Both the position numbers and the translations under genes were made by a program. Positions 1-64,000 of a stretch of DNA of 64,000 nt are shown here, one piece after another (position 1 is the stretch's first letter; every line of letters begins with the position of its first letter). Source of the stretch: Dehalococcoidia bacterium (GTDB taxonomy: Bacteria > Chloroflexota > Dehalococcoidia > UBA2979); NCBI GenBank assembly GCA_965219085.1, contig OZ244720.1, positions 960,001 to 1,024,000 on the forward strand. Reading direction: 5' to 3'. The notes beneath the pieces are model-generated. The model was given only the letters and a program-made list of their open reading frames with translations. It searched no databases and was not told the DNA's origin.

Positions 1-1575
1 CGCCTCGCGTAGCAGCCGGAACACGGACTGCGTGATCGGCAGGTTGCGCTCCACCAGCGAACCCGAGCAGCCGACCCAGTAGAGGTACTCCTGCGTCCCG
101 TCGAAGATCGGGACGTCCTCGAAGCCGTCCATCCACGACTCGCGGGTGAGCGTGGTGCCGCGCCAGGGGTGGCCGCGCTGCTCGATGTTCTCGAGGGCGC
201 TCTGCGCCGCCGGGGGCACGCGCGCCTCGTTCATGACCAGGTAGCGGCGCATGTCGACGATGGTCGGGACGTGCTCGATCATCACCGGGCACTCCTGCAT
301 GCAGGCGCCGCAGGTGCGGCACGCCCACAGCGTCTCGTCCTTGATCACGTCACCGACCATCTCGATGGGTGAGACGGTGCGGACGTCGCCGTTGTCGTGC
401 CCCGCGGTCTGGAGGTCCGGACCCACCGAGGCGAGGTGCGCCTTCAGGTCCTGGATGAGGTGCATCGGCGATAGCGGCTGCCCCGCCAAGTCGGCCGGGC
501 AAACCTCGGTGCAGCGCCCGCAGCGCACACACGCGTCGAGTTCGAACAGCTGCTTCCAGGTGAAGTCCTGGATCTGCCCGACGCCGAACACCTCCTGCTC
601 CTCGATGTTCTCGATGGTGGCGAGGCGGCCAGGCTTGTCGGTGCGGAGGAGGAAGGCGTTCACCGGCGCGAACAGCATGTGGTCGAGCCGCGTGAAGACC
701 AGCATCCCGAGCCAGCCGAACGCGAGCAGGATGTGGCCCCACCACGCCCACGTGTGGGCGGTGAGCATATGGCCCTGCGTGGGACTGAAGATCCCGAGGA
801 ACTCGGCAATGCCCCACGACACGAACGACCAGCGCGCCCACTCCGGATGCGCCTCCAGGACCGTCCCGTCCTCCAGCACGAAGCCGTGCAGCTCCGTGGT
901 GTAGATGCGGAACGACTCCACGAGGAAGCCGGAGACCAGGATCAGCCCGAGCCCCACGATGATCGCGTGATCCTCGATGCGCTCATCCCAGCGGATGCGG
1001 TGGAAATCGTCGAAGTAGCGGCGGTACAGCGCCATCCCGACGCCGATCAGCCCGATCAGGCCGAACAGGTCGCCGTAGAACGAGAAGAACAGGTAGTACC
1101 AGCCGTGGAGGAAGTCGAGCGCCGTGTCGTCATCGATCGCCACCTGTGCGGTAACGAACGTGAGGACGATGATCGAGGAGAAGATGCAGAAGTGCATGAT
1201 CCCCGCGTAGCGGTCGCGGCGGATCTTCTCCTGCCCGATGCCCAGGCGCATCACGTTGCGCACCCGCACCGGGATCTCGCGCAGGATCCCCGGCGTCGGC
1301 TTGCCGATCGCCCACAGGGTGGCGTGGCGGCCGAAGCCGTAGACGAGGAGGCCGACGAGCCCGGCCAGCAGGATGTACACCGCCCACGGCTGGGCGACGT
1401 TGAAGAACACCTGCCGGTGGGCGTCGGTACGCTCCAGCTCGAAGGCGGAGATGAGCCCCAGGCCCGTCAGCCCGACGGCCGGACCCCACCACGCGCCAAC
1501 CAGGCGTGTACGCCTGAGTCGCCCGCCTGATGAGGCGGGCGACTCAGCACTTCTCTCGCGCTCGGATACGCTCAT
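1..1575 (-). CDS. FadF/HdrD-like membrane-bound Fe-S oxidoreductase (3' end runs off the window)
   Basis: Hand-translated from ATG 1575 (SD GAGGGG). N-terminal TM helices, two 4Fe-4S motifs (DACVRCGRCTEVCP; WACRTCGACMQECP) and the start of a CCG domain (YLYWVGC). Absent from the ORF track because it has no stop in the window. Confidence 0.85.
   Translation of the reverse strand, partial: MSVSERERSAESPASSGGRLRRTRLVGAWWGPAVGLTGLGLISAFELERTDAHRQVFFNVAQPWAVYILLAGLVGLLVYGFGRHATLWAIGKPTPGILREIPVRVRNVMRLGIGQEKIRRDRYAGIMHFCIFSSIIVLTFVTAQVAIDDDTALDFLHGWYYLFFSFYGDLFGLIGLIGVGMALYRRYFDDFHRIRWDERIEDHAIIVGLGLILVSGFLVESFRIYTTELHGFVLEDGTVLEAHPEWARWSFVSWGIAEFLGIFSPTQGHMLTAHTWAWWGHILLAFGWLGMLVFTRLDHMLFAPVNAFLLRTDKPGRLATIENIEEQEVFGVGQIQDFTWKQLFELDACVRCGRCTEVCPADLAGQPLSPMHLIQDLKAHLASVGPDLQTAGHDNGDVRTVSPIEMVGDVIKDETLWACRTCGACMQECPVMIEHVPTIVDMRRYLVMNEARVPPAAQSALENIEQRGHPWRGTTLTRESWMDGFEDVPIFDGTQEYLYWVGCSGSLVERNLPITQSVFRLLREA
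1514..1547. repeat. Perfect 15-bp inverted repeat inside the FadF-like 5' coding region
   Basis: CTGAGTCGCCCGCCT-gatg-AGGCGGGCGACTCAG. Confidence 0.9.
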
Positions 1576-1647
1576 ACGGTTCCCCTCACGGTCGCGCGCG
1601 AGCGTATCACCAGTGCGCTTTCCGGGCTCGCCTCCACGCGTCCGGTC

Positions 1648-3219
1648 TTACGACGCGGCCGGCGTCTGCGCGCCCCAGCGGTCGCGGATGTCGTTCTTGA
1701 GCAGCTTGCCCAGGTGGTTGCGCGGCAGCTCCTCCGAGATCCACTCGTACTGCGAGGGCGCCTTGTAGGAGGCCAGCCGACTCTTGACGAACGCCGTGAG
1801 GTCCTCGTCGGAGGGCTTGTCGGCGTCCCCGCCGACGACCACGGCCTTCACGATCTCGCCCCAGTCAATGTCGGGCACGCCGATCACGGCCACGTCCTCG
1901 ATCCCCGGGTGCTCCTCGAGGATGCTCTCGACCTCGCCGGGCGAGATGTTCTCGCCGCCACGGATGATGAGGTCCTTGAGCCGCCCCGTGATGAACAGGT
2001 AGTTGTCGGGGTCCAGGTAGCCCGCGTCGCCGGTGTGCAGCCAGCCGTCGACGACGGCCGAGGCGGTCTCCTCCTCGCGCTTCTGGTACTCACGCATGAT
2101 GCGGTCGCCGCGGATGCAGATCTCACCCTCTTCGCCGGGCACCTGCATCGAGCCGTCCACCTTGAGGATGCCGACCTCGAGGTCCGGCATCGGCCGGCCG
2201 ACCGAGCGCAGGCGCTTGATCTTGAGCTCGTTCTCCTCGGGCGTACCGTCCAGGCGGTGGTCGTCCGGCCCGAGGTAGCTCATCGTCGAGGTCGACTCGG
2301 TCTGGCCGTAGGCGTTCATCAGCCCGCACTCGAAAGTGTCCATGGCCTGGCGCACGACCTCGAACGGCATCGGCGCCGCGCCATAGGTGATGAGCTGCAG
2401 CGACGAGATGTCGTAGTTGCCGAAGTCGTCCGCTTCCATGACGCGCTTGAGCATCGTCGGCACCACGAAGGCGTGGGTGACGCCTTCGCGCTCGACGGTG
2501 TCGAGCCAGGCCGAGGGGTCGAACTGCGGCAGGATCGCGAGCTTCCGGCCGGCCCATATCGAGCCGAGCATCGTCGTCGCGCCGGCGACGTGGAAGAACG
2601 GCACCGAGACCATCGTCACGTCCGGGTCTGCGGTCGGGTCGACCGGGTTCTGGGTGTTCACGACGTAGGCGGTGAGCGTCTTGTGCGTGAGCACGACGCC
2701 CTTCGGCAGCGCCGTCGTGCCCGAGGTGTAGATCACCATCGCGGGATCGTCGTCGTCGACATCGGTGTAGAACGGAGTGTCCTCGCCGGTGTCGCGCAAC
2801 TCCTCGATGGTCTGCAGCCCGTCCACCTCGAAGCCGAGCGTGTAGACGTTCTCGATCTTGGGCAAGGAGGGGCGAATCTCCTGCAGGATCGGGTAGTAGC
2901 GCTCGGAGAGGAAGAAGACGTTCACGTCCGAGGCGTCCGCCATGTACTGCAGCTCGTCGGTCTTCGCGCGGAAGCTGAGCGGCACGAACGTGGCGCCGAC
3001 GGCGGCGGTCGCGTAGTAGAGCTCGACGAAGTTGCAGGAGTTGACCGCCATGATGCCGACGTTGGCGCCCTTGCCGACGCCGATCGACGACAGCGCGTGC
3101 GCCAGCTTGTTCACCCGCGATTGCAATTCCATGTAGGTGAGGGCGTCGTCCGGATCGCTGACGGCGACGCGGTCCGGCACCATCGAGCCGGCGATCGTGA
3201 GAATGTCCGCAGTGTTCAT
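1648..3219 (-). CDS. Long-chain acyl-CoA ligase (FadD-like AMP-binding enzyme)
   Basis: Motifs YTSGTTALPKG, YGQTE, GWLHTGD, GRLKDLIIRGGENI and GKLLK; ATG 3219 follows SD GAGGGG. Confidence 0.9.
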   Translation of the reverse strand: MNTADILTIAGSMVPDRVAVSDPDDALTYMELQSRVNKLAHALSSIGVGKGANVGIMAVNSCNFVELYYATAAVGATFVPLSFRAKTDELQYMADASDVNVFFLSERYYPILQEIRPSLPKIENVYTLGFEVDGLQTIEELRDTGEDTPFYTDVDDDDPAMVIYTSGTTALPKGVVLTHKTLTAYVVNTQNPVDPTADPDVTMVSVPFFHVAGATTMLGSIWAGRKLAILPQFDPSAWLDTVEREGVTHAFVVPTMLKRVMEADDFGNYDISSLQLITYGAAPMPFEVVRQAMDTFECGLMNAYGQTESTSTMSYLGPDDHRLDGTPEENELKIKRLRSVGRPMPDLEVGILKVDGSMQVPGEEGEICIRGDRIMREYQKREEETASAVVDGWLHTGDAGYLDPDNYLFITGRLKDLIIRGGENISPGEVESILEEHPGIEDVAVIGVPDIDWGEIVKAVVVGGDADKPSDEDLTAFVKSRLASYKAPSQYEWISEELPRNHLGKLLKNDIRDRWGAQTPAAS

Positions 3220-3458
3220 GCCTGCACCCCTCTTCCGCGGCCGGCACTGTGTGCCGGCCGGGCTTGTTTCCCCGGGCGCGGCTGAGCCCGCGCCCTCATC
3301 TACGCTTCCCGTACGAGCGAGGCCGTTTGCCTTCCCCGCCACCTCCTGTGCGGCGCGCGAGTACCCGACCCGGTGCGCACCGAGGCGCGCTCAATATAAA
3401 GACGACGCGCCGCTGCTGCCAGAACCCTCAGGGCTGTTTACATCAGCGCGGTTCGTGC

Positions 3459-3487
3459 TTGTGATAACGAGTCAGACGTGTTATATG
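3459..3487 (+). promoter_or_regulatory. Possible sigma70-type promoter directly upstream of the structured RNA
   Basis: TTGTGA-17 bp-TATATG with TG extension, in an AT-rich patch; imperfect -10. Confidence 0.35.
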
Positions 3488-3489
3488 TA

Positions 3490-3593
3490 CAGGGACACGG
3501 TCGCTCCGGTGCGTACGGTACCATACCGAAGCGGTACTGTGTGACGGAGAGGGGTGAAACCCCTCGGACGGCAGTCTAAATCCTGTGTCCCTG
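3490..3593 (+). ncRNA. Unidentified structured RNA candidate (four-way junction)
   Basis: Closing stem CAGGGACACGG/CTGTGTCCCTG; long arm CTCCG..CGTACGGTACC/GGTACTGTGTG..CGGAG with several G-U pairs; hairpins GAGGGG-TGAAA-CCCCTC and GGAC-GGCA-GTCT (GNRA loop). Confidence 0.5.
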
Positions 3594-3630
3594 CCCGCGC
3601 AGCGTCCCCAACAACGGAGCGGCCCTGATC

Positions 3631-4011
3631 ATGCGTGATCGGGGCCGCTCGCTGTTCAGGATCGCGCTCCGCCTGCTCTGGCACCTCGCCCCTGTGCTCT
3701 TCGTGGGCGCCTACGCGCTGTTCATGTCCACGGGGCCGGCGGAGCGGTGGATTGTGGTGATCGCCCTCATCCTCGCCATCCAGGGCGCAGGTCTGCTGTA
3801 CAGATGGAAGTGGAGGGACAGCTCGCTACCACCGCCGAAACGGACCCTCAGGGACGCTCTGCTGATGGTCGTGATCGGGTTGAGTCTGGTGTTCTTGTTC
3901 ACTCCGGGCGGGCTCATGGCGAAGTACGCAGCCTCTGGTGCCTACGCGACAGTCGTGATCGGCCTGGTACTCATTGCCCGGCGGGTCACCGACTGGGAGT
4001 GGCTCAACTGA
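3631..4011 (+). CDS. Small hypothetical membrane protein (about 4 TM helices)
   Basis: 126-aa ORF with four hydrophobic segments; weak GGAG SD. Confidence 0.65.
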   Translation: MRDRGRSLFRIALRLLWHLAPVLFVGAYALFMSTGPAERWIVVIALILAIQGAGLLYRWKWRDSSLPPPKRTLRDALLMVVIGLSLVFLFTPGGLMAKYAASGAYATVVIGLVLIARRVTDWEWLN

Positions 4012-4121
4012 ATGGCTGACCCGGGGTGGCACTGTTCGCACCCGAGGGCTGGCGCCCTCCAGCCAGGAAAGGGCAGAGCGTCAGACCGGAAATGACCGGA
4101 CCGGAGGTCAGGGTAACCTGA

Positions 4122-4196
4122 TGCACTCAGCCGGATTCGAACCTGCGACCTCCGAGGTGAGTAAGACCGGCGCTCTGTCCACTGAGCTACCACGGC
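4122..4196 (-). pseudogene. Degenerate tRNA-like element (tRNA-Val TAC-like)
   Basis: GCCGTGG-TA-GCTC-AGTGGACA-GAGC-G-CCGGT-CTTACTC-ACC(TC)GG-AGGTC-GCAGG-TTCGAAT-CCGGC. D arm and T loop are canonical; 2-nt insertion in the anticodon stem; no complementary 3' acceptor strand or CCA. Confidence 0.7.
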
Positions 4197-4221
4197 GCCC
4201 TGTCCACTGAGCCACCACGCC
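4169..4221. repeat. 25-bp-period tandem duplication of the 5' part (D arm) of the tRNA-like element
   Basis: ggcgctctgtccactgagctaccacggc vs ggcgccctgtccactgagccaccacgcc (3 mismatches in 28 nt). Confidence 0.85.
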
Positions 4222-4291
4222 GGAGCCGGGAGCTTCAACAAGTGCCTGGTGCGCACAATCGCAAGCCAGCGATTTGAATGTAAACACGCCC

Positions 4292-4813
4292 CTAGCGTTC
4301 GCGCTCAGCTTCAGCGAGGTTTGACCGCCCGATCACCTCGACCTCGACGATGCGTTTGCCCTGCTCGTTGGTGGGTGGAGGCCGCGTGATGTGGAACGTG
4401 CGCAGCGGCTGGCTCGTGCGCTCCAGCGCGTCACCGGTGAGATACCACACCGCCTGCGAACAGCTGTCCGTGAGCACGCCCGGCCGCCCCAGCGGGTTCT
4501 GTGAGGCGCCCCGCTCGTCCTCGGGATCGAGGTCGACGACACACCCCGTCCCAACCGGCGAGATCGCGTCGATCGCGCGCAGGTTCTTCGCGCCCTCGGC
4601 CTCGTCGAGGGCGATGACGAAGATGCGCGCCTGCGGGAACCAGCGCGGCTCGCCCACCTCGTAGTCCTCGATGGGCCCGGCGTCGAACAGGAAGACCTCG
4701 AAATCCGGGCGGTTACAAGCGCCGTAGAACACCGCGCCGATGGCCGCGACGCTCACGAACACCAGCGCCACGAGGCCGATCGGCCAGCCGCGCCGCGGAG
4801 GTCGCCGGCTCAT
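4292..4813 (-). CDS. Membrane-anchored Rieske-fold protein lacking the 2Fe-2S ligands
   Basis: ATG 4813 overlaps the upstream stop (ATGA). N-terminal RR plus TM helix; Rieske-like context AIDAISPVGTGCVV...LTDSCSQAVWYLTG...QPLRTFHI. Confidence 0.65.
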   Translation of the reverse strand: MSRRPPRRGWPIGLVALVFVSVAAIGAVFYGACNRPDFEVFLFDAGPIEDYEVGEPRWFPQARIFVIALDEAEGAKNLRAIDAISPVGTGCVVDLDPEDERGASQNPLGRPGVLTDSCSQAVWYLTGDALERTSQPLRTFHITRPPPTNEQGKRIVEVEVIGRSNLAEAERER

Positions 4814-5532
4814 GCCGCCGCCGCGACGCTCGCAGCGAGCCGCCGTTCGAGCGCGATGCCGTCGGCGAGGGGCAGGTCGAGGCCGCGCACGACCGCGCGC
4901 TTCGTCGCGCGCGTCGCCTTCGGGTCGCGCGCCGCAAGCAGCTCCGCCCACTCCTCGGCGGCGGCGTCGAGTTGCTCGCGCGGGACGACGCGCTGCACGA
5001 AGCCGAGCTCGTACGCGCGCTGTGCGGGGATCGGGTCGCCTGTCGTCGCCATCCGCAGCGCCTGGCCGAGCGGCACGTGGCGCGGCACGGTCTGTGTTCC
5101 GCCGGCCGACGGGATGTAGCCGAGCGTGACCTCCGGGATGGCGAACCGGGCGTCCTCGGCGGCCACGCGCAGGTCGCAGTACAGCGACATCTCCAGCCCG
5201 GCGCCGTAGGCGAAGCCATGCACGGCGGCGATGAGCGGGATCTCGAGCGTCGACATCACGCCCCACAGGTCGCGGCGCACGCGTGCGTCACGCGCCTCGA
5301 TGAACGAGGGGGCCGTGCCGAAGTCGGTGATGTCGGCGCCCGCGGAGAATGCCCGGTCACCGGCGCCGCGAAGCACGGCGACCCGCACGGTGGGGTCGTC
5401 GCGCAGCAGTTCCAGGTGCATCCACAGCTGGTCGCGCATCTCCAGATGCACGGCGTTGAGCCGCTCGGGGCGGTTCAGCGTCAGCCAGACGGCGTCGCCG
5501 CGACGCTCCGCGATGACGAACGGCTCGGCCAT
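4810..5532 (-). CDS. Enoyl-CoA hydratase/isomerase family protein
   Basis: LTLNRPERLNA, AFSAGAD, GAGLEM, FAIPEV (both catalytic Glu present). Confidence 0.9.
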   Translation of the reverse strand: MAEPFVIAERRGDAVWLTLNRPERLNAVHLEMRDQLWMHLELLRDDPTVRVAVLRGAGDRAFSAGADITDFGTAPSFIEARDARVRRDLWGVMSTLEIPLIAAVHGFAYGAGLEMSLYCDLRVAAEDARFAIPEVTLGYIPSAGGTQTVPRHVPLGQALRMATTGDPIPAQRAYELGFVQRVVPREQLDAAAEEWAELLAARDPKATRATKRAVVRGLDLPLADGIALERRLAASVAAAA

Positions 5533-5543
5533 GGGGTGCGCGC

Positions 5544-5780
5544 CTACACCCAGTCCGGCTTCTGGATGCCGCTCTTCTGACTGTGGTCGTGCGTGCGCTG
5601 CACCTCTTCGTTGATCTTCTCGGCCAGCCGCGCCATCTCGTCCGACCGGGGTGTGAGGTGCTCGTTGCGCCAGCGGCGGACCGCCGCCGCGTCGCCCCGG
5701 CTGAACTCCTGATCGCTCAGGCCGTCGAGGACCGAGTTGGCCATGGCCAGCACTTCTTCGATCGTGAACTGGACTTTCAT
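5544..5780 (-). CDS. Small hypothetical protein (78 aa), paralog of the adjacent ORF
   Basis: ATG 5780 is coupled to the upstream TGA; MKVQFTIEEV...AVRRWRNE...KPDWV. Confidence 0.75.
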   Translation of the reverse strand: MKVQFTIEEVLAMANSVLDGLSDQEFSRGDAAAVRRWRNEHLTPRSDEMARLAEKINEEVQRTHDHSQKSGIQKPDWV

Positions 5781-6046
5781 CAGCTCCACCGCTCCCTGGC
5801 AGTCTCCCGCTCGAAGCGCCCGCCGCGCATGGTGCGGCGCAGGGTCGAGTCGTCGATGTAGTCCATCAACTGGTTGTTGAACTGGGCCGTGAAGTCGTCG
5901 AGCTCGCCGGAGCCCGGCCCGCGATCGCTGCGCCACGTGCGGATCGCCTCCTGCGCCTCCTCGCTCAGTTCGAGGCTGTCGAGCAACCGCGACGTGACGA
6001 GGCCGATCACGACGTTGACCTCGCCGGGGTTGAGCATGACGTTCAT
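5780..6046 (-). CDS. Small hypothetical protein (88 aa), paralog of the adjacent ORF
   Basis: MNVMLNPGEV...AIRTWRSD...; typical GC3-biased codons; in operon. Confidence 0.75.
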   Translation of the reverse strand: MNVMLNPGEVNVVIGLVTSRLLDSLELSEEAQEAIRTWRSDRGPGSGELDDFTAQFNNQLMDYIDDSTLRRTMRGGRFERETARERWS

Positions 6047-6134
6047 CGGCTCTGACCTGCCTGTTCCACGCTGACTTCCCTCCGATGGCTCCTGGCGGCG
6101 CTGCCGCCGCTCCTGGTGTCTCGTTGTTCGGGGG

Positions 6135-6896
6135 CTATTCCCCCGTGAACTCCGGATCTCGCCGCTCGACGAACGCGCTCACACCCTCGGCGCGGTCGGC
6201 GGTGGTCTGCAGCAGCACCGTCAACTCGAGCTCGAGCCGCAACGCCTCGGCCAGCGGCACCTCGATACCGCGCTTGATCGCCTCCTTCGCGAAGCGCGTC
6301 GCCAGCGGCCCGCGCGCCGCGATCGCCTCCGCGACGGCCCTTGCAGCGTCGTCCAGCTCAGCCGCTGGCGCCACCTCGGATACGAGGCCGATGCGCAGCG
6401 CCTCGGCCGCGTCAATCATCTCGCCTGTGAGCAGCAGGCGCAGCGCCTGGGCGCGGCCCACGGCGCGCGGCAGCCGTTGTGTGCCGCCGCCACGCGGCAC
6501 CAGACCGCTGCCGGTCTCCGGCATCGCGAACGTGGCGTCATCGGCCGCGATGCGGATATCGCACGCGAGCGCGAGCTCGAGCCCCGCCGAGTGCGCCTCG
6601 CCGCGGATCGCCGCGATCGTCGGCTGCGGCACGTCGGCCAGCGCGTCGAAGCCCGCGCCGATGGGCCCGAGGATGTCGCGCAGCATGGCGTCGTCCTCGA
6701 TCGCGGCGGGGTCCCAGCCGCTCCCGAAGCCCGCGCCGGCGGTGGCGACGACGACCACGCGCACCTCCGGGTGGCTCGCGGTGAGCTCCGCGGCGGCTGC
6801 GGTGAGCCCCTCGCTGAGCGCGCGATCGTAGCCGCCGGACGGCGGGTCGACGGTGAGGGTGGCGATGGGGCCGGTGGTGTCGAGTGTGATGGACAT
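6135..6896 (-). CDS. Enoyl-CoA hydratase/isomerase family protein
   Basis: GLELALACDIRIA, FAMPET, GGTQRLPR, C-terminal DRAEGVSAFVERRDPEF. Confidence 0.9.
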   Translation of the reverse strand: MSITLDTTGPIATLTVDPPSGGYDRALSEGLTAAAAELTASHPEVRVVVVATAGAGFGSGWDPAAIEDDAMLRDILGPIGAGFDALADVPQPTIAAIRGEAHSAGLELALACDIRIAADDATFAMPETGSGLVPRGGGTQRLPRAVGRAQALRLLLTGEMIDAAEALRIGLVSEVAPAAELDDAARAVAEAIAARGPLATRFAKEAIKRGIEVPLAEALRLELELTVLLQTTADRAEGVSAFVERRDPEFTGE

Positions 6897-7034
6897 ACGC
6901 CGAGGATCGTACGGACGCGCGATCGAGGGCGTCAATGCACACGCCCGCGGGACCACAGCCGCGAGCCCGTCCCGTGCGTGGTCGCTGGACGCGATAGGCT
7001 ATCGCTGCGAGGATCGCGGCCGGATGGAGCGACC

Positions 7035-7799
7035 ATGGACCTTGAGCTTGCCGGACGTTCGGTCATCGTCACCGGCGCGAGCCGCGGCATCGGCCTGTCG
7101 ATCGCCGAGGCGTTCGCCGCCGAGGGCGCGCGGCTGACGATCTGCGCCCGCGGCGCCGATGGCCTCGAGGCCGCTCGCGCGCGGCTCGCCGAGGGCGGCG
7201 CGGACGTGATCGGCGTGCAGGCCGACATCATGGACGAGGGCGACTGCGCCCGCGTCGTCGACGCGGCGGTCGAGGCCTACGGGGGCGTCGACGCGCTGGT
7301 GAACAACGCCGGCGGCCGCGCCGGTGAGGGCGGCGCCGAGGCGGTGCTGCGCGGAACCATCGAGGCCAACGCGGTGTCGGCGTTCCGGCTCGCGGAGCTG
7401 GCGAGGCCGCACCTCGCGGCGGCGCCGAACGGCGGGGCGATCGTCAACATCTCGTCGATCTACGGTCGCGAGAGCGGCGGCGGCGTGGCGTACAACGCCG
7501 GCAAGGCGGCGCAGATCGCGATCTCGAAGGCGCTCTCGCGCGAGTGGATCGCGGACGGGATCCGCGTCAACAGCGTCGCGCCCGGCTCGATCGCGTTCGA
7601 GGGTGGCTCGTGGGGCCGCCGTCTGCGCGACGACCCGGACGGGATGGCGCGCTTCATTAGGCAGGAGATTCCCGGCGGCCGCTTCGGCCGCCCTCAGGAG
7701 GTGGCGGCGGTGGTGGTGTTCCTCGCCTCGCCGCGCGCCTCGTGGGTGCTCGGCGCGACGGTCAACGTCGACGGCGGGCAGTCGCGGTCGAACATCTAG
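7035..7799 (+). CDS. SDR family oxidoreductase
   Basis: TGASRGIG, NNAG, YNAGK catalytic motif; SD GGAG before ATG 7035. Confidence 0.9.
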   Translation: MDLELAGRSVIVTGASRGIGLSIAEAFAAEGARLTICARGADGLEAARARLAEGGADVIGVQADIMDEGDCARVVDAAVEAYGGVDALVNNAGGRAGEGGAEAVLRGTIEANAVSAFRLAELARPHLAAAPNGGAIVNISSIYGRESGGGVAYNAGKAAQIAISKALSREWIADGIRVNSVAPGSIAFEGGSWGRRLRDDPDGMARFIRQEIPGGRFGRPQEVAAVVVFLASPRASWVLGATVNVDGGQSRSNI

Positions 7800-7845
7800 G
7801 GCTGCCCCTCGCGGGTGTACCTCGCGGGGGTACAGGGAGGAAGCA

Positions 7846-8256
7846 ATGCGGTTCACACGCGCGGATCTGCCGGGCATCCTGATCGCGGTCCTGGCCGGGC
7901 CGCTGCTGATGCTGCTGTTCCTGGCGGCGTTCGAGGCGTGGGGCCACCGTGGCACGCCGCTGCTCGGCGGGATGGGCTCCAATCTCGGCATCGCCGTCGG
8001 CCTCGCCGCCGTCTTCTCGCGGTTCATCCGCAAGTGGGACTGGCCGCTCGCCTTCGTCGGCGTGATCCTCATCTCCATCGCCTCGGTCTACTGGGCGCAG
8101 CAGAGCGGCAACGACGGCACGAAGATCGCCACGGCGCTGAAGTGGCTCGGCGTGATCGGCTTCGTCGGCCTCAACATCGCCGTCGTCTGGCAGATCCTCA
8201 TCAACGGCATCTGGCCGCTCGTCGAGCGCTTCGAGGCGCGGCGCGCCGCCGACTAG
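7846..8256 (+). CDS. Hypothetical membrane protein (4 TM)
   Basis: SD GGAGG, ATG 7846; hydrophobic helices; strong GC3 bias. Confidence 0.8.
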   Translation: MRFTRADLPGILIAVLAGPLLMLLFLAAFEAWGHRGTPLLGGMGSNLGIAVGLAAVFSRFIRKWDWPLAFVGVILISIASVYWAQQSGNDGTKIATALKWLGVIGFVGLNIAVVWQILINGIWPLVERFEARRAAD

Positions 8257-8266
8257 CGCTCACTAC

Positions 8267-9250
8267 ATGCCCGAGGTCATCCAAGCCGGCGCGCCTGCCG
8301 CCTCCCGGCAGCACCATGTCGCGCTCTCGATGCTCGCGGGCTGGATGGGCGAGCGCTTCTTCCGCACGTTCCGCCCACGCCTCGACGAACCGACCGCCTT
8401 CGACGCCCTCATCGGACGCCGCGAGGCGCGCATCGGCGTGACCCTGGCGCTGTTATGGGGCGACGATCCAGCGCCGCACGCGCCCCAGCTGGAGTCGCAG
8501 CTCAACGCGGACCTCGAGGGCGACCCCGGCGCGTACGCGCTGTGGGTGCCGCCGGGCGGGGAGCTGCCCGACGGCGAGCCGGGCCTCTCCTCGCTGCGGC
8601 TCGCGGCCGGGCGCGGCTTTGGCGGGCTCGAACCCGCGCAGCGCCGCGAAATGCGGCTGCCCGTCACGCTCGCCCTCGCGAAGGTGGACGCCGAGGGCGC
8701 CTACGTCTCCGTCACCGGCCCCCTCGCCGCCGAGTGGACCACGCTGTCCGAGGGCATCGACGGCGCGTACCACCTCGACGCCCGCGCGCTGCGCCGCATG
8801 CCCGAGGAGCGTGCCGAGCTCGACATCGTCCTGACGCGCATCCGCGACCTCGCCGCCGTGCTCAACGTGGAGGAGGTCGCCCCGGCCGAGGTGCACGACT
8901 ACTGGCTCGTTTCCCGCCTCCCGCTCGACGAGCCACGCGGCGCGACGGTGTTCGGCGCGTCGCCGGCGTTCGACCCCCTCGACGGCGCCGTGGTGCGCCG
9001 CGAGCTGCGCAGGCAGCTGCGTCGCGCCGACGAGCAGCGCGAAGCGGCGCAGGCCGCCGGCGAGGAGGTCGAGATGACGGCCGTGCTGATCGGCGCGCCG
9101 CTCGCGCACATCGCCGAGGAGATCGTGACGGCGGCGCTGCGCGGGATGAGCCCGACGGCGTACGGCGGCTCGGACCTCATCGCGCTCGTCGCGGACGGGT
9201 CGGTGCGCCAGGTCTTGCAGCCGCGCTCACTGCCCTGGGAGGCGCGCTAA
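8267..9250 (+). CDS. Hypothetical protein (327 aa)
   Basis: Long ORF with natural composition; no recognisable family. Confidence 0.75.
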   Translation: MPEVIQAGAPAASRQHHVALSMLAGWMGERFFRTFRPRLDEPTAFDALIGRREARIGVTLALLWGDDPAPHAPQLESQLNADLEGDPGAYALWVPPGGELPDGEPGLSSLRLAAGRGFGGLEPAQRREMRLPVTLALAKVDAEGAYVSVTGPLAAEWTTLSEGIDGAYHLDARALRRMPEERAELDIVLTRIRDLAAVLNVEEVAPAEVHDYWLVSRLPLDEPRGATVFGASPAFDPLDGAVVRRELRRQLRRADEQREAAQAAGEEVEMTAVLIGAPLAHIAEEIVTAALRGMSPTAYGGSDLIALVADGSVRQVLQPRSLPWEAR

Positions 9251-9762
9251 CCCCCGCCCAGCGCCTCCGCGACCGCGCCGACGAGGTCACCCCCGGCGTC
9301 GGCGGCGACCACCACAACACCTCGAGGGCCCCACTCGGCGCCGAGCGCCTCGGCGCCTGCGAGTAGCGCGGCGTCGCCATCCGCGGACATCGGCAGCACC
9401 ACCACGCCCGCGCCGCGCGCGGCCATGCGCTCGGTCGCAGCCGCAACGAGTACGTCCGGCGAGTCGGCGGGCGGCAGCGGTGCGATCACGGCGTCGAGGG
9501 GCACGAGCTCGGCCTCGAGGCCGTCGAGCGCCGCGGCGACGGCCGACGCGTCGGTGAGGTCGAGGGTGAGCGCGCGGCCCTCGCGACCGAACGTCCAGCA
9601 CTCGTTGAGGATCGAGTTGGCCGTGACCTCGTCGGCGAGTTCGGCGTGGCGCGTCGTCACGCTCACGGCGGCGCCGGCCTCCGCGAGCGCGACGGCGAGC
9701 GCGCGCCCGTCCGGCTCGCCCACGCCCGCAACGAGGACGTGACGCCCGTCGAGGGCGTTCAC
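9247..9762 (-). CDS. Shortened, degenerate SDR/Rossmann-fold protein
   Basis: LDGRHVLVAGVGEPDGRALA...LDLTDAS...EWGPRGVVV; no YxxxK motif. Confidence 0.7.
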   Translation of the reverse strand: MNALDGRHVLVAGVGEPDGRALAVALAEAGAAVSVTTRHAELADEVTANSILNECWTFGREGRALTLDLTDASAVAAALDGLEAELVPLDAVIAPLPPADSPDVLVAAATERMAARGAGVVVLPMSADGDAALLAGAEALGAEWGPRGVVVVAADAGGDLVGAVAEALGGG

Positions 9763-10514
9763 GGCGCGTCGGCCGCGGAGAACACGCGACCCGTTACCTC
9801 CTCGGCCGCGCTCGATGCGAGACGCACCGCGAGACGCGCGAGGGCGTCCGCCTCGGCCTCGTCGGCGTCGGCGATGGCGTTGGCGAGGTTGCCGGCCGTT
9901 GGGTCGAAGGCCACGGCGCCGCGCAGCAGCGTGGTGATCGCCACGTCCGGTTCGTCGTGCTCGGTCGTGAGCGTGCGCGCCAGGCCGAGCGTGGCGGCGC
10001 AGGCGAGGGCGTACACGCCCGCGCCGGCCGCGGGCCGGTGGCCGAGCGCGTGGGTCACGATCAACAGGTTGCCCCGTCCACCCCGTCGGAACTCGCCGAA
10101 CGCCGCGCGCGCCACGTAGGCGTGGGCGTAGCAGTTCATCGTCATCGCCTGCGCGAGCTGCATCTCGGAGGTGTCGGCGAGCGCCTGCGGCATCGGGTCG
10201 TCAGCCGCGCTGACGACGATGTCGAGGCCGCCGAGCTCCTTCGCCACCTGCCGGGTGGTGACGCGGGCGTTCTGGCCGAGCGTGACGTCCATCGCGTAGG
10301 TCATCGCCGTGCGGCCGAGCTCGCGCAGCTCGCGCTGGAGCCGCCGGGCAACCAGGACGCCCTCGTCGGGCCGCATCACGGCGAGCGCCACGTCCGCGCC
10401 AGCCGCGCCGAGCGCCGAGGCGATCGCGGTGCCGGTGGTCGTCTCGACGCCGACGACGAGCGCCTTGCGGCCGGCGAGCGGCGCGTCGGTGGGCTGCGTG
10501 TCGGCGTTCGTCAT
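9759..10514 (-). CDS. Degenerate SDR-family protein
   Basis: LAGRKALVVGVETTTGTAIA, ELGGLDIVVSAA, YALAC in place of YxxxK. Confidence 0.8.
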   Translation of the reverse strand: MTNADTQPTDAPLAGRKALVVGVETTTGTAIASALGAAGADVALAVMRPDEGVLVARRLQRELRELGRTAMTYAMDVTLGQNARVTTRQVAKELGGLDIVVSAADDPMPQALADTSEMQLAQAMTMNCYAHAYVARAAFGEFRRGGRGNLLIVTHALGHRPAAGAGVYALACAATLGLARTLTTEHDEPDVAITTLLRGAVAFDPTAGNLANAIADADEAEADALARLAVRLASSAAEEVTGRVFSAADAP

Positions 10515-10550
10515 CGTCGCTCCCGTCCGTTGTCCATCGTAGCGGCCGGG

Positions 10551-11378
10551 CTACAGCGCACCCGTGGCCACGCCGGCGAGCACAGCCGCGCCGAGGGCGA
10601 AGCGGTACCACACGAACACGGTGAGGCCGTGGCGGCGGAGGAAGCCGAGCAGCCCGCGGATCACGAGCATGCCTGCCGCCGCTGCCACCGCCGCGCCCAA
10701 CGCCATCGGACCCCAGTCGAAGTCGCCCGCGTGCCGGGTCGCGTCCGCGAGCAGCACCACGAACGAACCGAGCACGATCGGCGCCGAGAGGAGGAACGAG
10801 AAGCGCGCCGCGTCGTAGCGGCTCAGCCCCAGCGCCCGCCCCGCCGTGATCGTCGCTCCCGACCGCGACGTGCCCGGCACCAGCGCCAGCGCCTGTGCCG
10901 CGCCGATCCACAGCGCCCCCCGAGCGTCCACATCGTCGAACGGTCGATCGCTGCGGGCGCGTGTATCGACGACCCACATGAGCGCGCCGAAGCCGATGAG
11001 CATGATCGCGACCAAGAGCGGCTGCCGGAGGCCGTCCTCCATCGTGGCCTGCAGGACGGCTCCCGCAGCGGCCGCTGGAACCGAGGCGAGCGCGAGCAGC
11101 AGACCGAGCCGCCCTTGCCCGCGCCAGCGCCGCAGCGCCAGCCCGTGCATGCGCAGGTCGCGCAGTGCAGCCGCGCCGATCAGCCACCAGTCGCGGCGGA
11201 AGTAGACGAGCACGGCCACCGTCGTGCCGCCGTGCAGTGCCACGTCGTACGTGACGTCGTTCGCCTCGTCGCCCAGTAGCTCGGCCGCGAGCACGAGGTG
11301 ACCGGACGATGAGATCGGCAGGAACTCCGTCAGCGCCTGGATGACGCCGAACAACACGGCCCGCAGGTAGTCCTCCAC
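10551..11378 (-). CDS. uppP: Undecaprenyl-diphosphate phosphatase
   Basis: QALTEFLPISSSGH and PGTSRSGATI signature motifs. Confidence 0.93.
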   Translation of the reverse strand: MEDYLRAVLFGVIQALTEFLPISSSGHLVLAAELLGDEANDVTYDVALHGGTTVAVLVYFRRDWWLIGAAALRDLRMHGLALRRWRGQGRLGLLLALASVPAAAAGAVLQATMEDGLRQPLLVAIMLIGFGALMWVVDTRARSDRPFDDVDARGALWIGAAQALALVPGTSRSGATITAGRALGLSRYDAARFSFLLSAPIVLGSFVVLLADATRHAGDFDWGPMALGAAVAAAAGMLVIRGLLGFLRRHGLTVFVWYRFALGAAVLAGVATGAL

Positions 11379-11415
11379 CGGCGGCCTCGAGGCCCGGCGC
11401 CGCGCAGGCCGCGCG

Positions 11416-12261
11416 CTACAGGGCTTCCCAGCGGTACCCGCCCTCGACCTCGCGCACCTTGCCGAGGCTGAGGATCGGGAAGTGGCCGCCGCTCACGATC
11501 GCGTCGCGCTCCACGGCGAGCCGCGCCAGCTTCGCGCGCGACCGGCTCGTCTCCGCCTTGTCGAAGTCGACCCCCGGCACCCAGTCGTGGCGTTCGAGGT
11601 GGACCGGGTGGTGCGCCGCATCGCCGAGCAGTACGAGGTGCTCACCCTGCGAGGCGACCATCACGCTGACGTGGCCGGGCGTGTGCCCCGGCGTGGGGAT
11701 CAGCGTCACGTGGTCGCTCACTTCGTGCTCGCCCTCGGTCGTCTCGACGCGGCCGGCGGCGACGACGGGGTTGATGCGGTAGCGCGCCGCCTCGGCCAGC
11801 GGGTTGTCGTCGGCGGCGGGGCTGGTCCAGTACTCCAGCTCCGCGCGTGCGACGTAGAAGGTGGCGTTCGGGAAGGTCAGCGCGTCGTTGCGGGTTTCGT
11901 CGACGTTCCAGCCGGTGTGGTCCATGTGCAGGTGGGTGTGGATCACGATGTCGATGTCGTCGGGCGAGACGCCGAGCTCGGCGAGACGCTGCGGCAGCTC
12001 GCCGCCGCCGGGGACGCCCATCTCTCGCCCGGGCGGGCCGTAGCCCGTGTCGACCATCGTGTGGTGGCCGTCGCCGCGGATGAGGAACGTGCCGAAGTTG
12101 AACGGCACGGGATCGCTGGGCGCGGTGATGCCGATCGCCCGCGTCCACTCGTCGGGGTCGACCTCGTGGAAGAAGCCGTCCAGCTCGCGGTCGGGGGCGC
12201 CGTCGCTCAGCGCCGCGATGTCGAGACCGCCGATGGTGAAGCTCTCGCTCAGTCGTGACAT
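11416..12261 (-). CDS. Metallo-beta-lactamase-fold hydrolase (AHL-lactonase-like subfamily)
   Basis: THLHMDH, TPGHTPGH, LGDAAH, GGHF. Confidence 0.88.
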   Translation of the reverse strand: MSRLSESFTIGGLDIAALSDGAPDRELDGFFHEVDPDEWTRAIGITAPSDPVPFNFGTFLIRGDGHHTMVDTGYGPPGREMGVPGGGELPQRLAELGVSPDDIDIVIHTHLHMDHTGWNVDETRNDALTFPNATFYVARAELEYWTSPAADDNPLAEAARYRINPVVAAGRVETTEGEHEVSDHVTLIPTPGHTPGHVSVMVASQGEHLVLLGDAAHHPVHLERHDWVPGVDFDKAETSRSRAKLARLAVERDAIVSGGHFPILSLGKVREVEGGYRWEAL

Positions 12262-12400
12262 GGGACTCCCTCGCCTGTCGTGACCCGTCTCGCGGGGCAG
12301 CATACCCGCCGCGAGGGCTCCATCGGGCAGGCCCGGCCGGTTGCCGCCTCGATCCGGCGAGCCTTACCATCAGAACGGCGCCGGCCTTGCCGGAGAACGG

Positions 12401-13348
12401 ATGACGTACGTGGCGACACCGATGGCGTTCCTGCGCGGCGAGTTCGTGCCGCTGGCCGAAGCCCGGATCAGCGTGATGACCCACGCCTTCAACTACGGCA
12501 CCGCCGTATTCGAGGGTGTCCGCGGCAACTGGAACGGCGACGAGCGCCAGCTCTACCTCTTCCGCCTGCGCGAGCACGTCGAGCGCCTGCGCCTCAGCGC
12601 CAAGATCATGCGCATGGCGCTGCACTACAGCGACGACGACGTTGTCTCGCTCATCGAGCAACTCGCCGAGCGCTCCGGCTACCAGGAAGACGTCTACATC
12701 CGGCCCATCGTCTACAAGGCCTCCGAGGTCCTCGGGGTGCGGCTCCACGACCTCGAGGATGACCTGGTGCTCTACATCGCCCCGTTCGGCGCCTACCTCG
12801 ACCCCGACGCCGGCGCGCGCTGCGTCACCTCATCCTGGCGGCGCGTCGACGACACCTCGATCCCGGCGCGCGCCAAGGTCACGGGGCTGTACGTCAACAA
12901 CGCCATGGCGAAGACCGAAGCCCAGTTGTCCGGGTTCGACGAGGCGATCCTGCTCAACCACGACGGCCACGTCTCCGAGGGCTCGGGCGAGAACATCGTG
13001 ATCATCCGTAACGGCAGGCTCATCACCCCGCCCCCGCACGACAACATCCTCGAAGGCATCACGCTCGACACCGTGCTGCAGATGGCGACCGAAGACCTCG
13101 GCCTCGACGTCGAGGCGCGCACCATCGACCGCAGCGAGCTCTACATCGCGAGCGAGGTCTTCATGACCGGCACCGCCGCGCACGTGACGCCGGTCACCGA
13201 GGTCGACCGCGTGCCGATCGGCGACGGGCAGCCCGGCCCGATCACCAAGCAGTTGCAGGCGCGCTACTTCAACGCCATCACCGGACGCATGCCGCAGTAC
13301 ACCGACTGGCTCACGCCCGTGTATTCGAGCGCGCCGGTACGGGCATGA
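12401..13348 (+). CDS. ilvE: Branched-chain amino-acid aminotransferase
   Basis: HAFNYGTAVFEG, AKVTGLY, EGSGEN, LEGIT, FMTGTAA; TACCAT -10 and GGAG SD upstream. Confidence 0.93.
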   Translation: MTYVATPMAFLRGEFVPLAEARISVMTHAFNYGTAVFEGVRGNWNGDERQLYLFRLREHVERLRLSAKIMRMALHYSDDDVVSLIEQLAERSGYQEDVYIRPIVYKASEVLGVRLHDLEDDLVLYIAPFGAYLDPDAGARCVTSSWRRVDDTSIPARAKVTGLYVNNAMAKTEAQLSGFDEAILLNHDGHVSEGSGENIVIIRNGRLITPPPHDNILEGITLDTVLQMATEDLGLDVEARTIDRSELYIASEVFMTGTAAHVTPVTEVDRVPIGDGQPGPITKQLQARYFNAITGRMPQYTDWLTPVYSSAPVRA

Positions 13349-13395
13349 CCCTCGCGGCCATGCGCGCCGCTGTCTCGGCGCATCTCGCATAAGTC

Positions 13396-14292
13396 ATGCG
13401 GTACCAGCCCTCACGCGCGCTCGGGTTGCTCGTCGGGAGCGTGCTGGCGCTCTGGGCGGCGAGCATCGCGACCCTGCTGCTCAACTTCGGTGTGCAGTCC
13501 GGGATCGGCATCATCGGGTTCCTCGCGTACATCGGTGCGGCGGCCGCCGGCGTGCTCGCCGCGCTCTTCACGTACTGGAGCTACGCGCTGGCCACGCTCG
13601 CGTACGACCTCGACCGCAACGCACTCGTCGTGACGTGGGGCCTCACGCAGCAGGTGATCCCGCTCGACGCGATCGAGCGGCTCGTCCCGGGCACCGAGGT
13701 GAGCGAGACGCCCGTGCGGGGCGTCACGTGGTGGGGTTGCTACGTCGGCCGCGGCGAGAGCGAGGCCTTCGGGCCCGTGCTGTTCTACTCGACCGCGCAG
13801 TTCCCGGAGCAGGTGCTGTATGTCGTCACCACGGATCGCACCTACGCGCTGACGGTCGAGGACCCGGCCGACTTCGCGCGGCAGGTCGTGATCCGGCAAG
13901 AGCTCGGGCCCACCGCCAGTGTGACCCACCAGGTGCGGCATGCCGAGTTCGGCCTGCTCAGCATCATCGGCGACCGCATGGCGGTCGTGCTTGCCGTGCT
14001 CGCGGTGGCCGCCGGGACCGCCGTCTGGCTGCAGGTCGCCCTGCGCTACAGTTCGCTGCCGGAGACGTTTCACGCCTTCTTCCCGCCGGGACGTGAACCC
14101 CCCATCGGGGAGCTTGGCGGGCCCGCGAGCATCCTCGAGGCGCCACAGGCGGCCACCGCGGTGCTCGTGACCGGCCTCATCGCGGGCCTGGTGTTGCACC
14201 GCTGGGAGCGCGTCGCGGCACGGCTCGTGCTCGGCGTGTCCGTCGCGCTCCAGGCGCTGTTCATCGCCGCGACGGCGATCGCCATCGGCTGA
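13396..14292 (+). CDS. Membrane protein with a bacterial PH-like domain
   Basis: Two N-terminal TMs, beta-rich middle (LVVTWG..IPLDAI..YALTVEDP), C-terminal TMs. Confidence 0.65.
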   Translation: MRYQPSRALGLLVGSVLALWAASIATLLLNFGVQSGIGIIGFLAYIGAAAAGVLAALFTYWSYALATLAYDLDRNALVVTWGLTQQVIPLDAIERLVPGTEVSETPVRGVTWWGCYVGRGESEAFGPVLFYSTAQFPEQVLYVVTTDRTYALTVEDPADFARQVVIRQELGPTASVTHQVRHAEFGLLSIIGDRMAVVLAVLAVAAGTAVWLQVALRYSSLPETFHAFFPPGREPPIGELGGPASILEAPQAATAVLVTGLIAGLVLHRWERVAARLVLGVSVALQALFIAATAIAIG

Positions 14293-14331
14293 GCCCGGCC
14301 GCCGCGGCCTGACCGCAAGCGCGCCCGCCCC

Positions 14332-14374
14332 TACCATCGGGGCGAGGAGCGTACCATCGGGGCGAGGAGCGTAC
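14332..14374 (+). repeat. 20-bp tandem duplication containing a -10 box and SD
   Basis: TACCATCGGGGCGAGGAGCG x2 plus TAC, ending 2 nt before GTG 14377. Confidence 0.9.
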
Positions 14375-14376
14375 GC

Positions 14377-15591
14377 GTGGACACCGAGGTCGTGATCGTC
14401 GGAGCGGGGCCGGCGGGCAGCACCGCCGCGCGCGAGCTTGCCTCGCGCGGTGTCGACGTGCTCCTGCTCGAGCGCGCGAAGTTCCCCCGCGACAAGCCGT
14501 GCGGCGGCGCCGTCACCATTCACTGCGACGCGCTGCTCCCGTTCTCCCTGGACCCCGTGATTGAGGACGTCATCACGGGCGCCGTCATTCAGCTCCGCGA
14601 CGGCAAGGCCGTGACGCGTGACGCGGACGCACCGATCACCTACATGACCCAGCGCCGCCACCTCGACCGCTTCCTCGCCGAGCAGGCGCAGGCCGCGGGC
14701 GCCGAGCTCCAGGACGGCCGCCGCGTCGAACACATCGAGCAGACCCCCGACGGCTTCGACGTGCGCGTCGCCAACGGTCCGCCCAACGGCAGCCGCAACG
14801 GCGGCGACGTGATCCACGCCCGCGCCGTGCTCGGCGCCGACGGCGCCAACGGCGTCGTGCGCACCTTCCTCGGCTACGAGCACTTCGAGGAGAGCGGCGT
14901 GGCGCTCGAGGCCAACGTGCCGTTCCCCGACGGCGTCCCGCAGTGGCTGCGCGGCCGCATCGTGCTGCGGCTCGCCGCGATGCAGGGCGGCTACGGCTGG
15001 ATCTTCCCCAAGGGCGACCACGTCAACATCGGCGTCGGCGGCTGGAAGGCCGCCGCGGGCGCCGACCTGCGCCCGCAGCTCGAGTCGCTGTGCCGCGGCT
15101 ACGACATCGACCCGGCCAGCCTCGAGGGCATCCGCGGCCACCACCTGCCGATGCTGCGCCACGGCGCGGACCTCGCGGCGCGCGGATCGGCGCTGCTCGG
15201 CGACGCGGCCGGGCTCGTCGATCCGCTGTCCGGCGAGGGCATCTACGGCGCGATCGCCTCGGGCGTCGCCATCGCCCCGGTGGCCGAGGACTACGTGCGC
15301 GGCCGCGTCGACACGCTGGCCGGCTACCAGCGCGTGCTGGAGCGCGAGCTGCTGCCGGAGCTGGCTGTCTCGCACGGGCTGATGGAGGTCTTCCACCTCT
15401 GGCCGGGGCCGTTCGTGCGCTGGCTGCAGCACTCGGACCGCGTGTGGACGCACTGCATCCACCTCGCGCGTGGCGAAGAGACCTACCTCGACGTGTTGGC
15501 GGCGAGCGGCCCCGCCCGCCACATCGTGCATCCCCTCGGCCGCCTCGCCGGCGCGATCACGTCGCGGCGGTTGGGGCGGCCGCGGGCGTAG
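14377..15591 (+). CDS. Geranylgeranyl reductase / FixC-family FAD oxidoreductase
   Basis: VIVGAGPAG, FPRDKPCGG, GYGWIFPKG, GDAAGLVDPLSGEGI. Confidence 0.88.
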   Translation: MDTEVVIVGAGPAGSTAARELASRGVDVLLLERAKFPRDKPCGGAVTIHCDALLPFSLDPVIEDVITGAVIQLRDGKAVTRDADAPITYMTQRRHLDRFLAEQAQAAGAELQDGRRVEHIEQTPDGFDVRVANGPPNGSRNGGDVIHARAVLGADGANGVVRTFLGYEHFEESGVALEANVPFPDGVPQWLRGRIVLRLAAMQGGYGWIFPKGDHVNIGVGGWKAAAGADLRPQLESLCRGYDIDPASLEGIRGHHLPMLRHGADLAARGSALLGDAAGLVDPLSGEGIYGAIASGVAIAPVAEDYVRGRVDTLAGYQRVLERELLPELAVSHGLMEVFHLWPGPFVRWLQHSDRVWTHCIHLARGEETYLDVLAASGPARHIVHPLGRLAGAITSRRLGRPRA

Positions 15592-15644
15592 GCGAAGGCG
15601 CAGCGACGAATCTCAGGTGCGGTCGGAGCCCAACCGCCTCCAGA

Positions 15645-17353
15645 TCATTGCTCAGTCACGCTGGCGCTGAAATCGGAGCAACCCGACGCGTTGCAGGCCC
15701 GCACGACGTACGAGTTGTAGTACAGCACGTTCGGCCATTCATCGAGGTAGTACGTGCTCGTGACGGTCGCCTCATAGTCGAATTGCGTACCCGCCGCATG
15801 GTGGTGCACTTCGTACCAGGTCGCGCCTGGGACGGCATTCCAGTCCACCCTGATGTCGTCGGGCGCGAACGGAATGTCGATCTTAGTGAGTCGCAAACCG
15901 ATAGGCGCAGTCGGGATGGTGGGCGTGGGCACCGAGTTGGCGAGGCAGAACTCGTACGGCTCGGACCAATGCGTCGAAGTGCCCTGCTCAGCGATCTCGA
16001 GCTCATAGCAGCCTGAGCCGAGCGTGAGGAGCGCGTCCCACAGGTCCGCCTCGACGAAGTCTGCTCCCTGATCAATGCGGTACACGACATCGGCAAAGTC
16101 GACCACGTCTTCAGCCCAAACGTTCCACTGGCCATGCCTCGCGTCCAGACTCATGGAGCGGCTATGGCACTCGTCCACGTCGAGGTCCTCGGACGACTCA
16201 TACGTGCAGAAGGCGCTGATGGTCAGGGCACTCACGTCAGGCGTCGGCGCTGCGGGCGAACTGCCCGATGCGCCTGTACGAACCGACGGGAGCAGCGCCC
16301 GCACGCTGTCGGCGGCAAGCGCGTAGGCGACACCCTCGATGGCCTCGCCGACGAGCTTCGACTGAATCACTCCGATCACATCGCCGCAGAGATCTAGGAG
16401 TGGGCCACCACTATTCCCGGGGTTCGCAGGCGCATCGGTGCGGATGTACGTCTGCCCGTTCGTCGTGTATCGCTCGGAAACGATGCCCTGAGTCATTCCG
16501 GCAACGAGGGACTGCTGACCAGAGCCGTAGCCGAGCACCAGAGCCTCCGCGCCCGTGCTAGGAAGTTGCCCCCACGTCAGTGCTCCTGTGGTCGCCGCTG
16601 TAGCGGACAGCACCGCAAGATCTACATCGGCGCGCACGCCGACAACCCGCGCGGTCATGTCCAGGGTGGCGTTGGTCAGCCGCACGCTTGTTTCGCCCGT
16701 TACCACGTGCTCCGCGGTGACCCACTCCGAGCCACCGATGTAGAACGCCGTCCCGATGCTTCGGCCGGTACTCACAACCGCGACGCTGCTCGTCACCTCG
16801 GCCGCTGTCGCCTCTGCCGAACACGCCCCGGCAGGCGTCGGCGTGGGCGTGGGTGTGGCCGACGACGCGCTGACCGTCAGAGCTGAGCTCGCCAGCCACC
16901 GCCCAACCCTCGCGTTCGCCGGGAAGAAGCGCGCCGACGGCAGGCGCAGCTCAGCCCATGACCCGTCCGCGTCGCGCTCTTGCAGCGCGAACTCCATGCG
17001 ACCGTCCGCCAGCAGCTGCGCCGCGACACGTACCTCGACGCCTGCTTCCGCCGTCGCCGTGAGCATGCTGTCCGGCTCGGCCTCGACCGTGAGCGGTGAG
17101 CTCGACAGCCAGCGGCCGACGTCGGCGTCGCCGGGAAGAAGCGCGCTTGCGGCAGCCTGCGCTCAGCCCACGACCCGTCGGACTCGCGCTCCTGCAGGGC
17201 GAACTCCGTGCGGCCATCGGCGAGGCGCTGCGCGGCCACGCGCACCTCGACCTCGCCATCGACGCCCTGGGCCGCGGCCCCGCGCACGCCGAGCAGCGCG
17301 AGCACGAGGAGTGCCGCCATGACCGGCACGGCTCCGCGCCGAACGTCCGTCAT
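15645..17353 (-). pseudogene. Exported trypsin-like serine protease with two N-terminal repeat modules and a C-terminal FN3-like domain; single frameshift near 17130
   Basis: ORFs 16877-17353 and 15645-17066 join if one base is restored at TTCTTCCCGGC^GACGCCGAC. Triad intact (TAEH, DLAVL, GNSGGP). C-terminal WNAVPGATWYEV...YVVRACNASGCS. Confidence 0.75.
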
Positions 17354-17444
17354 GCGTCGATCCTGTCCGTAGTGTTTTACATACGTGAAGCTCGCGGAGC
17401 ATAAGAGGGCGGCCAGACCCGCTCAAGCCGCCGCTCTCCGCGTG

Positions 17445-17474
17445 TTGACGCTCGCGGGAAGGGGCGCGGATACT
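17445..17474 (+). promoter_or_regulatory. Promoter of the ilvBNC-leu operon
   Basis: TTGACG-18 bp-GATACT, 7 nt before the leader ATG. Confidence 0.55.
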
Positions 17475-17481
17475 GTCCGCC

Positions 17482-17586
17482 ATGATGAGGGCGAAACTCC
17501 CCAGCGCCTCTACGCCCACCGGGCGCCTCGCACGCCTCGCGTCCGTGCGCCTGCTCGTGCTCGTTCTCGTTCTCGTACTGCGCTAG
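17482..17586 (+). CDS. ilvB operon leader peptide (34 aa, Leu/Val-rich)
   Basis: MMRAKLPSASTPTGRLARLASVRLLVLVLVLVLR*; ten consecutive Leu/Val codons, then one Arg and the stop. Confidence 0.85.
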   Translation: MMRAKLPSASTPTGRLARLASVRLLVLVLVLVLR

Positions 17587-17643
17587 GCGGCGCTGCCACA
17601 CACGCAGCGCCGCCACAAGCCCGCGTGCCGGGCTCGTTTCGTT
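17586..17643 (+). terminator. Attenuator hairpins / intrinsic terminator of the ilvB leader
   Basis: GGCGGCGCTGC-cacacac-GCAGCGCCGCC followed by AGCCCG-cgtgc-CGGGCT-CGTTTCGTT. Confidence 0.65.
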
Positions 17644-17707
17644 GCGCAAGCACCCTCCCGATCAATCGATGACCATCCAGCGGATACGGAACAGGCAGGA
17701 CCCTCCC

Positions 17708-19423
17708 ATGAAGATGAGCGGCGCCGACATCGTCCTCGAGTCCCTGAAGCGTATCGGCATCGACACCGTATTCGGCTACCCGGGCGGGGTTGTCCTCCCC
17801 CTCTACGACCGCATCCCCGCCCACCCCGAGGTGCGCCACATCCTGGTCCGCCACGAGCAAGGCGGCGGCCACGCCGCCGACGCCTATGCCCGCGCCAGCG
17901 GCCGCCTCGGCTGCGCGCTCGCCACCTCCGGCCCGGGCGCGACGAACCTCGTCACCGCGGTCCAGAACGCGATGATGGACTCGGTGCCGACGCTGTTCAT
18001 CACCGGCAACGTCGCGCGCAACCTGATCGGCAAGGACGGCTTCCAGGAGGCCGACGCCACGGGCATCCTGGAGCCGTGCGTGAAGCACAACTACCTCGTG
18101 ATGCGCACCGAGGACCTCGCCTACACCTTCGCCGAAGCGGCGTACCTCGCCACGACCGGCCGGCCCGGGCCGGTGCACATCGACATCCCCAAGGATGTGT
18201 TCATCGACGAGGCCGAGTTCGAGTGGCCCGACAAGGTCACCGTGCGCGGCTACCATATCCCCGGGGCCGCCCCGCAGGCGGACATCGATGAGGCCGCGCG
18301 GCTCCTCAACGGGGCCGAGCGGCCGCTGATCATCGCCGGGCACGGCGTCATCCTCGGCAACGCGTCCGAGGAGCTTCGCACGTTCGCCGAGCACAGCGGC
18401 ATCCCGGTCCTGAACACGCTGCTCGGGCTCGGCAGCCTCCCGCGCACGCACGTCCTGTCCTACGGGATGATGGGCATGCACGGTTCGTACGAGGCCAACA
18501 TGGCCGCCTCGAACGCCGACGTCGTGATCGGCATCGGCAACCGCATGGACGACCGTGCGATGGGGCGCTTCAACGACTTCAACCACGGCGCGAAGCTGAT
18601 CCACGTCGACATCGACCCCGGCGAGCACGGCAAGAACCTGCCGACCGCCGTCCCGATCCTCGGCGATGTGAAGCACGTGCTGCCGCAGCTCACCGCGGCG
18701 GTCCACCAGCGCTCGCACATGGACTGGATCCGCTGGATCGACGAGGAGCGCGACGCACACGCGCGCTCGATGGCGATCCCGAGCGGGCCGGAGCTGACCA
18801 CGCAGTACGTGATCAAGCGCATCTCCGACCTCAACGACGACGAGACGGTGCTCGTGACCGGCGTGGGCCAGCACCAGATGTGGGCCGCGCAGCACCTGCG
18901 CGTCACGCGCCCGCACCAGCTCATCACCTCGGGCGGCCTCGGCACGATGGGCTTCGAGGTCCCCGCCGCGATGGGCGCGCAGGTGGCGTGCCCCGACCGC
19001 GCGGTGTGGTCGATCTGCGGCGACGGCGGCTTCCAGATGACGCTGCAGGAGCTCGCCACGATGGTCGACGAGCACCTCCCCGTGAAGCTCGCGATCATCA
19101 ACAACGGCTTCCTCGGCATGGTCCGCCAGTGGCAGGAGCTGTTCTACGAGGACAACTACGTCTCCGTCGCCATGAGCCAGCCCGACTTCGTGAAGCTCGC
19201 CGACGCCTACGGCATCAAGTCGATCCGCGTCACCGAGAAGTCCGAGGTCGACGCCGCCATTGAGGAGGCGAACGCACACAACGGCCCGGTGCTGCTCGAC
19301 TTCCAGGTCGAGGCCGAGACCAACGTCTGGCCGATGGTCCCGGCGGGCGCCGCGCTCTCCGAGACCGTCGAGGCCCCCGAGACCGTCGAGGAGACGGAGA
19401 CGGCAACCGAGGTGGCCTCGTGA
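17708..19423 (+). CDS. ilvB: Acetolactate synthase large subunit
   Basis: FGYPGG, RHEQ, TSGPGATN, GVGQHQMW, GDGGFQM...NN, GMVRQWQ. Confidence 0.96.
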   Translation: MKMSGADIVLESLKRIGIDTVFGYPGGVVLPLYDRIPAHPEVRHILVRHEQGGGHAADAYARASGRLGCALATSGPGATNLVTAVQNAMMDSVPTLFITGNVARNLIGKDGFQEADATGILEPCVKHNYLVMRTEDLAYTFAEAAYLATTGRPGPVHIDIPKDVFIDEAEFEWPDKVTVRGYHIPGAAPQADIDEAARLLNGAERPLIIAGHGVILGNASEELRTFAEHSGIPVLNTLLGLGSLPRTHVLSYGMMGMHGSYEANMAASNADVVIGIGNRMDDRAMGRFNDFNHGAKLIHVDIDPGEHGKNLPTAVPILGDVKHVLPQLTAAVHQRSHMDWIRWIDEERDAHARSMAIPSGPELTTQYVIKRISDLNDDETVLVTGVGQHQMWAAQHLRVTRPHQLITSGGLGTMGFEVPAAMGAQVACPDRAVWSICGDGGFQMTLQELATMVDEHLPVKLAIINNGFLGMVRQWQELFYEDNYVSVAMSQPDFVKLADAYGIKSIRVTEKSEVDAAIEEANAHNGPVLLDFQVEAETNVWPMVPAGAALSETVEAPETVEETETATEVAS

Positions 19424-20019
19424 CCGCCGCTCCCACGCATGCGACGAAGCACACGGTCGTCGCGCTCGTCGAGGACCGCCCCGGCGTCCTCAACCGCGTC
19501 GCGTCGCTGTTCCGGCGGCGCGGCTTCAACATCGACTCGCTCGCCGTCGGCACGACCGAGGAGGCGGGCATCTCGCGCATGACGATCGTCGTCGAGAGCG
19601 AGAACGGCATCGTCGACCAGGTCGAGAAGCAGCTCGGCAAGCTGATCGATGTGATCTCGGTCTCCGACCTGACGCACGAGGATGCCGTCACGCGCGAACT
19701 CGCGCTGATCAAGGTCGCGTGCACCACGGAGCAGCGCCGCGAAGTGCTCGACCTCGTCGACATCTTCCGGGCGCGCGCCGTCGACGTGTCGCCGGGCAGC
19801 CTGATCATCCAGATCGTGGCCGACGAGCGACAGCTCGACTCGCTGCTCGAGAACCTCGGACCGTACGGCGTGATGGAGATGACCCGCACGGGCCGCATCG
19901 CGATGCTCCGCGGCGAGGAGACGACGGCGCTGCACGAGCCCGAGCCCGATGACGCGCAGCGGTTCCACCAGGAGTCCGGCCGGCGGCCCGAGGGCGAGCT
20001 GCCATACGTCAGCGACTAG
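19420..20019 (+). CDS. ilvN: Acetolactate synthase regulatory subunit
   Basis: ACT domain EDRPGVLNRVASLFRRRGFNIDSL. Confidence 0.95.
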   Translation: MTAAPTHATKHTVVALVEDRPGVLNRVASLFRRRGFNIDSLAVGTTEEAGISRMTIVVESENGIVDQVEKQLGKLIDVISVSDLTHEDAVTRELALIKVACTTEQRREVLDLVDIFRARAVDVSPGSLIIQIVADERQLDSLLENLGPYGVMEMTRTGRIAMLRGEETTALHEPEPDDAQRFHQESGRRPEGELPYVSD

Positions 20020-20058
20020 CGCATCGCCGGTACGACCCGGCGGAAGGAGAGCGACCGC

Positions 20059-21057
20059 GTGGCCAGGATCTACTACGACGAAGACGCCGACCTCGGACTG
20101 CTCGAGGGCAAGACCATCGGGGTCATCGGCTACGGCTCGCAGGGCCACGCGCACGCGCTAAACCTGCACGACTCCGGCCTGCGGGTCGCCGTGGGACTCT
20201 ACCCCGGCTCCCCCTCGTGGGAGAAGGCGCAGGCCGAAGGCCTGCAGGTGGGCAGTGTCGTCGACGTCGCGCGCGACGCCGACGTGATCATGATGCTCGT
20301 CCCGGACCAGGTGCAGCGCCAGGTCTACGAGGACCACATCGCGCCGCACATCGCCGGCAAGACGCTGATGTTCGCGCACGGCTTCAACGTGCACTTCAAC
20401 CAGATCGACGCGCCCGAGGACGTCGACGTGACGATGATCGCGCCGAAGGGCCCCGGCCACCTCGTGCGCCGCGAGTACACGAACGGCATCGGCGTGCCGG
20501 CGCTGGTCGCCGTGCACCAGGACGCGAGCGAGTCGGCCCTGCAGGTCGCACTCGCCTACGGCAAGGGCATCGGCAGTACGCGCGCCGGGATCCTGCAGAC
20601 GACGTTCCTCGAGGAGACGGAGACGGACCTGTTCGGCGAGCAGGTCATCCTCTGCGGCGGCATCACCTCGCTGATCAAGGCCGCCTACGAGACGCTCGTC
20701 GAAGCCGGCTACCAGCCGGAGTCCGCGTACTTCGAGACCTTCCACGAGCTCAAGCTCATCGTCGACCTGCTGTACGAGGGCGGCATGGAGTACATGCGCT
20801 ACTCGATCAGCGACACCGCCGAGTTCGGCGACTACACGCGCGGCCCGCGCGTCATCGACTCGAGCGTGAAGGACCGCATGCGCGAGATCCTCGGCGAGAT
20901 CCGCAGCGGGCAGTTCGCGCAGGAGTGGATCACCGAGAACCAGGCCGGCCGCCCGCGCTTCCTCGCGCTGCGCCGCATGAATGCCGAGCACCCCGTCGAG
21001 GCCGTCGGCAAGGAAGTGCGCGCGATGATGGCGTGGCTGGGACAGTCCCAGACGTGA
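20059..21057 (+). CDS. ilvC: Ketol-acid reductoisomerase
   Basis: [34 protein letters not shown]. Confidence 0.97.
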
Positions 21058-21306
21058 TCGCGCCGGGCGACTCCCGCCGCGCAGGAAGCGCATGCGCCGT
21101 CGCTGTACGCAGCGGCGGTGGGAGCGTGTCGGTTGCGGGCGCCTCTGGGCGCCCGAGCCATACCGTGCGCCCGTGTCGCGCCACCCGTGAACGCCTCGAG
21201 CTGCTCCGGGCAGTGCTCGTGCTTATGGGGCCCTCCACCGCGTGAGCGGGCGGAGGGCCGGACCCGGAACCATCAGGCGGGGGCGCAAGGCAGGGACGAC
21301 CAGGCA

Positions 21307-22857
21307 ATGAGCGACAGCGACAAGGTCTACATATTCGATACCACGCTCCGCGACGGCGAGCAGTCCGCGGGCGTCGGCTTCACCATCGAGGACAAGCTCG
21401 AGGTCGCCCGCCAGCTCGGGCGCCTCAACGTCGACATCATCGAGGCGGGCTTCCCGTTCTCCTCGCCCGGCGACTTCGAGGCGGTCTCGCTGATCGCGCG
21501 CGAGGTCAAGGGCCCGATCATCGCGGGGCTCGCGCGCGCCAACGCCGGCGACGTCGACTCGTGCTGGAATGCCATCGCGCAGGCCGAGACGCCGCGCATC
21601 CACGTCTTCATCTCGGCCAGCGAGATCCACATGGCGCACCAGCTGCGCAAGAACCGCGAGGACGTGATGGAGATGGCGCGCGGCGCCGTCGCCCGCGCCC
21701 GCGGCTACTGCGAGGATGTCGAGTTCTCGCCGATGGACGCCACGCGCTCCGACCCGGAGTTCGTGTACCAGCTCCTCCAGGCCGCCATCGAGGAGGGCGC
21801 GACGACGGTCAACATCCCCGACACGGTCGGCTACGCGCTCCCGCAGGAGTTCGGCAACCTCATCGCCGCCGTGCGCGAAAACGTGCCGAACATCGACAAG
21901 GCGCGCATCTCGGTGCACTGCCACAACGACCTCGGCATGGCGACGGCGAACTCGCTCTCCGGCGTGCTCAACGGCGCACGCCAGGTCGAGGGCGCCATCA
22001 ACGGCATCGGCGAGCGCGCCGGGAACACCTCGATCGAAGAGGTGATCATGGCCATCCGCACGCGCGGCGACTTCGGCCACGTCCACACCGACGTGAAGAC
22101 CGACGAGCTCTTCCGCGCCAGCCGCATCGTCGAGCGCGTCTCGGGCATGGCCGTGCAGTCCAACAAAGCGGTGGTGGGGCGCAACGCGTTCCGGCACTCC
22201 TCAGGCATCCACCAGGACGGCGTGCTCAAGCTGCGCGAGACCTACGAGATCATGGACCCGGCCTCGATCGGCATCCCCGTGGGGGACTCGATCGTGCTGA
22301 CGAAGGTCTCGGGCCGCCACGGCCTGCGCGCGCGCATCGCCGACCTCGGCGTGGAGCTCGACGACGAGGTCCTCGGCCGCGTCTACGAGGCGTTCAAGGA
22401 CGTCGCCGACCGCAAGGACGAGGTCGACGACCGCGACCTGCAGGCGATCCTCGCCGAGCAGGCCTCGGTGCAGGTCCACGACCAGTGGCAGCTCGACCTC
22501 GTGCAGGTGCAGGCCGGCGACCACTCGTCGCCTACGGCCACCGTGCGGCTCATCGACCGCGAGGGCGAGGTGCACCAGGACGCGGCGATCGGCACCGGCC
22601 CCGTGGACGCCATCTACCAGGCCATCAACCGCGTCGTCGGCATCGAGAACGAGCTGACCGAGTTCAGCGTGAAGTCCGTGACCGAGGGCATCGACGCCGT
22701 CGGCGAAGTCACCATCCGCATCGAGGCGGAGGGCCGCACGTACACCGGCCGCGCCGCCGATACGGACATCCTCGTGGCATCCGCGCGCGCGTACCTGCAC
22801 GCGCTCAACCGCATGACCAACGTAGCGGCGCAGCAGCCCCTGGCAGCCGCGCCGTAG
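21307..22857 (+). CDS. leuA: 2-isopropylmalate synthase
   Basis: FDTTLRDGEQ, NIPDTVG, HCHNDLG, GIGERAGN, HQDG, C-terminal regulatory domain. Confidence 0.95.
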   Translation: MSDSDKVYIFDTTLRDGEQSAGVGFTIEDKLEVARQLGRLNVDIIEAGFPFSSPGDFEAVSLIAREVKGPIIAGLARANAGDVDSCWNAIAQAETPRIHVFISASEIHMAHQLRKNREDVMEMARGAVARARGYCEDVEFSPMDATRSDPEFVYQLLQAAIEEGATTVNIPDTVGYALPQEFGNLIAAVRENVPNIDKARISVHCHNDLGMATANSLSGVLNGARQVEGAINGIGERAGNTSIEEVIMAIRTRGDFGHVHTDVKTDELFRASRIVERVSGMAVQSNKAVVGRNAFRHSSGIHQDGVLKLRETYEIMDPASIGIPVGDSIVLTKVSGRHGLRARIADLGVELDDEVLGRVYEAFKDVADRKDEVDDRDLQAILAEQASVQVHDQWQLDLVQVQAGDHSSPTATVRLIDREGEVHQDAAIGTGPVDAIYQAINRVVGIENELTEFSVKSVTEGIDAVGEVTIRIEAEGRTYTGRAADTDILVASARAYLHALNRMTNVAAQQPLAAAP

Positions 22858-22867
22858 CGACAAGAGA

Positions 22868-23494
22868 ATGAATCCGTGGCGAGTCATCAGACACTACAGA
22901 TATTGGTATGCAAGGAGGCTGGCTGCTCAAGCTGCTAGGAATCAAGACTACTGGGGGCGCGGTTTCGACGAACGATATGGGTGGCTCGTTCTGCCTTGCT
23001 GCGCCGTATTACTTGCCTCTGTGATCACATCGGCGGTGATCATGGGGATGGCCGATGGTGATGGTCGAGCGCCTAAGCAGACAGCTGTAGAAACTACCAA
23101 TCCGCCCACTCCCGTATTGGATGCCCAAGTTTCGCCGCTAGAAACCGACCCCATCACCGTGGTGCATGACCCAGAACTCGCATCATTCTTCATAAATCAC
23201 ATCACGGTTGATTCATTTGGAGGGGTACCGGTGTCAGGTCTCTATTTTGAGCTTATCAATAACCCTTGGGGGCATGGTCATTTGGTCATCCTGCTTCCGT
23301 TCACGCACGCGTTCGGAATGAGCCGGGGCGTCTGGCTCGCAGTCGACAACGAATATCTATTCGCGATCAACGGAACGGCCATTGAGATCGCACACGGTGA
23401 CGGGTTCCTGCGAGATGCCCCGCCCCACATCCGCAGCGCGGCTCGGATCCCGCAAAGCAACCTTGCCGTCTTCGAGTATCTGGGCATACGGTGA
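22868..23494 (+). CDS. Hypothetical single-TM protein with lower GC, inserted between leuA and leuC
   Basis: 208-aa ORF with many A/T-ending codons, unlike its neighbours. Confidence 0.6.
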
Positions 23495-23567
23495 AGGCAT
23501 GGCGCGGCGGCCGTTGCTAGGCCCTGCCAGATGGACAGCGTACGGGCAGCCAAGTAGGGAAGCACAT

Positions 23568-25022
23568 ATGACCGGACCGAAGACGCTCGCCGAGAAGATC
23601 TGGGAAGCGCACGTCGTCGACAGCCCGCTGGCCGAAGCCGCGCGCCGCGAGGCGCTCGGCGAGGAGGCGCCCGGCGGCGTGCCGACGGACCTGCTCTATA
23701 TCGACCTCCACCTCGTGCACGAGGTGACGTCGCCGCAGGCGTTCGAGGGCCTGCGCCTCGCCGGCAACTCCGTGCGCCGGCCGGACCTCACGCTCGCGAC
23801 CATCGACCATAACGTGCCGACCATTGGCCGCGACCTGCCGAACCCCGACCCGCTGTCCGCGCAGCAGATCGAGGTGATGCGCACCAACGCCCAGGAGTTC
23901 GGCATTCCGATCTTCGACGTGTTCGACATGCGCCAGGGCATCGTCCACGTGATCGGGCCGGAGCAGGGTCTCACCCAGCCCGGCACGACCATCGTCTGCG
24001 GCGACAGCCACACCTCCACGCACGGCGCCTTCGGTGCACTCGCGTTCGGCATCGGCACCTCCGAGGTCGAGCACGTGCTGGCCACGCAGACGATGCGGCA
24101 GGTGCGCCCGCGCACCATGTCCGTCGAGGTCACCGGCGAGCTCGGCCCCGGCGTGATGGCGAAGGACGTGATCCTCGCGATCATCAACGAGATCGGCGTC
24201 GACGGCGGCGTCGGCTACGTCATCGAGTACCGCGGCGACGTCATCCGCAACCTCTCGATGGAGGGCCGGATGACCGTCTGCAACATGTCGATCGAGGCCG
24301 GCGCACGCGCGGGCCTCGTCGCGCCGGACGAGACGACGTTCGCCTACATGGACGGCCGCCGCCACGCCCCGAAGGGCGAGGACTGGGAGCGCGCACTGGA
24401 GTACTGGCGCTCGCTGCCGACCGACGAGGGCGCGACGTTCGACAAGGAGGTCGTCCTCGACGGCGCCGCGATCCCGCCGTTCGTCACGTGGGGCACGAAC
24501 CCCGGCCAGAGCGTGACCGTCAACGAGGCGATCCCCGACCCCGACAGCTTCGACGAGCCCACCAAGCGCGAGGCCGCCGCGCGCGCCCTCGAGTACCAGG
24601 CACTTGAGGCCGGCACCCCCATCCGCGACATCCGCATCGACCGCGTGTTCCTCGGCTCCTGCACGAACGGGCGCATCGAGGACCTGCGCTCGGCCGCGAG
24701 CGTGATCCAGGGCAAGCGCGTCGCCGACGGCGTGAACGCGATGGTGGTCCCGGGCTCCGGCCTCGTGAAGGCGCAGGCCGAGCAGGAAGGCCTCGACCAG
24801 ATCTTCCTCGACGCCGGTTTCGAGTGGCGCGACGCGGGGTGCTCGATGTGCCTGGGCATGAACCCGGACATCCTTGCGCCCGGCGAGCGCTGCGCTTCGA
24901 CGTCGAACCGCAACTTCGAGGGCCGGCAGGGCCCCGGTGGCCGCACGCACCTCGTGAGCCCGGCCATGGCCGCCGCGGCCGCGATCGCGGGCCACTTCGT
25001 AGACGTCCGGGAGGTGATCTAG
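23568..25022 (+). CDS. leuC: 3-isopropylmalate dehydratase large subunit
   Basis: [48 protein letters not shown]. Confidence 0.97.
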
Positions 25023-25612
25023 TGGACGCCGTCAGCAACGTCACCGGTCGCGCGATCCCGCTCGATCGCTCGAACGTCGACACTGACCAGATCATCCCGG
25101 CGAAGTACCTCAAGCGCATCGAGCGCACCGGGTACGGCCCGTTCGCGTTCGAGGCCTGGCGGAAAGACCCGAACTTCGTGCTCAACAACCCGGCCTACGA
25201 TGGCGCCGCGATCATGCTCGCGAAGCAGAACTTCGGCTCCGGCTCCAGCCGCGAGCACGCGGTGTGGGCGATCGAGGGCCTCGGCGTGCGCGCCGTGATC
25301 GCCCCGACGTTCGCCGACATCTTCCGCAACAACTGCTTCCAGGGCGGCATCCTCACCGTCGAGCTGCCCGAGGAGGACGTCGACGAGCTGATGCGGCGCG
25401 CCACCGAGGACCCCACGACGGAGATCGAGATCGACCTCGAGACGCAGACCGTGCGCGCGGCCGAGTGGGAGCGGACGTTCGAGATCGACCCGTTCCGCAA
25501 GTACCGCCTGCAGCGCGGCCTCGACGACATCTCGATGACACTGGCGTACGAGGCCGACGTCGCCGCGTTCGAGGCGAACCGCTCGCCGCTGTTCCCGACG
25601 ACGGCGGCCTAA
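25022..25612 (+). CDS. leuD: 3-isopropylmalate dehydratase small subunit
   Basis: NVDTDQIIP, NFGSGSSREHA; GTG overlaps the leuC TAG. Confidence 0.95.
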   Translation: MDAVSNVTGRAIPLDRSNVDTDQIIPAKYLKRIERTGYGPFAFEAWRKDPNFVLNNPAYDGAAIMLAKQNFGSGSSREHAVWAIEGLGVRAVIAPTFADIFRNNCFQGGILTVELPEEDVDELMRRATEDPTTEIEIDLETQTVRAAEWERTFEIDPFRKYRLQRGLDDISMTLAYEADVAAFEANRSPLFPTTAA

Positions 25613-26509
25613 CGACGCCGGACCTCGCGGCCGTCCTCGCGCGCGGTTCCCGGGGCCGACCCGGCGAGCGCGCACGTCATCGGCGAGGGCTGGGGCGCGA
25701 GGGCGTACCGGCTCGGCAGCCGCACGATCCGCGTGCTCAAGCCCGAGGCGTACACGTGGGGCATCGACGCCGGCTACGCCCGCGAGCCCGCGCTCGCCCT
25801 CCTCGCCACCCACGGCATCCCCGTGCCCGCCAACGTCGAGGCCGTCCTCGGCGGGGACGGGCGCACCCTCGCCATCACCTACGACTACATCGAGGGCGTC
25901 CCCGTCGGTGACCTCGGCCGCTCAGCGCACGCGATGCTCGCGCGCGAGGTGGGCACCGCGCTGACGGCGCTGCACGCGGTCCCCGTGGAGGAGGCACGCG
26001 CACTCGGCGTGCCCGAGTTCGACCTCGGCGAGGAGCTGTACCGTCCGATGGTCGAGGCGTGCCTGCCGCACCTCGGACCGCGCGGGCGGGCGTGGCTCGA
26101 ACAACGCTTCGCGGCGTTCATCGAGGGCTGCGGGTCACGCGAGGCCGCGCGCGTGCTCGTGCATGGTGACCTCGGCTGCGGGCACCAGCTGGCCGGGGCC
26201 GACGGACACCTCGCGGGCGTGATCGACTGGGGTGACGCGCTCATCGCGGACCCGGCGTACGACCTCGCCGCACTGCTCGCCAACTGCCCGCGCGGCTTCG
26301 CCGAGCGCGTGATCGACGCGTACGAGGGTCCCGCGAGCCGCGACCCGGACATGCGGCGCCGCGCCGCGTTCTACGTCGACGCACTGCCGATCTGGCAGGT
26401 CTACTACGGCGGCGACATGGACGACGGCGAGACGCGCCGCGTGGGCGTGCGACGCATCGCCGCTCGCTCCGCGGCTGCCGCGAGGGCTTCGCAGCGCTCC
26501 GCGCGCTGA
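25612..26509 (+). pseudogene. Aminoglycoside-phosphotransferase/choline-kinase-like protein with a damaged 5' end
   Basis: IGEGWG (upstream of the ORF-track GTG 25733), VHGDL, GVIDWGD, DPAYD. No in-frame start before IGEGWG; apparent frameshift at ~25645. Confidence 0.55.
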
Positions 26510-26606
26510 CCGGGCACGCGCCACGTGGACGCAAGGCGCGCCCGCGCTACACTCCGCGCGGCCCGGCGCTGCCCCTCGCACGCGTCGCCCACTGAAGGAG
26601 GCAACG

Positions 26607-27701
26607 GTGGCCGAGTTCGACATCCTGGTGCTCGCTGGCGACGGCATCGGTCCCGAGGTGACCGAAGAGGGCGTCCGCGCACTCGAAGCCATCGGCGAGC
26701 GCTTCGGCCACACGTTCCGCCTCAGCGACGACCTCGTCGGCGGCGCATGCATCGACGCCCACGGGGTGTCGATCCGGCCCGAGACCATCGAGGCCGCGCG
26801 CAACGCCGACGCGATCCTGTGGGGCGCCGTCGGCGGCCCCAAATGGAGCGACCCGCGCGCGCCCGTGCGCCCCGAGCAGGGCCTGCTCGCGCTGCGCTCC
26901 GAGCTCGGGCTGTGGGCCAACCTCCGCCCGGTCGTCGTCGACCCGCAGCTCGCCGACAACACCTCGCTCAAGCCCGAGGTGCTCGAGGGCGTCGACATCC
27001 TCGTGATCCGCGAACTCACGAGCGGCGTCTACTTCGGCCAGCCGCAGGAGCGCCGCACCGTGAACGGCGGCCGGGCCGCCGTCGACACGATGTACTACCA
27101 CGAGGATGAGGTCGCACGCGTCGCGCATCTCGGGTTCCGGCTCGCGCGCGAGCGGCGCGGCAAGGTCACGAGCGTCGACAAGGCGAACGTGCTCGAGTCC
27201 TCGCGGCTATGGCGCGAGGTCGTCGACGAGGTGCGCCCCGAGTACCCCGACGTGGACCTGGAGCACATCCTCGTCGACGCCGCGGCCATGCACCTCATCC
27301 GTCGCCCCTCGGACTTCGACGTGGTGATCACGACCAACCTGTTCGGCGACATCCTCACCGACGAAGCCTCGATGCTGGCGGGGTCGCTGGGCATGCTGCC
27401 CTCGGCGTCACTCGGCGAGCTGCGCGAGGACGGCCTCGGGCTCGGCATGTACGAGCCGATCCACGGCTCGGCGCCGGACATCGCCGGGCAGGGCCTCGCG
27501 AACCCGATAGCGATGTTCCTGTGCACCGCGATGCTGCTGCGCCACTCGTGCGGCCTCGAGGCGGAGGCGCAGGCGCTGGAGGCGGCCGTCGCCGCGGCCA
27601 TCGGCGACGGCCTGCGCACGGCGGACATCGCAGCGGCCGGCGAGCAGGCGTTGAGCACGCGCGAGATGGCGGACGCGATCCTCGGGCGGCTGGGCGCTTA
27701 G
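26607..27701 (+). CDS. leuB: 3-isopropylmalate dehydrogenase
   Basis: [48 protein letters not shown]; SD AAGGAGG. Confidence 0.97.
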
Positions 27702-27717
27702 CGCGGGGCCCTCGAAG

Positions 27718-28122
27718 TCAGCTCGAAGCGGAGCTTCCGAGTTCCGGGAAGTAGGTCGAGTAGAAGCGCTGGTCGCGCGTCAGGAGCGTATCGGCTGCGA
27801 CTGCCGCGTGGGCTCCGATCAGGAGGTCGGCGAGAATCCGCTGGCGCGGCCCGCCCGCTCGGCGATACTGCCCCCAGCGCGTTCCGGCTTCCCAGGCAAT
27901 GGCGGTGTCGATGCGCGATACCTCTGCGCCGATCGCTCTCAGCGCTGCGTCGAGTGCTTCGCGGTCGTCGGCCGTGGGAGCCAACTCTGCATAGACGATC
28001 TCGCAAACGACGACGGCTCCGCGATCGTAGGCCTCGGCGAGTCGAGCCCGCGACTGAGGCTCATGAACGGGGTCCTCGAGAAACAAGTCCAGGAGGACGT
28101 TCGTGTCGACGGCGGTGATCAC
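27718..28122 (-). CDS. vapC: VapC-family PIN-domain toxin
   Basis: AVDTNVLL, IVYAEL, LADLLIGAHA, LLTRD. Confidence 0.9.
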   Translation of the reverse strand: MITAVDTNVLLDLFLEDPVHEPQSRARLAEAYDRGAVVVCEIVYAELAPTADDREALDAALRAIGAEVSRIDTAIAWEAGTRWGQYRRAGGPRQRILADLLIGAHAAVAADTLLTRDQRFYSTYFPELGSSASS

Positions 28123-28349
28123 CTGCCGCGGATCTCTTTCATGTACTCGTCAGTGCTCCAGCCGGGGCACTTGAAGATGCCGACGATGCGGTCGACTGGG
28201 TGCACGCCGTCGGTCCGCTTGCGGATGAGCAGGCCGTCCTCAGTGGCGACGACCTCCACCTCGACGTCGTGGTGCATGCCGAAGCGGTCTCGCAGCTTCT
28301 TGGGAATGGTGATCTGGCCCCGTTGAGAGATACGCACGATCTTCTCCAT
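28119..28349 (-). CDS. AbrB/MazE-family antitoxin
   Basis: RISQRGQITIPKKLRDRFG; stop overlaps the vapC start. Confidence 0.9.
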   Translation of the reverse strand: MEKIVRISQRGQITIPKKLRDRFGMHHDVEVEVVATEDGLLIRKRTDGVHPVDRIVGIFKCPGWSTDEYMKEIRGR

Positions 28350-28440
28350 GACAGGTTCGTCGCTCACGGGATCGTAGCACCCAGGTACGAGCTTGGGACG
28401 GTGTATTGCAAATCCGATAAGCCGCGCGGTGGAGGGTCGT

Positions 28441-28470
28441 TTGTTCGTGTTCGGCACCCCCACCTACAAT
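28441..28470 (+). promoter_or_regulatory. Promoter of the cimA leader
   Basis: TTGTTC-18 bp-TACAAT, with ATG 6 nt downstream. Confidence 0.6.
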
Positions 28471-28476
28471 GCCTCC

Positions 28477-28563
28477 ATGACGCATTACGCGATCACACGC
28501 ACGAGGGCGAGGCGCGCCGACCGGCCAACAGGGCCGGCGGCGTCGATCATCGCGCGCGGCTAG
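28477..28563 (+). CDS. Putative cimA leader peptide (28 aa, ends ...SIIARG*)
   Basis: MTHYAITRTRARRADRPTGPAASIIARG*; tandem ATC ATC near the stop; leaderless position; 100 nt upstream of cimA. Confidence 0.7.
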   Translation: MTHYAITRTRARRADRPTGPAASIIARG

Positions 28564-28663
28564 CGCACCCCACCCAACACTCCACGGCGCTCACCAGCCT
28601 GCGAGGCGGCATCGACACGCCCCACGACCCGCTGAACGCGCCGAACCAGGACGGCGGTAGACC

Positions 28664-30268
28664 ATGACCAACAGCGCGGCCGAGCCGAATCGCGTCCACC
28701 TCTACGACACCACCCTCCGCGACGGCCTCGGGATGGAGGGCCTCTCCCTCTCCGTCGAGGACAAGATCGCCATTGCCCGCCGCCTCGACGAACTCGGCGT
28801 CGAGTACATCGAGGGCGGCTACCCGGGCTCCAACCCCAAGGACGCCGAGTTCTTCGAGCGCATGCGCGAGACCCCGCTGCGCAACGCCAGGCTCGTCGCC
28901 TTTGGCTCGACGCGGCGAGTCGGCGGCGAGGCTGCGACGGACCCGGCGCTTGCCGCGATCCTCGCCGCCGGGACGCCCGTGGCGACCCTCGTCGGCAAGT
29001 CCTCGGCCGAGCAGGTGCGCACCGTCCTCGAAACGACCGAGGAGGAGAACCTCGCGATGATCGCGGACTCCGTGCGCCTGCTCGTCGAGCACGGCCGCGA
29101 GGTGATCTTCGACGCCGAGCACTTCTTCGACGGCTTCGCCGACGACCCGCAGTACGCGATCGCCACGCTGCGCGCGGCGGCCGGCGCGGGCGCCTCGGCG
29201 GTGGCGCTCTGCGACACCAACGGCGGTTCGATGCCGGAGCACGTCGTGCGAGGCGTGCAGGAGGCAGTGCGGGTGGTCGACTGCGGAATCGGCATCCACG
29301 TCCACAACGACACCGACCTCGCCGTCGCGAACACGCTGCTGGCCGTGCAGGCCGGCGCGACGCAGGTGCAGGCGTGCCTCAACGGCTGGGGCGAGCGCTG
29401 CGGCAACGCGAACATCATCTCGGTCATCGCGAACCTCCAGCTCAAGCTCGGTATCGAGGTGGTGGGCGAGGAGCAACTCGAGCGGCTCACCGAGCTCTCG
29501 CACTTCGCCACGGAGTTGGCGAACCTCGCACCGAACCCGCAGCAGCCCTACGTGGGGACCAGCGCGTTCGCGCACAAGGCGGGACTGCACGTCGCCGCCA
29601 TCACGAAGTCGGCGGGCTCCTACACCCACGTCGACCCGGGCGCCGTCGGCAACATCGAGCGCGTACTCGTCTCCGAACTCTCCGGGCGGCGCAACATCGT
29701 CGCCAAGCTCGCCGAGCAGGATGCCGGGATCGCACTCAGTAGCGCAGAGGCCAGCGCGCTGGCCGAGGACGTGAAGGACCGCGAAGCGCGCGGCTTCCAG
29801 TACGAGTCCGCGGAAGCATCGTTCGAGCTGCTCGCGCGGCGCTCGCTCGGCGGCTACATCGCGCCGTTCGGCCTCGAGGACTTCCTGATCGTCGAGCGCC
29901 GCCGGCCGGGCGGGGGCGAGGCGGAGAACGAGATGCAGGCCGAGGCGATGGTGAAGGTGCGCGTCGGCGAGACGCTGAGCCAGACTGCCGCCGACGGCAA
30001 CGGCCCGGTCTCTGCCCTCGACGCTGCCGTGCGACGCGCGCTGCTCGAGTCGTTCCCGGACCTCGCTCGCGTGCACCTGGTGGACTACAAGGTGCGGATC
30101 ATCAACCCCGACGGCGGCGCCGACGCCGCCGTGCGCGTGCTCATCGAGTCCTCGGACGGCGCGCACCTCTGGCGCACCGTCGGCGCCTCAACCGACGTGG
30201 TCGAGGCGTCGTGGTTGGCGCTTCAGGACGCGTACGAGTACTGGATCATGCGCTGGGGAGGGATATAG
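28664..30268 (+). CDS. cimA: Citramalate synthase (LeuA-family CimA)
   Basis: YDTTLRDG, IEGGYPGSNPKD, DAEHFFDG, LCDTNGG, SAFAHKAGLH, LVSELSG, DYKVRI. Confidence 0.92.
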   Translation: MTNSAAEPNRVHLYDTTLRDGLGMEGLSLSVEDKIAIARRLDELGVEYIEGGYPGSNPKDAEFFERMRETPLRNARLVAFGSTRRVGGEAATDPALAAILAAGTPVATLVGKSSAEQVRTVLETTEEENLAMIADSVRLLVEHGREVIFDAEHFFDGFADDPQYAIATLRAAAGAGASAVALCDTNGGSMPEHVVRGVQEAVRVVDCGIGIHVHNDTDLAVANTLLAVQAGATQVQACLNGWGERCGNANIISVIANLQLKLGIEVVGEEQLERLTELSHFATELANLAPNPQQPYVGTSAFAHKAGLHVAAITKSAGSYTHVDPGAVGNIERVLVSELSGRRNIVAKLAEQDAGIALSSAEASALAEDVKDREARGFQYESAEASFELLARRSLGGYIAPFGLEDFLIVERRRPGGGEAENEMQAEAMVKVRVGETLSQTAADGNGPVSALDAAVRRALLESFPDLARVHLVDYKVRIINPDGGADAAVRVLIESSDGAHLWRTVGASTDVVEASWLALQDAYEYWIMRWGGI

Positions 30269-30337
30269 GAGCCGACGCCAGGCGTCGTCCCGCCCCGAGC
30301 CCGGAACGCGGCCCGTGCCGGAAGTCCCACGCAGCCC

Positions 30338-31810
30338 TCAGATGTCTCCTCTGGCGGAGGAGTCCGCGGTGAGCGGGACCGAGACGGCGGCGAGGCTGAC
30401 GGTGAACACCGTCCCCTCTTCGCTGGTGGAGCGGACCTCGATCGTCCCCCCATGCGCCTGCACGAGTTCGGCGACGATGGCCAGGCCCAGGCCGCTGTGC
30501 GCGCTGCTGCTGCGTGCCGGATCGACCTGGTAGAAACGGTCGAAGATGTGATCCAGCTCGTCCGGCGGGATGGGCGGGCCACCGTTGTGCACCTCCATCA
30601 CGACGCCATCGCCGGCGCGCTCCGTGCGGACCACGACAGCGGAGTCCGGGGGCGCGAAGCGGATCGCGTTCTCCAGCAGGTTCGCGCAGACCTGCTCAAG
30701 CCGCCGCTCGTCACCGATGACGAGCGCCCCCGCGAGGCGGGGTTCGACTCGCACCCCGGCTGCCTCGGCCTCGAAGCGCAGCCTCCGGAGCGTCGCCGTG
30801 ATCAGCCCGTCGAGGTTCACGGGTTCGCGCTCAATCTCCAGTTCACCCGACTCGAGGCGCGAGAGGTAGAGGAGGTCGTCAACGAGTTCACGCATGCGCT
30901 CGGACTCTTCATGGACGACCTCGGCGAGGTTGCGCGCCTCCTCCGGGTCAGTGACGACCCCGTCGGCGAACGCCTGCGTGAATCCCTGGATCGAGGTGAG
31001 GGGCGTGCGCAGCTCATGAGACACGTCGGCGAGCAACTGCCGCATGGAACGGTTGCTGCGGTTGACCTGGGACGACATCTGGTTGAACGCGCGGGCGAGG
31101 TTGGCGATCTCGTCGTTGCCGCGAACCTCGATGGTTTGTTCATAGTCGCCGCGCGCCATGGCCTGGGCCGCGCCGGTCATCTGCACGATCGGGCGCGTGA
31201 TGCGCTGCGCAAGCAGCGTGCTGACCACCACCGCGAAGAGCGCCGCGATGCCGCCACCGAGCAGCAGCCGCGGCAGCAGTGCCGCCCACGCCTCCGTTAC
31301 GTCACCTGCGGGCACCGCGATGTAGAGCCTTGGCTCGGTGACCGGCAGCAACCGCATGACGGCGGCCTCGGTCTCGCTGTTCGAGGCGAATACGAACAGG
31401 TCGTGACCGCCTACCCGGACGCGACTCGAGACGAAGGACGCACCGTCGGACGAAATCGACTCCTCGCTGGTGTCCGGTCCGGACATGGCCATTGTCTCGC
31501 CCAGGAGGGAGCCCGCCTCGGTACTGTCGAATATCACGCGGCCATCGCCGTCGACGAGCAGGACCCGAACGTCGAAGAACTCCGCATAGGCGGCGAGCTG
31601 CGGGTCGATGCGTTGCCTGGACCAGCCAACGAACGCCATTTCGTCGTACGCCTGCGAGATCGGAGCGACGAGGTGGCCGATCCGCTCCTCAGCCCGGCGC
31701 GCCTCGTGATCGCGGAGCAGAAACAGGGAGGCGACGGCGATGAGGATGAGGATGAGCGCAATGACCACGCCGAAGCTGAGCAGGAGGCGGAGGCGGAGAC
31801 TGTGGATCAT
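30338..31810 (-). CDS. HAMP-domain sensor histidine kinase
   Basis: Two TMs, HAMP, H-box SHELRTPL, N-box NLLENA, FDRFYQ, GLGLAI. Confidence 0.93.
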   Translation of the reverse strand: MIHSLRLRLLLSFGVVIALILILIAVASLFLLRDHEARRAEERIGHLVAPISQAYDEMAFVGWSRQRIDPQLAAYAEFFDVRVLLVDGDGRVIFDSTEAGSLLGETMAMSGPDTSEESISSDGASFVSSRVRVGGHDLFVFASNSETEAAVMRLLPVTEPRLYIAVPAGDVTEAWAALLPRLLLGGGIAALFAVVVSTLLAQRITRPIVQMTGAAQAMARGDYEQTIEVRGNDEIANLARAFNQMSSQVNRSNRSMRQLLADVSHELRTPLTSIQGFTQAFADGVVTDPEEARNLAEVVHEESERMRELVDDLLYLSRLESGELEIEREPVNLDGLITATLRRLRFEAEAAGVRVEPRLAGALVIGDERRLEQVCANLLENAIRFAPPDSAVVVRTERAGDGVVMEVHNGGPPIPPDELDHIFDRFYQVDPARSSSAHSGLGLAIVAELVQAHGGTIEVRSTSEEGTVFTVSLAAVSVPLTADSSARGDI

Positions 31811-31831
31811 GGCGCGCCCGGTACGTCGGGG

Positions 31832-32530
31832 TTATGACGCCCTGGCGGGGGTCAGCTTGTAGCCGACGCCCCACACGGTCTCGATCTCAGCATCGGCGTC
31901 GTGCAGCTTCTCGCGCAGCGAGGCGACGTGGACGTTGATGGTGCGCGCATCGCCGTAGTAGTCGTGCCCCCACACCATCGAGAGCAGCCGTTCGCGGTCG
32001 AGGACCACGTTGGGGTGGCTGAGGAAGGCGTGCAGCAGGTCGAACTCGCGATGCCGCAACCGCACCAACTCGCCGGCGACGCGGACATCGCGGCTCGACG
32101 GATCGAGTTCGACGTTGCCGACCGTCACCATCGGGGCCGCCCGTTCGGGATCGTCGGACCGGTCCCAGTCGCGACGGCGCAGCGCAGCCTTCACCCGCGC
32201 GACCACCTCGCGAGGATTGAACGGCTTCGTGATGTAGTCGTCGGCGCCCATCTCCAGCCCGACCACCTTGTCGATGTCCTCGGAGCGCGCGGTCAGCATC
32301 AGCACCGGGACGTTCGACTCCTTGCGGATCTCGGCGCAGACGTCGAAGCCGCTGAGTTCGGGCATCATCAGGTCGAGCAGCACGAGGTCGGGCGACTGGT
32401 CGCGGAAACGCTGAAGCGCCTCGCGCCCGTCGCCGGCGGCGATGACCTCGTGGCCCTCGTTCTGCAGGTAGAGTCGCAGCAGGCGGACGATGTTGGGTTC
32501 GTCGTCGGCTACCAGAATCTTGGCGGGCAT
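31832..32530 (-). CDS. OmpR/PhoB-family response regulator
   Basis: ILVADDE, LLDLMMP, GADDYITKPF, winged helix ETVWGVGY. Confidence 0.95.
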   Translation of the reverse strand: MPAKILVADDEPNIVRLLRLYLQNEGHEVIAAGDGREALQRFRDQSPDLVLLDLMMPELSGFDVCAEIRKESNVPVLMLTARSEDIDKVVGLEMGADDYITKPFNPREVVARVKAALRRRDWDRSDDPERAAPMVTVGNVELDPSSRDVRVAGELVRLRHREFDLLHAFLSHPNVVLDRERLLSMVWGHDYYGDARTINVHVASLREKLHDADAEIETVWGVGYKLTPARAS

Positions 32531-32882
32531 AGTTGTTGGCCCACGCTTTCTCCGCTGGGCAATCGCCCTGCGGAAGCGGTGTAGGGGGTCGGCCCGGACG
32601 ACCCGCGAGCGGGTCTCCATCGCCACCGTTCGCAACCGCTCCCACCACCGTCATTCGCGACAACGCTGGCCGGGCGCGACCCCTTCGGATCTATCGTCGT
32701 CCCGAACCGTCATGCGGCCGCCATTCAAGTGTAAACAAAGTGTGATCGTCTCCGCGATTGCGCGCGAAACCGCGCCACCGCGCGACGAACGCGCAGTGGA
32801 GCGGCGCGTGCGAGCGCCCCTCACGGGCGTCGATCACCGGCCGGCGCAGTGCCGGCCGGGATGCGGTGTTGGAGCCCGGCGA

Positions 32883-33101
32883 CTAGAGGCGGAGCTTGCC
32901 GTGCGAGGGCTGGCGACGCCGCTGCTTACCGGCAGCGAGGCGCTCTTCCTCGAGCAGTTCCTGCGGGTCGGCGACCTCGGTCTCGTGGACATGCCCGCAA
33001 GCGATGCAGCTTGCGAACTTCCCGTACCAGTCGTCCTCAACGATCATGAGCCCGCTACAGCGCGGGCACCGATTAGGCGGCACACTAGTGATCACAGCCA
33101 T
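32883..33101 (-). CDS. Small zinc-ribbon protein (72 aa)
   Basis: CPRC-x16-CIACG with a basic tail; directly downstream of the riboswitch. Confidence 0.8.
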   Translation of the reverse strand: MAVITSVPPNRCPRCSGLMIVEDDWYGKFASCIACGHVHETEVADPQELLEEERLAAGKQRRRQPSHGKLRL

Positions 33102-33153
33102 ACCCTTGTGTAGGCGTCCAGGCCGGAATCCCTCCGGCTTGAGGCTGGATCGG

Positions 33154-33265
33154 TGCCGCCGGGGTTAGCTGACGGGTTCGGGTCGACCCAGTCTGACCCG
33201 CCCTCGCTAGAGGGTTCACCCCAAGAGGTGGTTCCCCCGGTTCCCGCCTGAGCGGGAATTAGGCA
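33154..33265 (-). ncRNA. Cyclic di-AMP (ydaO/yuaA) riboswitch
   Basis: Minus strand: TGCCTAATTCCCG..CGGGAA-CCGGGGGAACC..TTGGGGTGAACCC..GGGTC..GACCCGAACCCGTCAGCTAACCCCGGCGGCA, matching ydaO hallmarks (GGGGGAACC, GGGGUGAA, CCCGAACCCGUCAGCUAACCCCG). Confidence 0.9.
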
Positions 33266-33313
33266 GAGTGCACACGCACTCCAGACGTGCCGTCTTTTGG
33301 ACGACCGCTGCGC

Positions 33314-33341
33314 AGGATACCGATCGCAGCGCGTCTGTCAA
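33314..33341 (-). promoter_or_regulatory. Sigma70-type promoter of the riboswitch/zinc-ribbon transcript
   Basis: TTGACA-16 bp-TATCCT on the minus strand. Confidence 0.65.
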
Positions 33342-33469
33342 CTCCTTCACAATCGAATCTCGTCGATCGCTGCGGTGACCGCCCGCCGAGGCGTCCTCAT
33401 CTCGCGTCCTTACGTCGGCGGCGGCATACTGCCGGCACGAGTTGCCGTTCCTCATTGAGAGCGCCCGCA

Positions 33470-34582
33470 ATGTCCGAACTCTCGCCGGATGCGACGACCA
33501 TCGCCCGTACCGCCGCTGCGATCGGCCCGCTCGACCCCTCCGCTCGCGCTGCGGCCGAGGCGCGACAGGGCCGCCTCACGAAGCCGCCGGGCTCACTCGG
33601 CCGTCTCGAAGACCTAGCGACGCGCATCGCGGCGATGACAGGGCGCGACCGTCCAAGCCTCAACGCGCGGCTGATCGTCGTCGCGGCGGGCGACCACGGC
33701 GTGGTCGCGCAGGGCGTCTCACCGTACCCGCAGTCGGTGACGGCGCAGATGGTGGCGAACTTCGTGCGCGGCGGCGCGGCGATCAACGTCCTCGCCGACC
33801 ACGCGGGCGCGCGCGTGCGAGTCGTCGACGCCGGCGTGGCGACCGGGCTGCCGTCCGAGGTGGCCGACGACCCGTCGCTGCTGCGCCTCGGTCTCGGCCC
33901 GGGTACGGCCGACATCACCGCCGGGCCGGCGATGCCGCGGGAGGCGGCCGAACGCGCCGTCGCGGCCGGCATCGAACTCCTGACGGATGAGCGACGCGGC
34001 GACGGCGTCGACATCGTCGGTTGCGGCGAGATGGGCATCGGCAACACCACGTCCGCAGCCGCGCTGATCGCGGCAGTGACGGGCCACACACCTGCCGCGG
34101 TGACGGGCCGCGGCACCGGCGCGGACGACGCGACGTACGCGCGCAAGGTGCGCGCCGTCGAACGGGCGATCGAGGTGAACGCGCCGGACCCCGCGGACGG
34201 CATCGGGTTGTTGGCTTCCCTCGGCGGCTACGAGATCGGCGTGCTGGCCGGCGTGTACCTGGCGGCGGCCGGCGCGCGGGTGCCTGCGGTGATGGACGGT
34301 GTGATCTCGGGCGCGGCGGCGCTCGTCGCCGCGGCGATCGCGCCCGGCGTGGCGGACTACGTCATCGCCTCGCACCGCTCCGCCGAGCCGGGGCACCTCG
34401 CGGTTCTTGAGCGGTTCGGCCTCGATCCACTGCTCCACCTCGGGATGCGGCTCGGCGAGGGGAGCGGCGCGGCGCTCGGCATCTCGCTGTGCGTCGCGGC
34501 GTGCCGCCTGCTCGATGAGATGGCGACGTTCGGCGAGGCCGGCGTGGACGATTCAGACGCGGCTGTACCGCCCGAGGCGTAA
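33470..34582 (+). CDS. cobT: Nicotinate-nucleotide--dimethylbenzimidazole phosphoribosyltransferase
   Basis: LTKPPGSLGRLE, AGDHGV, GEMGIGNTT, MRLGEGSGA. Confidence 0.95.
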   Translation: MSELSPDATTIARTAAAIGPLDPSARAAAEARQGRLTKPPGSLGRLEDLATRIAAMTGRDRPSLNARLIVVAAGDHGVVAQGVSPYPQSVTAQMVANFVRGGAAINVLADHAGARVRVVDAGVATGLPSEVADDPSLLRLGLGPGTADITAGPAMPREAAERAVAAGIELLTDERRGDGVDIVGCGEMGIGNTTSAAALIAAVTGHTPAAVTGRGTGADDATYARKVRAVERAIEVNAPDPADGIGLLASLGGYEIGVLAGVYLAAAGARVPAVMDGVISGAAALVAAAIAPGVADYVIASHRSAEPGHLAVLERFGLDPLLHLGMRLGEGSGAALGISLCVAACRLLDEMATFGEAGVDDSDAAVPPEA

Positions 34583-34591
34583 GCTACCGAC

Positions 34592-35383
34592 ATGGGAGCA
34601 TCGCTGCGCTCACTCTTCACATCGGCGCCGATCGCCCTTGAGTTCCTCACCCCGTTGCGGCTGCGCCGGGTGCGCCGCTGGGACGACGCAACGTTCGCGA
34701 GCGCGCTCGGCTGGTACCCGGCGGTCGGCCTGCTGATCGGGCTGGTGCTGCTCGGGATCGATGTCGCCACCGAGGAGTTGCTGCCGGTCGGCGTGCGCTC
34801 CGCGCTGCTGGTGGCCGCGCTCGCCGTGCTCTCGGGCGGGCTACACCTCGACGGCGTCGCCGACACGGCGGACGGCATGGCGCTGCAGGGCGAACGCAGC
34901 GAGCGGCTGGGCGTGATGAGCGCCGGGAACGTCGGGCCCGCCGGCGCGATGGCGCTCGTGATCGTGCTGCTCGTGCAGTGGTCCGCCCTCTCGGCCCTCG
35001 CCGATCCGCTCCGCGCGGCCGCGCTCGTGCTGGCGCCGGCGATGGCGCGCTGGACGGTCGCGCCCGTCGCGGTGCTGTTCCGCTCCGCCCGCCCGCGAGG
35101 GCTCGGCGCGACGCTGCAGCAGGGTGTGTGGCCGTTCGCGGCGCCGCTCTCGGCGGTGATTGCCTTCGCCGCGGGCTACCTGCTGTTCGGGCCCGAGGGC
35201 CTCGTGCTGCCGGTCGCCGCCGCCGTCGCTGCGATCATCCTCGCCGGCGCAGCGTCGCGGATGATCGGCGGCGTGACGGGCGACACCTACGGTGGCGCGA
35301 TCGAGATCGCGCAGGCCGCCACGCTCATCGTCATCCTCGCCGCCGCCTCCCAGGGCTGGCTCGAACCCACCTTCCTCGAGTAG
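34592..35383 (+). CDS. cobS: Adenosylcobinamide-GDP ribazoletransferase
   Basis: FLT, GGLHLDGVADTADG, GGVTGDTYG. Confidence 0.92.
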   Translation: MGASLRSLFTSAPIALEFLTPLRLRRVRRWDDATFASALGWYPAVGLLIGLVLLGIDVATEELLPVGVRSALLVAALAVLSGGLHLDGVADTADGMALQGERSERLGVMSAGNVGPAGAMALVIVLLVQWSALSALADPLRAAALVLAPAMARWTVAPVAVLFRSARPRGLGATLQQGVWPFAAPLSAVIAFAAGYLLFGPEGLVLPVAAAVAAIILAGAASRMIGGVTGDTYGGAIEIAQAATLIVILAAASQGWLEPTFLE

Positions 35384-35407
35384 GCAGCGGACGGCGCGGC
35401 GCCCAAC

Positions 35408-35974
35408 ATGGCCGAGCTGTGGTTCGTCACGGGCGGCGCCCGCTCAGGCAAGAGCAGCTACGCCGAACGCCTCGCCTCCGCCACTGGCCGCGGCGTCGTC
35501 TACATCGCGACCATGGAGCCACTCGACGAGGAGCTTGTGCGTCGCGTTGCGGCGCACCGCGCCGCCCGGCCCGCCGGCTGGGAGACCGTCGAGGCGCCGC
35601 TCGACCCCGCAGGCGCCCTCGAGGCTGCCGATCCCGAGCGGTGCGTGTTGCTCGATTGCCTGTCGCTCTGGGTCGCGAACCGCATGGGGCCGCTCGGCGA
35701 TGCCCCGGCGCCCGACGATCTCGCCCAGCTCGAGCGCACGCTCGAGGCCGACGTCGCGCGACTCATCGACGCGGCGCGAGCCCGAAAGGGCGAGACGGTC
35801 GTCGTCACCAACGAGGTCGGGAGCGGGCTCGTGCCGCCGTACCCCCTGGGCCGCGCCTACCGCGACGTGCTGGGCCGGGTGAACCAGCAGGTCAGCGCCG
35901 CCGCCGACCGTGCGTGGTTGCTCGTGTCGGGGCGAGCGCTGGAGTTGCCCCCGGCGGGCCCGCCCGCCGCCTGA
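35408..35974 (+). CDS. cobU: Adenosylcobinamide kinase/guanylyltransferase
   Basis: GGARSGKSSYAE, LLDCLSLW, TNEVGSGLVP, YRDVLGRVNQ. Confidence 0.93.
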   Translation: MAELWFVTGGARSGKSSYAERLASATGRGVVYIATMEPLDEELVRRVAAHRAARPAGWETVEAPLDPAGALEAADPERCVLLDCLSLWVANRMGPLGDAPAPDDLAQLERTLEADVARLIDAARARKGETVVVTNEVGSGLVPPYPLGRAYRDVLGRVNQQVSAAADRAWLLVSGRALELPPAGPPAA

Positions 35975-36030
35975 CGCGCAGACGACGCGTCGGCGAGGGC
36001 GGCACGGGCGAGCCGCCGGGGACGAGGGAG

Positions 36031-37233
36031 CTACCCCGGCCACATCCGCAGCGTGGCCGTGAGTTCGATCACCCGGCCGTCGCGCACGACGGTGAGGGTC
36101 ACCTCGCCGCCGACGTCCTGGTCGTCGACGAGACGTGAGAGCTGGCCCATGGTCAGGATCTCGACGCCCTCGAACCCGGTGATGACATCGCCGCCTTGCG
36201 CGAGGTCGCCCTCGCCGTCGGGCTGCGACGCGGCCACAAGGCCGGCGCGGTCGGCGGCGCTGCCGGGCACGACGTCGGTGACATAGACGCCGCGCACCGC
36301 GTCGACGCCGGCGTCGGCGGCGCTGAGGGTGTTCAGCGTGATGCCGGCCATCCCCAACTGGGCGTGCGTGATGTCGGCGCCGGCGATCATCTCCGGGATG
36401 TACCGCAGCACCGTGTTCGAGGGCACTGCGTAGCCGATGCCGATGAAGAAGCTCTGCCCCACGGGGTTCTCGACCGCCGTCGTAATGCCGATGACCTCAC
36501 CCGCGGCGTTGAAGAGCGGCCCGCCGGAGTTGCCGGGGTTGACCGCGGCGTCCGTCTGGATGACGCCACGCACCGGGCGTCCGCCAAGGTGCTGATGCGC
36601 CTCGCGGTCGATGCCGCTCACGATGCCCGAGGTCACCGCGAAGTCGAGGTCGAACGGGTTGCCGATCGCGAACACCGACTCGCCAACGCGCACGGCGTCT
36701 GAGTCGGCGAAGACCGCGGGTACCGACGCGCCGGCCGGGATCCTGGCGCGGAGTACGGCGAGGTCGTTGCTGGGGTCAGAGCCGAGCAGTTCGGCCGCAA
36801 CGACGGTGCCGTCATACAGCTCGACGACGATCGTCACGGCCCCTCGCACCACGTGGTCGTTCGTGACGATGTGCCCGCTCTGGTCGACCACGACCCCGCT
36901 GCCGACGCCGCCGCCGAGCTGGCCGCGCGCCCGGATCTGCACGACCGAGGGCGCCACACGCTCGATCATGTCCGGCAGGTCCGTGATCGCAGTGCTCATC
37001 GAGGTGGGGCCGCGGGGCGGCGTCGGGGTCGCCTCGAGCACCACGGGCGGCTGGGTCGGGGCCGGCGCGGTGGCGGTCGGCGTCGGGGTCGCCGTGGCGA
37101 CAGGCACGGCTGCCGTCGTGTCCGGGCCGCCGTCGTCGCCACCGATCGAGGTGGCGAGCAACGCGCCGAGGGCCATCGAGACGACGATCACGACGCCGAA
37201 CAGGAATGCGAGGGGCCAGCTCTTGAACGTCAT
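36031..37233 (-). CDS. HtrA/DegP-like membrane-anchored serine protease with PDZ
   Basis: TNDHVV, NDLAVL, QTDAAVNPGNSGGP, C-terminal PDZ. Confidence 0.92.
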   Translation of the reverse strand: MTFKSWPLAFLFGVVIVVSMALGALLATSIGGDDGGPDTTAAVPVATATPTPTATAPAPTQPPVVLEATPTPPRGPTSMSTAITDLPDMIERVAPSVVQIRARGQLGGGVGSGVVVDQSGHIVTNDHVVRGAVTIVVELYDGTVVAAELLGSDPSNDLAVLRARIPAGASVPAVFADSDAVRVGESVFAIGNPFDLDFAVTSGIVSGIDREAHQHLGGRPVRGVIQTDAAVNPGNSGGPLFNAAGEVIGITTAVENPVGQSFFIGIGYAVPSNTVLRYIPEMIAGADITHAQLGMAGITLNTLSAADAGVDAVRGVYVTDVVPGSAADRAGLVAASQPDGEGDLAQGGDVITGFEGVEILTMGQLSRLVDDQDVGGEVTLTVVRDGRVIELTATLRMWPG

Positions 37234-37328
37234 GTTGTCCTCGTCCTCGCGAGGCGGGGCGGCGCCTTTGATGATGGCACGCCAATAGTCACCGGAGGAT
37301 AAAGCGCGGGCAGAGAAGTGTTACGCGT

Positions 37329-37892
37329 TCACTCGGCGTGCGCGTGCCCGCCGGGGGTTCCGGTCCACACGCTGCGATCCTCGATGCCGTTCGCGCGGTA
37401 GCGCAGCGCGTTCTCGTAGTACGGCATCGGACCCTCGGAGCTCTCGCGCATGCGGGCGATGCGGTCCGGCTTGGTCTGCCGCACCTTGCCGGGGACGCCG
37501 ATGACGAGCGAGTACTCCGGCACCTGCTCTCGCGGCGAGACCAGCGCCCCGGCAGCGACCAGCGAGTGCGAGCCGATCACGGCGCCCGGCAGTAACGTCG
37601 CGTTGTTGCCGAGCAGCACGTCGTCGCCGACCGCACGGCAGTGCACCACCACCGCATGCCCGATGGTCACGTCGTTGCCGATGGTCAGCGGTTCGTCGGT
37701 GTGGATGACGACGTTGTCCTGCACGTTCACGTCGGTCCCGATGCGGATCGGCGCATAGTCGCCGCGGATCACCGCGCCCGGCCAGACCGAGCAGCGCTCG
37801 CCGATGACGACGTCGCCGATGACCGTCGCGCCCGGTGCGAGCCACGCGGAGTCGGCGATCTGCGGGGTCTTGCCCTCGAAGGGGACGATCAC
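37329..37892 (-). CDS. Gamma-carbonic-anhydrase-family hexapeptide-repeat protein
   Basis: IRGD, NVQDNVVIH, IGHAVVVH. Confidence 0.9.
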   Translation of the reverse strand: MIVPFEGKTPQIADSAWLAPGATVIGDVVIGERCSVWPGAVIRGDYAPIRIGTDVNVQDNVVIHTDEPLTIGNDVTIGHAVVVHCRAVGDDVLLGNNATLLPGAVIGSHSLVAAGALVSPREQVPEYSLVIGVPGKVRQTKPDRIARMRESSEGPMPYYENALRYRANGIEDRSVWTGTPGGHAHAE

Positions 37893-38704
37893 GGCCGCCC
37901 GCCGGTGTAGAGCGCGTACCCGCCGGCGGCCGGCAGCGACGCCTCCACGTCCAGCAGAACCGATTCGATCAGCGCCGACGATGCGCGGCCGAACAGCACC
38001 TGGCGCAGCCCGCGCCGCGGGCGGACCAGCCGCACGCGCGTCGGGATGCGCGCCTCGGCCGCCACCCAGTCCACGGCATCTTCGAGGTCACCTGTGTCGT
38101 CGATGAGCCCCGCCTCCAGGGCGTCGGCGGAGGTGAAGACCTCGCCGGTGGCGAGCTCACGCACCTGCTCGATGGGCATGTCGCGCCCCTCGGCGACCCC
38201 GGCGACGAACTGCTCGTAGAGCGAGTCGAGGACGTGTTGCTCCTTCGCCTCCTCTTCCTCGGTCGGGTCGCGGAAGGGGGACAGCATGTCCTTCAGACGG
38301 CCGGACTTGCTGACGCGCATGCGCACGCCGATGCGGTCCAGCGCGTCGTGTACGACGGGGCGGTACGAGATGACGCCGATCGCCCCGACGATCGCGGTGG
38401 GAAGCGTGATCACGCGCTGCGTGGCCGCGGCGACCATGTAGCCGCCGGAGGCGCCCAGGCCGCCGACGAACCCGGCGACCGGCTTCTCGTGCCGCAACCG
38501 CGCCACCGCGCGTGTGATCATATCGGCGCCGACGGCGGTGCCGCCGGGCGAGTCGATATTGAGCACGACGCCGCGCACGGACTGGTCGTCGCGCAGGCGC
38601 AGGAGCAGCCGGGTGAACTCGAGCGGGCGAACGGCGGGCCCGATCACGCCCTGCATGTCGACGACCGCCACCGTGGGCGGTCGGAGCCGGCTCAGTATCT
38701 CCAC
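37889..38704 (-). CDS. sppA: Signal peptide peptidase SppA (S49, short form)
   Basis: IDSPGG, ASGGY, SGRLKD, GLIDDTG; SD AGGAGG before GTG 38704. Confidence 0.88.
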   Translation of the reverse strand: MEILSRLRPPTVAVVDMQGVIGPAVRPLEFTRLLLRLRDDQSVRGVVLNIDSPGGTAVGADMITRAVARLRHEKPVAGFVGGLGASGGYMVAAATQRVITLPTAIVGAIGVISYRPVVHDALDRIGVRMRVSKSGRLKDMLSPFRDPTEEEEAKEQHVLDSLYEQFVAGVAEGRDMPIEQVRELATGEVFTSADALEAGLIDDTGDLEDAVDWVAAEARIPTRVRLVRPRRGLRQVLFGRASSALIESVLLDVEASLPAAGGYALYTGGRP

Positions 38705-38832
38705 GACAACCTCCTGCTCGCGGGTCGAGTGTACGACAGGCCCGGGCCGCGGAACCCTCGCCCGTGGCATGGGGCGGGACGGCGCGGTACCGTTGCACGG
38801 GCACACCGTTCGCATCCGCTCCCTCCGTACCG

Positions 38833-40545
38833 ATGCTCGAGAGGTCGCCCGACTTGCGTAGCGTTGCCTTGACGCTGCTGCTGATCCTGATCGCAGCGGT
38901 TGCGCTCGCCTGCGACCGCACAGCGGAGCTGATCCCGGGCGCCGACGAGACGCCGACCCCGACGCCGACCTCGACGCCGACGCTGGCACGGACTCGAGAG
39001 CCCGTCCTTGCGCCCGCGACCCTGCGCATATCCGGAAGCGCAGCGGCCAATCCGTCGGGTGAGGCCCGGCCGGCCGACACCGAGCTCGCGCGCAGTGTCG
39101 TGCAGGTACGCGTCATCGATGCGGAGAGCTCGCCACCCTTCATCCGCGACGGCAGCGGCGTCATCGTCGACCGCGAGCAGGGGCTGGTCCTCACCAGCGC
39201 ACGCATCGTCGTCCCGCCCGGCGACGGCAGCGAGGATGCGTACACGATCGAGGTCTGGACCAACCCCATCCCCGGCGGCGAGCCGCGCCCGACGCACGCA
39301 GCGGTCCTCGTCGCCTACGATGCCATCTCCGAACTCGCGGTACTGCGGCTCACGGCCCGGCTTCCGGCGACCGGGCCCCCGGCCGCAGCCGACGACGAGG
39401 AGGCAGAGGACGGCGAGGACGAGGCCGCCGATCCGCCGCTGCTCGACGAACCCGCCGCAACGAACGGCGACCCGGCTGTGCTCCAGCGTGGGGACCAGCT
39501 ACGCATGTTCGGGCACCCGGGCCTGCACCCCTCGGGTGCTGACACCCCGCAGGCGGTGATGGTCACGATCGCGACCTTGATCGGCGTGCGCGCCGAGCCC
39601 GCCGCGGGCGAACAGGCGTGGTTCACCACCCAGGCGCGGCTGCCGCACGCGAACGCGGGCGGCCCCGTCTTCAACAGCGCGGGCGAGTTGGTCGGCATCT
39701 CGACGCAACTGGTGTACAGCCTCGACGTCCCGGTGTCGCACGTCCGGCCCATCGTGCTGGCCGAGGACCTGATCGAGGCGGCCCGCGAGGGCGGTGAAGA
39801 CACGCCGACGCTGCCGCTCATGCACCCCGGCGCCGCTCCCGGCACCGCCCTGCCCGGCGTCAGCGCGGACATCATCGTGACCGAGCCCCGCTTCGCCCTC
39901 GAGGCGCTCGGGGAGGGCGGGGCGCGAGCACTGTTCGACTACGGGCGCGTGTTCCCCGCCGCCGCCCCGGAACTGAACTACGAGTTCGTGGTGCAGGGCG
40001 CCCCGGACGGCGCTCCGGTGCAGGAGCTGTGGTACCTGGACGGCGTGTTCCAGGACGCTCTGTCCGCGACCTACAACTGGCGACTCGGCCCCTTCGCGCT
40101 CGTGTCCGACCGGCTCGCCTCGCCGAACCCCGCCGGTCCCCCCACCGGGGTGTGGAAGCTCGAAGTCTGGGTGAACGGCTCGCTGCGCGCCGCTTCGCAG
40201 GCCTATCTCGGCGTACAACCGCCGAGCCCGGCCGTGAGCGACTTCGCGTTCGGCGCCTCGCTCAGCCAGACGTACGGCCCGGCCGAGCCGCCGAAGGTCG
40301 GCGCAGACCGGGTGCTCGCGTTCTTCGAGTACGAAGGCGCGAGCGTCGTCGAGCGACTCAGCTGGGTCGTCTACCGCAACGGCGAGGTGCGCTACCGCTC
40401 CCCCGACGTGCCCTGGCGCGGGGGCGAGTTCGGCGTGTGGTGGGTCGGCATGCACGCACCTGACGGCCTCACGCGGGGCCGGTGGGAATTCGAGATCCTC
40501 TTCGACGGTAAGGTGCTGGGGCGCGAGGGCTTCACGCCGAGGTAG
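38833..40545 (+). CDS. Lipoprotein with a catalytically dead trypsin-like domain and two C-terminal beta domains
   Basis: Lipobox ALAC; GSGVIVD...VLTSARIV, SELAVL, HANAGGPVFN. Confidence 0.75.
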   Translation: MLERSPDLRSVALTLLLILIAAVALACDRTAELIPGADETPTPTPTSTPTLARTREPVLAPATLRISGSAAANPSGEARPADTELARSVVQVRVIDAESSPPFIRDGSGVIVDREQGLVLTSARIVVPPGDGSEDAYTIEVWTNPIPGGEPRPTHAAVLVAYDAISELAVLRLTARLPATGPPAAADDEEAEDGEDEAADPPLLDEPAATNGDPAVLQRGDQLRMFGHPGLHPSGADTPQAVMVTIATLIGVRAEPAAGEQAWFTTQARLPHANAGGPVFNSAGELVGISTQLVYSLDVPVSHVRPIVLAEDLIEAAREGGEDTPTLPLMHPGAAPGTALPGVSADIIVTEPRFALEALGEGGARALFDYGRVFPAAAPELNYEFVVQGAPDGAPVQELWYLDGVFQDALSATYNWRLGPFALVSDRLASPNPAGPPTGVWKLEVWVNGSLRAASQAYLGVQPPSPAVSDFAFGASLSQTYGPAEPPKVGADRVLAFFEYEGASVVERLSWVVYRNGEVRYRSPDVPWRGGEFGVWWVGMHAPDGLTRGRWEFEILFDGKVLGREGFTPR

Positions 40546-40563
40546 CCGGCGAGCGCGCCGGGC

Positions 40564-41574
40564 CTACCGCAACGTCCCCGTGTCGTCGTAGAGCGCGTCG
40601 GTGAACGAGGGATCGAACACGGTTGCCACGTCGACCGGGCCGCTGAACTGCTCGTCGTAGCGGAGCAGCACGTCCTGTAGCGCCTCCCACTGCGCGAGCG
40701 TGGCGCGGCCCATGCCGTCCTCGCGCGTGGCGTTGCGGAGATCGGTGTCGAGCAGGAACCGCTGGTGGTCGCGGTCCGCGCCCTCGGCGTAGACGAGCAC
40801 CAGGTCGATCGCCTCGTCGGGGTGCGAGGCGGCGTAGTGCGCGCCGCGCAGCGCCGCGCGCAGGAAGCGCCCGGCCAGCTCCCGCCGCTCGATCGTGGTC
40901 TCGTCGTGCACGAGGTAGGTGACGCCGAGCGTCGCGATGCCGTGGTCGTGGGGATCGAACACGCGGATGTCGACGCCCGCGTTGCGGATGCGGTTTGGCT
41001 CGTTGTTGAGGAACACCGGGAAGACGTCGACCTGGCGCTCGATGAACACGCGCTCATCGAACCCCACGGCCTGGAGCTGCACGTCGTCGGGTCCGAGGTC
41101 TGCCGTGGCCAGCAGCGCGAGCAGTTCGGCGGGCACGACGCCGCCCTTGAAGCCGACGCTGTGACCCTCGAAGTCCCCGGGCGTCTCGATGCCCGAGTCG
41201 GCGTGGACGACGAAGCCCTGGTCGCCGCGCTGCCCGAAGAGCGCGATGGCGCGCACCGGCAGGCCATTCGCGCGCTGGCGGAGCGCCTGCGCCGCGGTGG
41301 CAGTGGTGAAGTCGACCTCGCCGGCGAGCAGGAGCTGGCCGTGCTCGCCCTGGGTCGAGTGCCGGATCTCGACCTCGAGGCCCTCGTCGGCGAAGAAGCC
41401 GCGCGCTTCGGCCATGTAGACGGCGACGAACGGGAGGTTGGCCTGCGGCCGGTAGCCGGCCATGAACACGACGCGTTCGAGGGACTCCTCGGCGTCGTCA
41501 CCGCCGCAGGCGACGGGGAGCGCGAACGCCGCCACGACGCAGACGATAAGCCCGGCGATCCACGCACGTGTCAT
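40564..41574 (-). CDS. ABC substrate-binding lipoprotein, NMT1/THI5 (ThiY/RibY-like) family
   Basis: Lipobox VAC; MAGYRPQANLPFVAVYMAEARGFFADEGLEV, FLNNEP, FLRAALRG. Confidence 0.85.
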   Translation of the reverse strand: MTRAWIAGLIVCVVAAFALPVACGGDDAEESLERVVFMAGYRPQANLPFVAVYMAEARGFFADEGLEVEIRHSTQGEHGQLLLAGEVDFTTATAAQALRQRANGLPVRAIALFGQRGDQGFVVHADSGIETPGDFEGHSVGFKGGVVPAELLALLATADLGPDDVQLQAVGFDERVFIERQVDVFPVFLNNEPNRIRNAGVDIRVFDPHDHGIATLGVTYLVHDETTIERRELAGRFLRAALRGAHYAASHPDEAIDLVLVYAEGADRDHQRFLLDTDLRNATREDGMGRATLAQWEALQDVLLRYDEQFSGPVDVATVFDPSFTDALYDDTGTLR

Positions 41575-41684
41575 CTGCTCCCTCAATCCGGGTAGCCGAG
41601 TATCCGGGAAGGCTGGCTTAGAGGCCCGGCTGCTGGTCCAATCCGTGCTCCGGCTCCGAGTCCTCGATGGCGTGGGCCCCACGC

Positions 41685-42638
41685 CTACGTGATCAGGTCG
41701 ATGGCCGCCGTAGCGACGCCGAGGAACAGGAGAAAGCCGCAGACGTCTGTCACCGTCGTGACGACGACCGCCGAGGCGACCGCCGGGTCGACACCGATGC
41801 GCCGCAGCACCAGCGGGACGCCCGCGCCAATGGAACCTGCGATCACGATGTTGCCGAGCATCGCGCTACCCAACACCAGGCCGAGGCCGACGTTCCGCGT
41901 CCACAGGATGGCGATCACGGCGACAAGGATGCCAGGCCACACGCCGTGCAGGAGCCCGAGCACGGCCTCGCGCGTGAGCAAGCGTCGCGTGCTCACCCCG
42001 ACGAGTTCGCCCAGCGCGATCGCGCGCACGATGAGGGTGAGGGTCTGCGTGCCGCCGATCCCGCCTTGCCCCGCGACGACCGGGAGGAAGGCGGCGAGCA
42101 CCACGACCTGGGCCAGTGTGGACTCGAAGAGCGCGATCGTCGCCGCGGCAAGGAACGTCGTCGCCAGGTTGATCGTGAGCCAGAGCAGGCGCGTTCGGAT
42201 CGAGGCCGCCAGGGGGCCGCCGACGGCCTCGCCCGGCACGTTTGCCACCTACAGCATCTGGCGCGTGTCCTGCTCGACGGAGACCCCGAGGAGCGACCCG
42301 GACCGAATCACCCCCGGCCGGCCTGCCGTCCGCGACGACCGGGACCTGGCTCAGGCTGTAGTGGCGCTGGAGCCGGGCGCACTCCTCGGCCGGGGTGTCG
42401 GCCCTCACGGTCGCGACGAGCGCCGAGGACAGCGTGCGAAGCGGCGTCTCGTCGCCGAGTCGCCTGCCATGTTGGCCGGATGCAGGCGCCGGACGAGGTC
42501 CACGCCGGCTCCACCCGGATCAGATCGTGGACCCTGCCGGCAATATCCTCGGCTTCGTCGAGCGAGATCGCCTGCCGCCTGATCGGTCGTCACGTCCGGG
42601 GCGGGTACCCCGGCGAGAGCGCTCTGTTCGTCCTGCAC
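41685..42638 (-). pseudogene. mgtE: Decayed MgtE magnesium transporter
   Basis: Intact TM part (RLLWLTINL, PVVAGQGG, DPAVAS..VTTVTD); in-frame TAG at 42249-42251; frameshift in a G5 run at ~42313; CBS remnant (LSQVPVV) and LHPAN remnant in other frames. Confidence 0.8.
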
Positions 42639-42736
42639 GCGTCACGTCCCGGCACGCCGGAACCCTCAACGGCGCCAATGCGCCCTCGGTCGGGTGGTTC
42701 AGCCCTGCGTCGCGCCTCGATGTGACCGACTCGCCG

Positions 42737-43702
42737 CTACCACTCGCGCGCAGACTCGTGCCAGAACAGCAGCCGCCGCTCGACGAGGGCGACCGCGGCG
42801 GTGAGCGCCACGCCGATGACGGCAAGCACGACGATCGCGCCGAACAGCGCCGGAGTGTCGTAGTCGCCGTGCGCGATCACAATCAGCTGCCCCACGCCCG
42901 AGTCCGCCGACATCCACTCGGCCACCACCGCGCCGATCAGCGCGAGGGGAATCGAGATGCGCAGCGCGGCGAACACGTACGGCAGCGACGCCGGGAACCG
43001 CAGCCATCGCAGCACCTGCCAGCGCGAGGCGTCCATCGCGCGGAAGTAGTCGTGCGCAGCCGCATCGATCGAGCGCAGGCCCGTCACCGCGTTCACGAGC
43101 ATCGGGAAGAACGTGATCAGACCCGCCACGACGTACTTCGGGCCGTCGCCGAAGCCGAGCCAGATGATGAGCAGCGGCGCGACGGCGACAATCGGCGTCA
43201 CCTTCACCAGCAGCGCGAACGGGTACAGCGCCCGCTCGAGGCGCCGCGAGTGCGCCATCGCAATGCCAAGCAGGAACGCGCTGCCCGCACCGAGCACGAG
43301 CCCACCGAGCGCGTGCTGCAGCGACACCGCGCCGGCACCGAGGAACCGCATCGGGTCGGCGAGCAGCGCATCGGCCACGGCCGTGGGCGCGGGCGCGAGG
43401 TACCCGGGGACCTCGCGTGCGCGGATCCACGCCTCCCACGCCACGAGCACGACCATCGCGACAAGCACCGGCGGCGCTGCGATGCGCGCGCCGCTTCGGA
43501 GCCACGCCGACACCGAGCCTCGCCGCCGCGAGCCGGGCGCATGGATCGTCTCGAGGGTGCCGTCGAGGAGGTCGGCGAGTCCGGGCTGTGCACGCTCCGG
43601 GGTCGCGGCTACGGCGCGGGTTGACGCCGAGGCCGCGGCGTGGCGCGACGCGCGCGGCGCGCCGTCGAGCAGGTCGGCGACGTCGGGGTGGAGCGCGGTC
43701 AT
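42737..43702 (-). CDS. ABC transporter permease (NitT/TauT family)
   Basis: YLAPAP, TPIVAVAPLLIIWLG, LPYVFAALR, GAVVAEW; ATG 43702 overlaps the ATPase stop. Confidence 0.9.
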   Translation of the reverse strand: MTALHPDVADLLDGAPRASRHAAASASTRAVAATPERAQPGLADLLDGTLETIHAPGSRRRGSVSAWLRSGARIAAPPVLVAMVVLVAWEAWIRAREVPGYLAPAPTAVADALLADPMRFLGAGAVSLQHALGGLVLGAGSAFLLGIAMAHSRRLERALYPFALLVKVTPIVAVAPLLIIWLGFGDGPKYVVAGLITFFPMLVNAVTGLRSIDAAAHDYFRAMDASRWQVLRWLRFPASLPYVFAALRISIPLALIGAVVAEWMSADSGVGQLIVIAHGDYDTPALFGAIVVLAVIGVALTAAVALVERRLLFWHESAREW

Positions 43703-44493
43703 GCGCCGCCTTGCCGCAAGGCCTTGCGCACGCGCGCGACGCGCTCGATGAACGCCGGCGTCTCCTCGATCGCCGCATGGCGCGGGCGGGGCAGATCGAT
43801 GGCCACGTCCGCGACGACGCGCCCCGGCCGAGGCGCGAGCACGACGACGCGGTCGGAGAGCAGCACCGCCTCGCGGATGGCGTGCGTGACGAACAGCACC
43901 GAGGGCCGGTCGCGCTCCCATAGCCGCAGCAGCTCCAGCCGCAGCTCCTCGCGCGAGAACTCGTCGAGCGCGCCGAACGGCTCGTCCATGAGCAGCAGCC
44001 GCGGCCCGTGCGCAAGCGAACGCGCCAGCGCGACGCGCTGCCGCATCCCGCCCGACAGCTCGGCCGGGTGGTACCCGGCGAAGCGCTCGATCCCGGCCCG
44101 CTCGAGGAGCCCTCGCACCTCGCCGCTGGCAGCGCGCCGTCCGGCCAGCTCAAAGCTGAGCGCGACATTGCCTGCGACGGTGCGCCACGGGAGCAGTCCG
44201 GGCTCCTGCGTCACGAGCCCGAACGCACGCATCGCGCGTGCCGACTCGGCGTCGCCCCCGAGCACGCGCGCGCGGCCCTCGGACGGCTCGATCAGCCCGG
44301 CGACGATGCGCAGCAGCGTCGTCTTGCCGCATCCGCTCGGCCCGACGATCGAGACGAACTCGCCCGGCGCGACCGCGATCTCGATGCCATCGAGGGCGAG
44401 CAGGCGCGCGCCGTCGCGCGTCTCGTAGCGATGCGAGACGCTCTCGACGGCGACGGCCGCCGTCGGGGCCTGGGCGGCGGTGGGCGTGGTCAT
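43699..44493 (-). CDS. ABC transporter ATP-binding protein (NitT/TauT family)
   Basis: GPSGCGKT, LSGGMRQR, LLMDEPFGALD, FVTH; -10 TACAAT on the minus strand at 44557-44562. Confidence 0.93.
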   Translation of the reverse strand: MTTPTAAQAPTAAVAVESVSHRYETRDGARLLALDGIEIAVAPGEFVSIVGPSGCGKTTLLRIVAGLIEPSEGRARVLGGDAESARAMRAFGLVTQEPGLLPWRTVAGNVALSFELAGRRAASGEVRGLLERAGIERFAGYHPAELSGGMRQRVALARSLAHGPRLLLMDEPFGALDEFSREELRLELLRLWERDRPSVLFVTHAIREAVLLSDRVVVLAPRPGRVVADVAIDLPRPRHAAIEETPAFIERVARVRKALRQGGA

Positions 44494-44561
44494 GCGGCGG
44501 TCGATCCTTCCGCCCTCGCGGCTGGCGTGCAAGCTGCGGTAGGCTGCGCGCCGCCCATTGT

Positions 44562-44701
44562 AGTCGTCGCGGCGTGCACCGCCGCGGCGAGTACCCCAAC
44601 GAGAGGGCAGTCCTCGCGGCGTGTACCGCCGCGGCGAGTACCCCAACGAGAGGGCAGTCGTCGTGGCGTGCACCGCCGCGGCGAGTACCCCAACGAGAGG
44701 C
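44562..44701. repeat. Three tandem 47-bp units, each with a GC hairpin
   Basis: AGTCGTCGCGGCGTGCACCGCCGCGGCGAGTACCCCAACGAGAGGGC at 44562, 44609 and 44656 (1-2 differences per unit, no spacers). Confidence 0.92.
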
Positions 44702-44711
44702 AGCGCGCCGC

Positions 44712-45380
44712 ATGCCCGAAACCATCGCGATCCTCGGCGGCACCGGGCCCGAGGGCCGCGGCCTCGCGTCGCGCTTCGCCCTCGCCGGGCGGCGCGTGAC
44801 CATCGGCAGCCGCGACGCCGCGCGCGGCGCATCGGTCGCCGCCGAGGTTGCCGCCACGCTGGCCGGCCGCGACGGCGCCGGGCCCGTCGAGGGCGCCTCG
44901 AACGCCGACGCGGCCGCCGACTGCGACCTCGCCGTCGTCACCGTGCCGTTCGAGGGGCACCGCGCCACCCTCGAGGCGCTGGCCGGGGCGCTTACCGGCA
45001 AGATCGTCGTCGACGCCGCTGTCCCGGTGCGCTTCGAGCGCGGCCCGCGGCCTGTCGATGTGGCGGAGGGCTCAGCCACCGAGCAGGCGGCGGCGGTGCT
45101 GCCCGAGTCGCGCGTCGTCGGCGCGTTTCACAACCTCGCCGCCGAGTCGCTGCTCGACCTCGACGCGCCTGTGCACGCCGACGTGCTCGTGACGAGCGGC
45201 GACGCGGAGGCGAAGCAGGCGGTCTTCGCCCTCGCCGAGCAGATCGAGGGCGTGCGCGCCGTCGACGCCGGGCCGCTGCGCTACTCGCGGTTCGTCGAAG
45301 GCCTGACGGTGCTGCTGATCGGGGTCAACATGCGCCACAAGGCCCGCACCCACGTCCGCATCGAGGGGCTGCCGGCATGA
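44712..45380 (+). CDS. npdG: NADPH-dependent F420 reductase
   Basis: ILGGTGPEGRGLA, IGSRD, VTVPF, EGSATEQ, VVGAFHN, VEGLT. Confidence 0.9.
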   Translation: MPETIAILGGTGPEGRGLASRFALAGRRVTIGSRDAARGASVAAEVAATLAGRDGAGPVEGASNADAAADCDLAVVTVPFEGHRATLEALAGALTGKIVVDAAVPVRFERGPRPVDVAEGSATEQAAAVLPESRVVGAFHNLAAESLLDLDAPVHADVLVTSGDAEAKQAVFALAEQIEGVRAVDAGPLRYSRFVEGLTVLLIGVNMRHKARTHVRIEGLPA

Positions 45381-46156
45381 CCTCCTCGCAGCGCCGGGCC
45401 GGCGACGCCGAGGTGCGCGTGATCGGTCTGCGCGGCATCCCGATGGTGGAGGAAGGTGACGACCTCGCCGTCCTGACCTTCGGCTCGGCCATGGCGCAGG
45501 GCACGGCGCTCCGCGATCGCGATGTGCTCGTCCTTGCACAGCGCATCGTCTCGAAGGCCGAGGGCCGCGTCGTGCCGCTCGACAACTTCGTGCCGTCCCC
45601 GTTCGCGCTGGCGTGGGCGCGGGAGTGGGACAAGGACCCGCGCCAGATCGAGGCCGTGCTGCGGGAGTCCAGGCGCATCGTGCGCCAGCGCGGTGGCGTA
45701 CTCATCGCCGAGACGCGCCACGGCTTCATCTGCGCCAACGCCGGCGTCGACGCCTCGAACGTCGGCGGCAAGGGGCTGATCTCGCTGCTCCCGGTCAATC
45801 CCGACGCCTCGGCGCGTGCGCTCCGCGACGCCGCGCGTACGCAGCTCGGCATCGACATCGCCGTGATCGTGACCGACACGTTCGGCCGGCCGTGGCGGCA
45901 GGGCGAGACGAACGTGGCGATCGGCCTCGCCGGCCTGCGCCCGCTGCGTCCGCTCGCCGGGGCGCCGGACATCGACGGCCGCGAGATGCTGGTGAGCATG
46001 CCGTGCGTCGCCGACGAGATCGCCGCGACGGCGGGGCTCGTCATGTTGAAGACGGCGAGTATCCCCGCGGCCATCGTGCGCGGCTACCCGTACGAAGCCG
46101 GCGAGGGCTCGGCGCGCGAGATCGTGCGGCCTCCGGACATGGATCTCTTCCCGTAA
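45377..46156 (+). CDS. cofE: Coenzyme F420-0:L-glutamate ligase
   Basis: GDDL, IVSKAEGR, GFICANAGVDASN, DTFGRPWR, ADEIA. Confidence 0.92.
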   Translation: MTSSQRRAGDAEVRVIGLRGIPMVEEGDDLAVLTFGSAMAQGTALRDRDVLVLAQRIVSKAEGRVVPLDNFVPSPFALAWAREWDKDPRQIEAVLRESRRIVRQRGGVLIAETRHGFICANAGVDASNVGGKGLISLLPVNPDASARALRDAARTQLGIDIAVIVTDTFGRPWRQGETNVAIGLAGLRPLRPLAGAPDIDGREMLVSMPCVADEIAATAGLVMLKTASIPAAIVRGYPYEAGEGSAREIVRPPDMDLFP

Positions 46157-46247
46157 GCACCGTCTGTCCATAGCAGCGTGTATAACTCCGCCCCCCGGGG
46201 CGTCGCGCCGGGATAGGATCGGCGCGGCCATGGATGCACCTTGAGGG

Positions 46248-46532
46248 ATGGCGATGGCGAACGACGACGGCGACGACGGCCAGCAGCCCTCCGACCAGGA
46301 ACCCCGCGGCCGGCTGCGCTCGCCCCTGCTCACCGACGGCCAGCCGAACTTCCAGTGGTGGCTGTTCCTGCCCGGCGTCGGCATCGCCGTGCTCTGGGCG
46401 CTGTACGGCGCCGTCAGCGCCGAGGCCGACGCGATGGGCTGGTTCCTGGGCCAGTTGCTGTGGCCGGGCATCCCCATCTTCGTCGCCGCTACGGCCGCCG
46501 CCTGGCTCGGCTGGCGGGTCGACATCGACTGA
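46248..46532 (+). CDS. Small two-TM hypothetical protein
   Basis: 94-aa ORF with GAGG SD and two hydrophobic helices. Confidence 0.7.
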   Translation: MAMANDDGDDGQQPSDQEPRGRLRSPLLTDGQPNFQWWLFLPGVGIAVLWALYGAVSAEADAMGWFLGQLLWPGIPIFVAATAAAWLGWRVDID

Positions 46533-46555
46533 GCGGACGGAGGGGCGAGGCGCGC

Positions 46556-47632
46556 GTGCTGCACATCTACACCGGCTCGACGCAGGCCAATCGCGGCTCG
46601 GACGAGTTCCGCCTGCACGAGGCCGACCGCGAGCTGCGCACCCGCCTCGACACGGACGGCATGCTCTCCCTCAACACCACCGAGCTGCCCACACGCGGCG
46701 CGACGCCGGGCCAGCTGATCGAGCTCGCCTCGACGGTGCCGTTCCTCGCGCAGGCGCGGCTCGTCGTGGTCGAGGGGCTGCTCGTTTCGCTCGGCGCGGC
46801 TCGCGGCGTCGCCACGGAGTGGCAGCCGCTCGTCGACGCGCTGCCCGGCATGCCGGAGACGAGCCACCTCGTGCTGCTCGAGCCTGCACGCCAGCGCGAG
46901 CAGCGTCAGACGCTCGGCCGCTCGCCGCTGCTGCGCGCACTGAGAGCCCTCGACGGCGTCGACTTCCGCCAGTTCACCGAGCTGCGGATCGGCGGGCGCG
47001 GCGGCAACGAGGTCGCCTCGTGGCTACGCGAGCGCGCCGAGGCGACCGGCGTGCGCATCGAGGCAGCCGCGGCGGGTCGGCTCAGCGAGCTGATCGGCGC
47101 GGACCTGTGGGCGCTCAGCGGCGAGCTCGCCAAGCTCGCGCAGTACGCGCAGGACCGCGCCATCACCGTGGAGGACGTCGATCTGCTCACCACCGCCGCG
47201 CGTGACGAGGACGTGTTCGCGCTCGTCGACGACGCGGTCACGGCCCGCACCCCCGCGGCGCTCGTGCGGCTGCGGCGCATGCTCGACCGTGGCAGTGACT
47301 CACCGGTGCGCATCCAGGGGCTGATCGCCCGGCAACTGCGCAACCTCGTGCGCGCCGCCGCGCTGATCGAGGAGGGCGCGCCACGCGAGACGATCGGCGA
47401 GGCGACGGGGGTGTCGCACCCCTTCCCGCTCGGCAAGCTCGTCGACCAGGCGTCCGCCATCGGCCTCGCAGCCGCCGAGGACGGGCTGCGCGCCGTGGAG
47501 GCGGCCGATCACGCCGTCAAGACGGGGCGGTTCTCCGATGCGCTTGCCCTCGAGCTGCTCATCACGCGGCTCGGCGCCGGCCGCGGCCGCGCGCGGGCAG
47601 GTCGCGCTCGCTCCTCGCGTCGCCGGGGGTAG
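46556..47632 (+). CDS. holA: DNA polymerase III subunit delta
   Basis: TVPFLAQARLVVV, LSGELAKL..Y, ITVEDV, VFALVD, AVKTG, LALELL. Confidence 0.85.
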   Translation: MLHIYTGSTQANRGSDEFRLHEADRELRTRLDTDGMLSLNTTELPTRGATPGQLIELASTVPFLAQARLVVVEGLLVSLGAARGVATEWQPLVDALPGMPETSHLVLLEPARQREQRQTLGRSPLLRALRALDGVDFRQFTELRIGGRGGNEVASWLRERAEATGVRIEAAAAGRLSELIGADLWALSGELAKLAQYAQDRAITVEDVDLLTTAARDEDVFALVDDAVTARTPAALVRLRRMLDRGSDSPVRIQGLIARQLRNLVRAAALIEEGAPRETIGEATGVSHPFPLGKLVDQASAIGLAAAEDGLRAVEAADHAVKTGRFSDALALELLITRLGAGRGRARAGRARSSRRRG

Positions 47633-47658
47633 GAACCCGGCCGGTCAGGCCGGTCGAA

Positions 47659-47874
47659 CTACAGGAGTCGGCGGATGGGTTTGCGGCCCGGCCGCGGGTC
47701 GTAGTTGGCCTTGAACATCTCGAGCTTGTCACGCTCGATGAGGTACTTGCCGGCGAAGAGGACGGCTGGGACGCGCTTCTGCTTGATGAGGCGTCGCAGG
47801 CTCTGGGGGTGAATGCCGAGTTCGCCGGCGGCCTCCACGAGGTCGAGGTAGTCATCGAAGGGGGAGTCGGGCAC
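47659..47874 (-). CDS. Small excisionase-like (HTH_17) DNA-binding protein
   Basis: YLDLVEAAGELGIHPQSLRRLIKQKRVPA...GKYLI; SD AGGAG. Confidence 0.85.
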   Translation of the reverse strand: MPDSPFDDYLDLVEAAGELGIHPQSLRRLIKQKRVPAVLFAGKYLIERDKLEMFKANYDPRPGRKPIRRLL

Positions 47875-47917
47875 GGATCACTCCTGTCGGCGCGGAAACT
47901 GTTCACGTGCGTACGCG

Positions 47918-47946
47918 ATGGTAGTTGCCAACACCGTTAGCGTAAA
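47918..47946 (-). promoter_or_regulatory. Promoter of the HTH_17 gene
   Basis: TTTACG-17 bp-TACCAT. Confidence 0.6.
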
Positions 47947-47969
47947 GCGCGTAGACAGTTCCGGGGGAG

Positions 47970-48395
47970 TCACGCCTGACGACTGCGGAGGGCGTCCCTG
48001 ATTGCGTCGACCGTCCGCACGCGCACCCGACTACCCCCACTCGACAGTACGATCAGCCGGACGTCATCACGCTCCATCACCGAGTGTTCGATCTCCGGCC
48101 ACCTGCGGACTATCGCTTGTGTTTGGCTGATGAGGGACGAAACTTCGCTCCCTCGGAATCGCATACGGATGACCTTCGCCCCCGCCAACATTGCGTTGTT
48201 GACGGCCAGCCACTCGCGTTCCTGGCGGTGAAGGTCGAGCGTGAGCAGTGCGTCGTAGTCCAGCGCACGCTGGACGACTTCCTCATCCGAGGCACCTGAC
48301 ATGCCGAGGTCGCTCACGTGGTCGGAGGGGTGGCCGAGAGCGGTCAGCACCCCTGCCAGTCCCCGGGCCACGGCCTCGTCGAGCAGGAGCCGCAC
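47970..48395 (-). CDS. DUF5615 (Mut7-C-like PIN) putative toxin
   Basis: LLLDEAV, HVSDLGMSGASDEEV, LLTLD. Confidence 0.8.
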   Translation of the reverse strand: MRLLLDEAVARGLAGVLTALGHPSDHVSDLGMSGASDEEVVQRALDYDALLTLDLHRQEREWLAVNNAMLAGAKVIRMRFRGSEVSSLISQTQAIVRRWPEIEHSVMERDDVRLIVLSSGGSRVRVRTVDAIRDALRSRQA

Positions 48396-48398
48396 AGC

Positions 48399-49103
48399 CT
48401 AAGCGGCGATCGCGATCTGGAATTCGAGCGCGCGCTCGACGCGCCGCGCGTCGAGCCCGAACCGCAGTGCGATCCCCTCAATGTCCAACTCACGGTCCCA
48501 AAGCGACGCCAGTAATCCGGTCTCAATCCGGGTTCCGCGCATCACGGGAACGCCACCCAGCACGTGCGGGTCCATGTCCACGGCGTCGCTGTACTCTGCT
48601 AGCACTCCCAATGGTCCCTCCGAATCGATCGCTTCGATCATGCGCGCCAGCGCATCAGCCTCGACCGTCGAAGCGCGCACGGTTGGGCGTTCGACTAGAT
48701 TGGCGGAGATCCACCGCCCCATTTCGCCCGCGTTGCATGCGAGGCCACGATCCGGCGAGAGCGCGATAGCGCCCTCGTCGCGAGCTACGACCGGAATCTC
48801 GTACCAGCGCGGCAGATGCGCTTCGAGCCAGTCGATGTTCGGGCGAATGTGTGCGTGGCTAAGTCCCATCCCGAGCAGCTTGACCGTCGCCCGCGCCCTT
48901 GAGTACTCGATCCACGAGTAGAGCCTACCGATGCCGCGACGCCCGGCAGCGGCCGCGGTCAAGAGACCGGTCGAGTGCCAGTAGCCAAGTTGCCGCGTCG
49001 TGGCGCCCGAGAGGCGCGATACCACACGCGAGGACAGCACTCCGCGCGTGAAAGGCTCGGCAGGCTCCGGGTTCCGCCAGTAGTAGGAGTGGTAGTAGCC
49101 CAC
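48399..49103 (-). CDS. MerR-type HTH plus DUF433 putative antitoxin
   Basis: VSRLSGATTRQLGYWHSTGLL...RLYSW (MerR); DPHVLGGVPVMRGTRI...VERALEF (DUF433); GTG 49103 after GGAG. Confidence 0.8.
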   Translation of the reverse strand: MGYYHSYYWRNPEPAEPFTRGVLSSRVVSRLSGATTRQLGYWHSTGLLTAAAAGRRGIGRLYSWIEYSRARATVKLLGMGLSHAHIRPNIDWLEAHLPRWYEIPVVARDEGAIALSPDRGLACNAGEMGRWISANLVERPTVRASTVEADALARMIEAIDSEGPLGVLAEYSDAVDMDPHVLGGVPVMRGTRIETGLLASLWDRELDIEGIALRFGLDARRVERALEFQIAIAA

Positions 49104-49164
49104 GAGATTGCTCCCGCCACGATGGTAGCCCGTCGCTCGACGAACCGCTAACAACAGGCGTAGA

Positions 49165-49190
49165 GAAGCCCCCGCCTGGGCGGGGGCTTC
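49165..49190 (-). terminator. Hairpin downstream of the acyl-CoA ligase genes
   Basis: GAAGCCCCCGCC-TG-GGCGGGGGCTTC; weak U-tract. Confidence 0.6.
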
Positions 49191-49225
49191 CATGCCTCGC
49201 GAGAGGTTCGATGCGGCGAGGCGGT

Positions 49226-50656
49226 CTAGCCGGCCTCCGCCACCCACTCGTGGTACTTGATCACCCGCGACAGCGCGAGCGCCGCACGGTCGAAGCTCGG
49301 GAAGACGGCGAAGCCGCGCGCGACCACCTGGTCGCGGATCGGGATCACCTCTTCGTCGATCGCGCCGGCGTGCATCACCGTCACCAACGGCAGGCCCGTC
49401 CGCTCGCGGAACCCGTCGAGTTGGTCGAGCATCTCTTCGAGGCGCTCCGGCTCGTCCGCCCACATCCGCGCGAAGAACCCCGCCGAGAACTCGAACACCA
49501 TCACGTCGATGTTGGGGTCCCCCGCCAGCGCGTCCATGATGCGCCCGAGGTTCGCCGCGTCGCCCGCCATGCCGATGGTGTTCGCCATGTCGAACGGGTT
49601 GCGGTACGAGCCACCGATGACGTTGAAGAACTCGCCGATGGCCTCGTAGGTCTCGTCCGAGAGCTCCGGCACCTCGAGGCCCTGCCGGCCGAAGGCGTCG
49701 GAGATCGCGACCGACTGACCGCCGGTCATCGCCATCAGCGCGAGCCGGCGGCCGCGCGGGGCGGTGGTGTGGACGAGCGCCTGCAGCACGTCGACCAGCT
49801 CGTCGACGGAGTTCGCGGGGATGGCGCCGGTCTGCGCCATCATCGCGTCCCACGTCGCCATGGGCGTCGCCAGCGAGGCGGTGTGCGAGCGCGTCGCGCG
49901 CTGGCCGGCGGCGGTCTGACCGCCCTTCCAGATCACGACGGGCTTTTTCGGAGTGGTCTCACGCAGCGCCTGGAAAAAGCGCCGGCCGTCCTTGAGGCCC
50001 TCAAGGTAGACGCCGATGACCTGCGTGTCGGGGTCGTCGCGCAGGTACTCGATGTAGTCCGCCTCGTTGACGACCACGGCGTTGCCGAAGGAGATGCCGC
50101 GGCTCACCTCGATGCCGACGCGCTGCGCCATCGTCGTCGCGCCGACGGTGTGCGTGCCGCTCTGGCCCATGATGGAGACGTTGCCGCCCTCGCCGTGGTC
50201 GACGCCGTCGCTGAACTTCACGCCCTGGCGGCGGTTGTACACGCCCATGCAGTTGGGCCCGACGATCGGCATGCCCGCGTCGTTGGCGAGCGCTACGATG
50301 CGGTCCTCGAGCTCAGCGGCCTCCTCCTCGCCGGTCTCGGCGAAGCCGGCCGAGAAGATCGCCATGCCGCCGACGTTCTTCTTGATCGAGTCCGCCACGA
50401 TGAACGGCACGATCGGGCGCGGCACCGCGCAGATCACGAGGTCGATGTCCTCGGGGACCTCCTCGAGCTTCAGGTAGTTGGTGAAGCCGCGCTTCTCGAT
50501 CTCGGTGATCTCGTTGGGGTCGACCTGTACCGAGTAGAGCGGGCCGATGAAGTTGCGGTTGTTCTCCAGCCAGCCGTAGTCCGGCGCCTTTGCGCCCACC
50601 ACCGCGACCGAGCGAGGGGTCAGCGTGCGGTGCAGCCGGTCGCGATCGACGGCCAT
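49226..50656 (-). CDS. NDP-forming acyl-CoA synthetase alpha subunit (CoA-binding)
   Basis: PRSVAVVGA, SAGFAE, GPNCMG, QSG, YLEG, RSHTASLA, NPFD. Confidence 0.9.
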   Translation of the reverse strand: MAVDRDRLHRTLTPRSVAVVGAKAPDYGWLENNRNFIGPLYSVQVDPNEITEIEKRGFTNYLKLEEVPEDIDLVICAVPRPIVPFIVADSIKKNVGGMAIFSAGFAETGEEEAAELEDRIVALANDAGMPIVGPNCMGVYNRRQGVKFSDGVDHGEGGNVSIMGQSGTHTVGATTMAQRVGIEVSRGISFGNAVVVNEADYIEYLRDDPDTQVIGVYLEGLKDGRRFFQALRETTPKKPVVIWKGGQTAAGQRATRSHTASLATPMATWDAMMAQTGAIPANSVDELVDVLQALVHTTAPRGRRLALMAMTGGQSVAISDAFGRQGLEVPELSDETYEAIGEFFNVIGGSYRNPFDMANTIGMAGDAANLGRIMDALAGDPNIDVMVFEFSAGFFARMWADEPERLEEMLDQLDGFRERTGLPLVTVMHAGAIDEEVIPIRDQVVARGFAVFPSFDRAALALSRVIKYHEWVAEAG

Positions 50657-50660
50657 GGCG

Positions 50661-51362
50661 CTACTCCTCCGCCAGCACGACGCGCGCGTCGACGGCGATG
50701 GCGCCGTCGGGGTACGCGAACACGGGGTTGAGGTCGAGCTCGGCGACCTCCGGGTGCTCCTCGGCGAACGCCGAGACCTGGAGGATCATCGCCTCGAGTG
50801 CGTCGAGGTCGGCGCCGGGCTGGCCGCGCACACCATCGAGCACCGGGAAGCCGCGAATCTCGCGCACGACCTGGCGCGCGTCGCGTGACTCCAGCGGCAC
50901 GATGCGGAACGCCACGTCCTTCAGCACCTCGACCATGATGCCGCCGAGGCCGAAGGCCAGGACGGGGCCGAACTGCGGGTCGGTGGTGGTGCCGATGATG
51001 ACCTCGGTGCCCTGCGCCGCCATCTGCTGGACCGAGACGCCGTCGACGCTCGAGCCGGGGGCGTTCGCCGCGACGGCGCTCATCATGCGGTCGTAGGCGG
51101 CGCGGACTCCGTCACCGTCGCCGAGGTTCAGCTCGACGCCGCCGACGTCGGACTTGTGGGCGATGTCGCCTGAGACGACCTTCAGGACCGCCGGGTAGCC
51201 GATGTCATCGGCGGCGGCCACGGCGTCGTCAGCGCTCGTGGCGAGGCGAGCCTGCGTTACGTTGATCCCGGCATCGTGCAGCAGTTGCTTGGACTCGACC
51301 TCGGTCAGCAGCGTGCGCCCGGCGGCACGCGCGGCCGCGATCGGCCCGTTCCCGTCGCTCAT
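50661..51362 (-). CDS. NDP-forming acyl-CoA synthetase beta subunit (ATP-grasp)
   Basis: LTEVESKQLL, HKSDVGGV, DPQFGP, ELDLNPV, AVDARV. Confidence 0.92.
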   Translation of the reverse strand: MSDGNGPIAAARAAGRTLLTEVESKQLLHDAGINVTQARLATSADDAVAAADDIGYPAVLKVVSGDIAHKSDVGGVELNLGDGDGVRAAYDRMMSAVAANAPGSSVDGVSVQQMAAQGTEVIIGTTTDPQFGPVLAFGLGGIMVEVLKDVAFRIVPLESRDARQVVREIRGFPVLDGVRGQPGADLDALEAMILQVSAFAEEHPEVAELDLNPVFAYPDGAIAVDARVVLAEE

Positions 51363-51526
51363 CTTGAAGGGGTCTCCTCGCTCCTGCCCCGCAGGGTCGC
51401 GAGGCGCGCGGATCATACAGCACGTCGACGGAACGCGCGGCAGCGCGAATCGCTTCCAGCGAGGGGCGATCGCGGCGTCCCCCCGCGTGCGTTGCGCGGG
51501 GATGCACAGCGCCGGACGATGGGGCC

Positions 51527-52258
51527 ATGGGCCTGCGACGCCGCTTCGCCGCCTTCCGCGACCGCCTCGGGGCTCCGCCCGCCCGGCAGGACGAGGCGAC
51601 CTCCGGGGACGCCTCGGACGACACTGCCGAGTCGCGGCGGCCGCGGCTCATCGTCGGGCTCGGCAATCCCGGCCCCGACTACGAGGGCACGCGTCACAAC
51701 GTCGGCATGTGGACCATCCAGCGGCTCGCCGAGCGGCACGGCGCGACCCTCGCGCGCGACAAGCGCGTGTGGCGCGCCACCATCGAGGTGGGCGGCCGCC
51801 CGCTCCACCTCGCAGCACCGCGCAGCTGGTACAACGAGAGCGGCCCCGCCGTCGCCGCCGAGCTGCGGCGCCTGCGGCTCGCGCGCACCCGGCTGCTCGT
51901 CATCCACGACGACATCGACATGGCGCTCGCGCGCGTCCGCATGCGACCGCACGGTGGTCACGGCGGCAACAACGGCATGCGCTCGATCCTCGACGCGCTC
52001 GGCGGAGGCGACTTCCCGCGCATCCGCATCGGCATCGACCGCCCCTACGACCCCGATCCCGACGACCCGGACGGCGCGCTCAGCCGCGGCCGGCCCGTGC
52101 GCGACCCGGACCGCGTCGCCGGCTGGGTGCTGTCGCGCCCGGACCGCGAGGAGCGCGCGTCCCTCGACGCCGCGATCACCGACGTAGCCGACGCCGTGGA
52201 ACTCGCCGCCCGCGAGGGGATCGAGGCGGCGATGAACCGGCTCAACCGCCGCGAGTAG
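51527..52258 (+). CDS. pth: Peptidyl-tRNA hydrolase
   Basis: IVGLGNPG, TRHNVG, NESG, HDDID, RIRIGIDRP. Confidence 0.9.
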   Translation: MGLRRRFAAFRDRLGAPPARQDEATSGDASDDTAESRRPRLIVGLGNPGPDYEGTRHNVGMWTIQRLAERHGATLARDKRVWRATIEVGGRPLHLAAPRSWYNESGPAVAAELRRLRLARTRLLVIHDDIDMALARVRMRPHGGHGGNNGMRSILDALGGGDFPRIRIGIDRPYDPDPDDPDGALSRGRPVRDPDRVAGWVLSRPDREERASLDAAITDVADAVELAAREGIEAAMNRLNRRE

Positions 52259-52392
52259 CAGACGGGCCCTCGTCCCTCACGAGCGCCGCGCTACACTGGT
52301 TCGGCGAACGGTCGCGTCCGCAGGGGACTCCCGAGGGGAGCGCCCCTGCTTCGGCGTGCCCCCTGCTGCGACAACCGCGCGAGGAGCCCACC

Positions 52393-55300
52393 CTGCAGCT
52401 CGCCCCCCTGCTCGGCAGCCTTGACCGCGTCGAGCCACTCGCGGAGTCCGCGGCCCACCTCGGCGCGGGCGGGCGCGCCACGATCGGCGTGCTCGACGCC
52501 GCGAAGTCCACCGTCGCCGCGTGGCTGTGGCGCAGGCTGCGCACGCCCACCCTGCTCGTCGTGCCGCGCGAGAACGACGCCGACGCGGCCCTCGACGCCC
52601 TGCGGGCGTGGGCCGGCGAGGCGGCCGTCGTGTTCCCGGCCCGCACGGGTCTCCCTTACGCGCGCGAGGATCCGCCGACCGCGGTCACGCAGCGCCGCCT
52701 CGACGTGCTCGCGCGGCTCGCCCGCGCGGGCGGCGGCGGCGCCCCGCCGCTCGTGGTCGCCTCGGCCGCTGCCGTCACCGGCCCGACCGCCCGTCCCGCC
52801 GACCTCGGCGCCGGTCCGGCACGCGTCGCTGTCGGCGACCGCGTCACCATCGAGGACCTTGCCGCGCGCCTCGTCGACGCCGGGTACGAGCTCGGCCCGC
52901 TCGTCGAGCAGCCGGGGCAGGCCGCGCGGCGCGGCGGCCTCGTCGACGCCTTCCCGCCGACCGAGCCGGCGCCGGTGCGCATCGAACTCTTCGGCGACGA
53001 GGTGGAGTCGATTCGCCGCTTCGACCCCGAGACGCAACGCACCGTCGAACGCATCGACGCCGTGCGCATCGGCCCCGCCAGCGAGTGGTTCCCGAGCCGC
53101 GACGCGCTCGCCGACCTCGCGGGCCATCTCGCACCCGGGCGGCGCGCCGCCCTCGACGACCTCGCGGCGGAGGAGCTCGCGGCCCTCCGGCGCGGCGAGC
53201 TGCCCACGCCCGCCCGCTACGGACCGCTCGCCGCCGCGGCGACTCTGCTCGACCACCTCGGGCCGGGCGCGCTCGTGGTCGTCGACGAGCCGGACGCGGT
53301 CTACGCCGCCGCGGCGGAGCAGGACGCGCTCGCCGCCGAGCGGCGCGACCAGCTCGTCGCCGTGCATGACCTCGGGCCCGAGGCCCCACTCCCGCACCTC
53401 GAGGAGCAGGCGCTGACCCGCGAGCTCGATCAGCGCGCGCCGCGCGCCGACCTCGAACGCTGGGCGACGGGCCGCGAGCGCGACGGCTACCGCGTCCCGT
53501 TCGCCCCGCACGACGCCTACGCGGGACGCCTCCAGTCCGCCGCCCGCGAGCTCGTGCGGAGCGTCCCGCGCGGCGACCGCATCGTCGTGCTCACGCAGCA
53601 GGCGCAGCGCTTCGGCGAGCTGCTGGCCGAGGAAGGCCTCGACGCGTCGGTCCTTGACCGCCTCGACGCGCCGCCCGTAGCGGGCTCGCTGTCGCTGGTG
53701 CAGGGCTCGCTGCCGGGCGGGTGGCGGATCGAGACGCCTGAGGGGCGCGTCTCGCTCGCCACCGACGCCGAGCTGATGGGCTTCGTGCGCAAGCGCCGCG
53801 CGCTGCGGCAGTCGGCGTCGCACCGCGCGCAGTTCCTCGCGGAGGTGTCGCCGGGCGACTTCTGCGTCCACTCCGAGCACGGCATCGCGCGGTTCGCGGG
53901 CATCGTGCGCCGCAACGTGGGCGACGAGCAGCGCGACTACATCCAGCTCAACTACGCTGGCGACGACCGGCTCTACGTGCCGATCGAGCAGGTCGACCGG
54001 GTCTCGCGTTATGTAGCTTCCTCGGGGCACATCCCCCGGCTCACGCGGCTCGGCACGCAGGAATGGGCGCGCACGCGCGCGCGGGTGCGCGCGGCGGTGG
54101 GCGACGTCGCCGCCGACCTGCTGCGTCTCTACGCCGCGCGCCAGTTGCTGCGCGGCCACGCGTTCGGCGCCGACACCGAGTGGCAGGGCGAGATGGAGGC
54201 GGCGTTCCCGTACGAGGAGACCGCGGACCAGCTCAGCGCGATCACCGCGGTCAAGGCGGACATGGAGGCCGTACGGCCGATGGACCGCATCGTCCTCGGC
54301 GACGTGGGGTTCGGGAAGACCGAGGTTGCCGTGCGCGCCGCCTTCAAGGCCGTCCAGGAGGGCTACCAGGTCGCCGTGCTGGTCCCCACCACCGTGCTCG
54401 CGCAGCAGCACGAGCGCACGTTCCGGGAACGTCTCGCGCCGTTCCCGGTGCGCATCGAGGTGCTCTCGCGCTTCCGCACGGACGCCGAGGCGCGCGAGGT
54501 CGCAGCGGGCATGCGCTCGGGCGAGGTCGACATCGTGATCGGCACGCACCGGCTGCTGCAGGCGGGCATCGAGTTCTCGAACCTCGGGCTCGTCGTCATC
54601 GACGAGGAGCAACGCTTCGGCGTGGCGCACAAGGAGCGGCTCAAGCGCATGCGCCTGGAGGTCGACGTGCTCACGCTGTCGGCAACGCCGATCCCTCGCA
54701 CGCTGCACATGTCGCTGGCCGGCATCCGCGACATGTCGCCGATGGACACCGCGCCCGAGGACCGCCTGCCGGTGCAGACCTTCGTCGCCGAGTGGGACGA
54801 CGCGCTGGTGCGCGACGCAATCCTCAACGAGCTCGAGCGCGGCGGGCAGATCTACCTCGTGCACAACCGCGTGCACACCATCGACCGCGTCGCCGAGCAG
54901 GTGCGCGCGCTGGCGCCCGAGGCGCGCGTCATCGTCGGCCACGGGCAGATGCCGAAGGCCGTGCTGCGACGGGTCATGGAGCGCTTCTCGGCCGGCGAGG
55001 CCGACGTGCTGGTCTGCACGACGATCATCGAGTCGGGTATCGACATCCCGAACGTGAACACGCTGATCGTCGACCGCGCCGAGCTGCTCGGGATGGCGCA
55101 GCTCTACCAGCTTCGGGGGCGCGTCGGGCGTGGGGCGCAGCAGGCGCACGCCTACCTGCTGCACCGCCGCGACCGCGTGCTCAGCGAGGTCCAGCAGCAG
55201 CGCCTCGCGACCATCTTCGAGGCGACCGAGCTGGGCGCGGGCTTCCAGGTGGCGCTGCGCGACCTCGAGATCCGCGGCGCGGGCAACCTGCTCGGCGCGG

Positions 55301-55887
55301 AGCAGAGCGGGCAGATCGCCTCGGTGGGCTTCGACCTCTACACGCAGATGCTCGCCGAGGCCGTCGCCGCGCAGCGCGCGGCGCACGACGGCGAGCAGCC
55401 CGCGGCCCCGCCGCCGCCCGTCTCCGTCGACCTGCCCGTGACCGCGTACATCCCGGAGCCGTACATGGAGGACATCGAGGCGCGCGTGGCGCTGTACCAG
55501 CGCATCGCCGGCCTGCGCACGCTCGACGCCGTCGCGGACCTGCGCGGGGAGGTCGAGGACCGCTTCGGCGCGCCGCCGCACGCGCTCGACCAGTTGCTCG
55601 GGCTCGTGCGCATCCGCCTCGCGGCAGGCGGCGCGCGCGTCACGGCCGTGCGGGCCGAGGGCGACGTGATCGTCATCGGGGCGGCCGAGGACAGCCCGTT
55701 CAGCCGTCGCAGCCTGCCCGCGCTGCCCGCCGCGATCGAGGTCGGCCGCACGCAACTGCGCGTGACCCGCGACCGCCTCGGCGAGGACTGGCTGCACGCG
55801 ATCGAGCTGCTGCTGCGCCTGCTCGCCACCTCGCAACCGGCCGCAGTTGCGGCGCGCGAGCCCGCCACCGCCGCGAGGAGTGCATGA
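52393..55887 (+). CDS. mfd: Transcription-repair coupling factor (probable CTG start)
   Basis: RGGLVDAF, RIELFGDEVESIR, HGIARF (CarD-like), GDVGFGKTEVA, DEEQRFG, QLRGRVGR, DLEIRGAGNLLG. Confidence 0.95.
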   Translation: MQLAPLLGSLDRVEPLAESAAHLGAGGRATIGVLDAAKSTVAAWLWRRLRTPTLLVVPRENDADAALDALRAWAGEAAVVFPARTGLPYAREDPPTAVTQRRLDVLARLARAGGGGAPPLVVASAAAVTGPTARPADLGAGPARVAVGDRVTIEDLAARLVDAGYELGPLVEQPGQAARRGGLVDAFPPTEPAPVRIELFGDEVESIRRFDPETQRTVERIDAVRIGPASEWFPSRDALADLAGHLAPGRRAALDDLAAEELAALRRGELPTPARYGPLAAAATLLDHLGPGALVVVDEPDAVYAAAAEQDALAAERRDQLVAVHDLGPEAPLPHLEEQALTRELDQRAPRADLERWATGRERDGYRVPFAPHDAYAGRLQSAARELVRSVPRGDRIVVLTQQAQRFGELLAEEGLDASVLDRLDAPPVAGSLSLVQGSLPGGWRIETPEGRVSLATDAELMGFVRKRRALRQSASHRAQFLAEVSPGDFCVHSEHGIARFAGIVRRNVGDEQRDYIQLNYAGDDRLYVPIEQVDRVSRYVASSGHIPRLTRLGTQEWARTRARVRAAVGDVAADLLRLYAARQLLRGHAFGADTEWQGEMEAAFPYEETADQLSAITAVKADMEAVRPMDRIVLGDVGFGKTEVAVRAAFKAVQEGYQVAVLVPTTVLAQQHERTFRERLAPFPVRIEVLSRFRTDAEAREVAAGMRSGEVDIVIGTHRLLQAGIEFSNLGLVVIDEEQRFGVAHKERLKRMRLEVDVLTLSATPIPRTLHMSLAGIRDMSPMDTAPEDRLPVQTFVAEWDDALVRDAILNELERGGQIYLVHNRVHTIDRVAEQVRALAPEARVIVGHGQMPKAVLRRVMERFSAGEADVLVCTTIIESGIDIPNVNTLIVDRAELLGMAQLYQLRGRVGRGAQQAHAYLLHRRDRVLSEVQQQRLATIFEATELGAGFQVALRDLEIRGAGNLLGAEQSGQIASVGFDLYTQMLAEAVAAQRAAHDGEQPAAPPPPVSVDLPVTAYIPEPYMEDIEARVALYQRIAGLRTLDAVADLRGEVEDRFGAPPHALDQLLGLVRIRLAAGGARVTAVRAEGDVIVIGAAEDSPFSRRSLPALPAAIEVGRTQLRVTRDRLGEDWLHAIELLLRLLATSQPAAVAAREPATAARSA

Positions 55888-56345
55888 GCGCCGTCGAGCT
55901 GCGGTTGGTGGCCGCGAGCGAGCGGACGGACTTCCTCGACATGCTCGCCGACTACCTCGTCGAACTCGACGCGTACGAACTGCCGTGGGATCCGGCGCCA
56001 ACGGCCGAGGCATACGCGCTCGCGTTCGAGGACGACCCCGACGGGCAGCGCATCGAGTGGATCGTCGCGGACGGCGAGCACGCCGGGTTCCTGATCTCGC
56101 GCGTCGTGCCCGACTGGCCCGAGGAGGACCGCGACGTCGGCGAGGTCATGGAGTGCTACGTCGCGCCACCGTTCCGCCGTCGCGGCGTGGGCCGCACGGC
56201 CGTCGAGGCGTGGCTCACGCGCCAGCGGGCGGACGGGGTGACGGTACTGGAGGCGTCGGTGCTGTCGCGCAACGCGCCCGCGCTGGCGTTCTGGGAGCGC
56301 ATGGGCTTCGAGGTGCGCGCCGTCCAGACGGTACGTCGGCCGTGA
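55884..56345 (+). CDS. GNAT-family acetyltransferase
   Basis: YVAPPFRRRGVG, NAPALAFWERMGF; ATGA overlap with mfd. Confidence 0.88.
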   Translation: MSAVELRLVAASERTDFLDMLADYLVELDAYELPWDPAPTAEAYALAFEDDPDGQRIEWIVADGEHAGFLISRVVPDWPEEDRDVGEVMECYVAPPFRRRGVGRTAVEAWLTRQRADGVTVLEASVLSRNAPALAFWERMGFEVRAVQTVRRP

Positions 56346-56373
56346 GCTACCCTCGAACGACCGCGTTCGAGGC

Positions 56374-57288
56374 ATGTCGAGGGGGCTGCGCACGGTGATC
56401 TGGGACGTCCACTGCCACTTCCCGCGCGACTGGGAGCACCCCGAGAACAACGACCATACGCAGGCAGTCGACAGCCGCGCCGACGCGCTGCGCGCGGCCG
56501 GTGTCGTGCGCGCCTCGGTGCTGTCGGGCGGGCGTCCGGAGTTCGGCCCCTCGTACGAGGAGGCGCTGGAGTACCTGCGCCGCCACGAGGACCTGATGGT
56601 GCCGGTCGCCTTCCTCGCCGTGGACGAGACGGCGCGCGGCGAGGTGACGCGGCTGCACGGGCTCGGCTATCGCGGCCTCAAGATCATCGGCGCGCGCCTT
56701 CCCTACGACGACTACCGCTACTTCCACATGTACCAGGAGGCCGAGGACGCCCGCATGCCGATCCTGTTCCACTGTGGCGTCATCGGCGGCGGCATCGACT
56801 ACTCGATCACCCACCCCCGGCGCGACCCCGAAGCCGCCGCGAACCTCGTGCAATGGCGTGAGTTCCGCGGGCGCATGCCGCGCGACGTCTCGGCGATGCG
56901 CATGCGGCCGTTCCACCTCGACACGATCGCGAACAACTTCCCCGATCTGCCGATCATCGGCGCGCACATGGGCGGCACGGGCAACTACGACGAGGCCTCC
57001 TCGGTCGCCCGCTGGCGGCACAATGTCGTGTTCGACCTCTCCGGCGGCGACACCATCGAGCGCCACGCCTACGAGCGCGGCCTGATCGGCAAGGAGATCG
57101 GCGTCGAGAAGCTCGTGTGGGGCTCCGACTGCGGCGACGCCGAGATCGGCGAGCACGTCGACCGCCTGCGCGACATCATGGCGAAGCTCGAACTGACCGA
57201 GGAGGAAGCGGACCGCATCTGGTACCGCAACGCCGCCGAGATGTTCGGCGAAGCGGAACCCCAGCTCGCGTCGCTGCCGGTGAAGTGA
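56374..57288 (+). CDS. Amidohydrolase_2 family metal-dependent hydrolase
   Basis: DVHCH, RGLK, LFHCG, GAHMG, WGSD. Confidence 0.88.
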   Translation: MSRGLRTVIWDVHCHFPRDWEHPENNDHTQAVDSRADALRAAGVVRASVLSGGRPEFGPSYEEALEYLRRHEDLMVPVAFLAVDETARGEVTRLHGLGYRGLKIIGARLPYDDYRYFHMYQEAEDARMPILFHCGVIGGGIDYSITHPRRDPEAAANLVQWREFRGRMPRDVSAMRMRPFHLDTIANNFPDLPIIGAHMGGTGNYDEASSVARWRHNVVFDLSGGDTIERHAYERGLIGKEIGVEKLVWGSDCGDAEIGEHVDRLRDIMAKLELTEEEADRIWYRNAAEMFGEAEPQLASLPVK

Positions 57289-58193
57289 CCAGCCCGACCG
57301 AACCAACCGAACCCGACGCCTCCGACGAAACCACTGCCTCGCCGGCCGATCCCGGCGGCAGCCTCGCCACCCTCGGCGATACCCCCGCTGAGATGGTGAC
57401 TGAGGACCCCACTCCACGCACCCCGACACCCATCGTCGGCGTGCCGGAGGGCGTGCTCACGTTCGTCGTCACGCTCGCGTTCCTGATGTTCCTGCTGATC
57501 GAGCCGACGCCGACGTGGGCGGCGCTGTTCGGCGCCGCCGTCGCCGCGGTCGGGACGGACCGCGTGCTGCGACTCGCGCGCACCCGCTCGGTCGAGCTCG
57601 GCATCGACCCGACGCTGCAGGTCGCGCTGCCGGCCCTCTACGCGCTCGCAGCACCGGTGTTGCTCGAGGACATGGTGCGAGGTTGGTGGGCGCTGCCCGC
57701 GGGCCTCGCGGCAGGCAGCGGGTTCGGCGCGATCCTCTTGGCGCAGGTCCACTCCGTACGCCCCTACGAGCGCTGGCTGACGTTCGCCCGGCCCGTGACG
57801 AGTGCGGCGGTCTACGTCACGGCGTTCGCGCTGTTCTCGCTCACCTACGTCCTGGACCTCGCGCTCGCGCCGGCGCTGGCGGCCGTGGCGATCGCAGCCG
57901 GGTTGCTGGCGATCGAGTTGCTGCGAGACGGCCACGCCGACCCGCCCGACACGGTGGCGCTCGGCGGCGTCGTGGCGTTGGTCGTGACGCAGTTGCGCTG
58001 GGCGCTGCACTTCGTGCCGCTCGACGGCTACCTCGCCGCGCTGGCGCTGCTGCTCGCCTTCTTCCTCGCGAGCGGTCTGCTGCACGCGCATCTCACGCTA
58101 CAGCTTCGGCGCGCCATCCTGGCGCAGTACGTGGCGATCGCGGCCGTCGGGGGCGTGCTCATCATCGGCGCGCGCAGCGCCGGGCTCGGGTAG
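57285..58193 (+). CDS. Multi-pass hypothetical membrane protein
   Basis: GTG overlaps the upstream TGA; about 9 hydrophobic segments. Confidence 0.75.
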   Translation: MTSPTEPTEPDASDETTASPADPGGSLATLGDTPAEMVTEDPTPRTPTPIVGVPEGVLTFVVTLAFLMFLLIEPTPTWAALFGAAVAAVGTDRVLRLARTRSVELGIDPTLQVALPALYALAAPVLLEDMVRGWWALPAGLAAGSGFGAILLAQVHSVRPYERWLTFARPVTSAAVYVTAFALFSLTYVLDLALAPALAAVAIAAGLLAIELLRDGHADPPDTVALGGVVALVVTQLRWALHFVPLDGYLAALALLLAFFLASGLLHAHLTLQLRRAILAQYVAIAAVGGVLIIGARSAGLG

Positions 58194-58262
58194 GCGTGGT
58201 CGGGGCCTGGAGCCCCGTCGCCCGCCCGTGAGGCGCCTGCTACCATCGTCGGGACGCCGTGT

Positions 58263-58339
58263 CGGGGAGTGGCGTAGTTTGGTAGCGCGCCTGACTGGGG
58301 GTCAGGAGGTCGCCGGTTCAAATCCGGCCTCCCCGACCA
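58263..58339 (+). tRNA. tRNA-Pro (anticodon GGG)
   Basis: CGGGGAG/CTCCCCG acceptor; CCTGA-CTGGGGG-TCAGG anticodon arm; GCCGG-TTCAAAT-CCGGC; encoded CCA; TACCAT -10 at 58241. Confidence 0.97.
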
Positions 58340-58357
58340 ATCCGACGATGAGCGAAC

Positions 58358-58543
58358 ATGCACCGGATCGACGGCACGATGGCTGAAACCCGCGACAACA
58401 ACGTGAGTCGGGACGACGTACTTCGCGCCCTCGACGCGAGCTTCGGCGCGTGGGCCGATCGCGACTTCGACGGCGCGCGCTACGTCGAGGCGCTGCGAAG
58501 TGGCGCCGCCCGGCGTCTCACTCGCCCGCAGCCCGACGTCTGA
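58358..58543 (+). pseudogene. Probable remnant of a CopG/RHH VapB-type antitoxin (C-terminal half only)
   Basis: VLRALDASFGAWADRDFDGARYVEALRS resembles VapB C-termini; no RHH N-terminus and no toxin gene. Confidence 0.45.
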
Positions 58544-58558
58544 CTTCCATCCACCGAC

Positions 58559-58616
58559 ACGCAAGAGGGGCGGCCGATTGGCCGCCCCTCGGGTTCGTCA
58601 CGTCGTCGAAAGGCTG
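58559..58616 (-). terminator. Conserved 3'UTR/terminator, copy 1
   Basis: Minus strand GAGGGGCGGCC-aatc-GGCCGCCCCTC-TTGCGT. Confidence 0.75.
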
Positions 58617-60482
58617 CTAGCTGCGGCCCTCCACGTCCGGGTCGATCCAGGCGGAGTGCACCTGGTCGCCCCAGGTGTAGTAGGAGCCGTTGTCGCCGGG
58701 GGCCGTGCCGGTGAAGCGCACACCGCGCACCCACGGCTGGTATACCTCGATGCTGAAGCCTTGCGGCAGCGTCGGGCGGTAGGCCTGCTCGAGGTCGCGG
58801 TCCCAGATCTTGCGCCACAGCTCGGCTCGGGCGGTAGGGTCGAGCTCGACCTGCTGGGCCTCGGCCCAGCCGTCGATTTCCGCGTCGTTGGTCCGCCAGC
58901 GGTTGCCCGGTGACTGCGAGTGGACCTGGCCGTGGAACCAGTTGTCGGCGTCGTAGCCGCTGGTGCTCCACGCCGAGGTCGAAAAGTCCGGGAGCTCCGA
59001 GGAGACCCACTGCGAGTTGAACCCGGTGTAGTCCACCTTGCCGCCGGTCATGGTGATCCCGACGCGCGCGAGCAGCTCGCGCGCGATCTCGGTCATCTGC
59101 TCCAGGGCGCTAGTGTAGGCGTAGTAGCTGTTGGTGATCTCGAGGCCCTCGGCGCCGGCAGCCGCGAGCAGCTTCCTCGCCTCGTCGGGATTGTACTGCA
59201 GGTACGGCCCCACCTCGGGGGCGCCGACGGACTTTTCCTCGTCGAACAGGAACGGCCACGGAATGATGTTCTGCGCCTTGCCCAGCCCTTCGAAGACGAC
59301 GTCGACCATCTCCTGGCGGTCGATCGCCATCGAGAGGGCGCGGCGGATGCGCACATCCTGGTACTTCTCGAGCGTGTGGTTCATGCCCATGCTGATCGAG
59401 TTGTAGGTAATCGCGATGAGGTTGACCTGGACGTCCGGGTTCGTCTCCAGCAGCTCGTTGAGGTCACGCACCGTCGAGACCACGCCGTAGGCGTAGTCGA
59501 TGTCGCCGACGCGGAACTGCGCGAGGCGGGCGGGGTGGTCCGGCATGAGCAGGAACTCGAAGCCGTCCAGGAGTATCTGCTTCTCCCAGTAATCGTAGTG
59601 CTGCTCGAACTTGACGTTCTGACCCGGCTCCAGGTCGGTCAGGATCATCGGGCCCGTGCCAACCGCGGTGGTCTTGATGCTCCCGTCGTCGACGAGCTCA
59701 CGCGGGAAGATGGTCTGCTTGTTGCTGGCGAGCGGGTTCAGGAAGTCCGCCGTCGCCTGCGCCATGTTGATCTTCATCGTCAGGTCGTTGGGCGCCTCGA
59801 AGCCGGCGACGTTGGCGTAGTAGGACTGATGGACGCCCTCGGTCGCATAGCGGTTGAGCGCGTACGCGGCATCCTCGGCCGTGAACGGGCGGGCGTTCAG
59901 GTGCGGGAGGTTCTGCCAGTGCACGGCGTCCTGGATCTGGAACGTGAAGGTCAGGCCGTCCGGGGAGCGCTCCCACCAGGCGGCCAGCTCGGGCTCGATC
60001 TCCGGCTGGAACACGCCGGCGTCCGGACCGCGCTTGAAGCCGAGCAGGCGGTTGTAGACCATGTTCGGCACCGTCACGGTGCCGCCCGCGGCCGAGTCGA
60101 TCGGGTCCAGCGACTGGACGTTCCAGGTCGCCGCCACCCGCATGATGCCGCCTTGCTGCGGGCTCTTGTTCGGCTCCGGGAAGTTGTACGGGTAGGGCAG
60201 CGCCGGGTCCTGGACGAGTTCGCCGAGCGTCTCGACTTCCTCAGCCTCGGGATCCGGTTCGTCTTCGTGGGTGGGGTACTCTTGACCGTAGCGCTGGCGG
60301 GGAAGCGGCGACACGGTTGGCGTAGTGGTGGTGTCGGCGGTCGTGCCGTCGTCGTCGGTGCAGCCGATCAGCGCCGCGGTAGCCAGACCGATGCCTCCGA
60401 GGACTCCGCCTCGCAGCAGGGTCCGCCTGCCTATCGAGTGCGTCCACCATCCCTGCATGCGCTGTTCATCGTTTGCGTCCAT
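58617..60482 (-). CDS. Family-5 (peptide/nickel-type) ABC substrate-binding Tat lipoprotein
   Basis: GRRTLLRGG (Tat), LIGC lipobox, PELAA.WERSPDG, GTGPM, DVRIRRALSMAIDR. Confidence 0.92.
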   Translation of the reverse strand: MDANDEQRMQGWWTHSIGRRTLLRGGVLGGIGLATAALIGCTDDDGTTADTTTTPTVSPLPRQRYGQEYPTHEDEPDPEAEEVETLGELVQDPALPYPYNFPEPNKSPQQGGIMRVAATWNVQSLDPIDSAAGGTVTVPNMVYNRLLGFKRGPDAGVFQPEIEPELAAWWERSPDGLTFTFQIQDAVHWQNLPHLNARPFTAEDAAYALNRYATEGVHQSYYANVAGFEAPNDLTMKINMAQATADFLNPLASNKQTIFPRELVDDGSIKTTAVGTGPMILTDLEPGQNVKFEQHYDYWEKQILLDGFEFLLMPDHPARLAQFRVGDIDYAYGVVSTVRDLNELLETNPDVQVNLIAITYNSISMGMNHTLEKYQDVRIRRALSMAIDRQEMVDVVFEGLGKAQNIIPWPFLFDEEKSVGAPEVGPYLQYNPDEARKLLAAAGAEGLEITNSYYAYTSALEQMTEIARELLARVGITMTGGKVDYTGFNSQWVSSELPDFSTSAWSTSGYDADNWFHGQVHSQSPGNRWRTNDAEIDGWAEAQQVELDPTARAELWRKIWDRDLEQAYRPTLPQGFSIEVYQPWVRGVRFTGTAPGDNGSYYTWGDQVHSAWIDPDVEGRS

Positions 60483-60623
60483 GGCGGAACCTCCCTTGTT
60501 GGTGCTCTCGCGCTAGCCTGAGATTCGGGCAACCTACCGGAACCCGCGAGCCATTTCCACACAACGCGCGTTGTAGCCGGCGCTGCGAGGCAGATGGGAG
60601 CGCTCGCGGTCGGGATCCCGGAT

Positions 60624-60681
60624 ACGCAAGAGGGGCGGCCAGGTGGCCGCCCCTCGGGTTCGTCACGTCGTCGAAAGGCTG
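60624..60681 (-). terminator. Conserved 3'UTR/terminator, copy 2
   Basis: Identical to copy 1 except in the 4-nt loop. Confidence 0.75.
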
Positions 60682-62571
60682 CTAGCTGCGGCCCTCCACG
60701 TCCGGGTCCAGCCAGGCCGATTGCACCTGGTCGCCCCACGTGTAGTACGAGTTGTTGTCGCCCGGGGCCGTGCCGGTGAAGCGGACCCCGCGCATCCACG
60801 GCTGGTAGACCTCCAGCCAGAAGCCGGACGGGATAGTCGGCCGGTACGCCTGGTCGGCGTCCTGGTCCCAGATCTTCTGCCAGAGTTCCTTGCGGGCATC
60901 CGGGTCGAGCTCGATCTGCTGGGCCTCCGCCCACTCGTCGATCTGCGGGTCGTTGATACGCCAGCGGTTGCCCGGCGACTGCGAGTGGACCTGGCCGTGG
61001 AACCAGTTGTCGGCGTCGTAGCCGCTGGTGCTCCACGCCGAGGTCGAGACGTCCGGGAGCTTGGACGGGACCCACTGCGAGTTGAACTCGGTGTAGTCCA
61101 CCTTGCCGCCGCTCAGGGTGATACCGGCACGCGCGAGCTGCGCCTGGAGCACCTCCGTGTGCTGCTCGAAGCCCTTGGTGTAGGCGTAGTAGCTGTTGAC
61201 GATCTCGAGGCCCTCGGCCCCCGCCGCCTGTAGCAACTTCATCGCCTCGTCCGGGTCATAGCGGAGCCAGTTGCCGGCGAGTCCCGACTCGATCGTCGCC
61301 TCCTCGTCGAAGAGGAACGGCCACGGGATGGTGTTGAGCGCCTTGCCGAGGCCGTCGTAGACGATGTCGAGGATTTCCTGGCGGTCCATCGCCAGGGAGA
61401 GCGCACGACGCACGCGCACGTCCTGGTACTTCGGCAGGGTGAGGTTCATCCCCAGGCTGAGCCCGTTGTACGTAACCGGGATGAAATTGACCTGCACGTC
61501 GGGGTTCGTCTGCAACACCTCATTGAGGTCACGCACGCTCGACACCAGCGAGTACGCGTAGTCGATGTTCCCGACGCGGAACTGCGCCAGCCGGGCCACG
61601 TGGTCCGGCATGATGCGGAACTCGAACCCGTCCAGGAGTACTTCCTTCTCCCAGTAGTCCGGGTTCTTGCCGAAGAGCACGTTCTGGCCCAGCTCGAGCG
61701 ACTCGAGGATCATCGGGCCCGTACCGACCGCGTTGATCTCGATGCTGTTGTCGTCGACGAGTTCCTTCGGGAAGATCGTCTGCTTGTTGCTCCCCAGCGG
61801 GTTGAGGAAGTCCGCCGTCGCCTTTGCCATGTTGATCTTGAGCGTGGCGTCATCGACGGCTTCGAAGCCGGCGACGTTCGCGTAGTAGGACTTGTGCACG
61901 CCCTCGTTTGCGTAGCGGTGCAGGGCGAAGCGCGCGTCTTCAGCCGTGAACGCGCGGCCATTCAGCGGCGCGATGTTGTGCCACGCCACGCCCGGCTGGA
62001 TCGCGAACGTGAAGGTCAGACCGTCGGGGGAGCGCTCCCACGAAGCGGCGAGTTCCGGCTCGATCTCCGGCTGGAACACGTCCGCGCCGGGGCCGCGCTT
62101 GAAGCCGATCAGGCGGTTGTAGGTCATGTTCGGGATCGTGACCGTCCCGCCTGCCGCCGAGTCGATGGGGTCGATCGACTGGAAGTTCCAGGTCGCCGCG
62201 ACCTTCATGATGCCGCCGGGGACCGGGGCCTTGTTCGGCTCCGGGAAGTTGTACGGGTACGGCAGGTCCGGGTCCTGCACGAGCTTGCCGAGGGGCTCGA
62301 AGCCCCCGTCCGCCCCGCCGTCGCCATCGGATGTCGAGGAATCGGTGGACGTGCCACTCGTGCCCGACGTTGTTCCACTCGTGCTGGCGGTCGTGGTCGT
62401 GCCCGACGTGGTTGTCTGGGTCGTGGCGTCGTCGTCGTCATCGCCGCCGCAGCCGATCAGGGCCGCCGCCGCGAGTCCGGCGCCGCCGATCAGCCCTCCC
62501 CGCAAGAGGGTTCGCCTGCCTACCAACTGGGTCCGCCACGCATGCATGCGCTGTTCCTGGTCCAGGGCCAT
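60682..62571 (-). CDS. Family-5 ABC substrate-binding Tat lipoprotein (paralog 2)
   Basis: ATG 62571 after GGAGAGGAG; GRRTLLRGG, LIGC, Thr/Ser/Gly linker. Confidence 0.92.
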   Translation of the reverse strand: MALDQEQRMHAWRTQLVGRRTLLRGGLIGGAGLAAAALIGCGGDDDDDATTQTTTSGTTTTASTSGTTSGTSGTSTDSSTSDGDGGADGGFEPLGKLVQDPDLPYPYNFPEPNKAPVPGGIMKVAATWNFQSIDPIDSAAGGTVTIPNMTYNRLIGFKRGPGADVFQPEIEPELAASWERSPDGLTFTFAIQPGVAWHNIAPLNGRAFTAEDARFALHRYANEGVHKSYYANVAGFEAVDDATLKINMAKATADFLNPLGSNKQTIFPKELVDDNSIEINAVGTGPMILESLELGQNVLFGKNPDYWEKEVLLDGFEFRIMPDHVARLAQFRVGNIDYAYSLVSSVRDLNEVLQTNPDVQVNFIPVTYNGLSLGMNLTLPKYQDVRVRRALSLAMDRQEILDIVYDGLGKALNTIPWPFLFDEEATIESGLAGNWLRYDPDEAMKLLQAAGAEGLEIVNSYYAYTKGFEQHTEVLQAQLARAGITLSGGKVDYTEFNSQWVPSKLPDVSTSAWSTSGYDADNWFHGQVHSQSPGNRWRINDPQIDEWAEAQQIELDPDARKELWQKIWDQDADQAYRPTIPSGFWLEVYQPWMRGVRFTGTAPGDNNSYYTWGDQVQSAWLDPDVEGRS

Positions 62572-62751
62572 ACGAGATCTCCTCTCCAGGGTCACTGTTC
62601 GTCCGGCTCTCAGGTACCCGAAGGCTACCCGAACGCTGGTGGCATGACTAGCGCATTGAGCACGTCTACCGTGACGCGGGCTCCGCGGGCCGCCACGCTT
62701 CGCCCCCTCGCAAGGGGGCGGCCGAGCCCGCGCCGAAGCCACGCGCGAGAC

Positions 62752-62809
62752 ACGCAAGGGGGGCGGCCATTCGGCCGCCCCCCAGGTTCGTCACGCTGTC
62801 GAAGGCTGC
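62752..62809 (-). terminator. Conserved 3'UTR/terminator, copy 3
   Basis: GGGGGGCGGCC/GGCCGCCCCCC: compensatory A-U to G-C change relative to copies 1 and 2. Confidence 0.75.
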
Positions 62810-64000
62810 TTAGCTGCGGCCCTCCACGTCCGGGTCGATCCAGCCTCCGGCGATCTGGCCGCCCCACGTGTAGTACGAGTTGTTGTCGCCCGGCGAGGTG
62901 CCCGTGAAGCGGATACCGCGCATCCACGGCTGGTAGACCTCCAGGCTGAACCCCCACGGGAGCCCGGGCCGGTAGGCCTGATCCAGGTCCTTGTCCCAGA
63001 TCCTCTGCCACAGATCCTTGCGAGCTTCGGGGTCGAGCTCGAGCTGCTGGGCCTCGGCCCAGGCGTCGATCTCCGGGTCGTCCGTCCGCCAGCGGTTGCC
63101 CGGCGACTGCGAGTGGACCTGCCCGTGGAACCAGTTGTCCGGGTCGTAGCCGCTGGTGCTCCACGCGGAAGTCGAGATGTCGGGCAGCTTCTGCGGCACC
63201 CACTGCGAGTTGAACTCGGTGTAGTCGACCTTGCCGCCGGTCATGTTGATGCCGACTCGCTCGAACTGAGCCTGCACCACCTCGGTGGTCTGCTCGAGTC
63301 CCTTGGTGTAGGCGTAGTAGCTGTTGTTGACCTCGAGCCCCTCGGCGCCCGCGGCCCGCAGCAGCTTCATCGCCTCCTCGGGGTCGTAGCTGAGCCAGTT
63401 GCCGAGCAGCCCCGATTCGATCGTGGCTTCCTCCTCGTACATGAACGTCCACGGGATGACATTGAGCGCCTTGCCAATGCCGTCGAAGACGATGTCGAGG
63501 ATCTCCTGGCGATCGATCGCCAGCGAGATGGCGCGGCGCACGCGTACGTCCTGGTACTTCGCCAGGGTGTGGTTCATGCCCACGGTGACCCCGTTGGACG
63601 TGATCGGGATGAGGTTGACCTGGATGTCGGGGTTCGTGTCCAGGACCTCGTTGAGGTCCCGCACCGACGAGACCAGCCCGTACGCGTAGTCGATGTTGCC
63701 CACGCGGAACTGCGCAAGCCTGGCCACGTGGTCCGGCATGACCAGGAACTCGAACCCGTCGAGCAGCACCTCGCTCTGCCAGTAGTCCGGGTTCTTGTCG
63801 AAGGTCACGCTCGCGGACGGGTCGGCCCCGGTCAGGATCATCGGCCCGGTGCCGACCGCCTCCGTCCCGATCGTCCCGTTGTCCACGAGTTCGCGCGGGA
63901 ACACTGTCTGCTTGTTGCTCGCGAGCGGGTTGAGGAAGTCCGCGGTCGCCTTCGCCATGTGGATCTTCAACGTGGCGTCATCGACCGCCTCGAAGGTGCC
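62810..64000 (-). CDS. Family-5 ABC substrate-binding protein (paralog 3, 5' end outside the window)
   Basis: Highly similar to paralogs 1 and 2; ends DPDVEGRS. Confidence 0.9.
   Translation of the reverse strand, partial: GTFEAVDDATLKIHMAKATADFLNPLASNKQTVFPRELVDNGTIGTEAVGTGPMILTGADPSASVTFDKNPDYWQSEVLLDGFEFLVMPDHVARLAQFRVGNIDYAYGLVSSVRDLNEVLDTNPDIQVNLIPITSNGVTVGMNHTLAKYQDVRVRRAISLAIDRQEILDIVFDGIGKALNVIPWTFMYEEEATIESGLLGNWLSYDPEEAMKLLRAAGAEGLEVNNSYYAYTKGLEQTTEVVQAQFERVGINMTGGKVDYTEFNSQWVPQKLPDISTSAWSTSGYDPDNWFHGQVHSQSPGNRWRTDDPEIDAWAEAQQLELDPEARKDLWQRIWDKDLDQAYRPGLPWGFSLEVYQPWMRGIRFTGTSPGDNNSYYTWGGQIAGGWIDPDVEGRS

Follow-up and report, generated by a model that had tools for sequence, protein, structure and literature searches.

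The locus described here lies on the minus strand of a 64,000-nucleotide stretch of a Dehalococcoidia genome (hereafter the window) and raises the question of what a c-di-AMP riboswitch controls when the gene behind it codes for a small zinc-ribbon protein without a family name. Dehalococcoidia are abundant uncultured bacteria, and c-di-AMP, a major stress signal of bacteria, serves them as a second messenger with a central part in the homeostasis of potassium, osmolytes and the cell wall. The regulon of c-di-AMP riboswitches, as outlined in the relevant parts of PMC7266159 and PMC3766115, comprises K+ and amino-acid transporters as well as genes for cell-wall remodelling and osmotic shock. 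The reading that we favour, with a probability of roughly 70%, is that of a self-contained monocistronic unit in which a strong sigma-70-type promoter is followed by a c-di-AMP riboswitch with its expression platform and by a gene for a 70-residue cytoplasmic C4 zinc-ribbon protein (the miniprotein), which would act as a small regulator.

Layout of the unit and the c-di-AMP riboswitch

The features of the unit are, in the order of transcription:

33346–33353, minus strand: ATTGTGAA box directly 5' of the -35 hexamer in a TGTGA-N6-TGACA arrangement (read in the sequence)
33314–33341, minus strand: promoter-like site TTGACA-16-TATCCT, -35 at 33341–33336 and -10 at 33319–33314 (pattern scan)
33140–33275, minus strand: c-di-AMP riboswitch aptamer, RF00379, ydaO/yuaA class (covariance-model match)
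33090–33151, minus strand: expression platform (minimum-energy folds and covariation of the apical hairpin)
33103–33107, minus strand: likely Shine-Dalgarno sequence AAGGG, 7 nt before GTG 33095 (read in the sequence)
32883–33095, minus strand: CDS of the C4 zinc-ribbon protein, 70 aa (homologues, conserved start, codon test)
33068–33057 and 33008–32997, minus strand: codons of the two zinc knuckles
32927–32886, minus strand: invariant tail, with the stop codon TAG at 32885–32883
32837–32859, minus strand: G+C-rich 9-bp hairpin CCGGCCGGC-ACUGC-GCCGGCCGG without a U-run, 3' of the stop codon (read in the sequence)

The ydaO-type aptamer named in the first-pass annotation is matched by the RF00379 covariance model with 73.0 bits against a gathering score of 38 (E 5e-15), and the match is full length and not truncated, covering model positions 1–134 of 134. 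The unit is thus confirmed by the covariance model as a genuine c-di-AMP riboswitch for which ligand binding is predicted. The 3.3-Mb genome contains no further RF00379 match, and the 3' end of the aptamer is located 44 nt upstream of the conserved GTG start on the same strand. A search for a diadenylate cyclase (DAC) gene, which had been suggested along with the aptamer, was positive, with PF02457 matching a 302-aa frame (G000:C1:192320-192670) at 144.1 bits against a cut-off of 27. Both this gene and the single TrkH-type transporter gene of the genome lack a riboswitch. The unit shares with the characterised RF00379 riboswitches of Bacillus subtilis and its relatives the full-length aptamer, the same-strand 5' leader and the presence of DAC in the organism, as well as, in more distant miniprotein orthologues, the terminator-type platform. 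It differs from them in being the sole copy in its genome, in having no U-run platform in its lineage and in controlling a 70-aa soluble zinc ribbon, which is not among the transporters, wall-remodelling and osmotic-shock proteins printed in the parts of PMC7266159 and PMC3766115 devoted to the regulon.

The claimed TTGACA-16-TATCCT promoter was recovered as the sole promoter-like site in 32400–33700 (shuffles give a mean of 0.1), and the architecture TTGAC[AG]-16..18-[TC]AnnnT is found in 79 of the 80 closest loci. A [TC]GTGA[AC] box at most 16 nt before the -35 hexamer is present in 20 of these 80 loci and in three of ten riboswitch-less loci.

The miniprotein gene

The ORF listed for this strand, 33101..32883, starts at ATG 33101 and codes for 72 aa, the length given in the first-pass annotation. 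The ORF and its zinc ribbon stand, but the length does not: ATG or GTG occurs at the conserved start position in 81 of 81 loci, this position is GTG 33095 in the window, and the resulting 70 aa is also the length of most homologues. In L007 the codon aligned to the ATG of the window is AAG. The protein contains the CxxC-x16-CxxC arrangement as annotated, with the knuckles at residues 12–15 and 32–35 and 16 residues between them. C32 and C35 are invariant in all 29 rows of the alignment, and C12 and C15 in every row reaching those columns, the N-terminally short rows being without them. The structure model (mean pLDDT 78) consists of strands 18–24, 27–32 and 42–44, with a conserved acidic E-x-D in the hairpin between strands 1 and 2, a helix at 46–57 and a tail of low confidence. 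The acidic helix and basic tail described earlier are both borne out, the former being modelled and the latter fully conserved.

Among the codon differences within the 14-residue tail RQRRRQPSHGKLRL, counted over 80 distinct sequences, 15139 are synonymous and 0 non-synonymous, and its non-basic half QPSHGKLRL is as invariant as the basic one. Codon differences by position amount to 31608/20225/90242, a third-position excess. A coding role is further supported by 74 homologues and by 407 of 422 candidate stretches in species genomes; the genome of the window itself contains neither a further copy of the tail motif nor a paralogue. Conservation of the ORF, on which the first-pass annotation had made its proposal depend, was found at 80 of the 80 closest loci. 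On this sequence evidence the protein family is real and encoded in about 400 species genomes.

It could be argued that the ORF is non-functional and that the riboswitch has no gene of its own or a different target, as RF00379 copies lacking any evident ORF downstream occur in a related family (G348 and G480). This is hardly credible in view of the codon-position pattern, the invariant tail, the conserved start codon and Shine-Dalgarno sequence, the confident ribbon model and the linkage to the riboswitch at 80 of 80 loci, and by the codon test it is in effect refuted.

Linkage of the riboswitch and the gene

At each of the 80 closest loci an RF00379 riboswitch is located directly upstream of the gene on the same strand. 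An even class sample of 151 genomes contains 56 that possess RF00379 and 43 that possess a full-length orthologue of the miniprotein; every one of the 43 belongs to the RF00379 genomes, and the orthologue is missing from all 95 genomes without a riboswitch. The riboswitch adjoins the gene in 33 of the 43, while for the remaining ten orthologues, which belong to two deeper clades ("ESDAH" and "ERDWYGSY"), a search down to E 0.01 yielded no riboswitch. Conversely, the miniprotein gene stands behind 33 of the 172 riboswitch copies of the class sample. The co-occurrence of riboswitch and ORF that the first-pass annotation proposed to test therefore holds for the closest loci and for most orthologues but is not universal in the family. 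As far as genome comparison goes, riboswitch and gene are linked throughout the clade of this genome. An RNA sensor dedicated to one uncharacterised small protein family is reminiscent of the yjdF motif RNA, a riboswitch candidate which the description in PMC4793209 ties almost exclusively to one protein of unknown function. In the present case, by contrast, it is the ligand class that is known and the protein that is not, and the tie is clade-specific (33 of 43).

The same co-occurrence bears on a different view of the protein, namely that it acts on c-di-AMP homeostasis or on the classical targets, by DAC activation, phosphodiesterase inhibition or the opening of a K+/osmolyte transporter, and so closes a short feedback loop. 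Confinement of the gene to riboswitch-bearing genomes (43 of 56 against 0 of 95) speaks for this, as does its position as the sole riboswitch target in a genome where the TrkH-type transporter and DAC genes have none; K+ and osmolyte uptake is, moreover, the classical regulon of the riboswitch class, as far as the relevant part of PMC7266159 describes it. On the other hand, the co-occurrence may mirror a shared clade alone, because related genomes are not independent, the gene adjoins no DAC or transporter gene in any of the 113 loci compared, and its fused homologues (see below) carry helix-turn-helix (HTH) and not transporter or cyclase domains. We consider this view quite improbable.

Judged by comparison with related loci, the gene is monocistronic here. 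The downstream gene varies among close relatives, being a response regulator–histidine kinase (RR-HK) pair in some and a convergent cimA-like gene in L010–L020. Membership of the RR-HK pair in the riboswitch operon was considered and ruled out, as the pair has its own conserved leader; in relatives it is located 0.5–1.5 kb away with other genes between. Recurrent neighbours in the 113 loci are an ABM-like gene, response regulators and divergent cobTSU genes, and in 48 of 80 loci the gene is followed by same-strand genes for receiver-domain regulators. The ABM-like gene was not found in the genome of the window with one query, nor was a remnant of it in the 350-nt gap.

The hairpin 3' of the stop codon, whose stem persists in L003, L005 and L008 while the loops vary, probably represents the end of the transcription unit. 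An RNA-library contig (X10 record 1) ends at 32836, a contig end alone being no proof of an RNA 3' end. RNA-library contigs from four runs of one study (33009–33286, 32947–33237 and 32870–33110) bridge the aptamer and the ORF. There are none on 32500–32835 or 33293–33500, which, coming from a single study, shows neither transcript ends nor silence. A search of 32450–32900 against Rfam at E up to 5 returned a chance microRNA row only.

Expression platform and direction of the switch

The basal helix of the platform, formed by GAUCCAGCC (33151–33143) and GGCUG-U-GAUC (33099–33090), covers the GUG start and encloses an apical hairpin (33138–33122) together with a small hairpin pairing the Shine-Dalgarno-like GGGU. 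The apical hairpin is the GCCGGA/TCCGGC hairpin of the first-pass annotation, with GCCGGA at 33138–33133, UCCGGC at 33127–33122 and the loop GGGAU. Its pairing is supported by covariation, since in 44 related sequences 27 cells are changed on both sides compared to 10.4 in shuffles, with 0 of 500 shuffles reaching 27. The implied masking of a GGAGG ribosome-binding site by this hairpin has to be given up: the GGAGG (33135–33131) precedes the conserved start by 35 nt and the ATG by 29 nt and is therefore not a Shine-Dalgarno site, being instead a part of the conserved platform hairpin. At the distance of the likely site AAGGG from the conserved start, the relatives possess GGAGG, AGGAG or GAGG.

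The minimum-energy fold has -104.4 kcal/mol (z -3.15), and the aptamer and the start-covering helix coexist in it. In the ensemble, calculated with no ligand term, the Gs of the Shine-Dalgarno sequence and of the start codon are paired with a probability of 0.95–1.0, and opening both by force costs 11.6 kcal/mol. The folding analysis yielded no convincing ON-state fold of the window platform, and the terminator scan found no U-tract after its hairpin and 0 terminator-like sites. A terminator hairpin with U6–8 follows the aptamer in the more distant orthologues L086, L088, L120, L122, L127, L131 and L133–L135. Characterised members of the RF00379 class are OFF switches. On the basis of these and of the U-run platforms of the distant orthologues, it is highly probable that the riboswitch is an OFF switch and that the protein would be made at low c-di-AMP.

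How the switch would operate in the lineage of the window, which has no U-run, is less evident. The ligand-bound state may act through the helix burying the Shine-Dalgarno sequence and the GUG start, a proposal for which the odds appear about even. Masking of the Shine-Dalgarno sequence as a general rule for the family was ruled out, because it is unpaired in the platform-only folds of many relatives; start occlusion is thus not general. A less probable mechanism, though one deserving consideration, is that the platform hairpin stops transcription, as a U-run-less terminator or with Rho, and that the start-covering helix is incidental. The place of the terminator stem of the U-run-bearing distant orthologues is taken by the apical hairpin together with the preceding CAG(G)CCC box, the hairpin is kept in clades with the Shine-Dalgarno sequence unpaired in the platform fold, and no covariation is seen in the start-covering helix because it is identical in the close relatives L003–L009. 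A stop of transcription at this point is, however, at odds with the lack of a U-run 3' of the hairpin and with the nearly complete pairing of the start and Shine-Dalgarno sequence; in addition, the RNA-library contigs cross from the aptamer into the ORF, and therefore read-through molecules exist. Separately, action of an orphan riboswitch (family f22) in trans on the miniprotein mRNA was tried and rejected, with duplex energies no better than those of shuffles (-98.8 vs -95.6, sd 4.7, and -88.7 vs -89.4, sd 5.3).

Family and fold comparisons

No Pfam or NCBIfam family reaches its cut-off for the miniprotein, in agreement with its description as a protein without a family name. The best matches are ribbons of the TFIIB, RPB9 and TFS type, namely PF08271 (TFIIB-type ribbon, 23.8 bits vs a cut-off of 29, and carried by a minority of the listed homologues in precomputed annotations), PF02150 (15.4 vs 25.2) and TIGR01384 (14.1 vs 64.75), and in a sequence search of the PDB the TFIIB ribbon 1pft was the best match (E 0.0057). 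The miniprotein shares with these ribbons the two CxxC knuckles around a three-stranded ribbon but is bacterial and stand-alone, scores below the curated cut-offs and has an acidic helix and an invariant basic tail without counterpart in them.

The Foldseek comparison proposed earlier could be made, yet with the miniprotein model against the PDB it gave generic ribbons only, at E values of at least 0.066 and none at 0.001 or better, and in a wide VIA-align comparison Z did not exceed 2.9. The structure closest to this model as well as to that of a fused homologue is ZifS (TTHA0897) from Thermus thermophilus (PDB 8yoz), a bacterial zinc protein of about 77 aa that likewise stands alone. The match is not significant (Foldseek E 0.066, Z 2.9, rmsd 5.0 Å over 57 residues, 21–25% identity), and the function of ZifS gives no lead, as no paper on it was found in a full-text literature search. 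No relative was found on viral contigs. A virus-labelled look-alike cluster at 0.94 in the protein Atlas is a lead only, PHROGs yielded one weak family without assigned function (E 0.0064), and a word-index search for longer forms of the miniprotein returned two proteins, neither of them informative.

In distant homologues another, N-terminal domain precedes the ribbon and tail, which make up the C-terminus. Five of these fused homologues (P0113, P0121, P0093, P0122 and P0146) have profile E values of 1e-12 or lower. They resemble the miniprotein in the ribbon, the acidic stretch and a tail of the type [RK]RRQP[ST]HGK..L and differ from it in having one or more N-terminal helical domains. In P0113, the single fused homologue modelled, sigma region 4 or LuxR/NarL HTHs occupy 22 of the 24 top rows for the N-terminal domain at Z 4.6–5.7, the model being built from eight sequences and Z below 6 being common by chance. 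Sigma70_r4 is matched by the fused domain below the Pfam cut-off (E 0.03–0.07), and Foldseek with the fused-homologue model gave nothing at E 0.001 or better. Among ten homologues looked up, the distant homologue P0136 bears an archaeal label in its source.

What the miniprotein may do

The ribbon and acidic helix would serve to present RQRRRQPSHGKLRL, the invariant peptide at the C-terminus, to a partner in the cell that is itself highly conserved, and in this way the miniprotein may relay low c-di-AMP to gene expression. The leading candidate for the partner is the transcription apparatus or a DNA-bound HTH regulator, an assignment which we make only tentatively. It is favoured because the ribbon and tail are found fused to a sigma-region-4/LuxR-like HTH in distant homologues, because TFIIB/RPB9/TFS-type ribbons give the best matches, though below cut-off in every case, and because receiver-domain regulator genes follow downstream at 48 of 80 loci. 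The fusion shows a shared process, not contact. A complex prediction with sigma-A residues 405–505 scored 0.03 against a mark of 0.32, which is neither for nor against binding. CsfB/Gin, RbpA and DksA/TraR are small zinc-binding partners of sigma factors or RNA polymerase. We take the miniprotein to resemble them, as a lead, in its size, its zinc-binding core and a charged extension that would contact a conserved machine; the searches made gave no sequence or fold match to them. A more far-reaching and rather unlikely version is that the miniprotein is a new global c-di-AMP effector, produced in a burst from the consensus promoter at low c-di-AMP, the tail of which would dock on RNA polymerase, sigma or a sigma-4/LuxR-type regulator and reprogram transcription; the miniprotein would then be the stand-alone version of the module fused in distant relatives to a sigma-4-like DNA-binding domain.

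A basic and absolutely conserved tail is also what an invariant nucleic-acid contact would look like, and the miniprotein could bind RNA or the ribosome, its arginine-rich tail docking on rRNA or on a hairpin of its own leader and adjusting translation or its own expression at low c-di-AMP, by implication at low K+. That 79 of 80 loci have the consensus promoter hints at a product made in large amounts. An element at the transcript start that is specific to the locus, GTCACAATCAC followed by an imperfect inverted copy, points in the same direction as the tail: a TCACA[AG]/TCACGA word occurs at most 30 nt after the -10 hexamer in 71 of 80 loci, and the GTCACAATCAC 11-mer is found once per genome in four of five genomes tested and three times in the fifth, with 0 in reversed-pattern controls. 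Weak ribbon matches include ribosomal eS31 and eL43. Nevertheless, no ribosomal-protein or RNA-binding family is matched in Pfam or NCBIfam, GTCACAATCAC has been lost in the window's own lineage, the equally invariant QPSHGKLRL is more like a peptide docking on protein, and the fused homologues possess an HTH domain of DNA-binding type, so that a role at RNA or the ribosome seems improbable.

Turning back to the preferred reading of a small regulator, the first-pass annotation had proposed a new output of c-di-AMP signalling. What stands of this is the riboswitch and a conserved unnamed family outside the printed target classes; what does not is the masked-GGAGG mechanism and a link extending over the whole family. 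Nor does it match a riboswitch target of the printed kinds, a 70-aa soluble ribbon falling outside the transporter and wall-enzyme classes given in the parts of PMC7266159 and PMC3766115 concerned with targets. A full-text literature search on ydaO or c-di-AMP riboswitches with Chloroflexi, Dehalococcoidia or zinc ribbon brought up nothing on the gene, while the gene lists or supplements of Nelson 2013 and Block 2010 may mention such proteins.

Implications

The regulon of c-di-AMP riboswitches has so far been read as transporters and wall enzymes; here, across a large block of Dehalococcoidia, it includes a zinc-ribbon miniprotein with a tail held fixed by selection, and a family of about 400 "hypothetical" genes is thereby given a functional lead. 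One RNA, one miniprotein and one 14-residue peptide provide a small handle on an undescribed branch of c-di-AMP signalling. If the partner is the transcription apparatus, c-di-AMP would be linked to global gene expression in a hitherto undescribed way, and this would be the first c-di-AMP riboswitch controlling a factor that binds the transcription machinery and not a transporter or wall enzyme.

Riboswitch unit of the window

The elements of the unit follow one another on the minus strand in the order given below.

Elements of the riboswitch unit (window positions)
33341..33314, minus: promoter-like site TTGACA-16-TATCCT (promoter pattern search)
33275..33140, minus: c-di-AMP aptamer RF00379 (Rfam, full-length, 73.0 bits against a gathering score of 38, E 5e-15)
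33138-33122, minus: hairpin 3′ of the aptamer, GCCGGA (33138-33133) with UCCGGC (33127-33122), loop GGGAU
33101..32883, minus: ORF with CxxC-x16-CxxC (read from sequence)
32859-32837, minus: 9-bp G+C-rich hairpin 3′ of the stop codon (read from sequence)

Within its known riboswitch class, the RNA is ordinary. The ydaO-type aptamer, the promoter and the GCCGGA/UCCGGC hairpin proposed in the first-pass annotation were all recovered, with no second promoter-like site in 32400-33700 (shuffled-sequence mean 0.1). RF00379 occurs as one copy in the whole 3.3-Mb single-contig genome, and a DAC-domain cyclase gene, which the annotation had suggested looking for, was found elsewhere in it (144 bits). 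Sponge metatranscriptomes (four runs, all from one study) yield Logan contigs of 95-99% or higher identity that cover 32836-33292, with single contigs spanning aptamer and ORF (33009-33286, 32947-33237 and 32870-33110). These contigs fit a read-through molecule of leader and ORF, with DNA carry-over possible and RNA ends lying beyond what contigs can prove.

Linkage between riboswitch and gene

RF00379 lies directly 5′ of the gene for the miniprotein, the small zinc-ribbon protein of the ORF, on the same strand in all 80 best loci (50-94 bits). As these are the closest relatives, an even sample of 151 class genomes was added, in which RF00379 is present in 56 genomes (172 copies in total) and a full-length orthologue in 43, a 44th match of 48 bits with the tail (the C-terminal 14 residues) missing being left out of the count. 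All 43 fall within the 56 riboswitch genomes, and the gene is found in none of the 95 riboswitch-less ones. It adjoins the riboswitch in 33/43 (28 from coordinates and five from a direct Rfam scan), while the scan found no RF00379 near the remaining ten even at E 0.01. These ten come from two deeper clades, marked by ESDAH and ERDWYGSY in the ribbon, and their genes have their own strong promoters. The co-occurrence of riboswitch and ORF thus holds at all the best loci and at most class orthologues but not in these two clades, so the link is strong yet clade-specific; none of the counts amounts to a statistical test, because related genomes are not independent.

In family f22, the sole RF00379 copy of genomes G348 (locus L141, 1128-1294, plus) and G480 (L143, 3225-3384, minus) is an orphan, followed on its 3′ side by 230-400 nt without a convincing ORF and then by a convergent enoyl-CoA-hydratase-like gene. 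The single copy of G445 and G495, also of f22, likewise lies away from the miniprotein gene, which in all four genomes is located elsewhere and is riboswitch-less. Complementarity between the orphan f22 riboswitch and the miniprotein leader was no better than chance.

Start codon and mode of switching

The true start is almost certainly GTG 33095, since homologues are mostly 70 aa long, the equivalent codon is ATG or GTG in 81/81 loci, and locus L007 has AAG where the window ORF has ATG. Of the first-pass description, the CxxC-x16-CxxC protein therefore stands and its length of 72 aa does not. AAGGG at 33107-33103 is located 7 nt 5′ of this start, a workable Shine-Dalgarno (SD) distance. GGAGG at 33135-33131, earlier implied to be the ribosome-binding site, was rejected in that role, being 35 nt 5′ of the start and part of the hairpin of the expression platform, the RNA between aptamer and start codon.

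A stem and a U-run directly after the aptamer are the usual OFF design, and a stem followed by U6-8 is found there in distant riboswitch-bearing orthologues (L086, L088, L120, L122, L127, L131, L133-L135). At the position of that terminator stem the window's clade retains a hairpin, with the U-run absent; its form CCGGN-GGGAU-NCCGG has 27 cells changed on both sides versus 10.4 in shuffles, and 0/500 shuffles reach 27. For the window and the relatives closest to it, folding predicts that GAUCCAGCC (33151-33143) and GGCUG-U-GAUC (33099-33090) form a basal helix over the GUG start, the SD-like GGGU being paired in a small hairpin. Aptamer and basal helix coexist in the minimum-energy fold of the full leader (-104.4 kcal/mol, z -3.15). 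The weak points are that the basal helix displays zero covariation, that holding SD and start open is predicted to cost 11.6 kcal/mol, both being paired at probabilities of 0.95-1.0 without a ligand term, and that the SD is unpaired in the platform fold of many relatives. The riboswitch would probably act with OFF logic, and start occlusion and U-less or Rho-type termination appear about equally plausible for the window's lineage.

Loci L021-L082 carry a locus-specific element right where the miniprotein transcript begins, roughly 5-45 nt past the -10 box: CTTGTYGTCACAATCACGA and, behind it, an imperfect copy in inverted orientation. L010-L020 have a compensated version of it (GTCACAAnCCA...TGGnTTGTGAC). 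The window keeps only a ATTGTGAA box (33353-33346) before the -35. The word TCACA[AG]/TCACGA occurs ≤30 nt after the -10 in 71/80 closest loci and 9/10 riboswitch-less loci, and the 11-mer of the element is single-copy in four of five genomes, with three copies in the remaining one (controls 0). The element is a candidate operator or 5′ RNA hairpin.

Neighbouring genes and other elements

The gene downstream varies even between close relatives: in the window and L003-L009 it is an OmpR-type regulator with a HAMP histidine kinase, in L010-L020 a cimA-like gene in convergent orientation. Of the 80 loci, 48 have receiver-domain genes on the downstream side, and such recurring response-regulator genes are a pointer to function. 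In 33/80 loci an ABM-like gene of ~100 aa, with a weak match to the ferredoxin-like Pfam ABM (E 0.008, below cut-off), lies 40-220 nt downstream of the miniprotein gene and in its orientation (e.g. L023 3359-3661, L057 ~3410-3725); in other lineages the two could form an operon. One query did not find it in the window's genome, and it is also present at one riboswitch-less locus, L125. Between it and a NarL-type regulator, 13/80 loci contain a small cysteine-bearing ORF (C-x-H-H-W ... C-x-x-C-G; e.g. L057 3857-4222) with no Pfam match. On the other side, divergent cobT-cobS-cobU-like genes flank the unit (window 33470-35974, plus; cobT-like in 44/80 loci), with a cobalamin riboswitch on the cob side, upstream of the riboswitch promoter, in many relatives and none at gathering score within the window (Rfam).

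The regulator-kinase pair is preceded by a separate conserved leader of ~190 nt (window 32747-32560, minus) at every locus where it occurs, even those placing it 0.5-1.5 kb away from the miniprotein gene; 11/11 aligned orthologous loci have this leader. It includes a promoter-like TTTACACTT (32735-32727) and the invariant 19-mer GUGGUGGGAGCGGUUGCGA (32648-32630), around which arms at 32683-32670 and 32597-32585 form a 12-bp long-range helix; 8/21 predicted pairs are changed on both sides and no Rfam family matched. It is a candidate for a cis-regulatory RNA, as yet undescribed, that controls a two-component operon. A CsrA-like small ORF (MLILTRK...), recognised by eye, lies just 5′ of this leader in L021, L030, L046, L055 and L079. 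Elsewhere in the window, a tRNA-model match at 4122-4196 (minus; 30.4 versus a gathering score of 29 bits) with several non-canonical acceptor-stem pairs could represent a tRNA that is degenerate or unusual.

Protein family

A word-index search gave 74 homologues, all unnamed or "hypothetical" except one with a source-given RNA-polymerase-subunit-M/TFIIS name; the few organism labels among them are Chloroflexi/Chloroflexota. A relative is encoded in 407/422 candidate stretches (185,579 species, each represented by a single genome), the best 80 of these loci all bearing Chloroflexi/Chloroflexota/Dehalococcoidia-type labels. The profile matched 1614 of 1.84 billion representatives at E ≤1e-3 and 90 at ≤1e-10. 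Among 401 genomes sampled phylum-wide, full-length matches above 110 bits occur in six, including the window's genome, the other 34 matches being the ribbon alone. No paralogue and no further copy of the tail motif were found in the window's genome.

In the alignment, the four cysteines are accompanied by an acidic stretch and by an E-x-D conserved within the first hairpin, and the C-terminus, Q-R-R-R-Q-P-S-H-G-K-L-R-L, is invariant, with R or K just before it. Among 80 distinct coding sequences, codon-position differences number 31608, 20225 and 90242, and the last 14 codons have 0 non-synonymous versus 15139 synonymous codon differences, which shows the ORF to be a translated gene with an extremely constrained tail. 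In the AlphaFold2 model (mean pLDDT 78), a ribbon of three strands is followed by a helix (residues 46-57) and by a tail of low confidence.

Possible function

Pfam and NCBIfam gave nothing above cut-off, with sub-cut-off matches to TFIIB, DUF5817, topoisomerase, RPB9 and TFS ribbons. The ribbon is nearest to those of transcription-factor type, a pointer below every cut-off. Structure searches returned generic ribbons only, the best match being ZifS (8yoz), with a Foldseek E of 0.066 and a Z of 2.9. Distant homologues carry ribbon and tail at the C-terminus behind extra N-terminal sequence. For the N-terminal domain of one of them, P0113, modelled at pLDDT 85-91 from an alignment of eight sequences, 22 of the top 24 structural-alignment rows are HTH domains of the NarL/LuxR type or region 4 of sigma factors (Z 4.6-5.7), a likeness that is suggestive only, because Z values below 6 are common by chance; Pfam Sigma70_r4 matches in the fused homologues are below cut-off (E 0.03-0.07). 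The consensus promoter suggests an abundant product, and the frozen tail would imply an equally frozen partner surface.

Because of the ribbon type, the fused HTH-like domain, the regulator neighbours, the promoter and the tail, we tentatively favour a small regulator docking on the transcription apparatus or an HTH regulator, at a probability of roughly 0.3. Binding to the ribosome or to RNA ranks second and is rather unlikely, and direct modulation of c-di-AMP enzymes or K+ transport, in third place, is more doubtful still.

The full-text literature searched contained no paper that links a c-di-AMP riboswitch with Dehalococcoidia or with a zinc-ribbon protein, the founding papers and supplements, which might list the gene as hypothetical, lying outside its scope. 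In the parts of the sources consulted, the printed regulon of the RF00379 class comprises K+ and amino-acid transporters, wall remodelling and osmotic shock (PMC7266159) and transporters, COG0791 and COG3773 (PMC3766115). The miniprotein gene fits none of the classes printed there; the unit combines an established sensor with an output of a new kind.
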